From a virus (lineage: Duplodnaviria > Caudoviricetes), in IMG/VR virus record IMGVR_UViG_3300037497_000044, positions 1 to 52,006 of that record: a stretch of 52,006 nucleotides of DNA. One strand, given 5' to 3'. Below, one piece after another: positions 1 through 52,006 of the stretch. The position numbers and the translations under genes were made by a program. Each line of letters begins with the position of its first letter. Position 1 is the first letter of the stretch. Below the pieces are notes generated by a model. It had not been told where the DNA came from. It worked only from the letters and a program-made list of their open reading frames with translations, and ran no database searches.

Positions 1-2476
1 CAAGCCGGACGCGCACATGCACAGGATCAGTGATCTTGTCCAGTTCGGCACGGTCAAAACCAAATTCAGATGCAATGGTGTCTTTGTATAGTTCCGCCTT
101 TTCAGGGAATTCGGAATAGACCAAATCCAGTATCAGTTTGCGACCATTCCCGCCCTCAACAACCAAGTCACGGGACACCATAGGCGCGCCAGTTGTGGCA
201 CTGCCCTTGATGGCAAACTTCAACTCATCGAATTCACTGGCCTGCTTCCTGGCCCATAACTCTGATTTCTTGCTCGTCCGATCTCGCGGCTGAAGCCCTT
301 TCGGAAATGATACGTTTTCATTGCCTTGCACGTCATGCGATGCAGTCAAACTACTCTTTGGCACAACAGCATCAACGACCTGAATCCTGCGCCCCTCTGG
401 AGTAGTAACCGTGCCCACCTTACCAACGATGGGAAGATCGGAAGGAACTGCCCCATCATCCAACGGCTGATTGTCTACAAAAACCCTGACCGCTTTCTCA
501 TCTGCCAGATCCGGCGTTCCACCAGCAATTCCCACACCTGGCGTTGCAGCACCAACAGGCACATCCTCTGAACCTCCAGACGGCGGCGCAACAACTTCAT
601 CTTTCTTTTCACCTATCTTTCCTCCTCGAATAATCAGATTGTAGGCTTCCTGTAACGTTCCGCCCCCGGATTGGGAAATGACATCAACCCCATTTACGAA
701 TAGCCGGGCCATGGTCCTGTTGGCCGCTTTGCTGTGCGCACCAACCGCATCCAGTTGGGCAACGACATCGGCCTCTATCGTGTCCAGTTCAATGGCACGT
801 TGTACCTTCTGCAATTCGCCCGTTACCTGATCGGCACCAGCAGCAACCCAGTCCTGGCTCTGACCTTTGGTCTCCTTCAATTCTGCCATGGTTGGAGCGT
901 TCGGATCATCAAACCGGATATGATCAAACAATCCAGATAGAATATCGTTCCCTCTGTTTCCCATCAACAATTCTGCTTTTGAGATCTCAATAGGATGGCT
1001 GGCATCCTTGTCCCCGGACAATTGGCCCGCTACCGACGGAAGGACAGTCAGAATGTCCAATCCCTTCGATTCAAACAAGGCCGTCAGCTTATCCTCGTCA
1101 ATAAATACTGATGAGTTTTTGTGAACCTGAGCCAAAAAGTCTTCCATGGCTTCTGGTGCTCTGTTTGCGGTGGCAGACTGATTAACGCTGTCGGCAACGT
1201 CTGTCATTGCTGCAATGTTTCTTTCCGATCTATTGATTGCCCGATCAACGGCATACGCCCCTCCACTCATTACAGACGACATGGTGAACACGGCAACCAT
1301 CGTATCTCTGATGGCTTCAGGCTGTCTGGAGAGAAAGTCACTGAATGAATCCCGCTTTTCATCTGACATCCATTTCGTCATGTTCTGCCCGACAGTTGCC
1401 AGAGTCTCCCCGGCCCATTCACTCGGAAGTGAGGACAACATGGCAACGAATGGATTTTTAACGCCTCCGGCTTGAAGGAATTTCGCCATTGAAAACCCTT
1501 CGGTCCCAACCTCTATCAGAGCGTCATTCATGGCGTGAAGGAAAGCAACTCCTGGATCTTCCTTGTCAGATCTGGCTTTTCCGTATGATTGGCCAAATGT
1601 CGTCACACCTATCGGGGCCATCAGTTTCATTGATGCAGCAATCTCATTTAATGTCCCTGGGACAGCAGATGATGCACGTTGCAACGCAATGCCAGGGCCA
1701 GCCAGTCCAGCCATCAATAGGGATGGGATAGCAGCAGGAATCGACCGCAATCCAGAAAGAACGCCGCGAGGAAACCAATGCAATTCTTGTAGTGATTCTC
1801 CACCGGCAAAAGCGTCGGCGGATTTATCTCCCTCTTGAAATGCAGTGTTTGCAGCGTCCGCTTGCTGTTTAAAAAACTCAACAAAATCAGATTGTGAAAC
1901 ATACTTGTTGCCAGATAACTTATCAATAGCACCAGCACCCAACAGAACCGTATTTTCAATCACACCAGACTGAAGGCCGTAAAGCGAGTTCCATAAATCC
2001 ATGGCACCCGCGACAGGAGCGGATCCGACTTCTTTTAATGATGGGAGATGCCTTTCAGTTTCTTGGCGTTTCGACTTAAACCCAAATGGCCCCTCAAACT
2101 TATCTTGCAGCAATGAATCCCTAACCGTCCCCTCGATACGCGCCAGCGTCTTTGTATCATCCCTGGCAACAGCCGCATTGCGCGGGTCTTTGAAAAACCC
2201 GCGCATCGTAGGGAGTTTGGCAATGCCTTCCAAGTCAACGTCATGCAGAGACATGACCTTCTTTTCCATTGCAGGGTCAGAGGCCAGAGCAGGTTGACCA
2301 ATACCGATTGATTGCGCCAGCTTTGATTGCTTGGCAAACTGATCTGGATTCGTTTCTGCTGAACCAATAACGTTGGCACGTATAAGCGACTTGTCTTTTT
2401 GCCATTCAGGGTCAGCAAGAGATGGTTGTGATTCTGTCAACTGGCTTGGCGTTTCAGCAAACGGATTCTCAATCAT
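1..2476 (-). CDS. Giant internal virion / polyvalent protein, N-terminal part (partial, runs off window start); ddrB-like ParB domain near 1-420
   Basis: ATG at 2476 overlaps the TAA of the upstream gene (TAATG). The frame reads MIENPFAETPSQ... and is absent from the ORF track, consistent with no stop before base 1. Near the window start it reads QPRDRTSKKSE...GAPMVSRDLVVEGGNGRKL...PVHVRVRL, motifs of the ddrB-ParB domain. It follows the ejection genes. Confidence 0.8.
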   Translation of the reverse strand, partial: MIENPFAETPSQLTESQPSLADPEWQKDKSLIRANVIGSAETNPDQFAKQSKLAQSIGIGQPALASDPAMEKKVMSLHDVDLEGIAKLPTMRGFFKDPRNAAVARDDTKTLARIEGTVRDSLLQDKFEGPFGFKSKRQETERHLPSLKEVGSAPVAGAMDLWNSLYGLQSGVIENTVLLGAGAIDKLSGNKYVSQSDFVEFFKQQADAANTAFQEGDKSADAFAGGESLQELHWFPRGVLSGLRSIPAAIPSLLMAGLAGPGIALQRASSAVPGTLNEIAASMKLMAPIGVTTFGQSYGKARSDKEDPGVAFLHAMNDALIEVGTEGFSMAKFLQAGGVKNPFVAMLSSLPSEWAGETLATVGQNMTKWMSDEKRDSFSDFLSRQPEAIRDTMVAVFTMSSVMSGGAYAVDRAINRSERNIAAMTDVADSVNQSATANRAPEAMEDFLAQVHKNSSVFIDEDKLTALFESKGLDILTVLPSVAGQLSGDKDASHPIEISKAELLMGNRGNDILSGLFDHIRFDDPNAPTMAELKETKGQSQDWVAAGADQVTGELQKVQRAIELDTIEADVVAQLDAVGAHSKAANRTMARLFVNGVDVISQSGGGTLQEAYNLIIRGGKIGEKKDEVVAPPSGGSEDVPVGAATPGVGIAGGTPDLADEKAVRVFVDNQPLDDGAVPSDLPIVGKVGTVTTPEGRRIQVVDAVVPKSSLTASHDVQGNENVSFPKGLQPRDRTSKKSELWARKQASEFDELKFAIKGSATTGAPMVSRDLVVEGGNGRKLILDLVYSEFPEKAELYKDTIASEFGFDRAELDKITDPVHVRVRL

Positions 2477-4611
2477 TACCGCACCTTTGCAAGAATAGAT
2501 TTTGCAATCTCAGAAATATGATAATCATTGACTGTTATACCTTTTGCCTTCAAGTCTGATTTAATAGAGGAATACAAATTATCAGGCAATTCATCCAATT
2601 CACCTGTTGGCAGAGCCAGAACAGGGATGTTTTTAGTTGATGAAAACCAATAATCCTTGAATGGGATTGTGTGCTTGAACAACCCGTTTATAATTGCCCT
2701 TGATTCCCCATCATCAAGCTGCCTTCCAAGCCTCCCCTGCTCAGTCAGAATTGCCGTCTCGATGACCTTTCTGGTTGATTCTTGCCGAATAACATCAGCA
2801 GAGTTTGACTTCTGTGCTGGATATTCAATACCGTTCAACCTGAAATGGTTGCCAATTTCGTCAGATATGATACCAGACGATAACCTGCTTGCTTCTGGTA
2901 TGCGCCCCCCAAGCAAAGCAGATCGTTGCTTGTCTTTGACTTCCCAATCCGCCGATGATAAATGGCGAGCCTTCCATGGCCCATTCCAATCCGAGGGGGA
3001 TATGAGTGCCAGAGTGCCAGGGTCCGCGTTCAACTCAAGGAGCTTGCCCATATCGCTATTTTTCGGTGTCCCAGAATGCAGGGAGTCAATTGTGCTACGA
3101 ACCGACATTTGTTCTTTCACGGGCAGCTTTGAAACCAAGCCAAAAGGCATTTCTTGGAAAGATAGCCCATCCTTTGCCGCCATGGAATACATCTGCTCTT
3201 TGACGGACTCGATCTCTTTAGCCTTGGCATCTTCTCGTTCTTTTAGAATTCTTCCAGCTTCAACCATGTATGACTTTTGCTGAATCGGATTGTCAGGATA
3301 TAGGGTTTTAGCCCTGCCAGAAATAGCAATGTCGGTCATCTTTACGTCTGATTCACCATCCAACTGCTTTGTGGTTTTTGCCACGTAGTCGCGAGTCTCT
3401 TTTGGAAGCAGGTCAAAGTACGACTTTGCTGTTGATGGTGTTCCGTCAGCCTGTTCTTGAGCAAACCGCTTTTGTGCGGCCTGCACGGCACCTTCCCCGG
3501 CATTGTATGCGGCCAACACATCAGCAGTTGACTTGATAAACGGCAACGAATACAGCCTACTTATGTGTGCCGAATATAGCTTCTCATGGTAAGCTTCCCC
3601 CTCTGGAGTTTTTGAGAAAAACAAATCCTTGTCAAATTTCTCACCAAGGAATTTTGCGTCATCTTTTGCAGAATCAACCCTGATCTGAAATTTCCCAAAC
3701 GCATCCGCACTGCTCTTTAAAATCTCCCCATCCTTGCCATAATGCTTTCCGCCGGATTCAGCAGACAACACGACGGCGCGCATAGTTTTTTCTTGGAGAG
3801 AATTGTATACAGCCAACTTCGTCAAATCTTTTGAAAGGTCTCGCTTGACAACCCGATCATCAAAAGCCTTTGAAATGGCTTCGTGTGCTTTGATTTTAAC
3901 CTCAGGGTCCATCCATTGCGCACCTTCCTGCAACAATTGATCCGCACGGTCTAAATTCCTGGAATTCAACGCCGACTCAATCGCGCCCGTATACATGGGG
4001 GACAAGGCGTTTTTCTGTTCGGCCACCAAAGAAACATCATCTGTCAAACCTTTGTTTGCCAGCGTGCTGCGCACCGTAGACATGATCCCTTGCTTTGCAA
4101 TATCAAATTGCTGTGAATCTCCCCAAAACTGCACCCCGATTGATGTCGATATATCAATGCTTGATTTTGCCACATGCGCCCGATACTTCTCCCCCTCCGC
4201 AATGGCGTGCTTATAAATGTCGGACGAGAACCCAATATTCTGCTGGTCAATATGAGGCTTTAACAATGCCCGTTGAGACGGCGTTAGATTCGCCATTAAG
4301 CTGGCACCAACGTCGGCAAATCTGGTTGTGTGGTCCTTGACGAAACCAGGTGTGAGCGTATCACCACCCTGCACCTTGGCAAACCCGCTTTCCCCGGCGG
4401 TCATGTCAAGCCGTGCTTGTCGGATCTTGTTTAGTGCATCTTCAGCCTTGGCGGCATCAAGTTGAGCGGCCTCTCGGTGGAAGAGTTCACCTACCTCTCC
4501 CAACGCATGGCCGATGGCATTGGAAACTGGGGCAGGACTAATCTGCTGCACCCCCCTGGATGCTTGCGGGGTGGAGAAACCGAAATCTGATGCCTTTGGT
4601 AGCTGTGCCAT
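2476..4611 (-). CDS. Internal virion (ejection) protein with lytic transglycosylase domain
   Basis: 711 aa; SLT motifs AESGG, AFGKFQI, VLAAYNAGEGAV, LPKETRDYV; located in the ejection-protein block. Confidence 0.85.
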   Translation of the reverse strand: MAQLPKASDFGFSTPQASRGVQQISPAPVSNAIGHALGEVGELFHREAAQLDAAKAEDALNKIRQARLDMTAGESGFAKVQGGDTLTPGFVKDHTTRFADVGASLMANLTPSQRALLKPHIDQQNIGFSSDIYKHAIAEGEKYRAHVAKSSIDISTSIGVQFWGDSQQFDIAKQGIMSTVRSTLANKGLTDDVSLVAEQKNALSPMYTGAIESALNSRNLDRADQLLQEGAQWMDPEVKIKAHEAISKAFDDRVVKRDLSKDLTKLAVYNSLQEKTMRAVVLSAESGGKHYGKDGEILKSSADAFGKFQIRVDSAKDDAKFLGEKFDKDLFFSKTPEGEAYHEKLYSAHISRLYSLPFIKSTADVLAAYNAGEGAVQAAQKRFAQEQADGTPSTAKSYFDLLPKETRDYVAKTTKQLDGESDVKMTDIAISGRAKTLYPDNPIQQKSYMVEAGRILKEREDAKAKEIESVKEQMYSMAAKDGLSFQEMPFGLVSKLPVKEQMSVRSTIDSLHSGTPKNSDMGKLLELNADPGTLALISPSDWNGPWKARHLSSADWEVKDKQRSALLGGRIPEASRLSSGIISDEIGNHFRLNGIEYPAQKSNSADVIRQESTRKVIETAILTEQGRLGRQLDDGESRAIINGLFKHTIPFKDYWFSSTKNIPVLALPTGELDELPDNLYSSIKSDLKAKGITVNDYHISEIAKSILAKVR

Positions 4612-5279
4612 TATCGTCTCCTGTAGCCGCTCAGACTAAGACCAAGCGAATCGGATGGTGACGCAGGAGCAAACCGATCAAATAGACCACTTTTAGAAGC
4701 GGAAGATCCGGCCTTGCCAGCAGCACCCAAGAGCGTCCCAATGGCCTGAGTTTTGGCCGCCGCCATCGTATTGTCAGCCTCATACCTACCAATATCTCCC
4801 TGATACTGCAAGCCTTTTGCCCGCTCTGTGGCCGTATACTGCTGGAACCCTGCCGCACGTTCACCCTCCTCTAATATGCCTGTCATGAGATTCTCATCAA
4901 GCGGTCCACCGCCAGAAGCAGCAGCAACAGCTTGCGCTCTTGAAAGCATTAAACCGGCCTTTCTGCGCTCGTTTATGGCGGACCGTTGCCCAACCGCGCC
5001 ATCTTGGATTGCTTGAGCATTCAGGTTCCTCTGATTGGCCTCTGCTGCGGACTGCGCGTTCTTGCCTTGCTGGATGGATGACATGGCAGACATTCCTGCA
5101 CCAGCCAATCCGAGCAAGGTTCCTGTGGTTGACAACGCAGTGCCAGCAGCAAACGCGCCACCTGCCCCCAGAAGGCCAGATGTTGCCGCAGCACTGCCAA
5201 GCACGGTGGTCATCCCTGCCCCTGTTGCACCGGCACTACCAAACAGCGCGGCCAAGGCCATCGGTTCTAAACCTGACAT
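4611..5279 (-). CDS. Internal virion protein (T7 gp14-like position)
   Basis: 222 aa, Gly/Ala-rich hydrophobic N-terminus followed by a Gln/Ala helical region; synteny after the tail genes. Confidence 0.7.
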   Translation of the reverse strand: MSGLEPMALAALFGSAGATGAGMTTVLGSAAATSGLLGAGGAFAAGTALSTTGTLLGLAGAGMSAMSSIQQGKNAQSAAEANQRNLNAQAIQDGAVGQRSAINERRKAGLMLSRAQAVAAASGGGPLDENLMTGILEEGERAAGFQQYTATERAKGLQYQGDIGRYEADNTMAAAKTQAIGTLLGAAGKAGSSASKSGLFDRFAPASPSDSLGLSLSGYRRR

Positions 5280-5653
5280 TTTGGCATCCTCATAAACATA
5301 GTACCCTTCCCATCAATCGTCGTGACCGTTGGGACAAACCCCAATTTCGTTTGGAGGTTCAATGCGGTCGGCTCATCCTGATTAACGAACGAAAACACCA
5401 TTCCATGCCGATTGAAAAGCTTCTCCAAAACACGCACCCCTCTTGCTACAGATTTCCGGTGCAGTCTCATTTCTGGCTTCATTTCAGAAAAAGCAACAGG
5501 CACACCGCCATCATAAAACACACCGCCAATTCCAATAATACGCCCATCAAGATCCGCAACGTACCCTGTGAATGATGATTTGGGCGTACACCCCCAATAG
5601 TCAATGGCGTCTTGCTCGGTGGCTGGCCTGATAACAATATCGTCATTTCTCAT
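5267..5653 (-). CDS. GNAT-like virion assembly protein (T7 gp13-like position)
   Basis: 128 aa; IRPAT..D, GRIIGIGGV, LQTKLGF pattern; lies directly after tail tubular B. Confidence 0.6.
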   Translation of the reverse strand: MRNDDIVIRPATEQDAIDYWGCTPKSSFTGYVADLDGRIIGIGGVFYDGGVPVAFSEMKPEMRLHRKSVARGVRVLEKLFNRHGMVFSFVNQDEPTALNLQTKLGFVPTVTTIDGKGTMFMRMPKCQV

Positions 5654-8600
5654 TCCCGCCCCCAGATACCACAGCAGCCAGGATTGTACAGCATTTCGGA
5701 GATGCCGCCGTCAGAATCAATCTCGTGTCAGTTGACCACGTTCCGTTAAGATGGACTGAATCCTCACTGTAACTGCCCCAAACACTGCCAGAAGTCACGG
5801 TCGTTCCGTCCTCAATAAGCGGCAATTCGTCCATATAGCTTGCTTCTTGCCCATATTGCAGACCTTGAGCGTGGGTGTTTAGCATGACCAAACCGACATG
5901 ATCAAGTCGTTGTCTTTGGGTAAGAGACACGCCAAGACCAAGGCCAAGTGCAAGCTTTGACGACTTGAATGTGGCTGTGTATGGCAAGCCGACAATGATG
6001 TTTACCGTTGTTTCGCTGACAGTTATTTGTCCAGATCCATTAACAACACCTGTGACTGCCAATTCCTTACTGTCTGTAACGTCCCACGCTTTAACCGTCT
6101 CGCCGATCAAATGCGTCAGGCCGGTTACTGTCGCGCTTGCGCTCTGCGTTTTTGTGACCGAGGCATCCGTTAAAACGGTTGTTGCCGTTCCCTTTCCTTC
6201 AGACTCCAACGCCCATCTTTCCAAGAACCTGACCGTGCTGCTGTTTATGTTCCTGGCAACAACATAATAAACCTGGTCCTCAACCGTCCCTGGGAGCACA
6301 ACAGCGTCTTCCACAACGCCATCGGTCTCGTATTCGATCCAGCAACTCACATCCTCCAGACGGTCCCGTATCATTATGGCAACCGTTCCGTCCGTTCGGA
6401 CGCAATGGATGCGAGTGTCAGGGATTCGCTGCACAACAACCCGCAAAAAAGGAGATTCCCCGATCTCTGGCACGATGGCTGTCAGATCCCCAGCAGAGTA
6501 TGAATATCCATCCGCAAGGCTCAACTCATAAACACGACTGCCGTTTCTGTGGACAAATACCCCGGAGATGTCAATCATAACAGCCTGGATGTCTGTTGAC
6601 CCAAGTGTTGATACAGGTTTCAGTGTGAACTGTGATGGAGTCAACGGCTCGTCCAGGCTAGAGCTTTTTGCAGAGAATATCTTACCTTGTGTGCCAACAA
6701 GCAACGTCCCAAGCGATAACATCCAGTTGATCTTATCGACAGGCCCAGATCCAATCGACCTCAATATTGGTCCAGAATCCCCCTCAACGGTCGAATCGAA
6801 CGAGTTAAATGTATCCGATACGCTCCCGTTCATCACATTCTTACCTGCCCACCACAATCGGCCATCATGCAGAACGACCGCCGACGGGAACCCCCTACGA
6901 GTGGACCATTGCCCTTCAGACCATTCAGAAGATGCAGTAGTTTTGCCAAACGGTTTTAGGATATCGACCTGTGCCACGGTTGAGCTTGTCACAGACGTAA
7001 CGCGGCATATGCCATCAATTGAACCAACGGCATAACTCAGACTGGCAACTATGGTGCCTGAAGTGTGGCCCGTGGCATCTACACCAACACGGTAATATAT
7101 AATCTGGTTATCAAGTGTATCGTTCCGTTCGTTGGCTGTTGTGTTGGTTGTGAAGGAGCTGACATTACCCCAATCGCCGATATCCCCAACACTCCTCTGT
7201 ATTCGGACAGTTCCAGACCAAGTGCCGGTAATGGTTAAATAATATTTCCTTGCATCGTCAATGCCTGTAACTTTAATCGGATCTGACCATGTTTCGTCGG
7301 TCGTGATTGTCACCTCAACTGACTGGCCTATCGAAGACACACGGAACAAAGACCCCGCGTTAGTGGATAGAAAATAAGGCTTTGACGCGGTTAATGTCGT
7401 GCTTCCGTTCAGTGCAGCAGGTGCCATCGTGATTGCGCCAAGATTTTCGGGAAGGAACGGCCCATCTTCTGTCAGATACTTGACTATTGACCATGAGTGC
7501 ATGGCCGTGGGACTGTATTGCCTCTCAATCCTGTATTGCTGCACCCCGTCACACGCAACAAAGACGACATCCCCGCTTTGATCGTATCGGATGTTTTTAA
7601 GATCGGCAGTTGCCCATGGACTGACAATTGACAGGTTTCCAGCATACACAATAGAAACGTCGCTTATCTGTGTGGCAGTCTTTCTGTTCGCCTTAAGTCT
7701 AAGGTAAAATTGATATGTTTCATCAATATGCGGGGTAAACGCTATGACGTGCTTCCCTTCCCTGAGAGTCATTTGCGGGATCAACTCCTCTCCCGCCGAT
7801 GTTCTGCCAACGGACAGAATAGCCACCCCTTTAAGCACAGTGATGCTGATGAAATGCTCAAGAGCAGATCCGGTAATCAGTTGCTCACGCCCCGCATAGC
7901 TCAACCCGTCGCTGCTAATCAGATTCAGATAGGTTGTCACATTGTCGATTGCAAATAGTTTTTGCACCCCGGCGGTCCAGCTTGTGACATCAGACCACGA
8001 TTTTAACGTGGTAAAGCTGGTGCCATCATCTGACCATTGAAGGCTGAACGCCTTGGGAGATTGTGTGATATCAGAACCAGAATTGCCAGGCATGAAACCC
8101 CATTCGGCCACAGCGACGGCGTTGCCTGAGCCAAAGTCATACTGGAACCAACATGGCATCGAGGGACTGGTGTTACTGATCCAATAGTCGGACGCACCAT
8201 TATCGTTGAATAGCTTGTAGGCCGTAGAGCTGTTGTGGGAGGCAGAAGCGGTTCCGCCGGTGCATTGATCGGGACCACCGACACTCCCCCGGAATTCGGC
8301 CTCATATCCACGGATAATGTTGTCAGGCGCAGTAGATTCTGTGATATAGATACGCCAATATCGATGGGTCCCACCACCAAGATCAACTATGGATGATACG
8401 CCGTTAGCCTCATCAACACCAGTCCAGTTTGTCAGGCTTTGGAACTGCCCGTTGCTGATACTGGTGCTGCTCAGATCGGGAACGGTGATATACGCATCGG
8501 ACACAACGGGGCGCACAAGCAAATTCGTGCATTCAAGCAACGCCTTGGAGTCCTGAGAAAAAACGAATGGGATATGGACGGTTGCGGCGGATGTGGATAT

Positions 8601-8771
8601 GGTGTGCAGGTAGCTGGTCCCTGGCCGTAACATCATAGGCCCAAGTGTGCGCGGCATCCAATTGGTCTGTGTCTCTGCGGACAAACCCATCTTTGCAAGG
8701 TCTTGTCTGGCCAGAGCCAGAGGGGAAACTATCCCGCGATTGAATGTGTATAAAACCGCCTTGCCTTTCAT
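5643..8771 (-). CDS. Tail tubular protein B (nozzle) with an inserted discoidin/F5-8-like domain
   Basis: Start taken at ATG 8771 (MKGKAVLYTFNRGIVSP), just after the tail A stop. Motifs FNRG, GPMMLRPGT, YDQSGDVVF, GFPSAV..HDGRLW, VGLPYTA are typical of podovirus nozzle proteins. Confidence 0.85.
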   Translation of the reverse strand: MKGKAVLYTFNRGIVSPLALARQDLAKMGLSAETQTNWMPRTLGPMMLRPGTSYLHTISTSAATVHIPFVFSQDSKALLECTNLLVRPVVSDAYITVPDLSSTSISNGQFQSLTNWTGVDEANGVSSIVDLGGGTHRYWRIYITESTAPDNIIRGYEAEFRGSVGGPDQCTGGTASASHNSSTAYKLFNDNGASDYWISNTSPSMPCWFQYDFGSGNAVAVAEWGFMPGNSGSDITQSPKAFSLQWSDDGTSFTTLKSWSDVTSWTAGVQKLFAIDNVTTYLNLISSDGLSYAGREQLITGSALEHFISITVLKGVAILSVGRTSAGEELIPQMTLREGKHVIAFTPHIDETYQFYLRLKANRKTATQISDVSIVYAGNLSIVSPWATADLKNIRYDQSGDVVFVACDGVQQYRIERQYSPTAMHSWSIVKYLTEDGPFLPENLGAITMAPAALNGSTTLTASKPYFLSTNAGSLFRVSSIGQSVEVTITTDETWSDPIKVTGIDDARKYYLTITGTWSGTVRIQRSVGDIGDWGNVSSFTTNTTANERNDTLDNQIIYYRVGVDATGHTSGTIVASLSYAVGSIDGICRVTSVTSSTVAQVDILKPFGKTTASSEWSEGQWSTRRGFPSAVVLHDGRLWWAGKNVMNGSVSDTFNSFDSTVEGDSGPILRSIGSGPVDKINWMLSLGTLLVGTQGKIFSAKSSSLDEPLTPSQFTLKPVSTLGSTDIQAVMIDISGVFVHRNGSRVYELSLADGYSYSAGDLTAIVPEIGESPFLRVVVQRIPDTRIHCVRTDGTVAIMIRDRLEDVSCWIEYETDGVVEDAVVLPGTVEDQVYYVVARNINSSTVRFLERWALESEGKGTATTVLTDASVTKTQSASATVTGLTHLIGETVKAWDVTDSKELAVTGVVNGSGQITVSETTVNIIVGLPYTATFKSSKLALGLGLGVSLTQRQRLDHVGLVMLNTHAQGLQYGQEASYMDELPLIEDGTTVTSGSVWGSYSEDSVHLNGTWSTDTRLILTAASPKCCTILAAVVSGGGNEK

Positions 8772-8775
8772 CCAA

Positions 8776-9429
8776 TCACCCAATAATTTGGTTAGCGTTG
8801 CCTCTTTCCCTGTTATACCCACCCAATCTTGCCCGAACAAATGACGATGTTGGGAAGCTTTTCGGCGGCCCCTCCATAGCGGAGAGTGTGGCAGCGTTCC
8901 TGAATGACTGCAAAGAAGCCGACTTTAACTCCCTAGATCTCTCTGCGTTCTGCGTCAGCCGCAGGCAAACACGGCTTGCAAGATACGTCTGAACTGCCTG
9001 AATAAAATCAGTAGTCCATAGTGACTTGTCCCCACCGTAGCCAGAATCATTGCTGACATATCGGACATAAAGCGGATCAATATCAGCATACCAGTATTGC
9101 CCTGCTGTCTCAAAGTTGCTTGTGAACGCGGTTAACGGGCATTGGAAATACTCATCCGTTGCCAGCATAATCGTTCTGATATGGTCTGATGGGATGGAAA
9201 ACGCATTAGCAAACCCGAATGACGGGGTGACGGAAATATGCTTTGCAATCTCCTGTGACCGGGACGCAAACATCCATTCGCCTTGCTTCAGACAATGATC
9301 AACAGCACCCTCATCCCACACATCATCCAGAACCCGCCGTGACTCTACGTTGTCAGTCACCGTAGATAGACGCCGCTCTCCTATCTCAAGCAACGCGCCG
9401 TTATAGAGTGACAGTTGCGTTGTGGTCAT
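8776..9429 (-). CDS. Tail tubular protein A (adaptor)
   Basis: 217 aa; LYNGALLEIGE, W.FA, F.NAFSIPSD, LYVRYV, YLASRVC motifs; sits upstream of the nozzle gene. Confidence 0.8.
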   Translation of the reverse strand: MTTTQLSLYNGALLEIGERRLSTVTDNVESRRVLDDVWDEGAVDHCLKQGEWMFASRSQEIAKHISVTPSFGFANAFSIPSDHIRTIMLATDEYFQCPLTAFTSNFETAGQYWYADIDPLYVRYVSNDSGYGGDKSLWTTDFIQAVQTYLASRVCLRLTQNAERSRELKSASLQSFRNAATLSAMEGPPKSFPTSSFVRARLGGYNRERGNANQIIG

Positions 9430-9857
9430 TTGGAATCAAGCTGAGAGAGATAATTGACATCTTGCATGGCAGCAGTCTCAGTGTCATGGAAGGCAACGAT
9501 AATGCCGTCTGATATGCGAATGACGTTAAATTTTGAATCTTTTTTGACGAACGCCACGCGATACAGGATAGGGAAATCAACCTTTTTTTGCTCGACCGAA
9601 AAATCAACGAACGACAAGACCGCCACTTTGACAGAATTATCTGTCACGGAAACAACGAGCAGTTTGGCATACCACCGGTTGCCGTCTGGCAGCACTTCAA
9701 TCTGATCCCCAATCCGCACCTTTCTGGCAATGTGCAACCAGTATGCAGGATCTAGCAATTCAGAGAAAACAGTCTCATAGCATGGATTTGCTAACCATTT
9801 TGTGTACGCTTGCTCTGATGGTTTGAAGACACTGGGGGAAGAACGAAGACGTGGCAT
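9426..9857 (-). CDS. Hypothetical protein in structural operon
   Basis: 143 aa ORF, SD-like AAGGA upstream, overlaps the tail A start (ATGA). Confidence 0.65.
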   Translation of the reverse strand: MPRLRSSPSVFKPSEQAYTKWLANPCYETVFSELLDPAYWLHIARKVRIGDQIEVLPDGNRWYAKLLVVSVTDNSVKVAVLSFVDFSVEQKKVDFPILYRVAFVKKDSKFNVIRISDGIIVAFHDTETAAMQDVNYLSQLDSK

Positions 9858-9871
9858 TTAAAAATCCTTAT

Positions 9872-9916
9872 AAAAAAATGGGTGTGGCCCCGCTATGATA
9901 GCCGGGGCCACGATGG
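9872..9916 (-). terminator. Intrinsic terminator after the capsid/decoration genes
   Basis: Minus strand reads GTGGCCCCG-GCTATCATAG-CGGGGCCAC, then ACCCA and a T-run. Confidence 0.6.
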
Positions 9917-10165
9917 TTAAGAGAGAGTTACGGCCCGAATGGATGTGGCACTGATAACGACATGCAGAGTACATGCTGCAATGGATTCGGCCCCACTGTT
10001 CACAATCATGACATCCCCCGCCTTTAAACCATAATAGGCACCGTCCGTGAAATACCCGGAGCCTTCAATAGTTACACGCGAGTCTGTAGACGTGTAAGTG
10101 AACAAAGTTGGAACACTGCTATTCATTGAGTGAAACGCATTCAATGTTGCTGGTGTGAAAGCCAT
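9917..10165 (-). CDS. Small virion protein, possible capsid decoration
   Basis: 82 aa, strong GGAGG SD, immediately after the major capsid gene; TY.STD..TIEGSGYF..LKAGDV pattern. Confidence 0.6.
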   Translation of the reverse strand: MAFTPATLNAFHSMNSSVPTLFTYTSTDSRVTIEGSGYFTDGAYYGLKAGDVMIVNSGAESIAACTLHVVISATSIRAVTLS

Positions 10166-10178
10166 TTATCATCCCTCC

Positions 10179-11024
10179 TTATTGGACAGCGTGGGCAGAG
10201 CCATCGTGGTTAATGATCAAAACGCCGTTGTTTTGCAGCAGCTTGGAACCCATCGTCGCACTGATGCGGGAGAAGAAGTACGCTTGCTCCTCATTGTATC
10301 CAATCACAGGCTGGAGTGCTTCCTTGTCCAAAGCATGTCCGATTGCGTTATAGTGCCAAATAATGCACTTTTCCGCGTTCGTGCCAAGCCCACTGAGCGC
10401 GGTACTGACCACCCAGTTGATATTCTGCCAATGAAACATCTTCTGCCGCCCAATAGCCTCGAATTTGTTGTCAGAAACGTAGTCTTTGGACGTGAACTGC
10501 CCAGCTTGGGTAAGGTAGGCATAGGCGGATGGTGTCATGGCACCAAAGATATTGCCATCCAGAGGCACATCGTTATTGCAAAGCATGGCCAATGCAGACG
10601 CAGCCAATGAAACCGTCATGATCTGCGATGCGCCGGTGTCGTTCGTTCCAGTCTCCAATGCGGTGATGATGGATGAATCGATCTTACGATTTAAAACCTT
10701 CATTCCACTCATTCGAGCGATACGGCGGCCATCTCCCTGGGATGAAAACAGATTAAAATCTGTTTTAAGAACAAGGTCATGCCACTCTTCAAGAGTGAGC
10801 GTATTGACATTCAGGTTGTCAGAACGGGCAGGGATAATACCGCTCGCGCTGCGAGTCACAGCAGACGCACCACCGGAATCGGCCACCAAAAACTTGGCAG
10901 TGTTGCCACTGATTTGCGCCTCGGTGGTGACCATCTTGCGAAAAAGCGTTTCCCCATTTTCAAACCCTTCAATAAACTCGGTTCGATATTGGGTTTTATA
11001 GGCAATGGTTGGATCGGTACTCAT
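10179..11024 (-). CDS. Major capsid protein (BPP-1-like)
   Basis: 281 aa; QYRTEF..FE..ETLFRK.V, LNRKIDSSII, HYNAIGHA, MGSKLLQNNGV; AGGAGG SD. Confidence 0.85.
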   Translation of the reverse strand: MSTDPTIAYKTQYRTEFIEGFENGETLFRKMVTTEAQISGNTAKFLVADSGGASAVTRSASGIIPARSDNLNVNTLTLEEWHDLVLKTDFNLFSSQGDGRRIARMSGMKVLNRKIDSSIITALETGTNDTGASQIMTVSLAASALAMLCNNDVPLDGNIFGAMTPSAYAYLTQAGQFTSKDYVSDNKFEAIGRQKMFHWQNINWVVSTALSGLGTNAEKCIIWHYNAIGHALDKEALQPVIGYNEEQAYFFSRISATMGSKLLQNNGVLIINHDGSAHAVQ

Positions 11025-11148
11025 GATAACCTCCTGAAGAAGTGAGTGATTTTTTTATCCTCTCGCTTAATGGGGTGGCCGTTCATGGAAAAAGCCAGGT
11101 GTCTTTTCAGGTTGGCTTTCTACAGATCTGGGACCATCGCTTTTGGAC

Positions 11149-11184
11149 TGTTGCAAATATGTCACAGTGTTGCAAAAATGTCAA
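11149..11184 (-). promoter_or_regulatory. Capsid promoter (TTGACA-17-CATATT) overlapped by two copies of a TGTTGCAAAWATGTCA operator-like motif
   Basis: Copies at 11149-11164 and 11168-11183; a third copy lies at 22552-22567. Confidence 0.55.
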
Positions 11185-11266
11185 CTGGTTTTTTTTGAAA
11201 GAGCTGGCATCCCGCTTTCAGTAAAGATTCGACGGCAAACCTTACCATAGCCGTTCGCTAAGTAAA

Positions 11267-11587
11267 CTAAGCTGTCTCCGCCGGAACAAAGTCTGGCAAA
11301 CCAAAGACAGGTGCTGCCTCAAACGTATTCGCGACTTCATCTGTCAGTTCGATTATTTGCGTCACCCCAAACAGCGTGGCCTCTGGCACACGGCATGACA
11401 TAACAAGCAGATTGGGGTATGTGGGATTAATATTTCCCCCAGCTAAGTCAAACGCCGTATAGCCCCCGTTCCAGTGCGGAATTTCACGTGCATTAGCGAG
11501 GGTTACGGTAGTGCCGTTAATCCTCACCAAGGTGCCAAAACAAATTCTTGCACCAATAAAAACCAAACATTTTTTATTTAAAGTCAT
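11267..11587 (-). CDS. DUF6948-like protein (paralogue of 34729-35010)
   Basis: 106 aa; FGTL...VTLANAREIPHWNG...FDLA.G...V.E..LFGVTQIIELTDE aligns by eye with the 34729 protein. Confidence 0.6.
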   Translation of the reverse strand: MTLNKKCLVFIGARICFGTLVRINGTTVTLANAREIPHWNGGYTAFDLAGGNINPTYPNLLVMSCRVPEATLFGVTQIIELTDEVANTFEAAPVFGLPDFVPAETA

Positions 11588-11606
11588 GTGATTTCATCCG
11601 TTTATG

Positions 11607-11957
11607 TTAAGTGGTAAACTCAACCCAATCCAACAAAGCCTCATCCCAATGCACCATGCCGCCAGGGTGGGGAATAGGCGGATCATATTGACATGTTTCC
11701 TCGTTCAATATCCAAGATGGGAAGGGCTGTGGGGAGATAAAAGCATCCCGCCCCGCATCATAAGTGTACCCAATACCGGCATAGTTTTTCCTAAAAGGAG
11801 TTCCACCAAGTCGATGAATGCCACCAAGGGTATTGTAGCTTGTCTGTTTCCAGACACCACCTTTTCGTAAAGCCACAGTTTCTTCTGTTTCGTCATCGCG
11901 AAACACTCCGACCCAAGTTACCTTATTGTCTGCGTCGAGTTTAGCAAAATGCGCCAT
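11607..11957 (-). CDS. Conserved phage tail-associated protein that typically follows glycine-rich tail proteins
   Basis: 116 aa; MAHFAKLD, WKQTSYNT, FRKNYAGIGYTYD..RDAFI.PQPFPSW.LNE motifs. Confidence 0.75.
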   Translation of the reverse strand: MAHFAKLDADNKVTWVGVFRDDETEETVALRKGGVWKQTSYNTLGGIHRLGGTPFRKNYAGIGYTYDAGRDAFISPQPFPSWILNEETCQYDPPIPHPGGMVHWDEALLDWVEFTT

Positions 11958-11966
11958 TTTAATCTC

Positions 11967-14399
11967 CTATACAGTTATCTCAAGCACCAATATACCAGAC
12001 CCACCATTTCCACTTAAGCTACCGAGTCCCCTGCCACCGCCACCGCCACCTCCACCAGTATTTGCTGTGGCATTACCGCCATTTTCATCGCCTTCACTAT
12101 AGATAGCACCCACTCCACCACCGCCCAACCCTCCTGGCCCACTCCCTTTCCCACCACCACCACCTCCTCCATAGTATGTTCCTGTGGACTTCCAGTTGAT
12201 ACCGATACCACCAGCACCCCCAGTAATTCCTGAAGCATTACCACCAACTGCGCCCAAACCGCCACCACCACCTCCACTATCGCCAGAACCACTACCAACT
12301 CCACCGTCATACCCTGGTGAACCAATGCCACGATTACCTGTATTGTTTTCGCTGGCCCCGCCGCCGCATCCCCCATCCCTACCTTTTACACCATTATAAC
12401 AGCCACCGCCACCGCCACCTAAAGAAGTTTGACCATTAAAAGTAGATGGAGATCCATTATTTGCCTGAACCTGCCCTACATATCCCGCACCACCAGCACC
12501 AATGTCAACAGGATATGATCCAGGAGTTAATGTAAGACCGTCAACTTTATAGTCTCCACCTGCGCCCCCACCACCTCCGCATACAGAACCGCCCGAACCC
12601 CCGCCTCCTATCATAAAGGCGTTACAAATCAAGGATGTGCCAATAAAATACGGCGCAGTTGCTCCGATAATAGACCGTGGCGCAGGAATAACAAGGTTTC
12701 CATCAACAGTAACTTTATAATAATACTTACCATTAATAGGGCCTGTAAGTGTTCCTCCCGTGATAGAAGCCAGCTCGATTACGCCTCCACCCCCCTTAAA
12801 AAAGATCGCCTGGGCTACTGCACTTGACATACCGTCAATCTGAGTTGTACCAAGCCCAGCTATCTGCGTAGTTGTGAGTAGCGCAGGCGCAGCAATCACC
12901 CCTTGCAACCCACTCAGAGCAGTTGTCGAAAACGCTGCCATCTGCGTACTGGTCATGCCCGCTATCGCCGTGGTTGGCAATGATGCAAATTGGGTTGCTG
13001 TCAACCCCTGCAAGGCTGCTGTCGTGAGCAACCCAACATGCACACTGGTCATTTGTTGGATCAGCGTACTTTCTAGAGATGAAACGTATATGGTGGAAAG
13101 TGCAGCGACCTCAGCCGTTGCCCAATCTGCCATTTGGGTGGTGGTGAGAGATCCACCAGCAGCAGTCTGGAACGCCGCAATCTGTGCCGTGGTGAACGTG
13201 GATGACAGTACCGCAACGTCTGCTTGCTGTGCGGCTGTCAGGTGGTATCGCTCGTCTCCAGCACCGCCTTGCAGACCATCCATGTCATTGTGCTGCGTGA
13301 TGAATGGCGTATCGAAGTGGGTGTAGTAGTTCGATCCACCATTGTACAGTGTGAAGTTTCTAGCGGTACCTGACGTGGTGACGGCAAAATACGCCGCAAC
13401 TATACTGTCTGTTGCGCCGATGACGAATGCAGGTTGGAACATCTGGCTCTCCAACTCCACCACAGAACCGGCAGTAGTGATGTCGGCAGATGTGTATGTG
13501 AACAGTAGATACAACATCGCCGTCAAATCAACCCCGGACACATTCACAAACGCCGGGTCGGTCAATGTCACAGTGACTTCAGTAGGCGACGTGTACCCAC
13601 TGATCCATGCAGTTTGTGTCGGTGTCTCGATGAGAGCTGCCAGCATGATACTGGCGTTCGCATCACCTGCAACGAACGGTGCGCCACCGGAAGCGGTTAA
13701 AGTGCGTGTTGCGCCGGCACCAGTGAATGTGACTGTGATGCCAGGCTTCAGAACTCGTTGATTAATGCGAATCTTTAGGTAATTATCGCCAGTTACTGCG
13801 GTGAGCAACACCCAGGAGTGGAAGTTCCATATGCCAGCAGGAATGGTCGTCCGCCCCAGTGCCGCAGAAGCATACCGCTCGATAAATGTTACACCACCAT
13901 CAACATCAGCATCAACAGCCACCAGAGTGGTGTTTTCCGCTATTGCAGACGGGACAGTTTGCAAAGTGGCGTTGTCGCTGGACATTACGGTATCATCCAG
14001 GTACATAGTCACAGCCGAACCAGCGACACTCGACGGTTCACCAACAACCCACGCCACACCATCATATTTAAGGGTGTTGCCAGTGGTGGGGACGCCAGCA
14101 CTGGTAAGGATCCCGGCAACCTGGGTAGTCGTCAACGCCCCTAACTGGGTTGTGCTCAGTGATTGTATCTGAGTCGTGGTCAGCGACGCAATGAGCGTGT
14201 TCTGCAACGACTCAATCGCAGTAGTTGATAGCGCGGCAACCGACTCCGTGCCAGCAGCCTTAGATACGGCGATTGCCAGTTGATCGAGCGCGATCTTTCT
14301 GCTGGCGGTGGCAGACGTGTCTGAGATCAACATCACGTCGTTTAATGCGGTGTTTGCCCCTGTTAATGCTGTCAAAGATGAAACTGGCTGGTTTCCCAT
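11967..14399 (-). CDS. Tail fibre/spike-like protein with LTTTQ repeat tracts and a C-terminal glycine-rich domain
   Basis: 810 aa; N-terminal VSSLTALTG..D..LISD.S...RKI anchor, HNDMDGLQGG..YHLT motif, two repeat tracts, and a GGGG-rich C-terminus ending ANTGGGGGG...GGSGILVLE. Confidence 0.8.
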   Translation of the reverse strand: MGNQPVSSLTALTGANTALNDVMLISDTSATASRKIALDQLAIAVSKAAGTESVAALSTTAIESLQNTLIASLTTTQIQSLSTTQLGALTTTQVAGILTSAGVPTTGNTLKYDGVAWVVGEPSSVAGSAVTMYLDDTVMSSDNATLQTVPSAIAENTTLVAVDADVDGGVTFIERYASAALGRTTIPAGIWNFHSWVLLTAVTGDNYLKIRINQRVLKPGITVTFTGAGATRTLTASGGAPFVAGDANASIMLAALIETPTQTAWISGYTSPTEVTVTLTDPAFVNVSGVDLTAMLYLLFTYTSADITTAGSVVELESQMFQPAFVIGATDSIVAAYFAVTTSGTARNFTLYNGGSNYYTHFDTPFITQHNDMDGLQGGAGDERYHLTAAQQADVAVLSSTFTTAQIAAFQTAAGGSLTTTQMADWATAEVAALSTIYVSSLESTLIQQMTSVHVGLLTTAALQGLTATQFASLPTTAIAGMTSTQMAAFSTTALSGLQGVIAAPALLTTTQIAGLGTTQIDGMSSAVAQAIFFKGGGGVIELASITGGTLTGPINGKYYYKVTVDGNLVIPAPRSIIGATAPYFIGTSLICNAFMIGGGGSGGSVCGGGGGAGGDYKVDGLTLTPGSYPVDIGAGGAGYVGQVQANNGSPSTFNGQTSLGGGGGGCYNGVKGRDGGCGGGASENNTGNRGIGSPGYDGGVGSGSGDSGGGGGGLGAVGGNASGITGGAGGIGINWKSTGTYYGGGGGGGKGSGPGGLGGGGVGAIYSEGDENGGNATANTGGGGGGGGRGLGSLSGNGGSGILVLEITV

Positions 14400-14530
14400 T
14401 AGGTGCTTCCCTCCTGCAAAATAAGTGTCCCATCTTCATTCAACAACAGGTCCGGCCCGCCTTCAAACTCAATGGAGTTTGAGAACAATACGCGTGGGTT
14501 GGGAGTGTGCCCGTTATTGTTCGCAATCAT
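14399..14530 (-). CDS. Small peptide preceding the fibre gene
   Basis: MIANNN...LLLNEDGTLILQEGST; stop overlaps the ATG of the next gene; start uncertain (track start 14584). Confidence 0.45.
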   Translation of the reverse strand: MIANNNGHTPNPRVLFSNSIEFEGGPDLLLNEDGTLILQEGST

Positions 14531-14570
14531 GGCTTGCTCTTTTTTGGATTTCAGTTTTCGCCGGTACATT

Positions 14571-16376
14571 TTAACCCTCCACAATAAACGTCAGTTCCAT
14601 GTCAAACATGCCATCATCCACAGCCCCGACAATCGTTAAAAGGATGTCACCGGTTCCTCCTGCCAACTGAGGATCTGGCAGGTGATACGGACCGCGAGAG
14701 TTATCAAAATACACCTGTCCAGACCCAGCAGGCATGCACATGATGATAGGGTCTTGTGTCGCGTAAAGTTGGGCAGATGACAACCCTTCCAGTTGCGTAG
14801 CGGCCAGGGATGCGACCTGAACGGAATCCAAACCATCAAGCTGGGTGACTGCCAGACTGGCCAATTGGATAGACGAAACCCCATCAAGTTGGGTAGCCGC
14901 CAATCCAACCAGTTGAGTGGTTGATAACCCATCCAGTTGTGTGGCAGACAGAGAACCGATCTGAACAGACGAAAGCCCGTTCATTTGTGTGACGGCCAAT
15001 GATGTCAATGCAACCGATGCCAATCCATCCAGTTGGGTAACTGCAAAGCCGGTCAATCGCGTCGATGCCAAACCATCAAGCTGTGTCGCTACCAAACTGG
15101 CCAGTTGCGTAGACAGAAGCCCGTCCAGTTGAGATACTTCCAAGCCTGTCAACTGGGAAGATGTCAGGCCATTCAACTGAGTAGCCGATAATGACGATAG
15201 ACTGACAGATGCAAGGTTATCAAGCTGGGTGTTGGCCAAGCTGGCCAATTGAATCGATGTCAGACCGTCCAACTGCGTAATCGCCAAGGAAAGCAGATTT
15301 GTGGAAGATAGTCCGCCCAAACCTGAATCAGTGATGACTGACAACTGTGCAGACGTTAATCCATCCAACTGCGTTGCTGATAGAGATCCGATCTGATCAA
15401 GAGTGAACCCTGCCACCTGCGTTGTGGTAAGAGCAGAAATAACGACTGATGTCAGGCTATCCAGTGTCGTGGTGGTCAACCCTGCCAAACCAGCAGAAGA
15501 AAGTCCAGCAAGTTGAGTGGCCGCCAATGAAAGGAGTTGCGCACCAGATAACCCAGCCATTTGACCAGAGGAGAGAATAGAGATCTGGATAGATGTCAGA
15601 CCGTCCAGTTGTGTGACAGAAAGGGATGAGAGTTGAGCAGAGCCAAGGCCAGCCAAGGCGGTTGTCGTGAACCCTGCCAACGCAGATGAAGTAATCCCAT
15701 CAAGCTGCGTCACTGAAAGACTGGACAACTGGGATGATGTCATGCCCGCAAGCTGTGTAGCAACCAATGCGGACAATTGCACAGATGTCAGTCCGTTTAA
15801 CGCAGCAACAGTCAAGCCTGAAATATTGACAGAAGACAACCCGTTTAGATGCGTATCAGAAAGCGATGTCAGTGCAACAGATGTCAACCCAGCCAGCTTG
15901 CCTGGAGCCAATGCAGATAGATGGGCAGAAGACAACCCGTCGAGCTGTGTAGCAGACAGAGACGCGAGTTGGCTGGACGTAATCCGATCCAACTGCGTCG
16001 CTGCAAGACTGGTTAACTGCGTTGATGTAATGCCATCCAACGCCTCTGATGTTAAGCCAGATATGTTGGTATTCAACCCATCCAACTGAGTGACTGCCAG
16101 AGACGAAAGTTGTGTTGAAGTCAGTCCTGCCAGCTGGGTAGCAGCCAATCCAGATATATGGGATGAGGAAAGTCCGTCCAACTGTGTGACGGCCAGTCCG
16201 GTCAATTGGGTAGAAGTCAAACCATCCAACTGGGTATTAGCCAAACTGGTAAGTTGGATGGATGTCAAGCCGCCAAGTGTCGAATCAGACAACGCCGAAA
16301 GGATTGATGAAGTCATCCCATCCAGGGTCGTTATAGCAGCAGCAGCGAGAGACGATGGGCCGTCGGTGTATGCCAT
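14571..16376 (-). CDS. 8-aa-periodic repeat protein (L-x-x-T-Q-L-x-G) fused to the C-terminal half of a small conserved phage protein
   Basis: 601 aa; about 540 aa of repeats then DPIIMCMPAGSGQVYFD...GGTGDILLTIVGA...FDMELTF; GGGAGT SD. Confidence 0.8.
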   Translation of the reverse strand: MAYTDGPSSLAAAAITTLDGMTSSILSALSDSTLGGLTSIQLTSLANTQLDGLTSTQLTGLAVTQLDGLSSSHISGLAATQLAGLTSTQLSSLAVTQLDGLNTNISGLTSEALDGITSTQLTSLAATQLDRITSSQLASLSATQLDGLSSAHLSALAPGKLAGLTSVALTSLSDTHLNGLSSVNISGLTVAALNGLTSVQLSALVATQLAGMTSSQLSSLSVTQLDGITSSALAGFTTTALAGLGSAQLSSLSVTQLDGLTSIQISILSSGQMAGLSGAQLLSLAATQLAGLSSAGLAGLTTTTLDSLTSVVISALTTTQVAGFTLDQIGSLSATQLDGLTSAQLSVITDSGLGGLSSTNLLSLAITQLDGLTSIQLASLANTQLDNLASVSLSSLSATQLNGLTSSQLTGLEVSQLDGLLSTQLASLVATQLDGLASTRLTGFAVTQLDGLASVALTSLAVTQMNGLSSVQIGSLSATQLDGLSTTQLVGLAATQLDGVSSIQLASLAVTQLDGLDSVQVASLAATQLEGLSSAQLYATQDPIIMCMPAGSGQVYFDNSRGPYHLPDPQLAGGTGDILLTIVGAVDDGMFDMELTFIVEG

Positions 16377-16378
16377 GG

Positions 16379-16621
16379 TTATACTCCCGTAGACGTGTAA
16401 TCGTAGGTTATTTTAATGCCAGAGTGCCCTGCAACAGCATATCGAGCCTCAGCCAAATGCAATGCAACGGGCACACCCCCACTTGGAGCAATCAGAGTAG
16501 ACCGATCAATCAAGATCTTGTTTGTCTCCCCGGCCCCGTCGCTGTGGCCAGACACATGGATCTTGATTGTCCTGGATCTGGCATACGATTCGATCACGGT
16601 AACAACGGTATTGTCAGCCAT
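16379..16621 (-). CDS. N-terminal half of a small conserved phage virion-module protein
   Basis: 80 aa; MADNTVVTVI...SGHSDGAGETNKILIDRSTL...IKITYD; abuts the scaffold gene stop; GGAG SD. Confidence 0.7.
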   Translation of the reverse strand: MADNTVVTVIESYARSRTIKIHVSGHSDGAGETNKILIDRSTLIAPSGGVPVALHLAEARYAVAGHSGIKITYDYTSTGV

Positions 16622-17551
16622 TTACTGCACTCCTTTGGCGGTCAATTCGCGGAAACGGGCTTGGTGTCTGGCAGCGTGTGGGCCTTTCCAATAATCTGAA
16701 TGGTCGCCTGCCATCAGCTTCTTTAAATCTGCATACTCTGTGGATGCTACGCCTACACTCCCGATGGAAGGGGTAACAGTTGCATCACCGCCGTTGAGTT
16801 TGGTATTTATCTCAGCCAGCCAAGTTATAAGATCAGCATTGTCAGCCAAAGGCATTCCGTTTCGGTCCACCCCGTTCATGATGGCCTCTCTGACCCCCTC
16901 TGGGGCAGAGTCAACGAAACGGAAAACACCGGCCAAGGTGCTATCGAGAGTTTGTTTGTCGCCAAAGGCACCTAGCAGTTTGGTTTCATTCTCCTCTCTG
17001 GCGGCCACTTCTTTTTGTGCCATGGCGGTCATAGAATCTGACTGCAATTTAAAATACTGCCCCAGAACCCCATTCAACTGATCGGGGTGTAGGTTCAGAT
17101 CTATTGCTGTCTTTTTGAAAATCTCAACCCCCTGCTTATCCAGATCGCTCAGAACCATGCCTTCGGCCAGCTTAACGTCATACTTTTCTGGTTCAGTCGG
17201 GATTCCGTTACTCTCGCGCCATGCCGTCAACTCATCTGGTTTCATGTCCGGTCGATAACCGCCTTTGAATTCGCCTGTGCGGATCTTGGCTTGCGCTTCC
17301 ACCAAGGCATTCAAAGCATCTTCATGGGTCTTGTACCGGCTCAAAGCGGCCTGTTTTTTTGCATCCCCTCCAGCTATCTTTTCCATCAACCCTTCGGGCC
17401 AGCCAGACACATCCGCCGTTGGTTTTGCGACGGAAGATACGGATGCCAGCAGCGTGGCGCTTTGTTCTGCCGGTGCGACGGTGGCAATAGGGGCATCTGT
17501 AGCAGGGGCAGCATTGTCTGCCTGGGCAACGTTTTCGATTTCTTCAGCCAT
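16622..17551 (-). CDS. Capsid assembly scaffolding protein
   Basis: 309 aa acidic and helical; G.PTEPEKYD, FKKTA.DLNLHPDQ, DYWKGPH motifs; follows portal and the Bbp19-like gene. Confidence 0.75.
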   Translation of the reverse strand: MAEEIENVAQADNAAPATDAPIATVAPAEQSATLLASVSSVAKPTADVSGWPEGLMEKIAGGDAKKQAALSRYKTHEDALNALVEAQAKIRTGEFKGGYRPDMKPDELTAWRESNGIPTEPEKYDVKLAEGMVLSDLDKQGVEIFKKTAIDLNLHPDQLNGVLGQYFKLQSDSMTAMAQKEVAAREENETKLLGAFGDKQTLDSTLAGVFRFVDSAPEGVREAIMNGVDRNGMPLADNADLITWLAEINTKLNGGDATVTPSIGSVGVASTEYADLKKLMAGDHSDYWKGPHAARHQARFRELTAKGVQ

Positions 17552-17810
17552 GTCTCAAATCCTTTAAAATAACATCAATTGGTAGTTTTTCCGCGCGCTT
17601 AATATGCGCCCCAACAAACCGCCGCCCTTCGTTGAACGCCGTCACACGATCATTATCAGCATCGAAAGACTGCTCTCCCACCATGCAAAGGTTGTTTACT
17701 ATCCATTCCATGCCCATAATCTGCTGTTCTGGGCTAGCCGTTCCTGCTGACATCGCCTTGATTGCCGTGATAGTTGGCAGATTAGTCGTAACGGTAAAGC
17801 ACTTATTCAT
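17544..17810 (-). CDS. Bbp19-like small protein
   Basis: 88 aa from ATG 17810, overlapping the portal stop; SF..D...TAFNEGRRFVG motif. Confidence 0.7.
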   Translation of the reverse strand: MNKCFTVTTNLPTITAIKAMSAGTASPEQQIMGMEWIVNNLCMVGEQSFDADNDRVTAFNEGRRFVGAHIKRAEKLPIDVILKDLRHG

Positions 17811-19456
17811 AGCCCACCCTGCCCAACAGTTGGAGAAGCTTCTTTGATCGTCTTGGCCACATCGGCCCCCTGCTGCATCATTGCCAGCATTTGCTGCGTC
17901 TGCTGTTCTTTCGCTCGCGCCTCGGACAATCGGCGCACAGTATCTTTGTCCCGCATCCATGCCTTTGGTGAGACAGCAGAAAGTGCATCTCGAACAGCCA
18001 GTGCGTTATCCAGTATCAGTATGGTATTTTCGTCGAATTGCACCGCTTGAGCGAGTATCTGCCACGCCTCCATTAACTGACCGACCTTGATTTTTTCCAA
18101 CGCATCACGCAACGGGGATTCAAACGAAAACGTGAACTCTGCCCCACCCAGTGTTTCTGGCATACCCTCCAGCATGCGTGGCTCTTCTCTCATCAGAATT
18201 TCAAGCGTAGTCTCGCACAATCGCCCGTTATACTCAGACTCCATAGGCTCAAACAGAGTCACAGCGTGTCGGGTATACTCCTCCATGCGCCGAGCAACTT
18301 CGGTTGCAGTCATAACCTTGCCGTCAACCGGGGGTAGCGTGAGTTTGCTGATATAAAACGCATCCGCCAATTGGGTGCGGATGTCAGCGATCAATTCAAG
18401 CCCGATGGGTATATTTGAATGAGGATCTGACAAAGGCTCGATAATTTTACCAGTCCTATCGTCATAGGCTCGATCCACGATTGTGATGCCGCCAGGATAC
18501 AAAGCAACATCCCCGACAATCGCGCCATCCACCGCAGTCATTGGCGGCTTGATAGCCATCTTTGCAGCATCAAGTACAGTTGCCGTTACATCCTGAATCA
18601 ATCGTGCATCCGGCAACCCGGCGACAGACGCAGGGGATGAAGCGTATTGGCTTCCGCTTGACATGGACCAACGCGGTATGACGTATGGATTGGTCCAGAT
18701 GCCAACCATTTCTATGCAATGCACGTTTGCCACATCCACATAGCATGATACGTATGGCTGCAAGAATTTCTTCCCACCGCATACTTTCATCCATACCGAT
18801 GTGGGCATGACGCAATGGATAACGTTAATCTCTTTGTATGGATCTTTATCAATCAGTTTAGTCACTTCACTATGAACGGTTTTTGGAAACATCCCTGCCA
18901 AATCAACCGCCGTCGGAAGCCAACGCCTATACACAGTAGATGCGTTACCCTGGAGGTCTTCCATCCACGCCACATCACGCAAATGCCAGCACCTAAACAG
19001 GATGTTTCTGTGCTCTTTTAGATATTCAACAGAGAGTACCGCCTGCCCGAATGCGGCAAAATCTCTATCTGCCTCGGTTGTGGCGCGGGCAAACAGGCTC
19101 TCCCGTTGCCCCATTACGTTGCGTAGGAATATCTCTGTGCGCTCCAACCATTGCTTTTCTGGCGTATCGTCGTCAGATTCTGGTGATCGAGTTGTGCGAA
19201 TGTGGAACCATGGCTTTGCGGTCGGGCGCAACATGGCCCCAAACGCATTACCCAGATCACGACAAACAAGAATCGTGTAGGAGGTCATCAACCCATCGCA
19301 CAACTCATCCCCTATCGACCGGCCAGTTGTGAAATTGGCGCGCTCTGGGTGAAACATTTCAGCAATTTTTTGGTTGAGATTGTCAAGACCCTGTTTTTTT
19401 TCAAACAGTTTATTGCATTGGCTGATGACACTCTTGACGTATTCCATGCTACCCAC
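17807..19456 (-). CDS. Portal (head-to-tail connector)
   Basis: 549 aa; LRPTAKPWF, AAFGQAV, PYVIPRW...G..Y..SP, MTATEV..R..E, FESPL motifs of T7/BPP-1-type portals. Confidence 0.9.
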   Translation of the reverse strand: MGSMEYVKSVISQCNKLFEKKQGLDNLNQKIAEMFHPERANFTTGRSIGDELCDGLMTSYTILVCRDLGNAFGAMLRPTAKPWFHIRTTRSPESDDDTPEKQWLERTEIFLRNVMGQRESLFARATTEADRDFAAFGQAVLSVEYLKEHRNILFRCWHLRDVAWMEDLQGNASTVYRRWLPTAVDLAGMFPKTVHSEVTKLIDKDPYKEINVIHCVMPTSVWMKVCGGKKFLQPYVSCYVDVANVHCIEMVGIWTNPYVIPRWSMSSGSQYASSPASVAGLPDARLIQDVTATVLDAAKMAIKPPMTAVDGAIVGDVALYPGGITIVDRAYDDRTGKIIEPLSDPHSNIPIGLELIADIRTQLADAFYISKLTLPPVDGKVMTATEVARRMEEYTRHAVTLFEPMESEYNGRLCETTLEILMREEPRMLEGMPETLGGAEFTFSFESPLRDALEKIKVGQLMEAWQILAQAVQFDENTILILDNALAVRDALSAVSPKAWMRDKDTVRRLSEARAKEQQTQQMLAMMQQGADVAKTIKEASPTVGQGGL

Positions 19457-19640
19457 CCAGTTTTGTGGCTGTTCCCATCACATCTGCTGCACCGCCAAGG
19501 ATAGTCGATCTACTTCCGCCTCGTGTGCGGGCACCTTCCAGCAGAGAGCGACGCTTTTTGCGGAGCACGTCTTCATTCGCCATTGGAGTGGCTGGGGGAG
19601 GTTCCGGCGGTGGTGGTGGTTTGGGCATCAAGAAACTCAC
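19449..19640 (-). CDS. Small Pro-rich virion-module protein
   Basis: 63 aa; PKPPPPPEPP...GSRSTIL....KLGG pattern typical of the gene upstream of such portals. Confidence 0.65.
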   Translation of the reverse strand: MSFLMPKPPPPPEPPPATPMANEDVLRKKRRSLLEGARTRGGSRSTILGGAADVMGTATKLGG

Positions 19641-19643
19641 TGG

Positions 19644-21194
19644 CTATCTCCTCGGTTGCGACATCAATACTATGGGTTTGTTCGGCCTCTGATGGTATCC
19701 GCCTATCTGATTCTTGTGCGTTTCGCCACGAAATAATGCCATCACGCATGCGTCGCCTTTGTCGGTTGACCTGCCCAATCGTTTGCATACGTCTTTTTTC
19801 GCCTCCACTTGCAGTTTACCGCTACGATACTCAAATGTTGGGGCAGTAAGATCGGCCACGAGTTCGGGGTCATCTGGAAGAGAGATCCACGATCCTCCAG
19901 GTTGGCCAGGGTCAAGAGCCTCACGCAGCAGCCAATAGGACGCGGTCCGTGTGTTAAAAAACCGCATATGTCTGTCACAGGTACGGGCAAATGACGCTTC
20001 TACACCTTTGTAAGGCGAACATTTGACGGCATTGTCTTGCAAGTGGGACATTGCAGAGCCGCCATAGCCTCCACCCATATCAATCACGACATGCGCGCCA
20101 TCTCTCCTGTGCTGGATCACTAACCCTGCTACAGACGGCCCATCGGGAGTGTCGCGCCCTGGCACAGTGATAAACGGTGCGAACCATCCATCGTGCCTAA
20201 TTGCCAAAACAGTTTGATCGTCACCACCTTGAGCCACATCAACACCGATGCAACACATAGGCGCATTCGGCGGCGGTTGTGGTGTCCACCGCTTCTGTGC
20301 GGCACGAATCCAGTGAGTTGGGATAACTTGATAATCATTATCTTTCCTCGCTGCATCAAATTGCCCGTCACGATATGCGTCCCTGAGTTCTGGTGGGAGC
20401 GCCGAAAGAACAGCCGCGTAGTTTGTTGCCGCCAGATCGGGGTTGTCCGATAGTTTGGCTGGGATGAATGTCCGGCTCCGGGCTGTGATCCACTCTCCGC
20501 GTATCCTGTGCGGTCCTGGCCCGTTGGTCTCAATTTCCCTATCATCGTCACCAGTCGTGTACCATCGCAACTCCCCAGGCTCTGCCGGATTATGATGATT
20601 GGGATCGAGCCACGCACCCCAGCGTTTCATAACCCAAAATCCCTCTGGTCGCGTGGGTGGATTCCCTGTTGCAACAACTCGGCAGCGTTGGCCTTTTACT
20701 GTACTGCGGTTCCATCCCGATATGAAAACGTATTGAGATTCCGAGAAATCCGAAACCTCATCAAATACTTTTAAGTCATGGGCCGCGCCCTTGAATTTTT
20801 GCTTATCGTCTTCCAATTGGCACCCGGATACCTCAACAATCCGATCACCCACACGCCAACCCATCTCGCCGTGGCCGTCGCGTGAACCAAGCAAATCCTG
20901 TATCCTCGCGTCGATCCCTAATGCCTCACGATTCGTGCGGCGCAATATCAGTGATCGTTGATGTGACGTGACAGCTAATCCGATAACAACGTCGGTTTTT
21001 CCACCGCCAGCAGAGCCACCATAAAACAGTTCATCTGCTTTACAGAAGTATGCGTCGGTTTGCGGCCCAGGGTTTGGAATCCACAGTCTTTTCCCAACCG
21101 CCACCGACGCGGCCTTGATTACCTCGACACGCCTCTGCTCTGGCATATGATCCAGAGCAGAGATGATCGAGGATATATCAAGGGCAGTGCCCAT
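19644..21194 (-). CDS. terL: Terminase large subunit
   Basis: Start at ATG 21194 (TGATG overlap); PGPQ, Walker A YGGSAGGGKT, Walker B VFDE, ATGNP, nuclease IGVDVAQGGDDQT and RSTDKGDA. Confidence 0.95.
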   Translation of the reverse strand: MGTALDISSIISALDHMPEQRRVEVIKAASVAVGKRLWIPNPGPQTDAYFCKADELFYGGSAGGGKTDVVIGLAVTSHQRSLILRRTNREALGIDARIQDLLGSRDGHGEMGWRVGDRIVEVSGCQLEDDKQKFKGAAHDLKVFDEVSDFSESQYVFISGWNRSTVKGQRCRVVATGNPPTRPEGFWVMKRWGAWLDPNHHNPAEPGELRWYTTGDDDREIETNGPGPHRIRGEWITARSRTFIPAKLSDNPDLAATNYAAVLSALPPELRDAYRDGQFDAARKDNDYQVIPTHWIRAAQKRWTPQPPPNAPMCCIGVDVAQGGDDQTVLAIRHDGWFAPFITVPGRDTPDGPSVAGLVIQHRRDGAHVVIDMGGGYGGSAMSHLQDNAVKCSPYKGVEASFARTCDRHMRFFNTRTASYWLLREALDPGQPGGSWISLPDDPELVADLTAPTFEYRSGKLQVEAKKDVCKRLGRSTDKGDACVMALFRGETHKNQIGGYHQRPNKPIVLMSQPRR

Positions 21195-22018
21195 CAGATA
21201 GCGTAGCCATCTCTGTAGCGGTTCATCGACACGGCGATACAATCAACATCAAGCGTGAGTGCCGACGTGCCATCAGTGTTGGATGCGGCCACAATCGGAG
21301 TTAGAGCGACAGGTGTGGCGACAGTTCCAGGAGAGACTGCATCCTCCATCGTAGTCCCAACCTGCACGCTATTGATGTAAAATGTGGCATCTCCATCGGC
21401 ATTAATTTCAATCCGATAGAGTGCGTAATCATCCGCAACCGGAGCGTTTGTGATCACCTGTTTTGTTGCATCCGTGTCGGCCTTCACGCCCACCAGGAAC
21501 CAGGAGTCAGATGCCGCGCCAGTGTCAAACATGAACCCGACCGCATTGGTTGCGTTTGTTGTGATCCCGTCACCAGTCTGGCTCGCAATCACGGGAGCCT
21601 CGATAGATGTAACGTCTGTAAAACCGAGGAAAAAATAGGCCAGTGTGATGCGGGATGGTTTTACCCGACACTGAAACGACAGACCGCCGTTGAATGCCTG
21701 CCATTGCAGCTCAGATGTAACGCCGACAAGATCGGGCAAAACAACAGCATTGCCATCGTCGTTGCCAGTTGTGAGCCGGAGCACCCCTCCGATTCCCGGC
21801 GTGAGGATTGCGCCAGTGCCGTCGGTATCTGTTTCAACATAATTCCATTGATCGGCCAACACATCGCCCAAGAAATCATCAAACAATGCAACGGTATCAG
21901 GTCCAGGCATCCGCACATGTCGCCCATGGCCGCCAATCGTCACGCCGTCAGTTGCCATCAATGATTGATCGGTGGCTACACCGAGCAACGTGTTATAAAG
22001 AGTGTGCATAATCCGCAT
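21194..22018 (-). CDS. Beta-sandwich (ConA/jelly-roll-like) virion-module protein
   Basis: ~274 aa, acidic and beta-rich (LFDDFLG, GGVLRLTTG, ATFYINSVQVG); located between TerS and TerL. Confidence 0.6.
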   Translation of the reverse strand: MRIMHTLYNTLLGVATDQSLMATDGVTIGGHGRHVRMPGPDTVALFDDFLGDVLADQWNYVETDTDGTGAILTPGIGGVLRLTTGNDDGNAVVLPDLVGVTSELQWQAFNGGLSFQCRVKPSRITLAYFFLGFTDVTSIEAPVIASQTGDGITTNATNAVGFMFDTGAASDSWFLVGVKADTDATKQVITNAPVADDYALYRIEINADGDATFYINSVQVGTTMEDAVSPGTVATPVALTPIVAASNTDGTSALTLDVDCIAVSMNRYRDGYAI

Positions 22019-22019
22019 T

Positions 22020-22535
22020 TTAGGTATCCTGTAAGGGGGTGTTTTGGGATTCTTGAGCAGCATGCAAACCTTGCTGAATCGCAAAGGCAATCATACGCGC
22101 CGAATGGATAGGATCGGTTTCAACTTTCAGAGTCTCGCCCGGAGGATTAGATAAATCCTGGCGAGTGGTTCGATATTTTTCTCGGTTGCCACGCAACAAC
22201 AATTCAAGCAACCTGTCAGAATATTTTCTGACAACCCCAACTTGCTGCCCTTGGTGGTAAACTGGTTCATCACATCCTTCGACCGCCCGCCTCCTGGCCT
22301 CAAACTCTAGCGCGTCGGTCGCAGTTTCAAGCGCGTCATCCCACGCCAGTTTAAAATCCTCGTTTGTTTGCCGTGCTTCGTAAATAGTTGACCTGTGCAG
22401 GCATGTGGCTCTTATCGCCGAAGTAACAGAGCCGGTTGCGGCCAGGGTTTTTAAAAAGATTTTCCGTTTCATTGCAACGATGGGTCTGGTCTCGCGTGCG
22501 CGTTGGCCGGTCTGGTTTTGTCTGGTATCCATCAT
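22020..22535 (-). CDS. Terminase small subunit-like HTH protein
   Basis: FLKTLAATGSVTSAIRA...RSTIYEAR..NEDF..AWDDA...LEFEARRRAVEG...RKYSDRLL; first gene of the late operon. Confidence 0.75.
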   Translation of the reverse strand: MMDTRQNQTGQRARETRPIVAMKRKIFLKTLAATGSVTSAIRATCLHRSTIYEARQTNEDFKLAWDDALETATDALEFEARRRAVEGCDEPVYHQGQQVGVVRKYSDRLLELLLRGNREKYRTTRQDLSNPPGETLKVETDPIHSARMIAFAIQQGLHAAQESQNTPLQDT

Positions 22536-22551
22536 GTTACTTCTCACATAC

Positions 22552-22688
22552 TGTTGCAAAAATGTCACACTACACTGTGGCATAAATACCACACTCACAG
22601 CGAATCAGTCAACAAAAAAATTAATCACGGAAAATCGTTGTGTGCATGAAAAAAAAACTTGCACACATCGAAGAGAGTGTGGTAGGTT
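22552..22688. promoter_or_regulatory. Divergent sigma70-like promoters plus operator-like motif
   Basis: Minus strand TTGACT(22612)-18-TATTTA; plus strand TTGCAC(22659)-18-TAGGTT; both share GAGTGTGGTA. TGTTGCAAAAATGTCACA lies at 22552-22569. Confidence 0.55.
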
Positions 22689-22727
22689 GGGTCATCGTAT
22701 CAATCACAGCAGGTAAGGAGACAAAAA

Positions 22728-22916
22728 ATGAACAAGCGTCACAGCATCAAAGAAATAAAGAGCATTCGCGTCACGACCTGCCCGTCAGGTTTTTTGTACA
22801 CTGTTTTGCATCATAAGCAAAGCGAATCAACGATGAGCGCGGATTGGTGGGAGATTGAAAAGATGTACTCTGTTGCGGCACAGAAATTGGTCATGGCTAC
22901 TCGCCCTTCCATTTAA
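22728..22916 (+). CDS. Hypothetical protein
   Basis: 62 aa, AAGGAG SD, first gene after the promoter. Confidence 0.6.
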   Translation: MNKRHSIKEIKSIRVTTCPSGFLYTVLHHKQSESTMSADWWEIEKMYSVAAQKLVMATRPSI

Positions 22917-22964
22917 TTTTACCATCCCCTGGCAATCGTGCCGGGGAATTTAAGGAGAAGTAAA

Positions 22965-23195
22965 ATGAAAGTCAGAAACGCTCGGTATCGTCATGGGACT
23001 AAGGAATGGCATAAAAAACGGAAAGAGAAAGAGGCATTGGTCGAAATTCATGAATGCCTACACGCAATTCAGGTTGTTGAGCCTCACGCAACAGGCAAGA
23101 GCTACCAAGCCAGTGGCTGGCGGCGTCGGTGCGTTGCGTGTGGGAAGGCATCGCGATGGTCTGTGCGGCACATCGCATTGATGGAGAGGGTGTAG
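22965..23195 (+). CDS. Hypothetical basic protein with Cys/His motif
   Basis: AAGGAG SD before ATG 22965; C.H...C..CG. Confidence 0.55.
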   Translation: MKVRNARYRHGTKEWHKKRKEKEALVEIHECLHAIQVVEPHATGKSYQASGWRRRCVACGKASRWSVRHIALMERV

Positions 23196-23197
23196 AT

Positions 23198-23392
23198 ATG
23201 CAAACAATCCAAGAAGCCCAAGCCACCCTGGCAAAACTCAAGGCCGCAGCCAAGACGGCAAAAATCACACACGGTCCGCCATGCCGAGTGTGTGGCTCGA
23301 CAGAGCGATATGTAGCGACGCATGGCAGGGCTAAAATCGGACGGTGCAAGCCGTGCGCTGTAAAGAAAAATACTGAACGCATAAGGGGTTAA
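23198..23392 (+). CDS. Small zinc-finger-like protein
   Basis: GGAGAGG SD; G.PCRVCGSTERYV...CKPC. Confidence 0.55.
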   Translation: MQTIQEAQATLAKLKAAAKTAKITHGPPCRVCGSTERYVATHGRAKIGRCKPCAVKKNTERIRG

Positions 23393-23395
23393 AAA

Positions 23396-23557
23396 ATGGA
23401 GGTTATTGAGCAGGAAATCAAGCGGCTTTCACTTGTCGCTAACGCAGCACATAAAATTCTGGAAGAATGCCCGGAGACTGACCGGCCAAAATTTCAGGCA
23501 GAGTATGACGCTGCTTGCGTTCGATTGGCGAATGCAAAACTTGGGAGGGACAGTTAA
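23396..23557 (+). CDS. Hypothetical protein (53 aa, below the track cut-off)
   Basis: MEVIEQEIKRL...GRDS stop; packs exactly between its neighbours. Confidence 0.45.
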   Translation: MEVIEQEIKRLSLVANAAHKILEECPETDRPKFQAEYDAACVRLANAKLGRDS

Positions 23558-23746
23558 ATGCAACTACACACCAATGAACATACTGATATAATGGAAGCTT
23601 TTGAGAAGCATTATCCCTATTTAGATAAAAGAAAGGAACCAAAAAACCTGTGGCCGAAAAACCGCGTGTACTGTGATGGGGATGTAAATGACAGGTTTGT
23701 GGCTTTCAGAATGGGTGTTTCGTTTGGCAGAAATTATTTCGCATAG
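23558..23746 (+). CDS. Hypothetical protein
   Basis: 62 aa, GGAGG SD, abuts the previous stop. Confidence 0.6.
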   Translation: MQLHTNEHTDIMEAFEKHYPYLDKRKEPKNLWPKNRVYCDGDVNDRFVAFRMGVSFGRNYFA

Positions 23747-23815
23747 CATGGACGATCCGACCACCCGCAACCAACGTCGAGTTGGAAGGGGTGGCCCCCG
23801 GATCGAAACATTTTT

Positions 23816-23888
23816 TGGCAGCGTTGTAGGAATCGAACCTACTCCTCCTGCTCGATGCGCAGTCGTTACACCATCAAACTCAACACTG
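23816..23888 (-). tRNA. Non-canonical tRNA-like element (pseudo-tRNA or tRNA mimic)
   Basis: CAGTGTT/AACGCTG acceptor stem followed by CCA; D arm with GG; CTGC/GCAG stem with 7-nt loop GCATCGA; T arm GTAGG-TTCGATT-CCTAC. Lacks U8, U33 and a normal discriminator. Confidence 0.6.
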
Positions 23889-23968
23889 AAAAGGAAAAGA
23901 ATGTCCAGTCTTTTTTTGATCCTCCACATATGCCGGTTTTTAGGCGGGCGGTAGGGAGAATCAAAAGC

Positions 23969-23998
23969 ATCATAATCCATCATGTCAGCACACGTCAA
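23969..23998 (-). promoter_or_regulatory. Sigma70-like promoter upstream of the tRNA-like unit
   Basis: TTGACG-18-TATGAT on the minus strand. Confidence 0.55.
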
Positions 23999-24123
23999 GA
24001 TAACTTTATCGCCCGTCTATTCCGGGCTGTCAGCGAACACTGTCAGGGACGCACCTGAGCAAACAAAATGGAGTGGCGCCCGCACCGGCTCAAGGGACGT
24101 GTGACACGTGTTTCTGTTTGCGT

Positions 24124-24696
24124 CTATCCGCATGTAGAAGCCAAGCAGGCTGTGCAAGTGTCGCACCCGTCCAATTTTACGACCGCATATTCCCAACAGT
24201 TCGTGCAGAGCTTCCCTGTTTGTTTGGGGTGTTCCTCAGTATGTGCATTTTTTGCAACAACTGAATCTGGCTCCCCACGCAATGCACGCTCCAGGCACCA
24301 GCCTATCGCAGCAACATGGCTTTTGAAAAACTTCCCTTTGACCCAGAATCCAGACGGTCCGACCACATCTTGCCATTCCGCCGCGAGGAACTCTGGTTGA
24401 ATACCTGCTCGCAGGACCGCCGATGCGGTACGCATCAACGCAGTTGTCCACTCAGCGACAACTGCGTTGTTCGTATTGATGAATATTTCCCGGACCAAGC
24501 CACTCTCGCCCTGATTAATCGTCACGTACAGAGCTGGAGATCCATCCAATGGCTTGATCTTTGTCGTAACGCCGTGCAGATCCATTGGGCGTTCCCACAG
24601 TTTTGGCGGTTTTACGGGTGCCTCGGTCACTGGCGGTGCCTCGTCTGGCTGTACAACTTCTACCCGCACTACCTTGCCTTCGATTTTTAGCATCAT
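24124..24696 (-). CDS. Stand-alone TSCPD-domain protein (class II RNR C-terminal-like) with Zn ribbon
   Basis: RP..LHGVTTKIK...LYVTIN...EIFIN...R..SAVLR and C..C...GCDTCTAC..STCG; start uncertain. Confidence 0.75.
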   Translation of the reverse strand: MMLKIEGKVVRVEVVQPDEAPPVTEAPVKPPKLWERPMDLHGVTTKIKPLDGSPALYVTINQGESGLVREIFINTNNAVVAEWTTALMRTASAVLRAGIQPEFLAAEWQDVVGPSGFWVKGKFFKSHVAAIGWCLERALRGEPDSVVAKNAHTEEHPKQTGKLCTNCWEYAVVKLDGCDTCTACLASTCG

Positions 24697-25043
24697 CAAC
24701 CCCAAAGTTTCAGTTTTGCCGCATTTTTCGCTATTCGCGCTAATCTATCTCTTTCAATTCTCCGTTTACCTGCATCGCTGGTGCAAAGTCGGCATCGAAG
24801 GTAAATACGCGATAAATTATTGCGGATATACAAGTGATGATCGCACATCCCATGCTTTTTACATATCGATTGTACAATATTTTTCGCCTTCACTGGCTCT
24901 GGCTCTGGAGCCACATCTGGCTCTGGCGTTGGAACCGGTGGATGCGCTCTCAAATACCTGGCACGTGCAGCAATAGCCAATAACTGCTCCCGCGACAGTC
25001 TTGGCGGCGGCGATACGTGATTTTTTGGATACATACCCATCAT
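24696..25043 (-). CDS. Hypothetical protein with Pro/Glu linker and CxxHG...CxxC motif
   Basis: 115 aa; overlaps neighbouring genes; GAGGTGG SD. Confidence 0.55.
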   Translation of the reverse strand: MMGMYPKNHVSPPPRLSREQLLAIAARARYLRAHPPVPTPEPDVAPEPEPVKAKNIVQSICKKHGMCDHHLYIRNNLSRIYLRCRLCTSDAGKRRIERDRLARIAKNAAKLKLWG

Positions 25044-25222
25044 GCCACCTCAATTTGTTCGTCGATTTTACGCAGTTTTTTTAGTTTTTTATAAAATTTG
25101 AGATGGTAAATTTTAAACTCTTCGTAAGAAGAGCCATAAAGATTTGCTTGATTTTTTACCATATCATCTACTTGTTTTTGCAGCTTAATTCGTCGTTTTT
25201 CCAGGTTCATCTCAATCTCCAA
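25040..25222 (-). CDS. Hypothetical Lys-rich protein
   Basis: About 56-60 aa, operon packing; start uncertain. Confidence 0.45.
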   Translation of the reverse strand: MEIEMNLEKRRIKLQKQVDDMVKNQANLYGSSYEEFKIYHLKFYKKLKKLRKIDEQIEVA

Positions 25223-25444
25223 TCAAAAGCACGGTCGCCAGACCGAGCAGCCACGCCATGACAATGGCCAGTGTCGGCCTATAATTTATCCATTCGGTTA
25301 TTGTATCTGTGTTCATTTCTCATCTCCTCCATAAACCACTATTAAAAAACCCAATCCTTGCCACCTACGCGCTCTCCTGTCGCGTTTTTCCGTTTCGTTG
25401 GTACAAATCCCTATCCAGATGCTTCGTGCCGTTAGAACAGCCAT

Positions 25445-25660
25445 TCAGTGAGACTTTTTCAATCTCTTGAAATGCGTAACGAAAAATACAGCACTGCAAT
25501 AACCTGGCAAATTGGTAGAGTTGTTCAAGTAAACAACTCTCCATCTGCCTGAATTTTCATTGAAAACCACATCCGTAATAACCACCACATTGCCGGTCAA
25601 GGTGCTCCGGTACATCCAGCCTTTTTTCAGCTTCACGCCATCACAAATCCAACCCTTCAT
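25445..25660 (-). CDS. Hypothetical protein (small beta-barrel-like)
   Basis: 71 aa; Y....G...V....VVY......Y.....F...F pattern. Confidence 0.5.
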   Translation of the reverse strand: MKGWICDGVKLKKGWMYRSTLTGNVVVITDVVFNENSGRWRVVYLNNSTNLPGYCSAVFFVTHFKRLKKSH

Positions 25661-25683
25661 CTCTCATCTCCCGTTGTGTATCG

Positions 25684-25767
25684 TCAAATATCCACAAGCA
25701 GATCGTTATCATGCTCATCGCCGTCAATCACGTCTGGCGTGATCGGTGTGCCATGGCAGTGGATCAT
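25684..25767 (-). pseudogene. 27-codon remnant of a MIHYHGTPITP-type phage protein
   Basis: Reads MIHCHGTPITPDVIDGDEHDNDLLVDI stop, with GGAG upstream; two motifs that I recall lying far apart in the full-length family are directly joined. Confidence 0.45.
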
Positions 25768-25859
25768 TTTCTTTTTCTCTCCCTGTCAAAAATCCGTCAA
25801 CCGGCACGATGCCAGAGACTCAAAGCAGGCATCCAACGGCACCAAGATGCTCAAATTTC

Positions 25860-26030
25860 AAATTCTTGCAATTGTACCCAATGTACCAATTCTACCCATT
25901 CTTGAATACCTTCGTTAAATTCTAGTAAATTCTCTTATAATAATAATATATATTATATTCTGTTTAAGGCTTCTATAACTAAACGAAGGTGTTCAAGAAT
26001 GGCAACAATTGGTACATTGGCAAGAATTTC
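25860..26030. repeat. Long imperfect inverted repeat flanking an AT-rich core; candidate replication origin
   Basis: Left arm ...CCAATGTACCAATTCTACCCATTCTTGAATACCTTCGTT (to 25916); right arm AACGAAGGTGTTCAAGAATGGCAACAATTGGTACATTGG (from 25982); directly downstream of the helicase gene. Confidence 0.65.
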
Positions 26031-26043
26031 AACAATTGTGAAT

Positions 26044-27591
26044 TTAGCATTTTTCTGCTCCATTTTGGTCCTCGTAGTCCCATTTCCAGGGTCCATTGCA
26101 CGGCCCTTTGCGCGGTTTTATCTTCAACATTGACTTAGCACGATTGAGCGTACTCTCTGATATTCCAGCGTTTCTTGCTTCTGACTTTATCACTGATGAG
26201 AGCACAGGACCGGACTTCAACTGATCTTCCAAAAACTCGACCGCAGCATCGAGTTCAGACCTCTCTTGAGCGGTTTTACACTGTGCAGCAAGCGCATCGT
26301 CTGCTAATGTCGGATCTGGCCTACTGTCCCATATAACTTTTGATGTCTCTATTTTTTCCGTAGGTTTTCCGTCTTTTTGCTCTTCCAACACAATTCCTTC
26401 GATTTTGAAGGCAAAACCGGAATTGTCGATGCCGATATTATTTTTGACCGACGTGAAAAGTCGCCATTCTTTTCGCGTAGGATGTTTGACTATCAGGTAT
26501 CCAGTGCGGGCTGACGCGATGAAACCAAGCGAACCAGAGATCGAATTCATGGCAGATCCGCTGGATTTGGCCAGATGGCTCACTACGATAACGGCGGTCT
26601 GGTGCCTGCCTGCAAGTTCTACAAGAGGGGCCAGTAATGCTCTGACATCGCTATTTTTGTACGAGTCAGCCTTGCCGACATATGCAGAGATGGGATCAAC
26701 TACCACCAGATCCGCCCCACCGATTTGTTTAATGAGGCCATCGAGTCGTACAATATCGGATTCCAGGTCAAATCCACGCCTCCTTTTTTTGCCGCCAGAG
26801 ACATCATTAATAGCATGGACGATATACACCCTCTCCATATCGGCACCGGCAGCGATCAAACGAGGCTTGATCGTCGTTGCTGCGTCATCTTCAGCAGTTA
26901 TCAGGATCACATTGCCCGGAGTCCGATACATTGTCCCGTCCGGCCACATCCCACCGGTAGTAACAACAGCGGCGTGGTGCAGGGAGATTTGGGATTTGCC
27001 AAGCCCAGGATCTCCAGCTTCAATCGTCAAAACACCTTTTGCGATTCGGTATTTCCACAGCCACGAAATTGGTGTGGCTATTATGTCAGACATGCACTGG
27101 TATTCAACATCCTGCGTACTGCCAGCCACGACGCCGGACCCTGACACAAGTCTATCTGTTGCAGCCCGTGCTGTTGATGCGAGAGCAAGCAGATGTATGT
27201 TTCTGTCTGCAGCATCCCGCGCTATCAGTAGTGCGTCGCTAGCTATGGCACGGCGCAGGGATTTTTCAAGCACAAGCCTGGCGTATGTCAGACAATTAGC
27301 GGAAGTAGGGACTGTTTCAAGCAGTGCGGCAAGATAGGCAGATCCGCCAATGGCTTTGAGCGCGGAGTTTTTTTGCAAAACGTGAGCCAGGGAGACAACC
27401 TCAATATCATCCCCTTTAGCGTGCATAGATAGCATCTCTTTCCAGACCGTAATGTGCGCCGGAAGATAAAAATCTGTTGGCTGGACGATTGCTGACGCGG
27501 CGGGAAAAAGCTCTGGATTGAGCAGAACAGCCCCGATAACTGACTGTTCTGCCGCATTATTCCAAATGGCGTTTGGATCGATTTCTTGCAT
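26044..27591 (-). CDS. Replication protein: DnaB-like N-terminal domain fused to an AAA_25/RepA-type helicase
   Basis: AEQSVIGAVLL...DFYLPAH...IGGSAYLAAL...PTSAN; Walker A GDPGLGKS, AEDD, LVVVDPI, VSHLAK, GSLGF; C-terminal HTH-like tail. Confidence 0.85.
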   Translation of the reverse strand: MQEIDPNAIWNNAAEQSVIGAVLLNPELFPAASAIVQPTDFYLPAHITVWKEMLSMHAKGDDIEVVSLAHVLQKNSALKAIGGSAYLAALLETVPTSANCLTYARLVLEKSLRRAIASDALLIARDAADRNIHLLALASTARAATDRLVSGSGVVAGSTQDVEYQCMSDIIATPISWLWKYRIAKGVLTIEAGDPGLGKSQISLHHAAVVTTGGMWPDGTMYRTPGNVILITAEDDAATTIKPRLIAAGADMERVYIVHAINDVSGGKKRRRGFDLESDIVRLDGLIKQIGGADLVVVDPISAYVGKADSYKNSDVRALLAPLVELAGRHQTAVIVVSHLAKSSGSAMNSISGSLGFIASARTGYLIVKHPTRKEWRLFTSVKNNIGIDNSGFAFKIEGIVLEEQKDGKPTEKIETSKVIWDSRPDPTLADDALAAQCKTAQERSELDAAVEFLEDQLKSGPVLSSVIKSEARNAGISESTLNRAKSMLKIKPRKGPCNGPWKWDYEDQNGAEKC

Positions 27592-27605
27592 GGATAAAAT
27601 ACCCC

Positions 27606-27772
27606 AAGGCCGCCCGGTGTTGGTACACCAGAGCGGGTGGCTGTTTAACTGGGATCGACAGATCGATCACCGAGCGGCCTTGCAGGTCCGGGGGGAATCT
27701 CTTTGCCAACGCGCTTTTTTATCCTGTACCACCAGGAGATCAAATCTTACTGAAAAATCACCCAAAAATCAA
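27606..27772 (-). promoter_or_regulatory. Promoter (TTGATT-17-TAAGAT) and structured 5' leader of the replication gene
   Basis: Hairpins TCCTG-GTGGTA-CAGGA (27722-27737) and CTGGTG-TACCAA-CACCGG (27614-27631) have complementary loops. Confidence 0.5.
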
Positions 27773-27838
27773 GGATAAAATCCAGCAAACAGGCAAGAAA
27801 TATTGCCATGGCCATCAAGGCCACAGCTTGATTATCGC

Positions 27839-28219
27839 TCATGATTTACCTACGTTTTTTCTATCCTTCCACCAACTAAATATAGCTCTGGTAACCCCAA
27901 ACGCGACTGCACAAAGCACACAACCGGCCATAAACCAAGCTATCCAGTGCCACGGGAACAGGTAGCAAACTGCCACCATCAGGACAAGTCCGATCACTTC
28001 ACCAATAAGTTTTACGGTGGCGAGTTTCCAATCTGTGGATTTGGCAACTCTGTCCCGTCTCTCCAATTCGTCCAGGATGATCTCCCGCCTCAACTCCAAG
28101 GCTCTACGATAATTACCGTTTTCTGAAGCTTGAAATCTAAACCCCAACTCAAAGCACTCGCACCCCAACCTGTGCGACTCATTTTTTTGAACATCTTCAA
28201 ATTTTCTCATCTTCAACAC
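27839..28219 (-). CDS. Hypothetical membrane protein (two TM segments)
   Basis: 126 aa with two hydrophobic C-terminal stretches. Confidence 0.6.
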   Translation of the reverse strand: MLKMRKFEDVQKNESHRLGCECFELGFRFQASENGNYRRALELRREIILDELERRDRVAKSTDWKLATVKLIGEVIGLVLMVAVCYLFPWHWIAWFMAGCVLCAVAFGVTRAIFSWWKDRKNVGKS

Positions 28220-28851
28220 TTCCCTTTAATTTCAGTCAATTCGGCAAAATAATTGTCCAACGCATGGCCAGAGATCATGGCCCCAGTTTTTAATTTGGCG
28301 GTCATCACGTCATCCGCCGTCATCTCGACTCGATCTGGATAGATTCCGGTAATGTGGCCGCCGAACATCATGAGTGCTATTACCCCAGGAAGCGTATCAA
28401 TACCCTTAATCTCCGATGCCAAACTGATTCCATCAAACAGCGTTTTCCCATCCCATCCAGCGGATTTTAATTCCTTCCGATGGGTGGAAATTATCTGTTT
28501 GTATGCGTCGCGGGCTAGGCAAATTTCATTTTCAGACATCCCAGACAGTTTCATATCTCCATATCTCCTCATCATACAATCATGTACCGATTCCCTTGGT
28601 GGGCACCTTTTCAAGCAACCTGGGCACCAATATGCCCCACATTCACACATATCCCCCGATGGCTTGCCGAGTGGTCTACCACAGCCACACATTATTATCA
28701 CATACTCTTCACTTGTCCCGCATGAGCATCCATGATCTTGTTCCTGTTTTTTGTGTGAGTAATCATAGCCAAACCCATCGCAATCGCATCGCATTGGAGT
28801 CCCGTTGCATTTAGTCCACCCCGTCATGTTGCATTCCATGCAATCTCTCAT
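28213..28851 (-). CDS. Hypothetical Cys-rich protein
   Basis: Multiple CxC and CxxC motifs in the N-terminal half; start uncertain. Confidence 0.55.
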   Translation of the reverse strand: MRDCMECNMTGWTKCNGTPMRCDCDGFGYDYSHKKQEQDHGCSCGTSEEYVIIMCGCGRPLGKPSGDMCECGAYWCPGCLKRCPPRESVHDCMMRRYGDMKLSGMSENEICLARDAYKQIISTHRKELKSAGWDGKTLFDGISLASEIKGIDTLPGVIALMMFGGHITGIYPDRVEMTADDVMTAKLKTGAMISGHALDNYFAELTEIKGKC

Positions 28852-28922
28852 TTCGGAAACTCCAGTGACAAATAGGCGCAATGACTGGCAACACTGCGTG
28901 ACGCACGTGTTTTAGATCCCAT

Positions 28923-30890
28923 TTAAATTACTCTCTCAACAAGTTTAACTAACCCACCATCGACGACATAAGCCGCCACACCAAACGACTGGCCAATTTG
29001 CTCAGCCCGGCCACGATTGCCAAGCATCGCCAGCACCGAGGGCACGCCAATCGTTTTCAGATATTTGATCATCCCGCTAATGCTTACGGTATCCAACATG
29101 CCAGTCTCATCGAACAACAACAGTCTACTCCCATCCAGTTTCGCAATCAAAATCTGCGCCGCAAACTGTGCCATTTGACGATGCCCACCAGACTGTAATA
29201 CATGCCGATACCCGCCAATCCGCAACTCCAGGCTGTCAGGGTCCATCGTGATAAGTGGCCACCCCGCCCCAGTCGAGATCTCGGCCAAGGTGGTTTGCAC
29301 CACATCCATCGCCTCTTTCATTTTTTTCGCCCGCAACCCTTCGGGACCAAGGATTTTGGCAACCGCCGTCCATGTTGTGACATCTCGGTGCAATGCGTCG
29401 GCGCGAGATTTTCTGTCAAACGCAACCAGAGCATTTTTTGCATCCACAAGTTTATTCTGCAAATTGGCCAGTGCCTCTGGCGTGACATTTCGCTTTGATT
29501 TGTCGGCCAGAAGAACGGATAGTTCTACTTTTGCTTTTTCAATTGCGGCGTTATATGCTCTGTTTACGTCCAGTACGCCGGTGTAATGGAATTTATTACG
29601 GTTCAACTCAGCGATCCGGTATTGTTTGTTCTCCTTGCAAGCCACAAGCTTTTGCCGCAGTGTCTCTTTAGCCATGCCAAGGGCCATGTTTGCCAGATTC
29701 GCTTGTTCAACGGTTGTGCCAATCAGATCGTTGGTTTCCTTGTTTTTCAGCTTGATTTTGCTGTTTTCAATCTCCACATCACGACGTTTTATCAAAGATG
29801 CGTCAATAACACTTTTTGGAGTTTCTTTGGCAAGTAACGCTCTTTTCTGTCCTTGCTTGCCTATGTCAGTACGGAGACCGACACCGCACGAGGGGCAATT
29901 AAAATCATGGTCCGACTCATCCGGCACGATAGGTATCGGCATAAATGGCACGACACTCGCTTGCAAAACCTCAATTTCAGCCGTCAAACGATCCCACTCA
30001 GCTTGTGCCTTTCCGACATCCAGCTTGTAACTGGCAGACTCCTCCGACTCTGCTGGCTCCTGCTGAGCCTTTAATAACTCTCCGTCGATACTCGCCAACA
30101 TAACTTCGTGGTCAGCAACATCGACAGGAACCTGTTCTGCCTTCGCCCGAACCGCATCTTCAAGGTGGCTATCAACAGCCAGCCGGCCAATTGCGTCGGC
30201 CACAGCAGTCTGCGCCCGTTCGACATTATGAGCCAGCACAGCCCGCCCAACTCCCGCTAGATAACCGACTGGCACCCACGATGCGGCCTTGACCTCGCCG
30301 TATGTCTCGCCGCCAGTCACCTCACGCCACGCGCCTTTATCTTGCGTTGCACGAGTTTGAGCGTGTAATGCCGCCCGGTTCCATGCGTCAGGTAACGACA
30401 TATTTCCCGACATGAAATTTCGCGTCCAGTCTGGCACGTTTCGGTCAACAAAAACCGCCAACCCTTTATCCAAATCCTCCAGCGACGGCATAAACTCCAT
30501 CCCCCGCCGACGCAACGCATCAGTAAGTAGCGACCGGCGGTCATTGATAGATATCGCCGCCCAATTGATCATCCCACACGCCATCGAGCTGGCCACACGG
30601 CCCAGAGTACCGTCTAATTTACCGGCGGGCCATTTAACTGTTGTTGAGTCTGCGCCAACTGACAGCGTTGCAGATGCCGCTTTGCCGCTGTTGTGGATTA
30701 GATCGGGGTACTCTCGTTTGAGCACCCCAGCGACATCGGCGCAACGAGTCGCGCAAATTGCCGCCGCACACAGCAAGGAGCTTTTCCCTTGGCCGTTCTG
30801 GCCAACCAGCAATGTAACTCCATCCCTTATTTCGATGCGGGCTTCCTTGATGCGACGAAAATCCTTTACTTCCAGTGTCATACTACTCAT
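28923..30890 (-). CDS. Rad50/SbcC-like ABC ATPase with zinc hook
   Basis: Start ATG 30890; VKDFRRI, Walker A GQNGQGKS, coiled coils, CPSCG hook, QSGG signature, LLLFDE...LD. Confidence 0.8.
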   Translation of the reverse strand: MSSMTLEVKDFRRIKEARIEIRDGVTLLVGQNGQGKSSLLCAAAICATRCADVAGVLKREYPDLIHNSGKAASATLSVGADSTTVKWPAGKLDGTLGRVASSMACGMINWAAISINDRRSLLTDALRRRGMEFMPSLEDLDKGLAVFVDRNVPDWTRNFMSGNMSLPDAWNRAALHAQTRATQDKGAWREVTGGETYGEVKAASWVPVGYLAGVGRAVLAHNVERAQTAVADAIGRLAVDSHLEDAVRAKAEQVPVDVADHEVMLASIDGELLKAQQEPAESEESASYKLDVGKAQAEWDRLTAEIEVLQASVVPFMPIPIVPDESDHDFNCPSCGVGLRTDIGKQGQKRALLAKETPKSVIDASLIKRRDVEIENSKIKLKNKETNDLIGTTVEQANLANMALGMAKETLRQKLVACKENKQYRIAELNRNKFHYTGVLDVNRAYNAAIEKAKVELSVLLADKSKRNVTPEALANLQNKLVDAKNALVAFDRKSRADALHRDVTTWTAVAKILGPEGLRAKKMKEAMDVVQTTLAEISTGAGWPLITMDPDSLELRIGGYRHVLQSGGHRQMAQFAAQILIAKLDGSRLLLFDETGMLDTVSISGMIKYLKTIGVPSVLAMLGNRGRAEQIGQSFGVAAYVVDGGLVKLVERVI

Positions 30891-30900
30891 TTTCTTCCCC

Positions 30901-31275
30901 TTAAAAAACACATTCAAAAAGTTTAGCCTGTGGCCCACAATCCCCATCGGGGGCGCGTCTGGCAGCGCACGGAGCGTCTTGGCCGACCATAGCCCCATCT
31001 GTGTTGCGGATGCGGCAGAAATCAGGCTCATATATGTCTGTGAAGGCGCACTTTTCACAATCCAGCAGCAGATGCATCCCACCGCCTTCATCTACTGTAG
31101 CTGGCATACAATCACCAACCGCGTTGATAGATTCGCTACACCAAAACAGCTCATCAAGCATGCAGTTGCATTCCGTGAGCGTACGGACATGGCCATCCTC
31201 CATAGCAACAAGACCGTCAGCCCCTATTTCAGTCAGGTAGCTTCTGACGATTTCAATAACTTTTTTCGCGACCAT
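30901..31275 (-). CDS. Hypothetical Cys-rich protein
   Basis: 124 aa, GGAGG SD, operon packing. Confidence 0.55.
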   Translation of the reverse strand: MVAKKVIEIVRSYLTEIGADGLVAMEDGHVRTLTECNCMLDELFWCSESINAVGDCMPATVDEGGGMHLLLDCEKCAFTDIYEPDFCRIRNTDGAMVGQDAPCAARRAPDGDCGPQAKLFECVF

Positions 31276-31278
31276 TTT

Positions 31279-31509
31279 TCAATCCTCCTTCCCATAAACC
31301 GCACGGACGCGCTTGCCCTGGCCGGTGTATTTGTTGTTGTCAACGTACTCATACAATGTCTCTCGCCTCCATGCCGTCACTGGCAAGTTCGGCAGTGGCG
31401 CGGGAAGATCCCCTTTGTAAATGCGTTGATGGATCAACCTTGCGGAACAGCCTAATCTCTCTGCCAAAGCCTTAACAGTCACAACCTCTGGCAATCCTCG
31501 TGTATCCAT
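31279..31509 (-). CDS. AlpA/excisionase-like HTH regulator
   Basis: VKALAERLGCSARLIHQRIYKGDLPAP.....AWRRETL; AGGAGG SD; first gene of the leftward operon. Confidence 0.75.
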   Translation of the reverse strand: MDTRGLPEVVTVKALAERLGCSARLIHQRIYKGDLPAPLPNLPVTAWRRETLYEYVDNNKYTGQGKRVRAVYGKED

Positions 31510-31542
31510 CTGTCAAACCTCCTAAAGAAATTATTTTGAAAC

Positions 31543-31658
31543 ATGATAGGACCGTTCTTGGTCGCATGTCAAGAAAAAAAGAAGTTCGCAGGGTGAAAAG
31601 TTTATTTTGCGTGAACTTCTTTTTTTTCTTGACACTGCCGCCGGGCACAGTGTAGAGT
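31543..31658. promoter_or_regulatory. Back-to-back sigma70 promoters built on an inverted repeat
   Basis: Minus strand TTGACA(31572)-18-TATCAT; plus strand TTGACA(31629)-18-TAGAGT; arms TGTCAAGAAAAAAAGAAGTTC and GAACTTCTTTTTTTTCTTGACA. Confidence 0.75.
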
Positions 31659-31701
31659 CTGTCCCATCAGCAGTTAAGGGCAGGTAGGACCAACAACCAA
31701 T

Positions 31702-31808
31702 AGGAGCCAGCCATGAATAAAACCTAGTTTTGACACACCGGCCCGGCCAGACAAATTTATCAATGATTAAGGGTCAAAGGCATCGTGTCTGTCCGGGCTG
31801 GTTGTGTC
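31702..31808 (+). promoter_or_regulatory. Mini-ORF (MNKT) followed by a long stem-loop in the leader
   Basis: AGGAG SD, ATG AAT AAA ACC TAG at 31713-31727; inverted repeat spanning 31732-31808. Confidence 0.5.
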
Positions 31809-31845
31809 TATTGGTTTTCAGTGGTTTAGGTTTAAGGAGAGAAAA

Positions 31846-32637
31846 ATGAGTGAGGAATATTGTATCAATTGCATACACATGCAGAAAAGAAACGAGGGTT
31901 ACATCTGCGTGGGGGCAGAGACAGACCTCGTGACCGGCGTTCCGGTCGACGTGCTTTGCTATGCGGCCCGGTCGGAACCGTACAGCAACACCGTGCCATG
32001 CGGCAAAGAAGGCCGGTTGTTCGTCGCCCGCAGCGAGGATGTAGTGCCGGTAGGTTGCTCGTCCTGCATCCATGAGACCGATGGCACTGTGAGTTGTTGT
32101 ACCTTCCACCGTGGGTTTCCAACGCCTTCATATCTGAATGTGAATTGCTCTGAGACTGGCCGGTGCGGCAAAAATTACGCTAATTTTTCACCAAAAAAGC
32201 CAGAGCCGACAACTCCCACGGTCGAGAGCGTTGCCGGTGAAAGAAAGCTGAAACTGCAAGCCATGATCGAGGAGCTTCGTGGCATGGATGAAACGAGCAA
32301 AGAAGTTGACTTTCTGTTTTTGCAACTGGTTGGCGCGTTCAGTTCGACGGCAACTTTGTTTATCGACAGTCTCAACGGGTGTACATTCGTTGACGACAAA
32401 AGAAAGAAGATACATGGAGTAACATGGTCCATCAACCATGCCTTGTACTACATGCCTTCAGAGTATCGCATAATGTTGATGCAAATGATATCTGAAGGCC
32501 AATGGATGGTTGGGTGGTGCAAAGTAGGTTCAAACTGGGAGTTCGTAACCCACCCTAACTCCCTCGCCATGGCCATCTGCATAGCGGTCCTGGCAGCACA
32601 TATTGATCTGATTGATGGAGAGGAGGAACAGAAATGA
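31846..32637 (+). CDS. Hypothetical protein with two Cys-rich modules
   Basis: AAGGAG SD before ATG 31846; CxxCxH...C...DLVTG...C...R...CG module. Confidence 0.65.
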   Translation: MSEEYCINCIHMQKRNEGYICVGAETDLVTGVPVDVLCYAARSEPYSNTVPCGKEGRLFVARSEDVVPVGCSSCIHETDGTVSCCTFHRGFPTPSYLNVNCSETGRCGKNYANFSPKKPEPTTPTVESVAGERKLKLQAMIEELRGMDETSKEVDFLFLQLVGAFSSTATLFIDSLNGCTFVDDKRKKIHGVTWSINHALYYMPSEYRIMLMQMISEGQWMVGWCKVGSNWEFVTHPNSLAMAICIAVLAAHIDLIDGEEEQK

Positions 32638-33428
32638 GCATGACTCCTGGTATTCACGAAAACATACCAAACCACGTCTACCACGCAGATGATGCGGTAG
32701 GTAAGTCGCGTTTGTGGAATATGCGGCGGTCTCCCGCATATTACCGATGGGCATTAGACAATCCGCCAAAACAGACGGAATCTATGGCGTTCGGATCGGC
32801 GGTCCACACGCTCTTTCTTGAGTCTGACAAGTTCCATGATGAGTACGCTATCTTTACCGATGGCGACCGCAGGGGTAAGGCATGGGAGTATTTTAAAGAT
32901 TTGCATTACGGGAAGACCATCCTGAAATCGTCTGAAATGGAACCGATAACAGATTGTGTCACCGCACTGCGGCATCAAAGGACTGTCATCGATGGCGGCG
33001 TGATCGAAATGACCGCTGTATGGAAGGATGGCGAGACCGGCATTTTGTGTAAATGTCGACCGGACGTTGCACACCCATCTTTGCTGTTGGATCTCAAAAC
33101 AACAACGTCAATCAATGCCAGTGATTTTGCAAGATCCTGTGCCACTCTTGGGTACGACCTTCAGGCACATATGTATTGCGAGGGGATCTACCACGCCACA
33201 GGCGAGAGACCGTCAGATTTCTATTTTCTGGCCGTCGAAAGCAGTCCGCCGTATCTGTCTGCAATCATGCGCACATCCATTGAGATGATGGCATCTGGTG
33301 AGGTCAAATTTCGTAAATATTTGCGGCAACTGGCAGAGTGTATTGAGAAAAATCACTGGCCAGGACCGGAAAGTTTATATCAAGACGGGCATGAGAGTAT
33401 TTTGATCAATTGGCCTTCGTGGGCATAG
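32634..33428 (+). CDS. PD-(D/E)XK exonuclease (DUF3799 / RecE-like)
   Basis: YHA..AVGKS.L, FGSAVH..FLE, CKCRPD, DLKTT, GYDLQAHMY, FLAVE..PPY, WPG. Confidence 0.85.
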   Translation: MSMTPGIHENIPNHVYHADDAVGKSRLWNMRRSPAYYRWALDNPPKQTESMAFGSAVHTLFLESDKFHDEYAIFTDGDRRGKAWEYFKDLHYGKTILKSSEMEPITDCVTALRHQRTVIDGGVIEMTAVWKDGETGILCKCRPDVAHPSLLLDLKTTTSINASDFARSCATLGYDLQAHMYCEGIYHATGERPSDFYFLAVESSPPYLSAIMRTSIEMMASGEVKFRKYLRQLAECIEKNHWPGPESLYQDGHESILINWPSWA

Positions 33429-33439
33429 AGGGGATAGGA

Positions 33440-34678
33440 ATGAGCAATCAGTTGATGGAGCAGTCGTTTGGAAATGCTGAAGTTGGGCAGTCTACACGTA
33501 TCGAGCAATCTGGCAGGGTGGCAGAGGTCCAGGGCGCAATTATCGTTGCTCAAAAACTCCCACGCAACGAGCGTGCGGCGGTATCCAGGATCATGGATGC
33601 GTGTAGCCGACTGTCCCTGGCCAATCAAGCGTTTTTTTCGTTCCCAAAATCCGGTAAAACGGTTTCCGGTGCGTCCATCCACCTGATGACGGAGATTGCC
33701 CGTTGCTGGGGTCATATTCAGTCTGGAGTATCCGAGTTATCAAGGGATGACGTGGCAGGGAGGAGTGAGGCGATGGCCTACTCGTGGGACATGCAAGCAA
33801 ATGTCCGGTTCGAGTCTCGGTTCATCGTCGTGCATGAAATTTCAACAAAAAAGGATGGTGTAAAAAAACTGACAGACACTCGTGATATTTACGAGCTGAT
33901 TGCGAATCAGGGCGCGCGCCGGATGCGCGCATGTATTGCAAAAGTTATTCCGTCAGACGTTATTGCTATGGCGGAGGATAAATGCAGGGAAACCTTAAAG
34001 TTTGGAGACGGAAAGCCGTTTGGACAGCGAGTGTCAGAGTGTATTCAAGCGTTCTCTACCATCGGCGTGACGCGGGAGATGCTCAAAAAGCACCTGGACG
34101 GGGCAAATCCAGAACTCATGTCAATCGAAAATCTGACAGAACTGGGTATACTGTTTCTAACCATCCGGCGTGGAGAAAGATCGGTAGACGAGATTTTCTT
34201 CTGTGGCTCGAACGGTGAGCAGTCTGGCCTGGCTGCTGTGCGGGCTAAGAATCTGGAACGACAATCAACTCCAGCACCTGAGCCGCCACAGCAACATCCA
34301 CAGCAAACAGCAGCGCCGGCCCAACAACAGCCAGTCACGCAAGAGACAGCAGTCACCTTGCCCCCGCTTACGCAACCCCCGTCGGCACAGGTAGAGTTGC
34401 CGAAGATTTTTTATGGTGTGAAACTGGGTGATTTGGTCGAGATCACTGGCACATCAAAAAACGGTCCTTTCGTTCTATCCGGCCAAGTAACAGAGCTGGC
34501 GCAATCAAGTATTGCAATCAGCCCGGCTACTGGACCAAACGGCGAGCAGTTGCTTGGGTGTCAAGTGCCTTTACCTGTCAGATCAATCACTGCGGTCAGT
34601 CAGGTAGTTTTCACGATACCTGAGCCTGTCAGTGATGGCCTGGGTGGGGAGATGTCGGACGATGATATTCCGTTTTAA
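33440..34678 (+). CDS. Probable ssDNA-annealing/recombination partner with SSB-like acidic tail
   Basis: AEVQGAIIVAQKLPRNE...GASIHL..EIARCWG...RRMRACI; C-terminus DDDIPF; follows the exonuclease. Confidence 0.65.
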   Translation: MSNQLMEQSFGNAEVGQSTRIEQSGRVAEVQGAIIVAQKLPRNERAAVSRIMDACSRLSLANQAFFSFPKSGKTVSGASIHLMTEIARCWGHIQSGVSELSRDDVAGRSEAMAYSWDMQANVRFESRFIVVHEISTKKDGVKKLTDTRDIYELIANQGARRMRACIAKVIPSDVIAMAEDKCRETLKFGDGKPFGQRVSECIQAFSTIGVTREMLKKHLDGANPELMSIENLTELGILFLTIRRGERSVDEIFFCGSNGEQSGLAAVRAKNLERQSTPAPEPPQQHPQQTAAPAQQQPVTQETAVTLPPLTQPPSAQVELPKIFYGVKLGDLVEITGTSKNGPFVLSGQVTELAQSSIAISPATGPNGEQLLGCQVPLPVRSITAVSQVVFTIPEPVSDGLGGEMSDDDIPF

Positions 34679-34728
34679 CCAACTGTCAGGGATTGCTTGA
34701 CGGTTCAACTTTTGAAGGATGATTTGAG

Positions 34729-35010
34729 ATGGAGAATAGAAAAATTGTTCGGACAAGATCGGCAGGTGTTTATTTTGGGCATGTTTTTTTGAATGGTACA
34801 TCTGCCATTATAAAAGACGCTCGCCGATTGTGGCATTGGAGTGGTGCTGCGTCACTATCGCAGCTTGCTGTTGACGGTGTTTCTAAGCCATTGGATTGCA
34901 AGTTCCCTGTTTCTGTCAGTGAAGTACAGGTGTTTGAAGTTATTGAGGTTCTTACAGTCACGGAAAAGGCTGGGAGAAGTATTGATGCGGTGGCAATATG
35001 GAAAGTGTGA
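34729..35010 (+). CDS. DUF6948-like protein
   Basis: IVRTRSAGVYFG...ARRLWHWSGAASLSQLAVDGV...VIEV..VTEKA..SI. Confidence 0.8.
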   Translation: MENRKIVRTRSAGVYFGHVFLNGTSAIIKDARRLWHWSGAASLSQLAVDGVSKPLDCKFPVSVSEVQVFEVIEVLTVTEKAGRSIDAVAIWKV

Positions 35011-35306
35011 ACGGGTACGGGTACGGGTACGGGTACGGGTACGGGGACGGGTACGGGTACGGGTACGGGTACGGGTCCGGGTACGGGGACGGGTCCGGGG
35101 ACGGGGACGGGGACGGGTCCGGGGACGGGGACGGGGACGGGTCCGGGGACGGGGACGGGGACGGGGACGGGGACGGGGACGGGTCCGGGTCCGGGGACGG
35201 GGACGGGTACGGGTACGGGTACGGGGACGGGGACGGGTACGGGGACGGGGACGGGTACGGGTCCGGGGACGGGTCCGGGTACGGGGACGGGTCCGGGTAC
35301 GGGTAG
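34998..35306 (+). CDS. Gly-X (X = D/Y/S) repeat protein
   Basis: 102 aa, overlapping the DUF6948 gene end, the usual arrangement for this family. Confidence 0.6.
35013..35303 (+). repeat. Hexamer tandem array GGG(TAC/GAC/TCC), about 48 units
   Basis: Read directly; every Gly codon is GGG. Confidence 0.95.
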
Positions 35307-35316
35307 ATTAAAAAAA

Positions 35317-35493
35317 ATGGGTGACATGGGAGATGTTTTTAAAGAATGGAAAGAGTCCAAAAGGCTGGAAAAGGCGCAACTCGGTATCGCTTGCCCCGGG
35401 TGTTTAAAAAATCGTCCAAAAGCAAGCCCAACAATTTTACTGCCAGGCAGGAGATGTCGCGCCTGTAGGCATCTGGATACAAGAAGGATTTGA
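35317..35493 (+). CDS. Small Zn-binding hypothetical protein (58 aa)
   Basis: [13 protein letters not shown]...CPGC...[13 protein letters not shown]; below the track cut-off. Confidence 0.55.
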
Positions 35494-35494
35494 T

Positions 35495-35746
35495 ATGAAT
35501 GAAAAAACTGATATGACTGGAATTGACAGCGAAGTTCTACAGATCATCATTGATCGCATCGAGCGACTGGAGGCTGAAAAGGCCGAAACCGCCAGCGTGA
35601 TCAAGGATGTTTATGCGGAGGCTAAAAACGGTGGCTTCTACTCAAAAGCTATCCGCCGGGTGATCGCGCTGCGGAAAGTGGAACGGGCTGAGCGTGAGGC
35701 GCAGGAAGGCATGGTGCAGTTGTATATGACTGCTTTGGGCAGTTAG
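35495..35746 (+). CDS. GapR/DUF2312 nucleoid-associated protein homologue
   Basis: L..IIDRIERLEAEK.....IKDVYAEAK..G...KAIRRVIALRK....ER...E....LY..ALG. Confidence 0.9.
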   Translation: MNEKTDMTGIDSEVLQIIIDRIERLEAEKAETASVIKDVYAEAKNGGFYSKAIRRVIALRKVERAEREAQEGMVQLYMTALGS

Positions 35747-36060
35747 GTGCCTGTTAAAATAATCGTCTCATCCACAAAACACGTGGGACGTCAACACCGG
35801 AGAAGTGGACGAGGGTGTTGAGTGTGACTGCCGCACGCTACGCGAGTGAACGCCGACAAGGGTCATGGCAGGACTAGGCGTGACAAGCCGGGAGAGACCG
35901 GCAAACACAATCGCCAGATGAAGGATGACGATAGCCATGCAAACCGAGGATTGAGTGCTTAAAAATAAAATACTTGATAGTGACGAAGCCAGACGGGGCC
36001 AGACGATCCGTCCGCCATGTGGGAAGCCTGGAATTTTTTGTGAATTACCTGGACAACAAG

Positions 36061-36130
36061 GCAGCGCAATGCACAGCAAAGCATCGCATTGCAAGGCAAA
36101 GCATCGCAGAGCAAGGCAGCGCAGAGCAAC
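36061..36130 (+). repeat. GCANN pentamer array, 14 units
   Basis: gcagc gcaat gcaca gcaaa gcatc gcatt gcaag gcaaa gcatc gcaga gcaag gcagc gcaga gcaac. Confidence 0.9.
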
Positions 36131-36243
36131 GGAAGCACACTCAGCCGAGAGCATCGGCCATCCAGGTGGGATGCCTGGATTATTTTTAAGGCGTTTCAAC
36201 AAATGTAGAGGACAAGCGGATCACAGAACTGGAGGGTAAATTA

Positions 36244-36726
36244 GTGATGGGTATCATATCAAAAAAAGCAGCAGACTTGCTTGGAACGCCGTTGAAGCAA
36301 CCGGACATTCAACACACCAACAACCGCGAACAATATTTTATGTCGGTCGCAGCTTCGTTCGCAGAAATATCCGTTCACCCGCAACATCAGGTTGGTGCGC
36401 TCATTGTTGATCGGAATGGATCTGTTGTGTCGGAGGGGTGGAACAAATACCCTGTAGGGAGCGAAGATTGTCAAAAAGTACATATGACGCATGCCGAGGC
36501 AGTTGCTATCATAAGATCTGTGCGTAGTACTGCCGAATGCACGATGTATATTACTCACCCTCCATGCTCCAGATGTTGCGCGATGATGGCGGAAGCTGGC
36601 GTGTCGCGTGTAGTTCATCGTGTTGGATCGTTTGATTTTCTTTCAATCTGGGGCGAGAATTGTGCGGTTGGTCTGCTTATCCTCAGAAATGCAGGAATCG
36701 AAATCAAGGAGATGTTTGAGGTATGA
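36244..36726 (+). CDS. dCMP deaminase-like protein
   Basis: QVGALIV, GWN, HAE, PCSRC, AGVSRVV motifs; the start may be ATG 36247. Confidence 0.85.
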   Translation: MMGIISKKAADLLGTPLKQPDIQHTNNREQYFMSVAASFAEISVHPQHQVGALIVDRNGSVVSEGWNKYPVGSEDCQKVHMTHAEAVAIIRSVRSTAECTMYITHPPCSRCCAMMAEAGVSRVVHRVGSFDFLSIWGENCAVGLLILRNAGIEIKEMFEV

Positions 36727-36826
36727 ACATGTTATGGCTTGGAATTGGCGTGATAGCAGTCTTGGTTACAATCCTGGTGGCGGTGGCAATGTCCCATAAC
36801 TGTGTTTGTCGGCGGTGGGGGCGGAA

Positions 36827-37036
36827 ATGAGAATCATCCTGAAAAACACGGACCATCTGACGTATAGGATGATCAACGTCGCAGACGGAGGTTCTCTGAC
36901 GCATGACCAAAAGAGAAAACTTAATTGCTACATGAACCACGGGTTTTGTGGCTGTAGAGGGTTCCATCCGGCGGATAAAAAGATCCATATCGTGCCGGAT
37001 GGTACTGGCGGATTAATTGTTAAAATTGACAAGTAA
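36827..37036 (+). CDS. Hypothetical protein
   Basis: 69 aa with FCGC.G motif; operon packing. Confidence 0.45.
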   Translation: MRIILKNTDHLTYRMINVADGGSLTHDQKRKLNCYMNHGFCGCRGFHPADKKIHIVPDGTGGLIVKIDK

Positions 37037-37050
37037 GGAAGTTATAACAA

Positions 37051-39276
37051 ATGAGCGCGTATAGTGATTTTGTTGCATCAAAAGCGTTAAAATCAGTCAG
37101 TGTTGGATTTGAACCGGATTTTATCCACAATCAAATGAAGGATTTTCAGAAGGCAACTTTAAAGTATTGTTGCCGGAAAGGAAGATCCATGGCTGCGTTA
37201 GATACAGGTCTCGGCAAGACGTTCCTGCTCTTGTCGTGGGCGCAAAACGTGTTCAACAAAACAGGTAAGCCGGTGATCTGTTTTGCTCCCCTGTGCGTCG
37301 GGCAGCAGACCGAAAAAGAAGCTGAACGGTGGGGGATCGTTGCAAAATATTATCTGGAGGATTGCGATTTTGAAACGCCTATCGTGATAGCCAATTACGA
37401 GAGGATTCACAAATTTGATTTTTCAAAATTCGCCGGAATCGTGCTGGACGAATCAGGGATCATCAAGGGGTTGGACAGCAAGATTAAAAAGCAACTGATG
37501 GATGTGGCTACTGATATCGAATATCGCCTATGCTGTTCTGCCACGCCAGCACCAAACGACTACATGGAGATTGGAGCACAAGCTGAATTCTTGGGTGTAA
37601 TGTCGATGGTTGATATGTTAGCTACATTTTTCACGCATGATTCCAGCGAAATAAGCAAATGGACGCTGAAAGGCCATGGGAAAGTGGCTTTTTGGGAATG
37701 GATGGCAACATGGGCTGTTGTGATCAAAAAGCCGTCTGATATTGGGTTTGACGATGCTGGATACGACCTGCCGCCATTGAATATGATCATCCACACGATT
37801 GAATCTGATGCCACTCCTGGCAGATTGGTAGCGGTCGAGGCAGGAGATCTGAGAGAGCGTCTGGACGCTCGCCGCCGATCTGTTGATGTCAGGTGCCAGA
37901 CAATAGCAGACATGGTCAACGCCAGCACAGAGTCATGGGTGGTGTGGTGCCATCTGAACGATGAGGGTGATTTTTTGGAAAAACTGATTCCTGGATCGGT
38001 TCAGGTTGCTGGCCGTCATTCAATCGATAAAAAAGAGCGTGATATTTTTGCTTTCACCAACGGCCATGTTAGGGTTTTGATCTCAAAAGTTTCTATCGCA
38101 GGATACGGGATGAACTGGCAGCATTGTCACAATATGGCCTTTGTGGGGATCAATGACAGCTTTGAGGAGTTTTATCAAGCTATCCGGCGAGAGTGGAGAT
38201 TTGGACAGCAGCATCCAGTCAATGTGCATGTGGCTGTTACTGAGGAGCAATTATCTGTTCTTCGTAATATCGAAAAAAAGCAGGAAAAGAACGATGTTAT
38301 GTCACAGATGATGATTGGCCACATGCGGCCAGCCATGGCCAACGAGTTCATCGGGAGCACAAAAACATCAGACATCTACCAAATTGGAGATGTTGTAGGT
38401 AGTGGGTGGACATTAATGCTCGGTGATTGTGTGGATCGGATCAAGGATATTCCAGATAATTCAGTTGGGTTTTCCGTTTTTTCTCCACCGTTTGCGAGTC
38501 TCTATACGTACTCTGCCAGCGATAGGGACATGGGTAACGTGCGGTCCCATTCTGAATTTTATGCGCACTTCCAATTCCTTATCGTTGAATTGATGCGCGT
38601 GATGGAGCCGGGGAGAAACGTGTCATTTCACTGTATGAATCTCCCAACAAGCAAGATGCGTGATGGTGTGATTGGGTTGACAGATTTCCGAGGGGAATTA
38701 ATCCGCATGTTTATATCTGCCGGATTTATCTATCATTCTGAAGTCTGTATATGGAAAGATCCTGTTATTGCTATGCAGCGCACAAAGGCATTGGGATTGC
38801 TGCACAAACAGATTAAGAAGGACTCGTTGATGTCGCGCAACGGCATCCCTGATTACGTTGTGACGATGCGCAAGCCTGGGGTAAACGCTAACCCAGTGAG
38901 CCAATCTCCAGAGGCAAGAGATGTGAACAAATGGCAGCGGTGGGCATCGCCTATCTGGACAGACATAGACCAGGGAAAAACGCTCAACCGGAAAGACATA
39001 TTAGGTATTCCTCTCAAAAAAGATGAGGATGACCAAAAGCACATATGCCCGCTTCAGCTTGATGTGATCGAGAGGCTTGTCGGGTTGTGGTCAAACAAAG
39101 GGGATCTCGTTTTGTCGCCGTTCGCTGGCATCGGATCGGAGGGATTCCAGGCAATAAAAATGGGCCGTCGGTTCATTGGTATCGAACTAAAAAAACTATA
39201 TTTTGACCAGGCAGTTAGAAACATCTCATATTCTGTAAATGGCGGCGGACAGAAATCGCTTTTTGATGTGGATTAA
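37051..39276 (+). CDS. SNF2-like helicase fused to an amino-DNA methyltransferase (N4-C/N6-A, beta class)
   Basis: DTGLGKT, VLDES, SATPAPND, GMNWQ, QAIRREWRFGQ; then GDC, FSPPF, HICPLQ, VLSPFAGIGS, FIGIEL in one ORF. Confidence 0.9.
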   Translation: MSAYSDFVASKALKSVSVGFEPDFIHNQMKDFQKATLKYCCRKGRSMAALDTGLGKTFLLLSWAQNVFNKTGKPVICFAPLCVGQQTEKEAERWGIVAKYYLEDCDFETPIVIANYERIHKFDFSKFAGIVLDESGIIKGLDSKIKKQLMDVATDIEYRLCCSATPAPNDYMEIGAQAEFLGVMSMVDMLATFFTHDSSEISKWTLKGHGKVAFWEWMATWAVVIKKPSDIGFDDAGYDLPPLNMIIHTIESDATPGRLVAVEAGDLRERLDARRRSVDVRCQTIADMVNASTESWVVWCHLNDEGDFLEKLIPGSVQVAGRHSIDKKERDIFAFTNGHVRVLISKVSIAGYGMNWQHCHNMAFVGINDSFEEFYQAIRREWRFGQQHPVNVHVAVTEEQLSVLRNIEKKQEKNDVMSQMMIGHMRPAMANEFIGSTKTSDIYQIGDVVGSGWTLMLGDCVDRIKDIPDNSVGFSVFSPPFASLYTYSASDRDMGNVRSHSEFYAHFQFLIVELMRVMEPGRNVSFHCMNLPTSKMRDGVIGLTDFRGELIRMFISAGFIYHSEVCIWKDPVIAMQRTKALGLLHKQIKKDSLMSRNGIPDYVVTMRKPGVNANPVSQSPEARDVNKWQRWASPIWTDIDQGKTLNRKDILGIPLKKDEDDQKHICPLQLDVIERLVGLWSNKGDLVLSPFAGIGSEGFQAIKMGRRFIGIELKKLYFDQAVRNISYSVNGGGQKSLFDVD

Positions 39277-39279
39277 AAA

Positions 39280-40836
39280 TTGATCACCCTACGTCCAGAC
39301 CAGCAACAGATGGTCCACGAAGTGCGCGAGCACGTCAGGAACAAGGCGACTCGCGTACTGTTGCAAGCTCCAACAGGGACTGGGAAAACCTGCATGGCTG
39401 GCTATATAGCAAGCTCAGCCACGGCGAGATGGAATGTCACGTGGATCATCGTACACCGCATCGAACTGGTAGAGCAGACCATCAAGACTTTTTCTGCCAT
39501 GGGTGTCGAGTGTGGTGTGGTGGCAGCAGGTTACACCCTGGACGTGTCGGCCAAAGTCCAGGTGGCAATGATCGGGACATTGGCCAATCGGGTGGACAAA
39601 CTTCCACCGCCAAACTTGATACTGATAGATGAGGCCCACCACGCGGTTGCAGCGACATGGAAGCGGTTGCTGGCACGGTTCCCCAGTGTGGTGCAGATAG
39701 GATTCACTGCCACGCCGGAGAGACTGGACGGGAGAGGCTTATCAGAGCAGTTTGACGAATTGGTGATCGGCCCAACTCCACGATGGCTGATAGACAATCA
39801 CCACCTTTCGCCATATCAGGCATTCTCCCCGGCCAGTGGAGTTGGCGAGGATGATCTGACTGTTCGGGCTGGAGAGTTTGCAACCGAATCGGTAGTGGCC
39901 GCAATGGACAAGCCAACGGTGACGGGAAGCGCAATTGACGAATATCAAAAGCATTTGGCTGGAAAACGGGCGATTGTGTTTTGTGCGTCCAGGAAACACG
40001 CATCCAACGTCTGTACGGCGTTCAACGCCGCCGGAATTGTTGCTGAGTATGTGGATGGCGCCACGCCAAAATCAGAGCGTAGGGATGCAATGGTGCGGTT
40101 TTCCGCCGGGGAAACGCTGGTACTGGTGAACGTGGATCTGTTCGCCGAGGGCGTTGATGTGCCGGATGCCGTTGGGGTGATTCTGCTGGCCCACACGATG
40201 TCTCTTGGAAAATACCTCCAGCGCGTCGGTAGAGCGTTGCGTTTCGTTGCCGGGAAGGTGGCTATAATAATCGATCACGTTGGATCAATCCGGCGGTTCG
40301 GGTTGCCTTGCGCGCATAGGGAATGGAGCCTGGAGGGGAGAAAACGCGGCAAAAGTACGCCGAAAGAGATTCAGGACATGCAATGCCAGGAGTGTGATGG
40401 ATGGTTTCCACCGGCCCGTGTCTGCCCTGGGTGCGGGCATGTGGTGCCGGTCAAGGAGAGGCTCAGGTTTTTGAAGCACGTTCCGGGGGAGTTGGTGGAG
40501 GTATTTATCCAGGAGATGCGGAAAGATGGCATGGTGGAAGAGCATGAGTTGATCCGGCAAGCCACCATGACGGAGACTGAAAAGCAGGATGCCATCGAAG
40601 CGTTGGCAAACAAGAAACTTGAGTTGCTGGCAGTAAACAAGCAGACAGCTTTAGCGATGATCCCAAGCGCACGAAGTTTGCTTGATTTTCAGGTGATTGC
40701 CAAATTGGCTGGATACAAATCAGGGTGGGCGTGGAGAAGGTTTCAGGATTGGAAAAGCGGTAGGACAGCACGGGAGGAAGCACTTGAAAAGACAAGAGCA
40801 AAACTTGGAGGGTATGAATATGTCAGACAAATTTGA
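39280..40836 (+). CDS. SF2 DEAH helicase (RadD/YejH-like) with Zn ribbon
   Basis: PTGTGKT, DEAHH, TATPERLDG, EGVDVP, QRVGRALR, IIDHVG, CQEC...CPGCG. Confidence 0.9.
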   Translation: MITLRPDQQQMVHEVREHVRNKATRVLLQAPTGTGKTCMAGYIASSATARWNVTWIIVHRIELVEQTIKTFSAMGVECGVVAAGYTLDVSAKVQVAMIGTLANRVDKLPPPNLILIDEAHHAVAATWKRLLARFPSVVQIGFTATPERLDGRGLSEQFDELVIGPTPRWLIDNHHLSPYQAFSPASGVGEDDLTVRAGEFATESVVAAMDKPTVTGSAIDEYQKHLAGKRAIVFCASRKHASNVCTAFNAAGIVAEYVDGATPKSERRDAMVRFSAGETLVLVNVDLFAEGVDVPDAVGVILLAHTMSLGKYLQRVGRALRFVAGKVAIIIDHVGSIRRFGLPCAHREWSLEGRKRGKSTPKEIQDMQCQECDGWFPPARVCPGCGHVVPVKERLRFLKHVPGELVEVFIQEMRKDGMVEEHELIRQATMTETEKQDAIEALANKKLELLAVNKQTALAMIPSARSLLDFQVIAKLAGYKSGWAWRRFQDWKSGRTAREEALEKTRAKLGGYEYVRQI

Positions 40837-41254
40837 AACCAATGTACGAAAAGAGATCCTTCGAGCATCAAACGACGTTCCAGGTCTGTTTCTGTGGACA
40901 AACCAAGTTGGTGCAGGGGTGCTAACCAGGAGGGGTAGCGCACAAGGACAGTACATCACGTATGGCCTAAAAGTTGGAAGCGCGGATCTGATAGGGCAGA
41001 TGGAAATGAATCTGTATGGGTCAAATTTCGGCGTGTTTGTGTCGATTGAGACTAAACGGGCATCCGGTGGCGTGACCGCCGAAGCGCAGGAGAAGTGGCG
41101 GAAGAAGGTAATCGAGCGCGGTGGAATCGCCATCATCACGTCAAGCGTTGAGGAGTTTTTGAGTATTTTTAACGGCCAGGTCCATCCATATCTGTTTGTA
41201 CGTGGATTGACAGAGTGGCCGATTGTCCAAGCTGGTGAATGGCGGCGTAGGTGA
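40820..41254 (+). CDS. VRR-NUC-like nuclease
   Basis: E...RKEI, LW.NQVG, YGL..GSADLIG, FVSIETK, Q.KW....GG.A motifs. Confidence 0.8.
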   Translation: MSDKFETNVRKEILRASNDVPGLFLWTNQVGAGVLTRRGSAQGQYITYGLKVGSADLIGQMEMNLYGSNFGVFVSIETKRASGGVTAEAQEKWRKKVIERGGIAIITSSVEEFLSIFNGQVHPYLFVRGLTEWPIVQAGEWRRR

Positions 41255-41449
41255 CTTTGTGGTGACGGCTTTTTTATTCGTTTCGAGCCAACCAACCTAC
41301 CTACGTTCGATAAGTAATATCCAGCAGTGGCCGGTCGTAGCGGGCGCAACTCCTTATGCGTTTACGCCGTGACATGAAGCCACGCGAATACACGCTTTGT
41401 GTCGGTCCGGTGGGATGCCGGTTAATTTTAATTTCAACAGGAGAGAAAA

Positions 41450-41932
41450 ATGAAAACGTACAAATCACATAAAATTGTAAAGGCAGCATTGTTGCACAGC
41501 ATTACCTTCGATGACGTGAAACGGGCCACAGCATTCTACGATGGAGCCGAACATGAGCTTCTTTCGCAAGGATTGATTCATCGTCTACCGGCGGACCAAT
41601 ACGTGCCGAACAGCTTCTATATCGTTTTTTACCCAGACGGCTATATCTCATTCTGCCCCAGGGCAGAGTTTGAGGATGGTTATACAGAGAGTTTCGTGGC
41701 TGCGCATCCAGACGACGAAGCAATCGACAATTTTGCCGATGCCATGAAAGCCAGGATGGCTGAGCAACGGTTGAAACAAAACCAGCATTTTCATTGGAGT
41801 GCTACCACATGCTATATGGGGACTGAGTTACGTCAAGCACTTATTCGGAATGTTGAAGATGGAAATATGGTTGACGTTGCCAACCTTGCCATGATGATGC
41901 ATCACTGCCGTTGTGACACACGGAAGCAGTAA
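41450..41932 (+). CDS. Two-domain phage protein (Y.DGY.SF.P...FE domain plus helical HPDD...VDVAN domain)
   Basis: 160 aa, AGGAG SD; MKTYKSHKIVKA...YIVFYPDGYISFCPRAEFEDGY then HPDDEAIDNFADAMKARM...G..VDVANLAMM. Confidence 0.7.
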   Translation: MKTYKSHKIVKAALLHSITFDDVKRATAFYDGAEHELLSQGLIHRLPADQYVPNSFYIVFYPDGYISFCPRAEFEDGYTESFVAAHPDDEAIDNFADAMKARMAEQRLKQNQHFHWSATTCYMGTELRQALIRNVEDGNMVDVANLAMMMHHCRCDTRKQ

Positions 41933-42055
41933 ATCCCACAGATGCAATCCGTGCGCCGTGAAGCATAGTATGTGCAAAGAGTGTGGCGGAGATCTTGAAA
42001 TGCGCAACCGTCGCCGGAATTGGCCTGAAATTGTAGTGCGGCAAGGAGTATCGAA

Positions 42056-42367
42056 ATGAACATTTCAGATGAGGACCGCAAAACATACCAGAAGTGGGTG
42101 CAGCGCAACGGCTCACAACGGGTATTTATGGAGCTTTTGCAAAGGATGGCAAGGCTCCAGATAGAGATTGTTTCCTTGATGAAAAACGCATACAGCGATG
42201 ACAAGGATGACCATTTTGACCTTTCAGAAAGGATGGGTGAGGTAGAAATCGCCATGGAAATGATGCAGACACTTATGGATGTTGACGGATGGGCTGATTA
42301 TATGGCCCGGCGGAAAGCGGATAAGCAGTCGGATTTTCGGAGACATGAGGAGTCGTTCAATGAATAA
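42056..42367 (+). CDS. Degenerate MazG-like helical protein
   Basis: 103 aa, AAGGAG SD; QRMARLQIEI...LSERMGEVEIAMEMM matches the MazG spacing, but the acidic residues are replaced. Confidence 0.5.
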   Translation: MNISDEDRKTYQKWVQRNGSQRVFMELLQRMARLQIEIVSLMKNAYSDDKDDHFDLSERMGEVEIAMEMMQTLMDVDGWADYMARRKADKQSDFRRHEESFNE

Positions 42368-42779
42368 CCAAGCAGAAAAACATCTATGCCGTGATTGCGA
42401 ACACGTCCGCGTCGTGTCGCTCGTTTGTCAACAATGCGGTCACGCCACAAAGAAGGTGGAACACCTTTGCTATGCGCCGGAGATCGGCATTAGCTTCGTG
42501 ACTGGCGAGCAACTGAGTTTGCTGTGCACGTTGCACAGAGAACCGTCATCGCCAACTTGCGAATCGTTCGCCGCAAAAGCCAAGCCTGATTTTTTTGCAG
42601 ATAGATCGCTCAGTGTCAGGACCATGAACGTATTAAAAAATGAGGAAATTGATACGCTTGACAAGCTGTGCGCTTTGTCTGCTGGAGAACTGTTGCGCCT
42701 TCCAAATTTTGGAAGAAGAAGTTTGAAAGAAATTGAAGATGCACTGGTAGAGCGTGGGTTGAGGTTGCGTGACGAATAG
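42360..42779 (+). CDS. Cys-rich module fused to an RNA polymerase alpha C-terminal domain
   Basis: Start ATG 42360 with GAGGAG SD; LSVRTMNVLKNEEIDTLDKL....GELLRLPNFGRRSLKEIEDAL..RGL.L is the alpha-CTD signature. Confidence 0.85.
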   Translation: MNNQAEKHLCRDCEHVRVVSLVCQQCGHATKKVEHLCYAPEIGISFVTGEQLSLLCTLHREPSSPTCESFAAKAKPDFFADRSLSVRTMNVLKNEEIDTLDKLCALSAGELLRLPNFGRRSLKEIEDALVERGLRLRDE

Positions 42780-42823
42780 TGGGTTTTATATAACAACAGT
42801 GACAGGAATGTATGGGATGAAAG

Positions 42824-43180
42824 ATGGAAAATTTTAATGGCATGATAAGTAAAGTTCTTGATCGAGGGGATGCCCGTGACCCAAACAGACCTTATAACGG
42901 CCAGTCATGGACCGATGACGGCGAGAGAGGGAAGCACTTCGTCGGCGGTCTGACCATGCGGGACGTGAAAGATTGCCTGCTCATTGCAGCAGAGGAACTG
43001 ACTGGCGAAAAAGACCCATCACTGGAGGGTATGGACCTCATTGTGCTGGCATCTGCAATGACGTGTGAAATTGAGAAAAGGATGGGGATTTTCCCGAACA
43101 TCAAAACGGGGAGCGACTTAGAAAGTGTGCTTCTTGAGGTGCCGATGGTTGATTTACCTGTCCACAACCAGGTCCATTGA
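42824..43180 (+). CDS. Hypothetical protein
   Basis: 118 aa; RPYNGQ.WTD.GERGK..V.GLT.RD..DC...EIEKRMGIFPN. Confidence 0.6.
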   Translation: MENFNGMISKVLDRGDARDPNRPYNGQSWTDDGERGKHFVGGLTMRDVKDCLLIAAEELTGEKDPSLEGMDLIVLASAMTCEIEKRMGIFPNIKTGSDLESVLLEVPMVDLPVHNQVH

Positions 43181-43213
43181 AGGCAACAAAATCTATCGAG
43201 TGAGGCTGGACAA

Positions 43214-43609
43214 ATGACAATCCCAGAAACAATCACGCAGCAGTTTGCCAGAATAATAAAAGCTCAATCTCTTTCTGGTCGTTCATACCCAAAAAAACAC
43301 GTGTTAATTGAAATGTGCGGACTGTTTTCACTATACTATCCAGAAAATTTGACTATTCCTAGAATAGACACCGTTTTAGATGGTGGACTTAGTTTTATTT
43401 GGGAAATAGGAGAGCGTGTCACAGAGTTTAGAGTATATATTACCCGTGAGCCTGGGGTGTTTGTTGGGATGTTTCTTGGAGAACTATATCCTATCCCTAA
43501 AATCTATCCTACACAACGCCATCTTTGGATGGACGACCCAGATACATGGTTGTTCATCGCCAGAAGAATCAGGATGTTAGAGGATGAGAACACATTAGTT
43601 ACCGGCTAA
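43214..43609 (+). CDS. Hypothetical protein (AT-rich)
   Basis: 131 aa, last gene of the rightward operon. Confidence 0.55.
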   Translation: MTIPETITQQFARIIKAQSLSGRSYPKKHVLIEMCGLFSLYYPENLTIPRIDTVLDGGLSFIWEIGERVTEFRVYITREPGVFVGMFLGELYPIPKIYPTQRHLWMDDPDTWLFIARRIRMLEDENTLVTG

Positions 43610-43726
43610 ATTCGCACAACCCGTTCCTTTCCATACCCAGTCGCCCCTGGCTGACGCGGAAGTTTTTTCTTAACAGGAACTTCGTCCATGCCACGCTCGT
43701 CGGTAGCTGGTTCTGTTTGGCGGTGA

Positions 43727-44263
43727 CTACCCTCTTGTCACCGCAGTATTAGTTGGGTCAGCCAACGCCTTGCTGTGCCCGTGAGAAGCCAATCCAAGCA
43801 CAGCGGACAGGAACATCCATGCTTCCATCGGCACGATAACTGACTGTTTCCCAAACAGGGGGAGTAAAAAATAGTTCCCCAATATCATCACTCCAGAGAT
43901 AAATCCTAGGAATGGCCTCCATGTGTAGGTCGGCCAGTTCGCAGCCGACGCTTCTGCCTGCATCGTTGTATTGACCGACTGAACCTGCAACGTCTCCTCC
44001 TTGCGCATGGCTATGTCATGCTCGGTATTGATGCGCAAAATGGTTTCTTCGTGTGTCAATTCAAATTTGCGCGCTTCGGCCAGTCCCTCCGGCGTGCCCA
44101 ACGCAAGCAGCACATCTTGAGTCGATGCGTTACTATTGCCAGTCAGCTTACCTGCCAACAGCTTTCCGAGTGCGGCACCGCCGGGGATCGGTAGTGCCGC
44201 ACCAAGGATCGGTAGACCTATCTCTGCCAGTGCATTGCCGATTGATTTTAAATTAAAATCCAT
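43727..44263 (-). CDS. Holin (3TM GTA-type family)
   Basis: Start ATG 44263; P.LG.AL..PGGA, TMQAEA..., WRPFLG, two TM segments, VLG; adjacent to lysozyme. Confidence 0.75.
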   Translation of the reverse strand: MDFNLKSIGNALAEIGLPILGAALPIPGGAALGKLLAGKLTGNSNASTQDVLLALGTPEGLAEARKFELTHEETILRINTEHDIAMRKEETLQVQSVNTTMQAEASAANWPTYTWRPFLGFISGVMILGNYFLLPLFGKQSVIVPMEAWMFLSAVLGLASHGHSKALADPTNTAVTRG

Positions 44264-44276
44264 CTTAAATCCCTGC

Positions 44277-44747
44277 CTATTCGTCATCCGGGGTGTCAAA
44301 CAAAGCCTTCTCTGCCGCCCGCCGTCTCTTCAGACCGCCAAGCACAATCAGTTTCCCGTTCACTGTGGCTTTATCCCACACAAGGAATTGCTTACCTGCA
44401 TCTTGATATTCAGCATCGTTCAACCTTTTCAACAGTGTGCTCTTGCGAAGATTCCCAAGGCCCAAATTGAAAGCGAAGGACACCAATGCCCCGCGTTGGT
44501 TTTCACTTAGCGGCACATAGACAAGACTATCGACTCCTAGAGTAAACTTATCCAGATCGGCCGCCAATAAGTGTTCGGCATCGGTTTCGGTGATGGTCTT
44601 TTTTCCAACATCGGCCATGGTCACATCAGTCCCGGTATGGCCATAGCCAATGGTCGGCACTCCAGCCGGGCAGAGATACGCTTTCAATCGGAGCGATTCT
44701 GCTTTTTTTATCAGGTCAACTGCTGCTTTACAAATCTGTCTGGACAT
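44277..44747 (-). CDS. Endolysin, GH24 (T4/P21-type) lysozyme
   Basis: ESLRLKAYLCPAGVPTIGYGHT, ALVSFAFNLG, STLLKRLN, GL.RRR.AE..LF. Confidence 0.95.
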   Translation of the reverse strand: MSRQICKAAVDLIKKAESLRLKAYLCPAGVPTIGYGHTGTDVTMADVGKKTITETDAEHLLAADLDKFTLGVDSLVYVPLSENQRGALVSFAFNLGLGNLRKSTLLKRLNDAEYQDAGKQFLVWDKATVNGKLIVLGGLKRRRAAEKALFDTPDDE

Positions 44748-45064
44748 TATTTTCCTCCTGAAAAATATAAATTGCTTGCTACCCAGCTGATGCCCGCAGC
44801 AAATAAAAACAAAACACCACGCCCAATCATCAAGGTGACTTTGCGCTCCCCCTTACGTTCTGCTTCTGTAAGTGTGAGGTTTTTTAATGTTTCCTTTATT
44901 TCCCTCACGTCGTCGCATACCGTAAAACACAACTCCAATTTACGCAACCGATCGTAGACTTCTCTGTACAAATCGGAATTTACGGCTTTATCGGCTTGCA
45001 TGACTTTCATGGCGTTGCAGACACGATCATCCCCACAGACTGCCTTGTTTATATCAACCATCAA
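44747..45064 (-). CDS. Coiled-coil plus single-TM protein in the lysis cassette
   Basis: 105 aa with a C-terminal hydrophobic helix; abuts lysozyme. Confidence 0.6.
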   Translation of the reverse strand: MMVDINKAVCGDDRVCNAMKVMQADKAVNSDLYREVYDRLRKLELCFTVCDDVREIKETLKNLTLTEAERKGERKVTLMIGRGVLFLFAAGISWVASNLYFSGGK

Positions 45065-45082
45065 AGTTATCCTTATACCGTA

Positions 45083-46759
45083 TTAGCCAACTTTCCAGAT
45101 TTTAACATCAGCGTACTTGTTTATCAACGAATAATTGGTTGAGCTTAACGCTTTGCCTCCACCTACAGTCCCATCACCATTTCCGCACCAGTGAGTTAAA
45201 ACGAATCTCCTGCTGTCTGATGTACCTATCGTTATGGTGAAATAGCCAGACACGCTCAAAGCAGAAGAACCGTCGTATCCACTCGATGCTTGCCCACTAC
45301 TGCTATAGCATCTGTCTGTTTCTGAACCGTTTTGCTGAATTATGGCAATAAGAATATTGCTATCTCCCTTATAGTTGACTGATGATGCTTCAAACTGGTA
45401 AACCCCGTCTGGAAAGCCTCTAATTTCGCTGGAGTCGCCAGAATAAACAAGTCCGATATTATTAACCTTCGGTGCATCAAAAGCCCTATAATAATAAGTG
45501 TCATTCACTGTTGCGCCACCAGACACACCTTCGGATTCTGTGGCTTCCGCCCAAAAAAAACGGGTGTACAACGCTGGTCCAATGCCGGCCATCATCGTCG
45601 TTGTCATACCGGCGATCTGTGTTGACGGCAGTGCGGCTATGTAGGTTGTGGTTTCCGTGAGAGCGGATACCTGTGTTGTTGTCAGCAACTGCCCGGATGC
45701 TAATTGCGCAATCTGCGTCGTCGTGAGCTGGCCAACCGCCGCCATCTGGCTTGACGACAGTTGCGCTATCTGTGTTGTGCTTAACTGTCCGACAGCGGCC
45801 ATCTGGTCAGACGATAGTTGTGCAATCTGTGTCGTCGTTAGCTGCCCTATGGCGGCCACTTGGGAGGATGATAATTGCGCTATTTGCGTCGTGGTAAGTT
45901 GCCCTATAGCCGACACCTGGGCAGACGACAACTGAGAAATTTGCGTCGTAGTCAAAGACCCTATGGCCGACATCTGGCTTGATGATAGCTGCGCAATCTG
46001 TGTCGTCGTGAGCTGGCCAACAGCAGACAGTTGGTCTGATGATAGCTGTGCAATCTGTGTCGTCGTCATCGTGTTTAGGACGGCAACCTGGGCAGAATCC
46101 AAGCTGGCTATCTGCGTGGTGGTCAGATATTGGGTTTGAGTTGTTGCCAGAAGAGAGATCTGCCCGGTTGTCAGATGGCGATATGTGCCCGTGTTCAGCC
46201 CGCCCAACGAGTCGTGGTTGATCTGTGCAGCCAACTGCAAGGCACTGTTGATCGTTGAAATCTGTGCAGGTGTCAAAAGTTGGATTGTCGCTGTTGGGAG
46301 CAATCCGTATTGTGTGGAATTCAGGTGCATGTATGGCCCGGCGTTCAGTCCCAACAGGTCATCATGGGTATAGTTCGCCCCCACTTGGAGATAAGCAGGG
46401 CCGAACGCGATGGATGTTGTCCCGACAATAATCTCTCCTGTGGTCGTGACCTGGAAGATGTTTTTTGCATAGAGCGTTCCACCGGTCACGCCAACGATTG
46501 TGCCTGTGACTACATCCCAAAAGCCATCAAAATCATAATCCCGTTGCCATGCCGTTGCGCTCGCACGGTAAACACCGTTTTCAACTCCGTTCGTCTGTGC
46601 AGGGACGAGGACACGCATATCAGTTGTCGTCTGCACCCCGTCAATGATCTGCAACCCACGGAGCATTATGTTCCCTGCGGCAGACGCACACGCACACGGC
46701 ACCTTGATTGCCTGGGAACCGTTTAGCCCTTTTAATCTGTCCCCGCTAACTGTGGTCAC
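45083..46759 (-). CDS. Tail fibre protein with 19-aa LTTTQIAQLSS repeats
   Basis: 558 aa; N-terminal K.PC..AS..NI.L.GLQ.IDG...RVLV..QT...ENGVY...W.R..D anchor; two HD.L.GL...Y.HL motifs; central repeats; C-terminal beta domain ending YADVKIWKVG. Confidence 0.85.
   Translation of the reverse strand: MTTVSGDRLKGLNGSQAIKVPCACASAAGNIMLRGLQIIDGVQTTTDMRVLVPAQTNGVENGVYRASATAWQRDYDFDGFWDVVTGTIVGVTGGTLYAKNIFQVTTTGEIIVGTTSIAFGPAYLQVGANYTHDDLLGLNAGPYMHLNSTQYGLLPTATIQLLTPAQISTINSALQLAAQINHDSLGGLNTGTYRHLTTGQISLLATTQTQYLTTTQIASLDSAQVAVLNTMTTTQIAQLSSDQLSAVGQLTTTQIAQLSSSQMSAIGSLTTTQISQLSSAQVSAIGQLTTTQIAQLSSSQVAAIGQLTTTQIAQLSSDQMAAVGQLSTTQIAQLSSSQMAAVGQLTTTQIAQLASGQLLTTTQVSALTETTTYIAALPSTQIAGMTTTMMAGIGPALYTRFFWAEATESEGVSGGATVNDTYYYRAFDAPKVNNIGLVYSGDSSEIRGFPDGVYQFEASSVNYKGDSNILIAIIQQNGSETDRCYSSSGQASSGYDGSSALSVSGYFTITIGTSDSRRFVLTHWCGNGDGTVGGGKALSSTNYSLINKYADVKIWKVG
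45690..46070 (-). repeat. 57-bp-period coding repeat, about 6-7 units
   Basis: LTTTQIAQLSSxQxxAxGQ repeated; codons are diverged between units. Confidence 0.85.
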
Positions 46760-49700
46760 TTCCTGAACTCCTTGCCTGCCAAAATAGACAGAACAGCCTC
46801 GGTATCGTCTTCCGGTCGATACTTCCCTGCCTCAATGTCAGCCCAAAGAGCCAAGCGATCCGTGACGGGTTTTTGTAGTGCTGTGCCGGTGATCACAGCG
46901 ATCATCGCACTCATTGATCTGATTGTTCTTCCTGGAGTCCCTAACGGATCGTCGTTTGTAAATACTCGCAATCCCTGTTCCACAAGACTTTGCGCCGGAC
47001 CACCCATATTTACCCTCGCTTCTCCATATCCTTTCTGCCACACATTAATCATGTTTCCGATCACATTACCTACCACTGGTATGGCTCCGAGAGCATACGT
47101 GACTGGCATGATCCCAAGCAATTGTTTGATCCACTCATCCAAATATTCGCCGTCACCGTCGCTATCTCGCGGCCCTCCACGCGCAGCCATGACAATTATA
47201 CCGGAGGCAATGGCGGGAGCTATCCATGCGAGCCAAGCCGCACCGGCCAACCGGCCAAACTTCTTCCCTGGGGGCATGTATCTGGCAAGAGCAACTTGCT
47301 CCCCAAACAAGTTTGCCTGCGTGTTGAAATAGCCACAAAATTGGGTCAGCATCCGCCACAAAGGCGTTCCTGTCTCCATGGATGCAACATCAATAACCCT
47401 GGTACTTCCCTGTGTGGTGCGAATTACTGAGTCAGCAAGATCTCTCGCGGCACCCTCCTCATGCCCATTCTCAATTGCCTCTGTATATTTTGCCATCCAG
47501 ATCGTTGGTTCCATGTGCGTTGCGATGGATTGCTGCAAGATGTATCCATACTTTCTCGATAACCTATCTGCGTTTTCCATGATAGTCGGATCTGTTGCAA
47601 TCTCCATCAGCACGGTGTTGGCTTCCTCCAGTTGCGCTTTCAGTCTGATGTCCATGAATTTCGATTTACCACATACCGCACTTGCCGTATCAATTGGATG
47701 GATAAGGTTCGTGGCAGCAGAAGCCAATAAATGCCCTCGTGAAACATTGAGCAATGCGGGGAAGAACCCTGCATATTGCTGGAGCCCGTTTACAACATTC
47801 ATGAATAGAAGAAAAACACCTGAACGAGTTCGCAGAGTTGTAAAAAAATCAGCATGTTCAATCCCTGTGCCACGTGTCGTAACCTGCTGTTTAGCAGCCC
47901 GGTCTAGGAATGGGACGAGCGTATTACTGATTGCCGCCTTGTCTTGTGCTTCCAGCACAGAGAGCAATTCCTTATTTTTGATCAACCTACCCACATCGGA
48001 AACGGCCAACCCCATGTATGTGTTCAGTAATTGCTGGTCGATATGACGCCCCAAGATTGAGATATTCAACTCAAGGGGGGCAAAATACTGGGTACGTGCC
48101 TTTGCGAATCCTGCGTTCGTCCTAGGTTGGTAATTCAACTGCGCATCACTCCCAACACGTTCAGCCTCGCGTTGTTCTGCGGCTGTGCCCAGGGTAGGAT
48201 CATATTGCAATGGCGCATAGCCGCCAGCATACGTACCAAACTGGTTGGTGAATGCGTCAGCCTTAACCTCTTTAAAGTACCTGCCAGTCTGTTCCCTGAC
48301 TGCTCTCTGGGCTTCTGGCTTCATCTCCTCAAACAGATCCCAAACAGACTGCACAAAATCAAAGTGCTCTTTCCGAAGGATTCCCTGATCGATAAACTCC
48401 TGGATCTGAGCATCCCAACGGGACCGATCAAGGGTGCCGTCTGCATTCCACTTGCCCCACCCTCGGCCAATCAACAGTTTTTCAAGATTCTCCAGGTTGC
48501 CCGAATGCACAAGGGCATGAAGTAGCTCGGCCATCGGGGTGAATTTCCCGCCGCCAAACACAAACCCGATATGATTGGCAGCAATCGCGCCTTTATGCTG
48601 AAAGACTTTCGGATTCGATTTAACCATGTCAGAAAACTTTGTTATATATTTTATCTTTGCTTCCATGTATTTCGTTTGGGCATCGGATATGGGAAGGAAG
48701 ACATAGCGGAACCATGGCCCGTACTCTTGCCCATTATCCATGACTTTGGCCCAATTCTCTATGCGGACGAATTTTGCCAAAAACTTTGAAGCACCATAAA
48801 AGAATAACTCTGTTTTTGTTCGTGTTCTGGCAAACCCCGTTTTCTCGTCCACGATAGCTGGGGAGCTTGGGCGTTCTTCGGCTTTAGCTGTCAACTCTGC
48901 GATAACCGCATCGACGGCAAGTTTTTTATCCTTAACAAGGATCTGCTTTGACCGCAACGCAAACTTCCATAGACCAACCATGTCATCTCTGAGATCGCGC
49001 AATTCCTCCATTGTCAGATCACGCCACAACTCCTTGTCTTTCCCTTGCTTTTTCGACAGGATTTCTTTGGCTTTGTTGCTGGCGTTCAATATCGTGTCAG
49101 AATACTCCTGGAGTTCCTCCGGGGAGTTTTTTAGCACGGTTTGAAGGTACTCAATAGCCCCTTCCATATGTGGTCCAATCCCGTATGCGCCAAGCACAGT
49201 ACGCACAACCATGACCTCGACATCAGATCTGCTTTTAACTGATGGTGATTTATCTGTCCTGCTGGCTATGCCCTTCAGCTTTCCTGTAATGAGCGTTGCT
49301 TCCGCTTGCGCCTTGTATGCCGCCGATGTGGCCAGATGGTTGATAAGTTCCTTACGTGCCTCTATCGCGGCTTCTGCTGTCTTGCCTTGGCCGAACAGCT
49401 TCATCTTGGCCTTTCCTGCCCGAACCTCGGCCAGAGCGAACAGATCCGGTCTGACATTGCGCATGGTCCGTCCAGAGATCATTGCATCAACATAGTCCTT
49501 GGCTGACTTCAGCAATACAGACCATGGCCCTGTGAATTTCTCCAGTGCGGCAATTTCCGTCGCAAGGATTCTCTCCCTGGCTGAATTGTGGATTGCCTCG
49601 TCTGCGGCTATGGCGATCTGTTCCGGCGTGTACATGTCGCCGTAGGTCTCAAGCATGCGACGCTCGGTCTCTTGTTGGATCTCTTCTGCCATTGATGGAG

Positions 49701-52006
49701 ATTGCACCACTGCGGACAGGAATTCTCTGCCCGTTGCATAAGCACCTCCAGACAATTCGGCTATCTCATCGGCACTCATCCCGTCGTCAGAGATCATTCC
49801 TTCCATTTTTGCCTGCACCGTTGGCAGCATCTCCACGTCGAAACGGGAAATTTTTGCCCCATCTAAAACAATATCTTCTCCTGCATCGTTCTTCCATTCA
49901 CCTGTAGATAACAGCTTTAATATCCGTCTGAGTGGTGATTGCTCAACATCCTCTCTAACCTGTGCCTCCATTGCATCCCATTTCTCTTTCCCTTCTTTCT
50001 GCATGGCGGCAATAAATTCGTTATGACTACGCCTCATCCACTTCATATTCTTCAGGCTTTTAGCGCGCAACTCTTTTTCTGCGGTCGCTTGCTGATCCCC
50101 AGTCAAAGCCGAATATTTCAAATATGCTTCCGGTGACATACCTGCCTGGGCAGCATCCTGAAATAGTGCCCGATGGTTTCGCGCCTGCATGACATATTCA
50201 ATCTGCTCGTCTGTGGCAATCATCCTATCCATGACGGCCCGCATTTCAGGATTAAGCTCTGCCTCTCCAGGGTGAGTTGAGATGAATTCCTTCAGCGACT
50301 TGTATATGGATTTCATCCAAGCGGAAAACCGCTTGAAAACGGCTTCCATTTCGATTGACGGTGATTTGCCCTCGAACAGGTATTGCTCCCACGAACGGGC
50401 AAACTTTTCCTGGTAGGCAGTTTTTTCCAGCAGGCTCATATTTCCCCATGCATCGAAACTCTCCACACCTGCCCACGCCATGAACGTATTCATGTCGTCA
50501 ACAATGCGCTGCGGTGCCCCCGGCCTACTGGCCAGAGCCATGGATAGCTCCAGGAAATAATGCGCGGATTCGTGGGCAAACGTGGATAGGTCCGCATCGG
50601 CCAGGAGGGTGATAATGTTTTTGCCGCCTTCTTGGCTGAAGGTTCCTGCCGGACCTTGCTTTAAAATGCTTGGATTCGATGGGTCGAACGTGCCTCGGTT
50701 GCCGGTGGCGGATTTTATTTGGTTCTTGGATTGATCCGAAACAAACGCAACAAAACTTCCGTCCCCTTCCGGCAAAACAGCACCATCAAGACCTTTTCCT
50801 TTAAACTCATCAATAAACAGTTGATCGTATTGTTCCCAGTTGGCAGGATTTTCAATCTTGGCGTACAACTCCATGATCTTCCCTTTTCCAGCCGCGCCAA
50901 CCGATCCAGCTTCGATGGCAGATCTGTCGGAAGTCATCCAGAATACATTCGGCGAACCTTTCTTTAAGTTGATTTTGGAAAATGTTTTGTCGGTGCCGTG
51001 ATACATCACAATCGGCCTACCTTCCCCATCCACGACCTTAGACTCCCCAAACCATCTCCAGAAATTCCGCACCCCCTCCTCGGACCAGTGAATGGGTTGG
51101 CCTTTGCTGTTCATGGTGGGGCGGGGGGTGCCGTCTACCTGGATGGTTTTAGGGATCTCACCCGCGACTTGCCCAGTAGACTCCTTGCTTATTTGCTTGC
51201 CAGAAAGAGGGATGATAGAGTCTTGGCCAGCATCTTCCTGCTCGTTTCTATAGATGATACTGTCATACCCTTTGCTTGTAATGCCAGCCCGCAACGCATC
51301 CCATCCGCGCTTGTCTGACTGTTGCCACTCAGAGAAAATCTTGTCTGATTGCTTGCCGGTGAAAACGCCTTTGTTGCTTAGATGGGTCAATATGCCGTCA
51401 AATGTCCAAACGCCAATATCGGGCATTCGTAACGACTTGTCGGCAGTGACGCGAAGCTGCATCGGCGTGTTTTTCTCCAACCTTTTAGCGATTCTGCCTG
51501 CTTCCGCTTTCGTCTTGACTTCATACTCTAATTGACCATTAACCCACACTTCCCAAATGTCACCGTATTTATCGACAGAAACATCCTTCCCCATTCCGCC
51601 TTTTTGATTCTGGCGATCCATAGCGGCCTGCTCTGTTCCCATATGGGGGCCGATCTGATCATTAAAATCAAACTCATCAAATTCGTATGGCGTGGCATGA
51701 TACCAAATCTTCCCAGCATCAGACGTGCGGACCAACGGCGTTTTCGGTGTCTCAATGGCACCATGCTCAGGAGATTGGAACCCAGTTTTATCGACATCAA
51801 CCTCATTGCCAAAAATCTTGCTAATTGTCTGGCTCAGGCTTTGATTGGATGATAATTTCTCTTTCCTTGCCCGTTCAGATGCCAGCAGAAGCAACTCATG
51901 CCCCATGTTTGGATCATCCCCGAACATGGATGGAGTCGTTGACACTTTTTCAGCGGCAGCAATATAATCTCCCAATATTTTCTGCATAGCCGGGGAAGAA
52001 ATTAAA
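46756..52006 (-). CDS. Giant internal virion / polyvalent protein, C-terminal part (two ART-PolyVal-like domains, zincin metallopeptidase, helical C-terminus); open to window end
   Basis: The frame stays open upstream of ATG 51987 (LISSPA-MQK). Motifs WYHAT...GPHMGT...GYDSIIYRN; FWRWFGESKVVD.EGRP.VMYHGT...QIKSATGNRGTFDP; ADLSTFAHESAHYFLE...QEKFARSWEQY. Confidence 0.85.
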   Translation of the reverse strand, partial: LISSPAMQKILGDYIAAAEKVSTTPSMFGDDPNMGHELLLLASERARKEKLSSNQSLSQTISKIFGNEVDVDKTGFQSPEHGAIETPKTPLVRTSDAGKIWYHATPYEFDEFDFNDQIGPHMGTEQAAMDRQNQKGGMGKDVSVDKYGDIWEVWVNGQLEYEVKTKAEAGRIAKRLEKNTPMQLRVTADKSLRMPDIGVWTFDGILTHLSNKGVFTGKQSDKIFSEWQQSDKRGWDALRAGITSKGYDSIIYRNEQEDAGQDSIIPLSGKQISKESTGQVAGEIPKTIQVDGTPRPTMNSKGQPIHWSEEGVRNFWRWFGESKVVDGEGRPIVMYHGTDKTFSKINLKKGSPNVFWMTSDRSAIEAGSVGAAGKGKIMELYAKIENPANWEQYDQLFIDEFKGKGLDGAVLPEGDGSFVAFVSDQSKNQIKSATGNRGTFDPSNPSILKQGPAGTFSQEGGKNIITLLADADLSTFAHESAHYFLELSMALASRPGAPQRIVDDMNTFMAWAGVESFDAWGNMSLLEKTAYQEKFARSWEQYLFEGKSPSIEMEAVFKRFSAWMKSIYKSLKEFISTHPGEAELNPEMRAVMDRMIATDEQIEYVMQARNHRALFQDAAQAGMSPEAYLKYSALTGDQQATAEKELRAKSLKNMKWMRRSHNEFIAAMQKEGKEKWDAMEAQVREDVEQSPLRRILKLLSTGEWKNDAGEDIVLDGAKISRFDVEMLPTVQAKMEGMISDDGMSADEIAELSGGAYATGREFLSAVVQSPSMAEEIQQETERRMLETYGDMYTPEQIAIAADEAIHNSARERILATEIAALEKFTGPWSVLLKSAKDYVDAMISGRTMRNVRPDLFALAEVRAGKAKMKLFGQGKTAEAAIEARKELINHLATSAAYKAQAEATLITGKLKGIASRTDKSPSVKSRSDVEVMVVRTVLGAYGIGPHMEGAIEYLQTVLKNSPEELQEYSDTILNASNKAKEILSKKQGKDKELWRDLTMEELRDLRDDMVGLWKFALRSKQILVKDKKLAVDAVIAELTAKAEERPSSPAIVDEKTGFARTRTKTELFFYGASKFLAKFVRIENWAKVMDNGQEYGPWFRYVFLPISDAQTKYMEAKIKYITKFSDMVKSNPKVFQHKGAIAANHIGFVFGGGKFTPMAELLHALVHSGNLENLEKLLIGRGWGKWNADGTLDRSRWDAQIQEFIDQGILRKEHFDFVQSVWDLFEEMKPEAQRAVREQTGRYFKEVKADAFTNQFGTYAGGYAPLQYDPTLGTAAEQREAERVGSDAQLNYQPRTNAGFAKARTQYFAPLELNISILGRHIDQQLLNTYMGLAVSDVGRLIKNKELLSVLEAQDKAAISNTLVPFLDRAAKQQVTTRGTGIEHADFFTTLRTRSGVFLLFMNVVNGLQQYAGFFPALLNVSRGHLLASAATNLIHPIDTASAVCGKSKFMDIRLKAQLEEANTVLMEIATDPTIMENADRLSRKYGYILQQSIATHMEPTIWMAKYTEAIENGHEEGAARDLADSVIRTTQGSTRVIDVASMETGTPLWRMLTQFCGYFNTQANLFGEQVALARYMPPGKKFGRLAGAAWLAWIAPAIASGIIVMAARGGPRDSDGDGEYLDEWIKQLLGIMPVTYALGAIPVVGNVIGNMINVWQKGYGEARVNMGGPAQSLVEQGLRVFTNDDPLGTPGRTIRSMSAMIAVITGTALQKPVTDRLALWADIEAGKYRPEDDTEAVLSILAGKEFRK

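Follow-up and report, generated by a model that had tools for sequence, protein, structure and literature searches.

A phage jelly-roll gene apparently split between two adjacent cistrons, with a long ALTTAQ repeat tract at the break

Phage head fibres aid attachment, and epsilon15 gp10 is listed as a predicted beta-jellyroll in the review PMC7602432. Our literature search found no precedent for split or fissioned phage capsid or decoration genes, or for natural fragment complementation, supplementary files being outside its scope. In chaperone-usher pili, a second chain donates the strands that a partial beta-sandwich lacks (donor-strand complementation). To our knowledge none of the phage head-fibre, decoration or cement proteins is encoded as two half-domain chains. 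Here we describe a phage locus in which two neighbouring open reading frames appear to encode the two halves of one small jelly-roll domain, with a long repeat tract ahead of the second half.

The window is the whole stretch of DNA analysed, a phage record of 52,006 nucleotides estimated by CheckV to be 100% complete, and neither half-domain is present in it as a second copy. The relevant features are as follows.

16621..16379, minus strand: ORF A, 80 aa; N-half of the jelly-roll family, predicted strands 1–5
16374..16390, minus strand: junction, in the order GGGAG Shine-Dalgarno, TAA of ORF A, CC, ATG of ORF B
16376..14571, minus strand: ORF B, 601 aa
14751..16376, minus strand: ORF B residues 1–541; a short N-terminal lead, then ~33 ALTTAQ units
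14571..14750, minus strand: ORF B residues ~542–601 and stop codon; C-half of the jelly-roll family, predicted strands 6–9
11025..16621, minus strand: extra block of ~5.6 kb between the scaffold and major capsid protein (MCP) genes, absent from portal-relatives

ORF A has an AAGGAG Shine-Dalgarno 8 nt upstream of its ATG, with the TAA of the scaffold gene immediately 5' of it. Its own stop codon (TAA, 16381..16379) is followed by two bases (CC) and then the ATG of ORF B (16376..16374), which is served by a GGGAG Shine-Dalgarno ending 7 nt upstream. The ORF B frame (16412..14574 from stop to stop) is −1 relative to that of ORF A. An initial annotation of this DNA had described an 80-aa ORF followed 2 nt later by a second ORF with its own Shine-Dalgarno and a −1 offset between the two, and both the layout and the frames are confirmed by the sequence and coordinates. 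The start signal of ORF B resembles that of the neighbouring structural genes; in the record as a whole, motifs of this kind precede 23 of 54 ORFs, as against 266 of all 2005 ATGs. ORF A and ORF B are probably translationally coupled.

We searched 1.84 billion representative proteins with ORF A using phmmer (cut-off E ≤ 0.001) and recovered 21 proteins, namely ORF A itself, a 704-aa low-complexity protein that was set aside, and 19 proteins of 105–151 aa that matched over the N-terminal ~75–86 residues. On the 132-position profile of this family, ORF A aligns to positions 1–75 (hhalign, probability 99.2, E 3.4e-19) and the C-terminal 79 aa of ORF B to positions 61–129 (probability 96.9, E 1.6e-10); columns 61–72 overlie repeat residues, and convincing homology of ORF B starts from about column 73, after the last ATQ. 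ORF A and the C-half abut within ~3 residues on the profile. The C-half is also matched by BLASTP to the family member P0002 (41% over 70 aa, E 7e-14), and an HMM of the C-half matches ORF B with E 1.1e-10. The initial annotation had assigned the two pieces to the N- and C-halves of a single phage protein of ~130 aa, and the profiles agree, placing them in one family at complementary positions (1–75 and ~73–129).

Judged from these alignments, conservation in each half matches that of ordinary family members. ORF A and the C-half are each 41% identical to P0002, and members are 35–56% identical to one another. All six invariant columns (D3, S27, D28, G29, G31 and E32) are kept in ORF A. The significant match of the C-half to the family takes in the block comprising G-D...LT and aromatic-D-I; a nearly invariant Y is replaced by F. 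The family has no entry in Pfam or PHROG, and the ESM Atlas holds only virus clusters named 'hypothetical protein' for it. It occurs at no fewer than 579 loci in IMG/VR, in many uncultured tailed phages, and in Pelagibacter myophages, an example being HTVC008M gp087, a 'hypothetical protein'. A sequence match to the PDB entry 8ugc ('FD15'), with 0 stretches, was discounted as an effect of composition.

The family is predicted to fold as a jelly-roll, a form of beta-sandwich (pLDDT 90.5, pTM 0.84). Strands are predicted at positions 69–74 and 80–85 of the model, so the break falls in the hairpin turn between them, that is between strands 5 and 6, and another family member (P0012) has four extra residues inserted in this loop. 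Foldseek gave no match to the family fold at E ≤ 0.001. The fold matches that were found are generic jelly-rolls with Z no greater than 8.9; they include the KHP40 cement protein (Z 6.6, with 99 residues aligned at rmsd 3.5) and the HFTV1 turret (Z 7.2, with 95 aligned at rmsd 2.8), both interspersed with cupins, CBMs and nucleoplasmins that have similar Z values.

Predicted from its single sequence, the C-half alone folds poorly (pLDDT 44–53). With the two chains predicted together, the ipSAE was 0.47, compared with 0.00 for the best of three controls, which falls in the 'weak support' band; 93% or more of the contacts are shared between the three runs, and the partner pLDDT does not fall below 58. 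Of 80 solved complexes, 58 attained the mark used, as did 2 of 110 mismatched pairs; these counts are rough since custom alignments were used, and scores of 0.60 or less that passed it came from only seven of the 80 solved complexes together with both passing mismatches. The earlier suggestion that a beta-sandwich reassembles from two chains is thus upheld as to the fold and the location of the break in a loop, and for the reassembly itself the two-chain prediction is weak.

The tract at the break, previously put at ~540 aa, measures ~525–530 aa. It extends over approximately residues 17–541 of ORF B as ~33 units of 16 residues (~525 aa), and self-identity of the protein is 0.46 at a lag of 16 and 0.33 at a lag of 8. 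The repeats correspond to Pfam ALTTAQ (PF20080), which matches in 11 stretches with E 1.6e-20 and 72.9 bits against a gathering cut-off of 26.4; ORF B also matches LRR_EndoS (E 3.6e-11). Our literature search found no paper on ALTTAQ repeats. They are predicted with moderate confidence to be all-beta (pLDDT 60–79), and Foldseek with the ORF B model returned nothing at E ≤ 0.001 and only faint LRR-like matches. The copies are 60–83% alike at the DNA level, indicating an old tract and not a recent expansion, and TRF detected no DNA tandem repeat. When ORF B was compared with variant contigs (93–98% alike) from a different metagenome, a seawater run, 16 of 20 changed codons were synonymous in the ORF B frame, versus 1–10 in the other five frames. 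By this measure ORF B is under purifying selection, a signal that is limited to the repeat tract and excludes the junction and both half-domains. The neighbouring 810-aa protein shares the ALTTAQ repeat type with ORF B, at 27–43% identity, but ends in a Gly_rich_2 domain where ORF B ends in half a jelly-roll.

The interpretation that we favour, with modest confidence, is that each of the two tightly packed cistrons supplies one complementary half of a single ~135-aa jelly-roll, and that the halves co-fold to carry the repeat arm. The two chains would associate by fragment complementation and so rebuild the domain, which would sit on the virion, most likely at the capsid surface, and the repeat arm would be an adhesion fibre projecting from a former surface loop. 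With its N-terminus freed by the split, the arm would not need a loop to be closed about a long rod. Most simply, the arrangement would have arisen when the 5' part of a fibre gene, start signals included, was inserted at the loop. The pair may thereby act as the display anchor suggested in the initial annotation; the gene fission assumed there may have been favoured by selection, or a piece of a fibre gene may simply have landed within the gene. A fuller version of this reading, for which the case is somewhat short of even, is that the arrangement is an evolved two-chain jelly-roll, in which translationally coupled halves rebuild a capsid-binding module and a beta-rich ALTTAQ rod of ~525 aa leaves from an outward-facing hairpin.

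What we say of the function of the split pair we infer, because no second example of the split was found. The family is encoded as one ORF at 80 of 80 other loci, so that the split is unique among 81. No second split or half-only relative emerged from word-index searches, IMG/VR scans or JGI metagenome scans; the lone match in the single-protein scans of IMG/VR and the JGI metagenomes proved to be an unrelated bacterial locus (L101). The word-index search with ORF A found only ORF A itself, and with the ORF B C-terminus found no relative of 330–1052 aa; no longer fused form of the family was seen at 266–2000 aa either, which is weak evidence.

ORF A and ORF B lie in the head-morphogenesis module, directly after the scaffold gene and upstream of the MCP gene. 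The scaffold gene occupies 17551..16622 and the MCP gene 11024..10179. The family keeps similar company elsewhere: among 76 loci, a cluster whose representative matches a major head protein is found 1–3 genes upstream in 41, a head-protease cluster downstream in 18, and a scaffold cluster in 15, and in HTVC008M the family gene lies between those for portal and prohead protease. In this phage the two ORFs belong to the extra block, which also contains a 56-aa ORF, the gene for the 810-aa ALTTAQ and Gly_rich_2 protein, and genes for two small proteins of 116 and 106 aa. The scaffold–MCP spacing is less than 400 nt in 13 of 16 relatives that hold both genes; L099 has an HNH endonuclease there and L095 has 4.3 kb of other genes. 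This interval is an insertion hot spot. Searches of the phage collection by DNA and by tblastn gave nothing significant for ORF A, the ORF B C-terminus or the 5.5-kb region.

An alternative explanation, which we regard as rather unlikely, is that the locus is a disrupted gene. A fragment of a fibre gene, with its Shine-Dalgarno, ATG and ALTTAQ repeats, would have landed in an accessory head gene by illegitimate recombination, leaving ORF A as an orphan N-terminal stub and ORF B as a chimera with the C-half as passenger, and the jelly-roll would never be rebuilt. An insertion of foreign DNA also gives exactly complementary halves, so complementarity is no proof of function. The uniqueness of the arrangement among family loci is consistent with such an event, as are the position of the block in an insertion hot spot, where L099 and L095 carry other inserts, the one-in-three chance of an in-frame fusion to the C-half, and the weak co-folding score. 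The family gene is also dispensable in this lineage, being absent from all 19 portal-relative loci. Against disruption, both pieces are intact ORFs with good Shine-Dalgarno sequences, ORF A keeps six of six invariant residues, neither half has diverged further than an ordinary family member, and the repeat tract is old and under purifying selection. If the gene were merely disrupted, the locus would be an ordinary by-product of the insertion hot spot.

Recoding, which we consider improbable, would join ORF A and ORF B into one polypeptide of ~680 aa in which the repeats form a loop insertion. It would take a −1 shift within the final 10 codons of ORF A, such as P-site slippage on G GGA. A G GGA string is present in the overlap, and the ORF B frame continues without a stop for 12 codons, and only 12, 5' of its ATG, overlapping the end of ORF A; T7-type phages produce a capsid variant by −1 frameshifting. 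However, reading the overlap from 16412 to 16379 revealed no slippery heptamer of the X XXY YYZ type among its zero-frame heptamers, as the initial annotation had stated, and no stimulatory RNA structure was predicted downstream (MFE −24.9 versus a shuffle mean of −26.3, z +0.40), 128 of 200 shuffles folding at least equally well. Furthermore, a complete Shine-Dalgarno and ATG are sited exactly past the stop, and closing a hairpin loop around a long rod would be difficult.

Still less probable is an assembly or sequencing artefact, in which a one-base indel near the TAA breaks a single ORF that carries a loop insertion. The record is assembled from a metagenome, and agreement was checked with contigs rather than raw reads. 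A second assembler, applied to the probable source run, nonetheless produced a contig of 34,937 nt that spans 14300–17600 with 0 differences and 0 gaps at a mean depth of 72, in a contig-level comparison where rare indel variants are not visible; contigs from runs X2 and X3 match small shares of the region, within the repeats only, and leave the junction uncovered in both. The junction itself is outside the repeats, and ORF A in its own frame aligns to the family up to its final residues. An error would have to make a stop yet leave an ATG with a well-spaced Shine-Dalgarno, as at the true gene starts of this phage. A split intein pair was rejected, since neither ORF matches any intein family at E ≤ 1 and ORF A is family sequence up to its stop, and ribosome hopping was rejected from the junction sequence.

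Compared with the rest of the ~135-aa family, the halves described here align end to end, keep the SDG.GE and TGD..LT motifs and lie in a head module beside the scaffold gene; they differ in being two cistrons in two frames, with ~525 aa of repeats before the C-half, where every other copy examined is a single ORF, the family form being one chain of 129–151 aa. A related use of the domain is seen in a 689-aa protein on the IMG/VR contig L066, in the structural region of a phage, in which the family domain is likewise the C-terminal module of a large phage protein (profile 16–130, E 4.3e-12) behind ~570 aa of N-terminal cargo. The cargo has no Pfam match and does not consist of ALTTAQ repeats. 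In that protein the domain is whole and in one chain, and the gene adjoins a separate, full-length, stand-alone family copy. Fusion of cargo to the N-terminus of a whole domain implies that a split is unnecessary for carrying cargo.

If the two chains do co-fold, the pair would be one of few natural examples in which a small beta-sandwich is split mid-fold yet in use, and it would give a first functional handle both on the family and on ALTTAQ repeats. It would show how a long fibre can be grafted onto an existing virion module, a route from decoration protein to head fibre that leaves buried termini untouched, and the break-tolerant loop of this abundant, unnamed head-module family would be a ready site for split or loop display.

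The phi29 gp8.5 head fibre, T4 Hoc, epsilon15 gp10, the KHP40 cement protein and the HFTV1 turret resemble the proposed assembly in having a small module that binds the capsid and either bears a projection or makes one itself, but there is no sequence relationship, and Z scores in the range seen here are common to any jelly-roll. We know of no other phage structural protein in which a small beta-sandwich domain is split mid-fold and still used. Analogies are donor-strand complementation and engineered split-protein display; of the latter the pair, if it functions as proposed, would be a natural counterpart. In each a beta-sandwich is completed in trans. The putative pair differs from both in that the gene for one domain is cut roughly mid-way.

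The structural genes of the window all lie on the minus strand and are arranged in the following order.

19456..17807, minus strand: portal (PF12236, E 2.1e-61)
between portal and scaffold, minus strand: Bbp19-like gene
17551..16622, minus strand: scaffold
16621..16379, minus strand: ORF A, 80 aa
16376..14571, minus strand: ORF B, 601 aa
14402-14569, minus strand: 56-aa ORF between ORF B and the 810-aa gene, with no Pfam match
11967-14399, minus strand: 810-aa protein with ALTTAQ repeats and a Gly_rich_2 domain
between the 810-aa gene and the major capsid protein gene, minus strand: 116-aa and 106-aa proteins
11024..10179, minus strand: major capsid protein
after the major capsid protein in gene order, minus strand: tail tubular proteins A and B

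With 52,006 bases and a CheckV completeness of 100%, the window represents a complete virus record of IMG/VR. A giant protein of ~2,570 aa is divided over both contig ends (2-2476 and 46756-52005, both minus strand), its N- and C-terminal parts corresponding to phrog_9880 positions 23-654 and 949-2227, which shows the record to be circular or circularly permuted, with the cut inside that gene. On the plus strand, a 741-aa protein (37051-39276) has both a DNA helicase and a DNA methyltransferase part (phrog_16 and phrog_67), and a second helicase-like gene, of 518 aa, comes after it.

With ORF A as query, a full phmmer scan against 1.84 billion representatives (cut-off E <= 0.001) returned 21 proteins: ORF A itself, a 704-aa match that we set aside as a low-complexity protein, and 19 proteins of 105-151 aa, each matched by ORF A over its N-terminal 75-86 residues. 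We built a family profile from 18 of the 19, leaving out the truncated 105-aa protein. On this 132-position profile, ORF A matches 1-75 (prob 99.2, E 3.4e-19) and the C-terminal 79 aa of ORF B match 61-129 (prob 96.9, E 1.6e-10); columns 61-72 of the latter match fall on the last repeat unit, and by our reading of the alignment convincing homology begins at about column 73, directly behind the final ATQ of the repeats. BLASTP also aligns the end of ORF B with the family member P0002 (41% identity, 70 residues, E 7e-14). From the profile matches, ORF A and the C-half of ORF B abut within ~3 residues. The initial annotation had proposed that one phage protein is split over two ORFs with a repeat tract at the break, and the two pieces indeed match complementary parts of the same profile (1-75 and ~73-129); we found neither different families or overlapping parts, nor one continuous ORF. 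We conclude with confidence that the two cistrons encode one jelly-roll in two complementary halves, the C-half being preceded by an ALTTAQ arm.

The arm occupies ORF B residues ~17-541 and consists of ~33 repeats, 16 residues long and each divisible into two half-units of 8 (self-identity 0.46 at lag 16, 0.33 at lag 8). It matches the Pfam ALTTAQ repeat PF20080 in 11 stretches (E 1.6e-20, 72.9 bits, cut-off 26.4) and, more weakly, an LRR model. The repeat copies are just 60-83% alike at the DNA level and TRF reported nothing in the tract, which argues that it is old and has undergone no recent expansion. A single-sequence AlphaFold model of ORF B is all-beta, with moderate confidence in the repeats (pLDDT 60-79) and poor confidence over the final 60 residues (44-53); Foldseek gave no significant match to this model, only faint LRR-like rows. 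The 810-aa protein carries two ALTTAQ blocks (residues ~40-100 and ~400-530), a middle part without assignment and, at the C-terminus, a glycine-rich domain (PF21722, E 1.9e-11; phrog_2295), and probably represents another fibre of the block that contains ORF B.

The jelly-roll family is abundant (at least 579 IMG/VR loci), and to our knowledge no member has a solved structure. None of 18 members matched PHROGs at E <= 0.01, Pfam has no family entry and gave scattered single matches only, and matches in the ESM Atlas and BFVD were uncharacterised virus proteins alone. AlphaFold with a 58-row alignment predicts a confident nine-strand beta-sandwich (pLDDT 90.5, pTM 0.84). Fold searches with this model matched the STIV turret protein (Z 8.9, rmsd 3.0, 104 aligned), Ena spore fibres (Z 7.9), the HFTV1 turret (Z 7.2) and the KHP40 cement protein (Z 6.6), and Foldseek against the PDB gave no match at E <= 0.001. 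Since the turret and cement matches are intermixed with cupins and carbohydrate-binding modules of comparable Z, we regard the fold as a generic jelly-roll and assign no function from it. Gene context is more telling. With one representative annotated per cluster, the family gene could be placed among flanking ORFs in 76 of 80 fetched loci; a cluster with a 'major head protein' representative lies 1-3 genes upstream in 41/76, and a head-maturation-protease cluster or a scaffold cluster lies downstream in 18/76 and 15/76 respectively. The family is a head-module protein, and we infer that it is located on the capsid surface. Cultured T4-like pelagiphages, HTVC008M and Mosig EXVC030M, have a single-chain member between portal and prohead protease (in HTVC008M gp087, 'hypothetical protein', L102 5001-5387), which in position alone corresponds to the prohead core genes of T4.

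Scanning all fetched loci with N-half and C-half profiles separately, we found both halves in one ORF in 80/80 family loci and in two ORFs only in the window, and database searches revealed no other split form and no close relative of either half. The family model places the break between the strands predicted at 69-74 and 80-85, in a hairpin where one member has a 4-residue insertion. The explanation that we rank first, and consider somewhat better than even, is that the two chains co-fold, rebuilding one jelly-roll that would anchor a fibre on the virion. Two-chain prediction with ORF A and the C-terminal 72 aa of ORF B, based on custom alignments, hints at such co-folding: the median run scored 0.47 compared with 0.00 for the highest-scoring of three controls, where the benchmark mark was passed by 58/80 solved complexes and 2/110 mismatches, and passed with a score of 0.60 or less by 7/80 solved complexes and both of those mismatches. 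Contact agreement between runs was at least 93% and partner pLDDT at least 58. The case concerns a single metagenomic record, and the co-folding signal is weak.

The main rival, which we consider unlikely although it ranks well ahead of the remaining two, is a disrupted accessory gene whose pieces are still undecayed. Against it, all six invariant family residues are kept in ORF A, and each half is 41% identical to P0002, about the level seen between members (35-56%). Seawater contigs of run X3 (151-180 nt, 93-98% alike) cover portions of the repeat tract within 15065-16242, and 16 of 20 changed codons are synonymous when read in the frame of ORF B, compared with 1-10 in the other five frames, a signal confined to the repeat tract, short of the junction and both half-domains; this excess indicates that ORF B is translated and constrained. 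A 272-nt contig from the freshwater run X2 is identical to 15251-15522. Close relatives of ORF B may thus be present in samples with other habitat labels, with small shares (0.05) and coverage of the repeats only. As to genomic setting, neither half is present in 19 contigs with portals 37-50% identical to that of the window. Scaffold and major capsid protein matches are both present in 16 of these and lie less than 400 nt apart in 13; the other three have gaps of 0.9 kb (L099 12965-13863, with an HNH endonuclease), 0.9 kb (L082 3203-4069) and 4.3 kb (L095 13318-17642, unrelated genes). This junction is an insertion hot spot in this podovirus group, and the 5.6 kb that separate the two genes in the window (11025-16621), including the fibre block, make the split pair part of an accessory block, which fits an acquired fibre module and an insertion accident alike.

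Recoding of both frames into one chain is improbable. ORF A ends with TAA and the ORF B ATG lies two bases downstream, 7 nt from the end of a GGGAG, so that the annotated layout of a stop, 2 nt and a second ORF with its own SD is accurate by sequence and frame inspection. The ORF B frame is -1 relative to ORF A and is open just 12 codons upstream of its ATG; direct reading of the 31-nt frame overlap revealed no X XXY YYZ heptamer, and no RNA structure was found downstream (z +0.40). The junction resembles others of the operon: the scaffold TAA directly adjoins the ORF A ATG, one base separates the ORF B TAA from the ATG of the 56-aa ORF, and the TAA of the latter overlaps the 810-aa gene ATG (TAATG). 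SD-like motifs precede 23/54 ORFs and nearly all structural genes starting with ATG, compared with 266/2005 of all ATGs. The 56-aa ORF has a basic N-terminus and GGAGGG 5 nt upstream of its ATG. An indel artefact is more improbable still, as an independent Logan assembly of X1 contains a 34,937-nt contig spanning 14300-17600 with 0 differences, 0 gaps and a mean depth of 72, although, X1 being the probable source of the record, this checks the assembler and not the sample, and rare variants are invisible in contigs.

For the favoured two-chain jelly-roll, locus L066 offers a comparison. The last 117 residues of its 689-aa protein (5918-7987) correspond to profile positions 16-130 (prob 97.6, E 4.3e-12), Pfam gives no match for the N-terminal 570 aa, and a stand-alone 133-aa family copy (8001-8402) lies directly behind; the large and small paralogues may co-assemble. 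The family domain therefore does act as the C-terminal module of a large protein, but in L066 it is whole and carries its cargo on the N-terminus, whereas in the window the domain itself is split.
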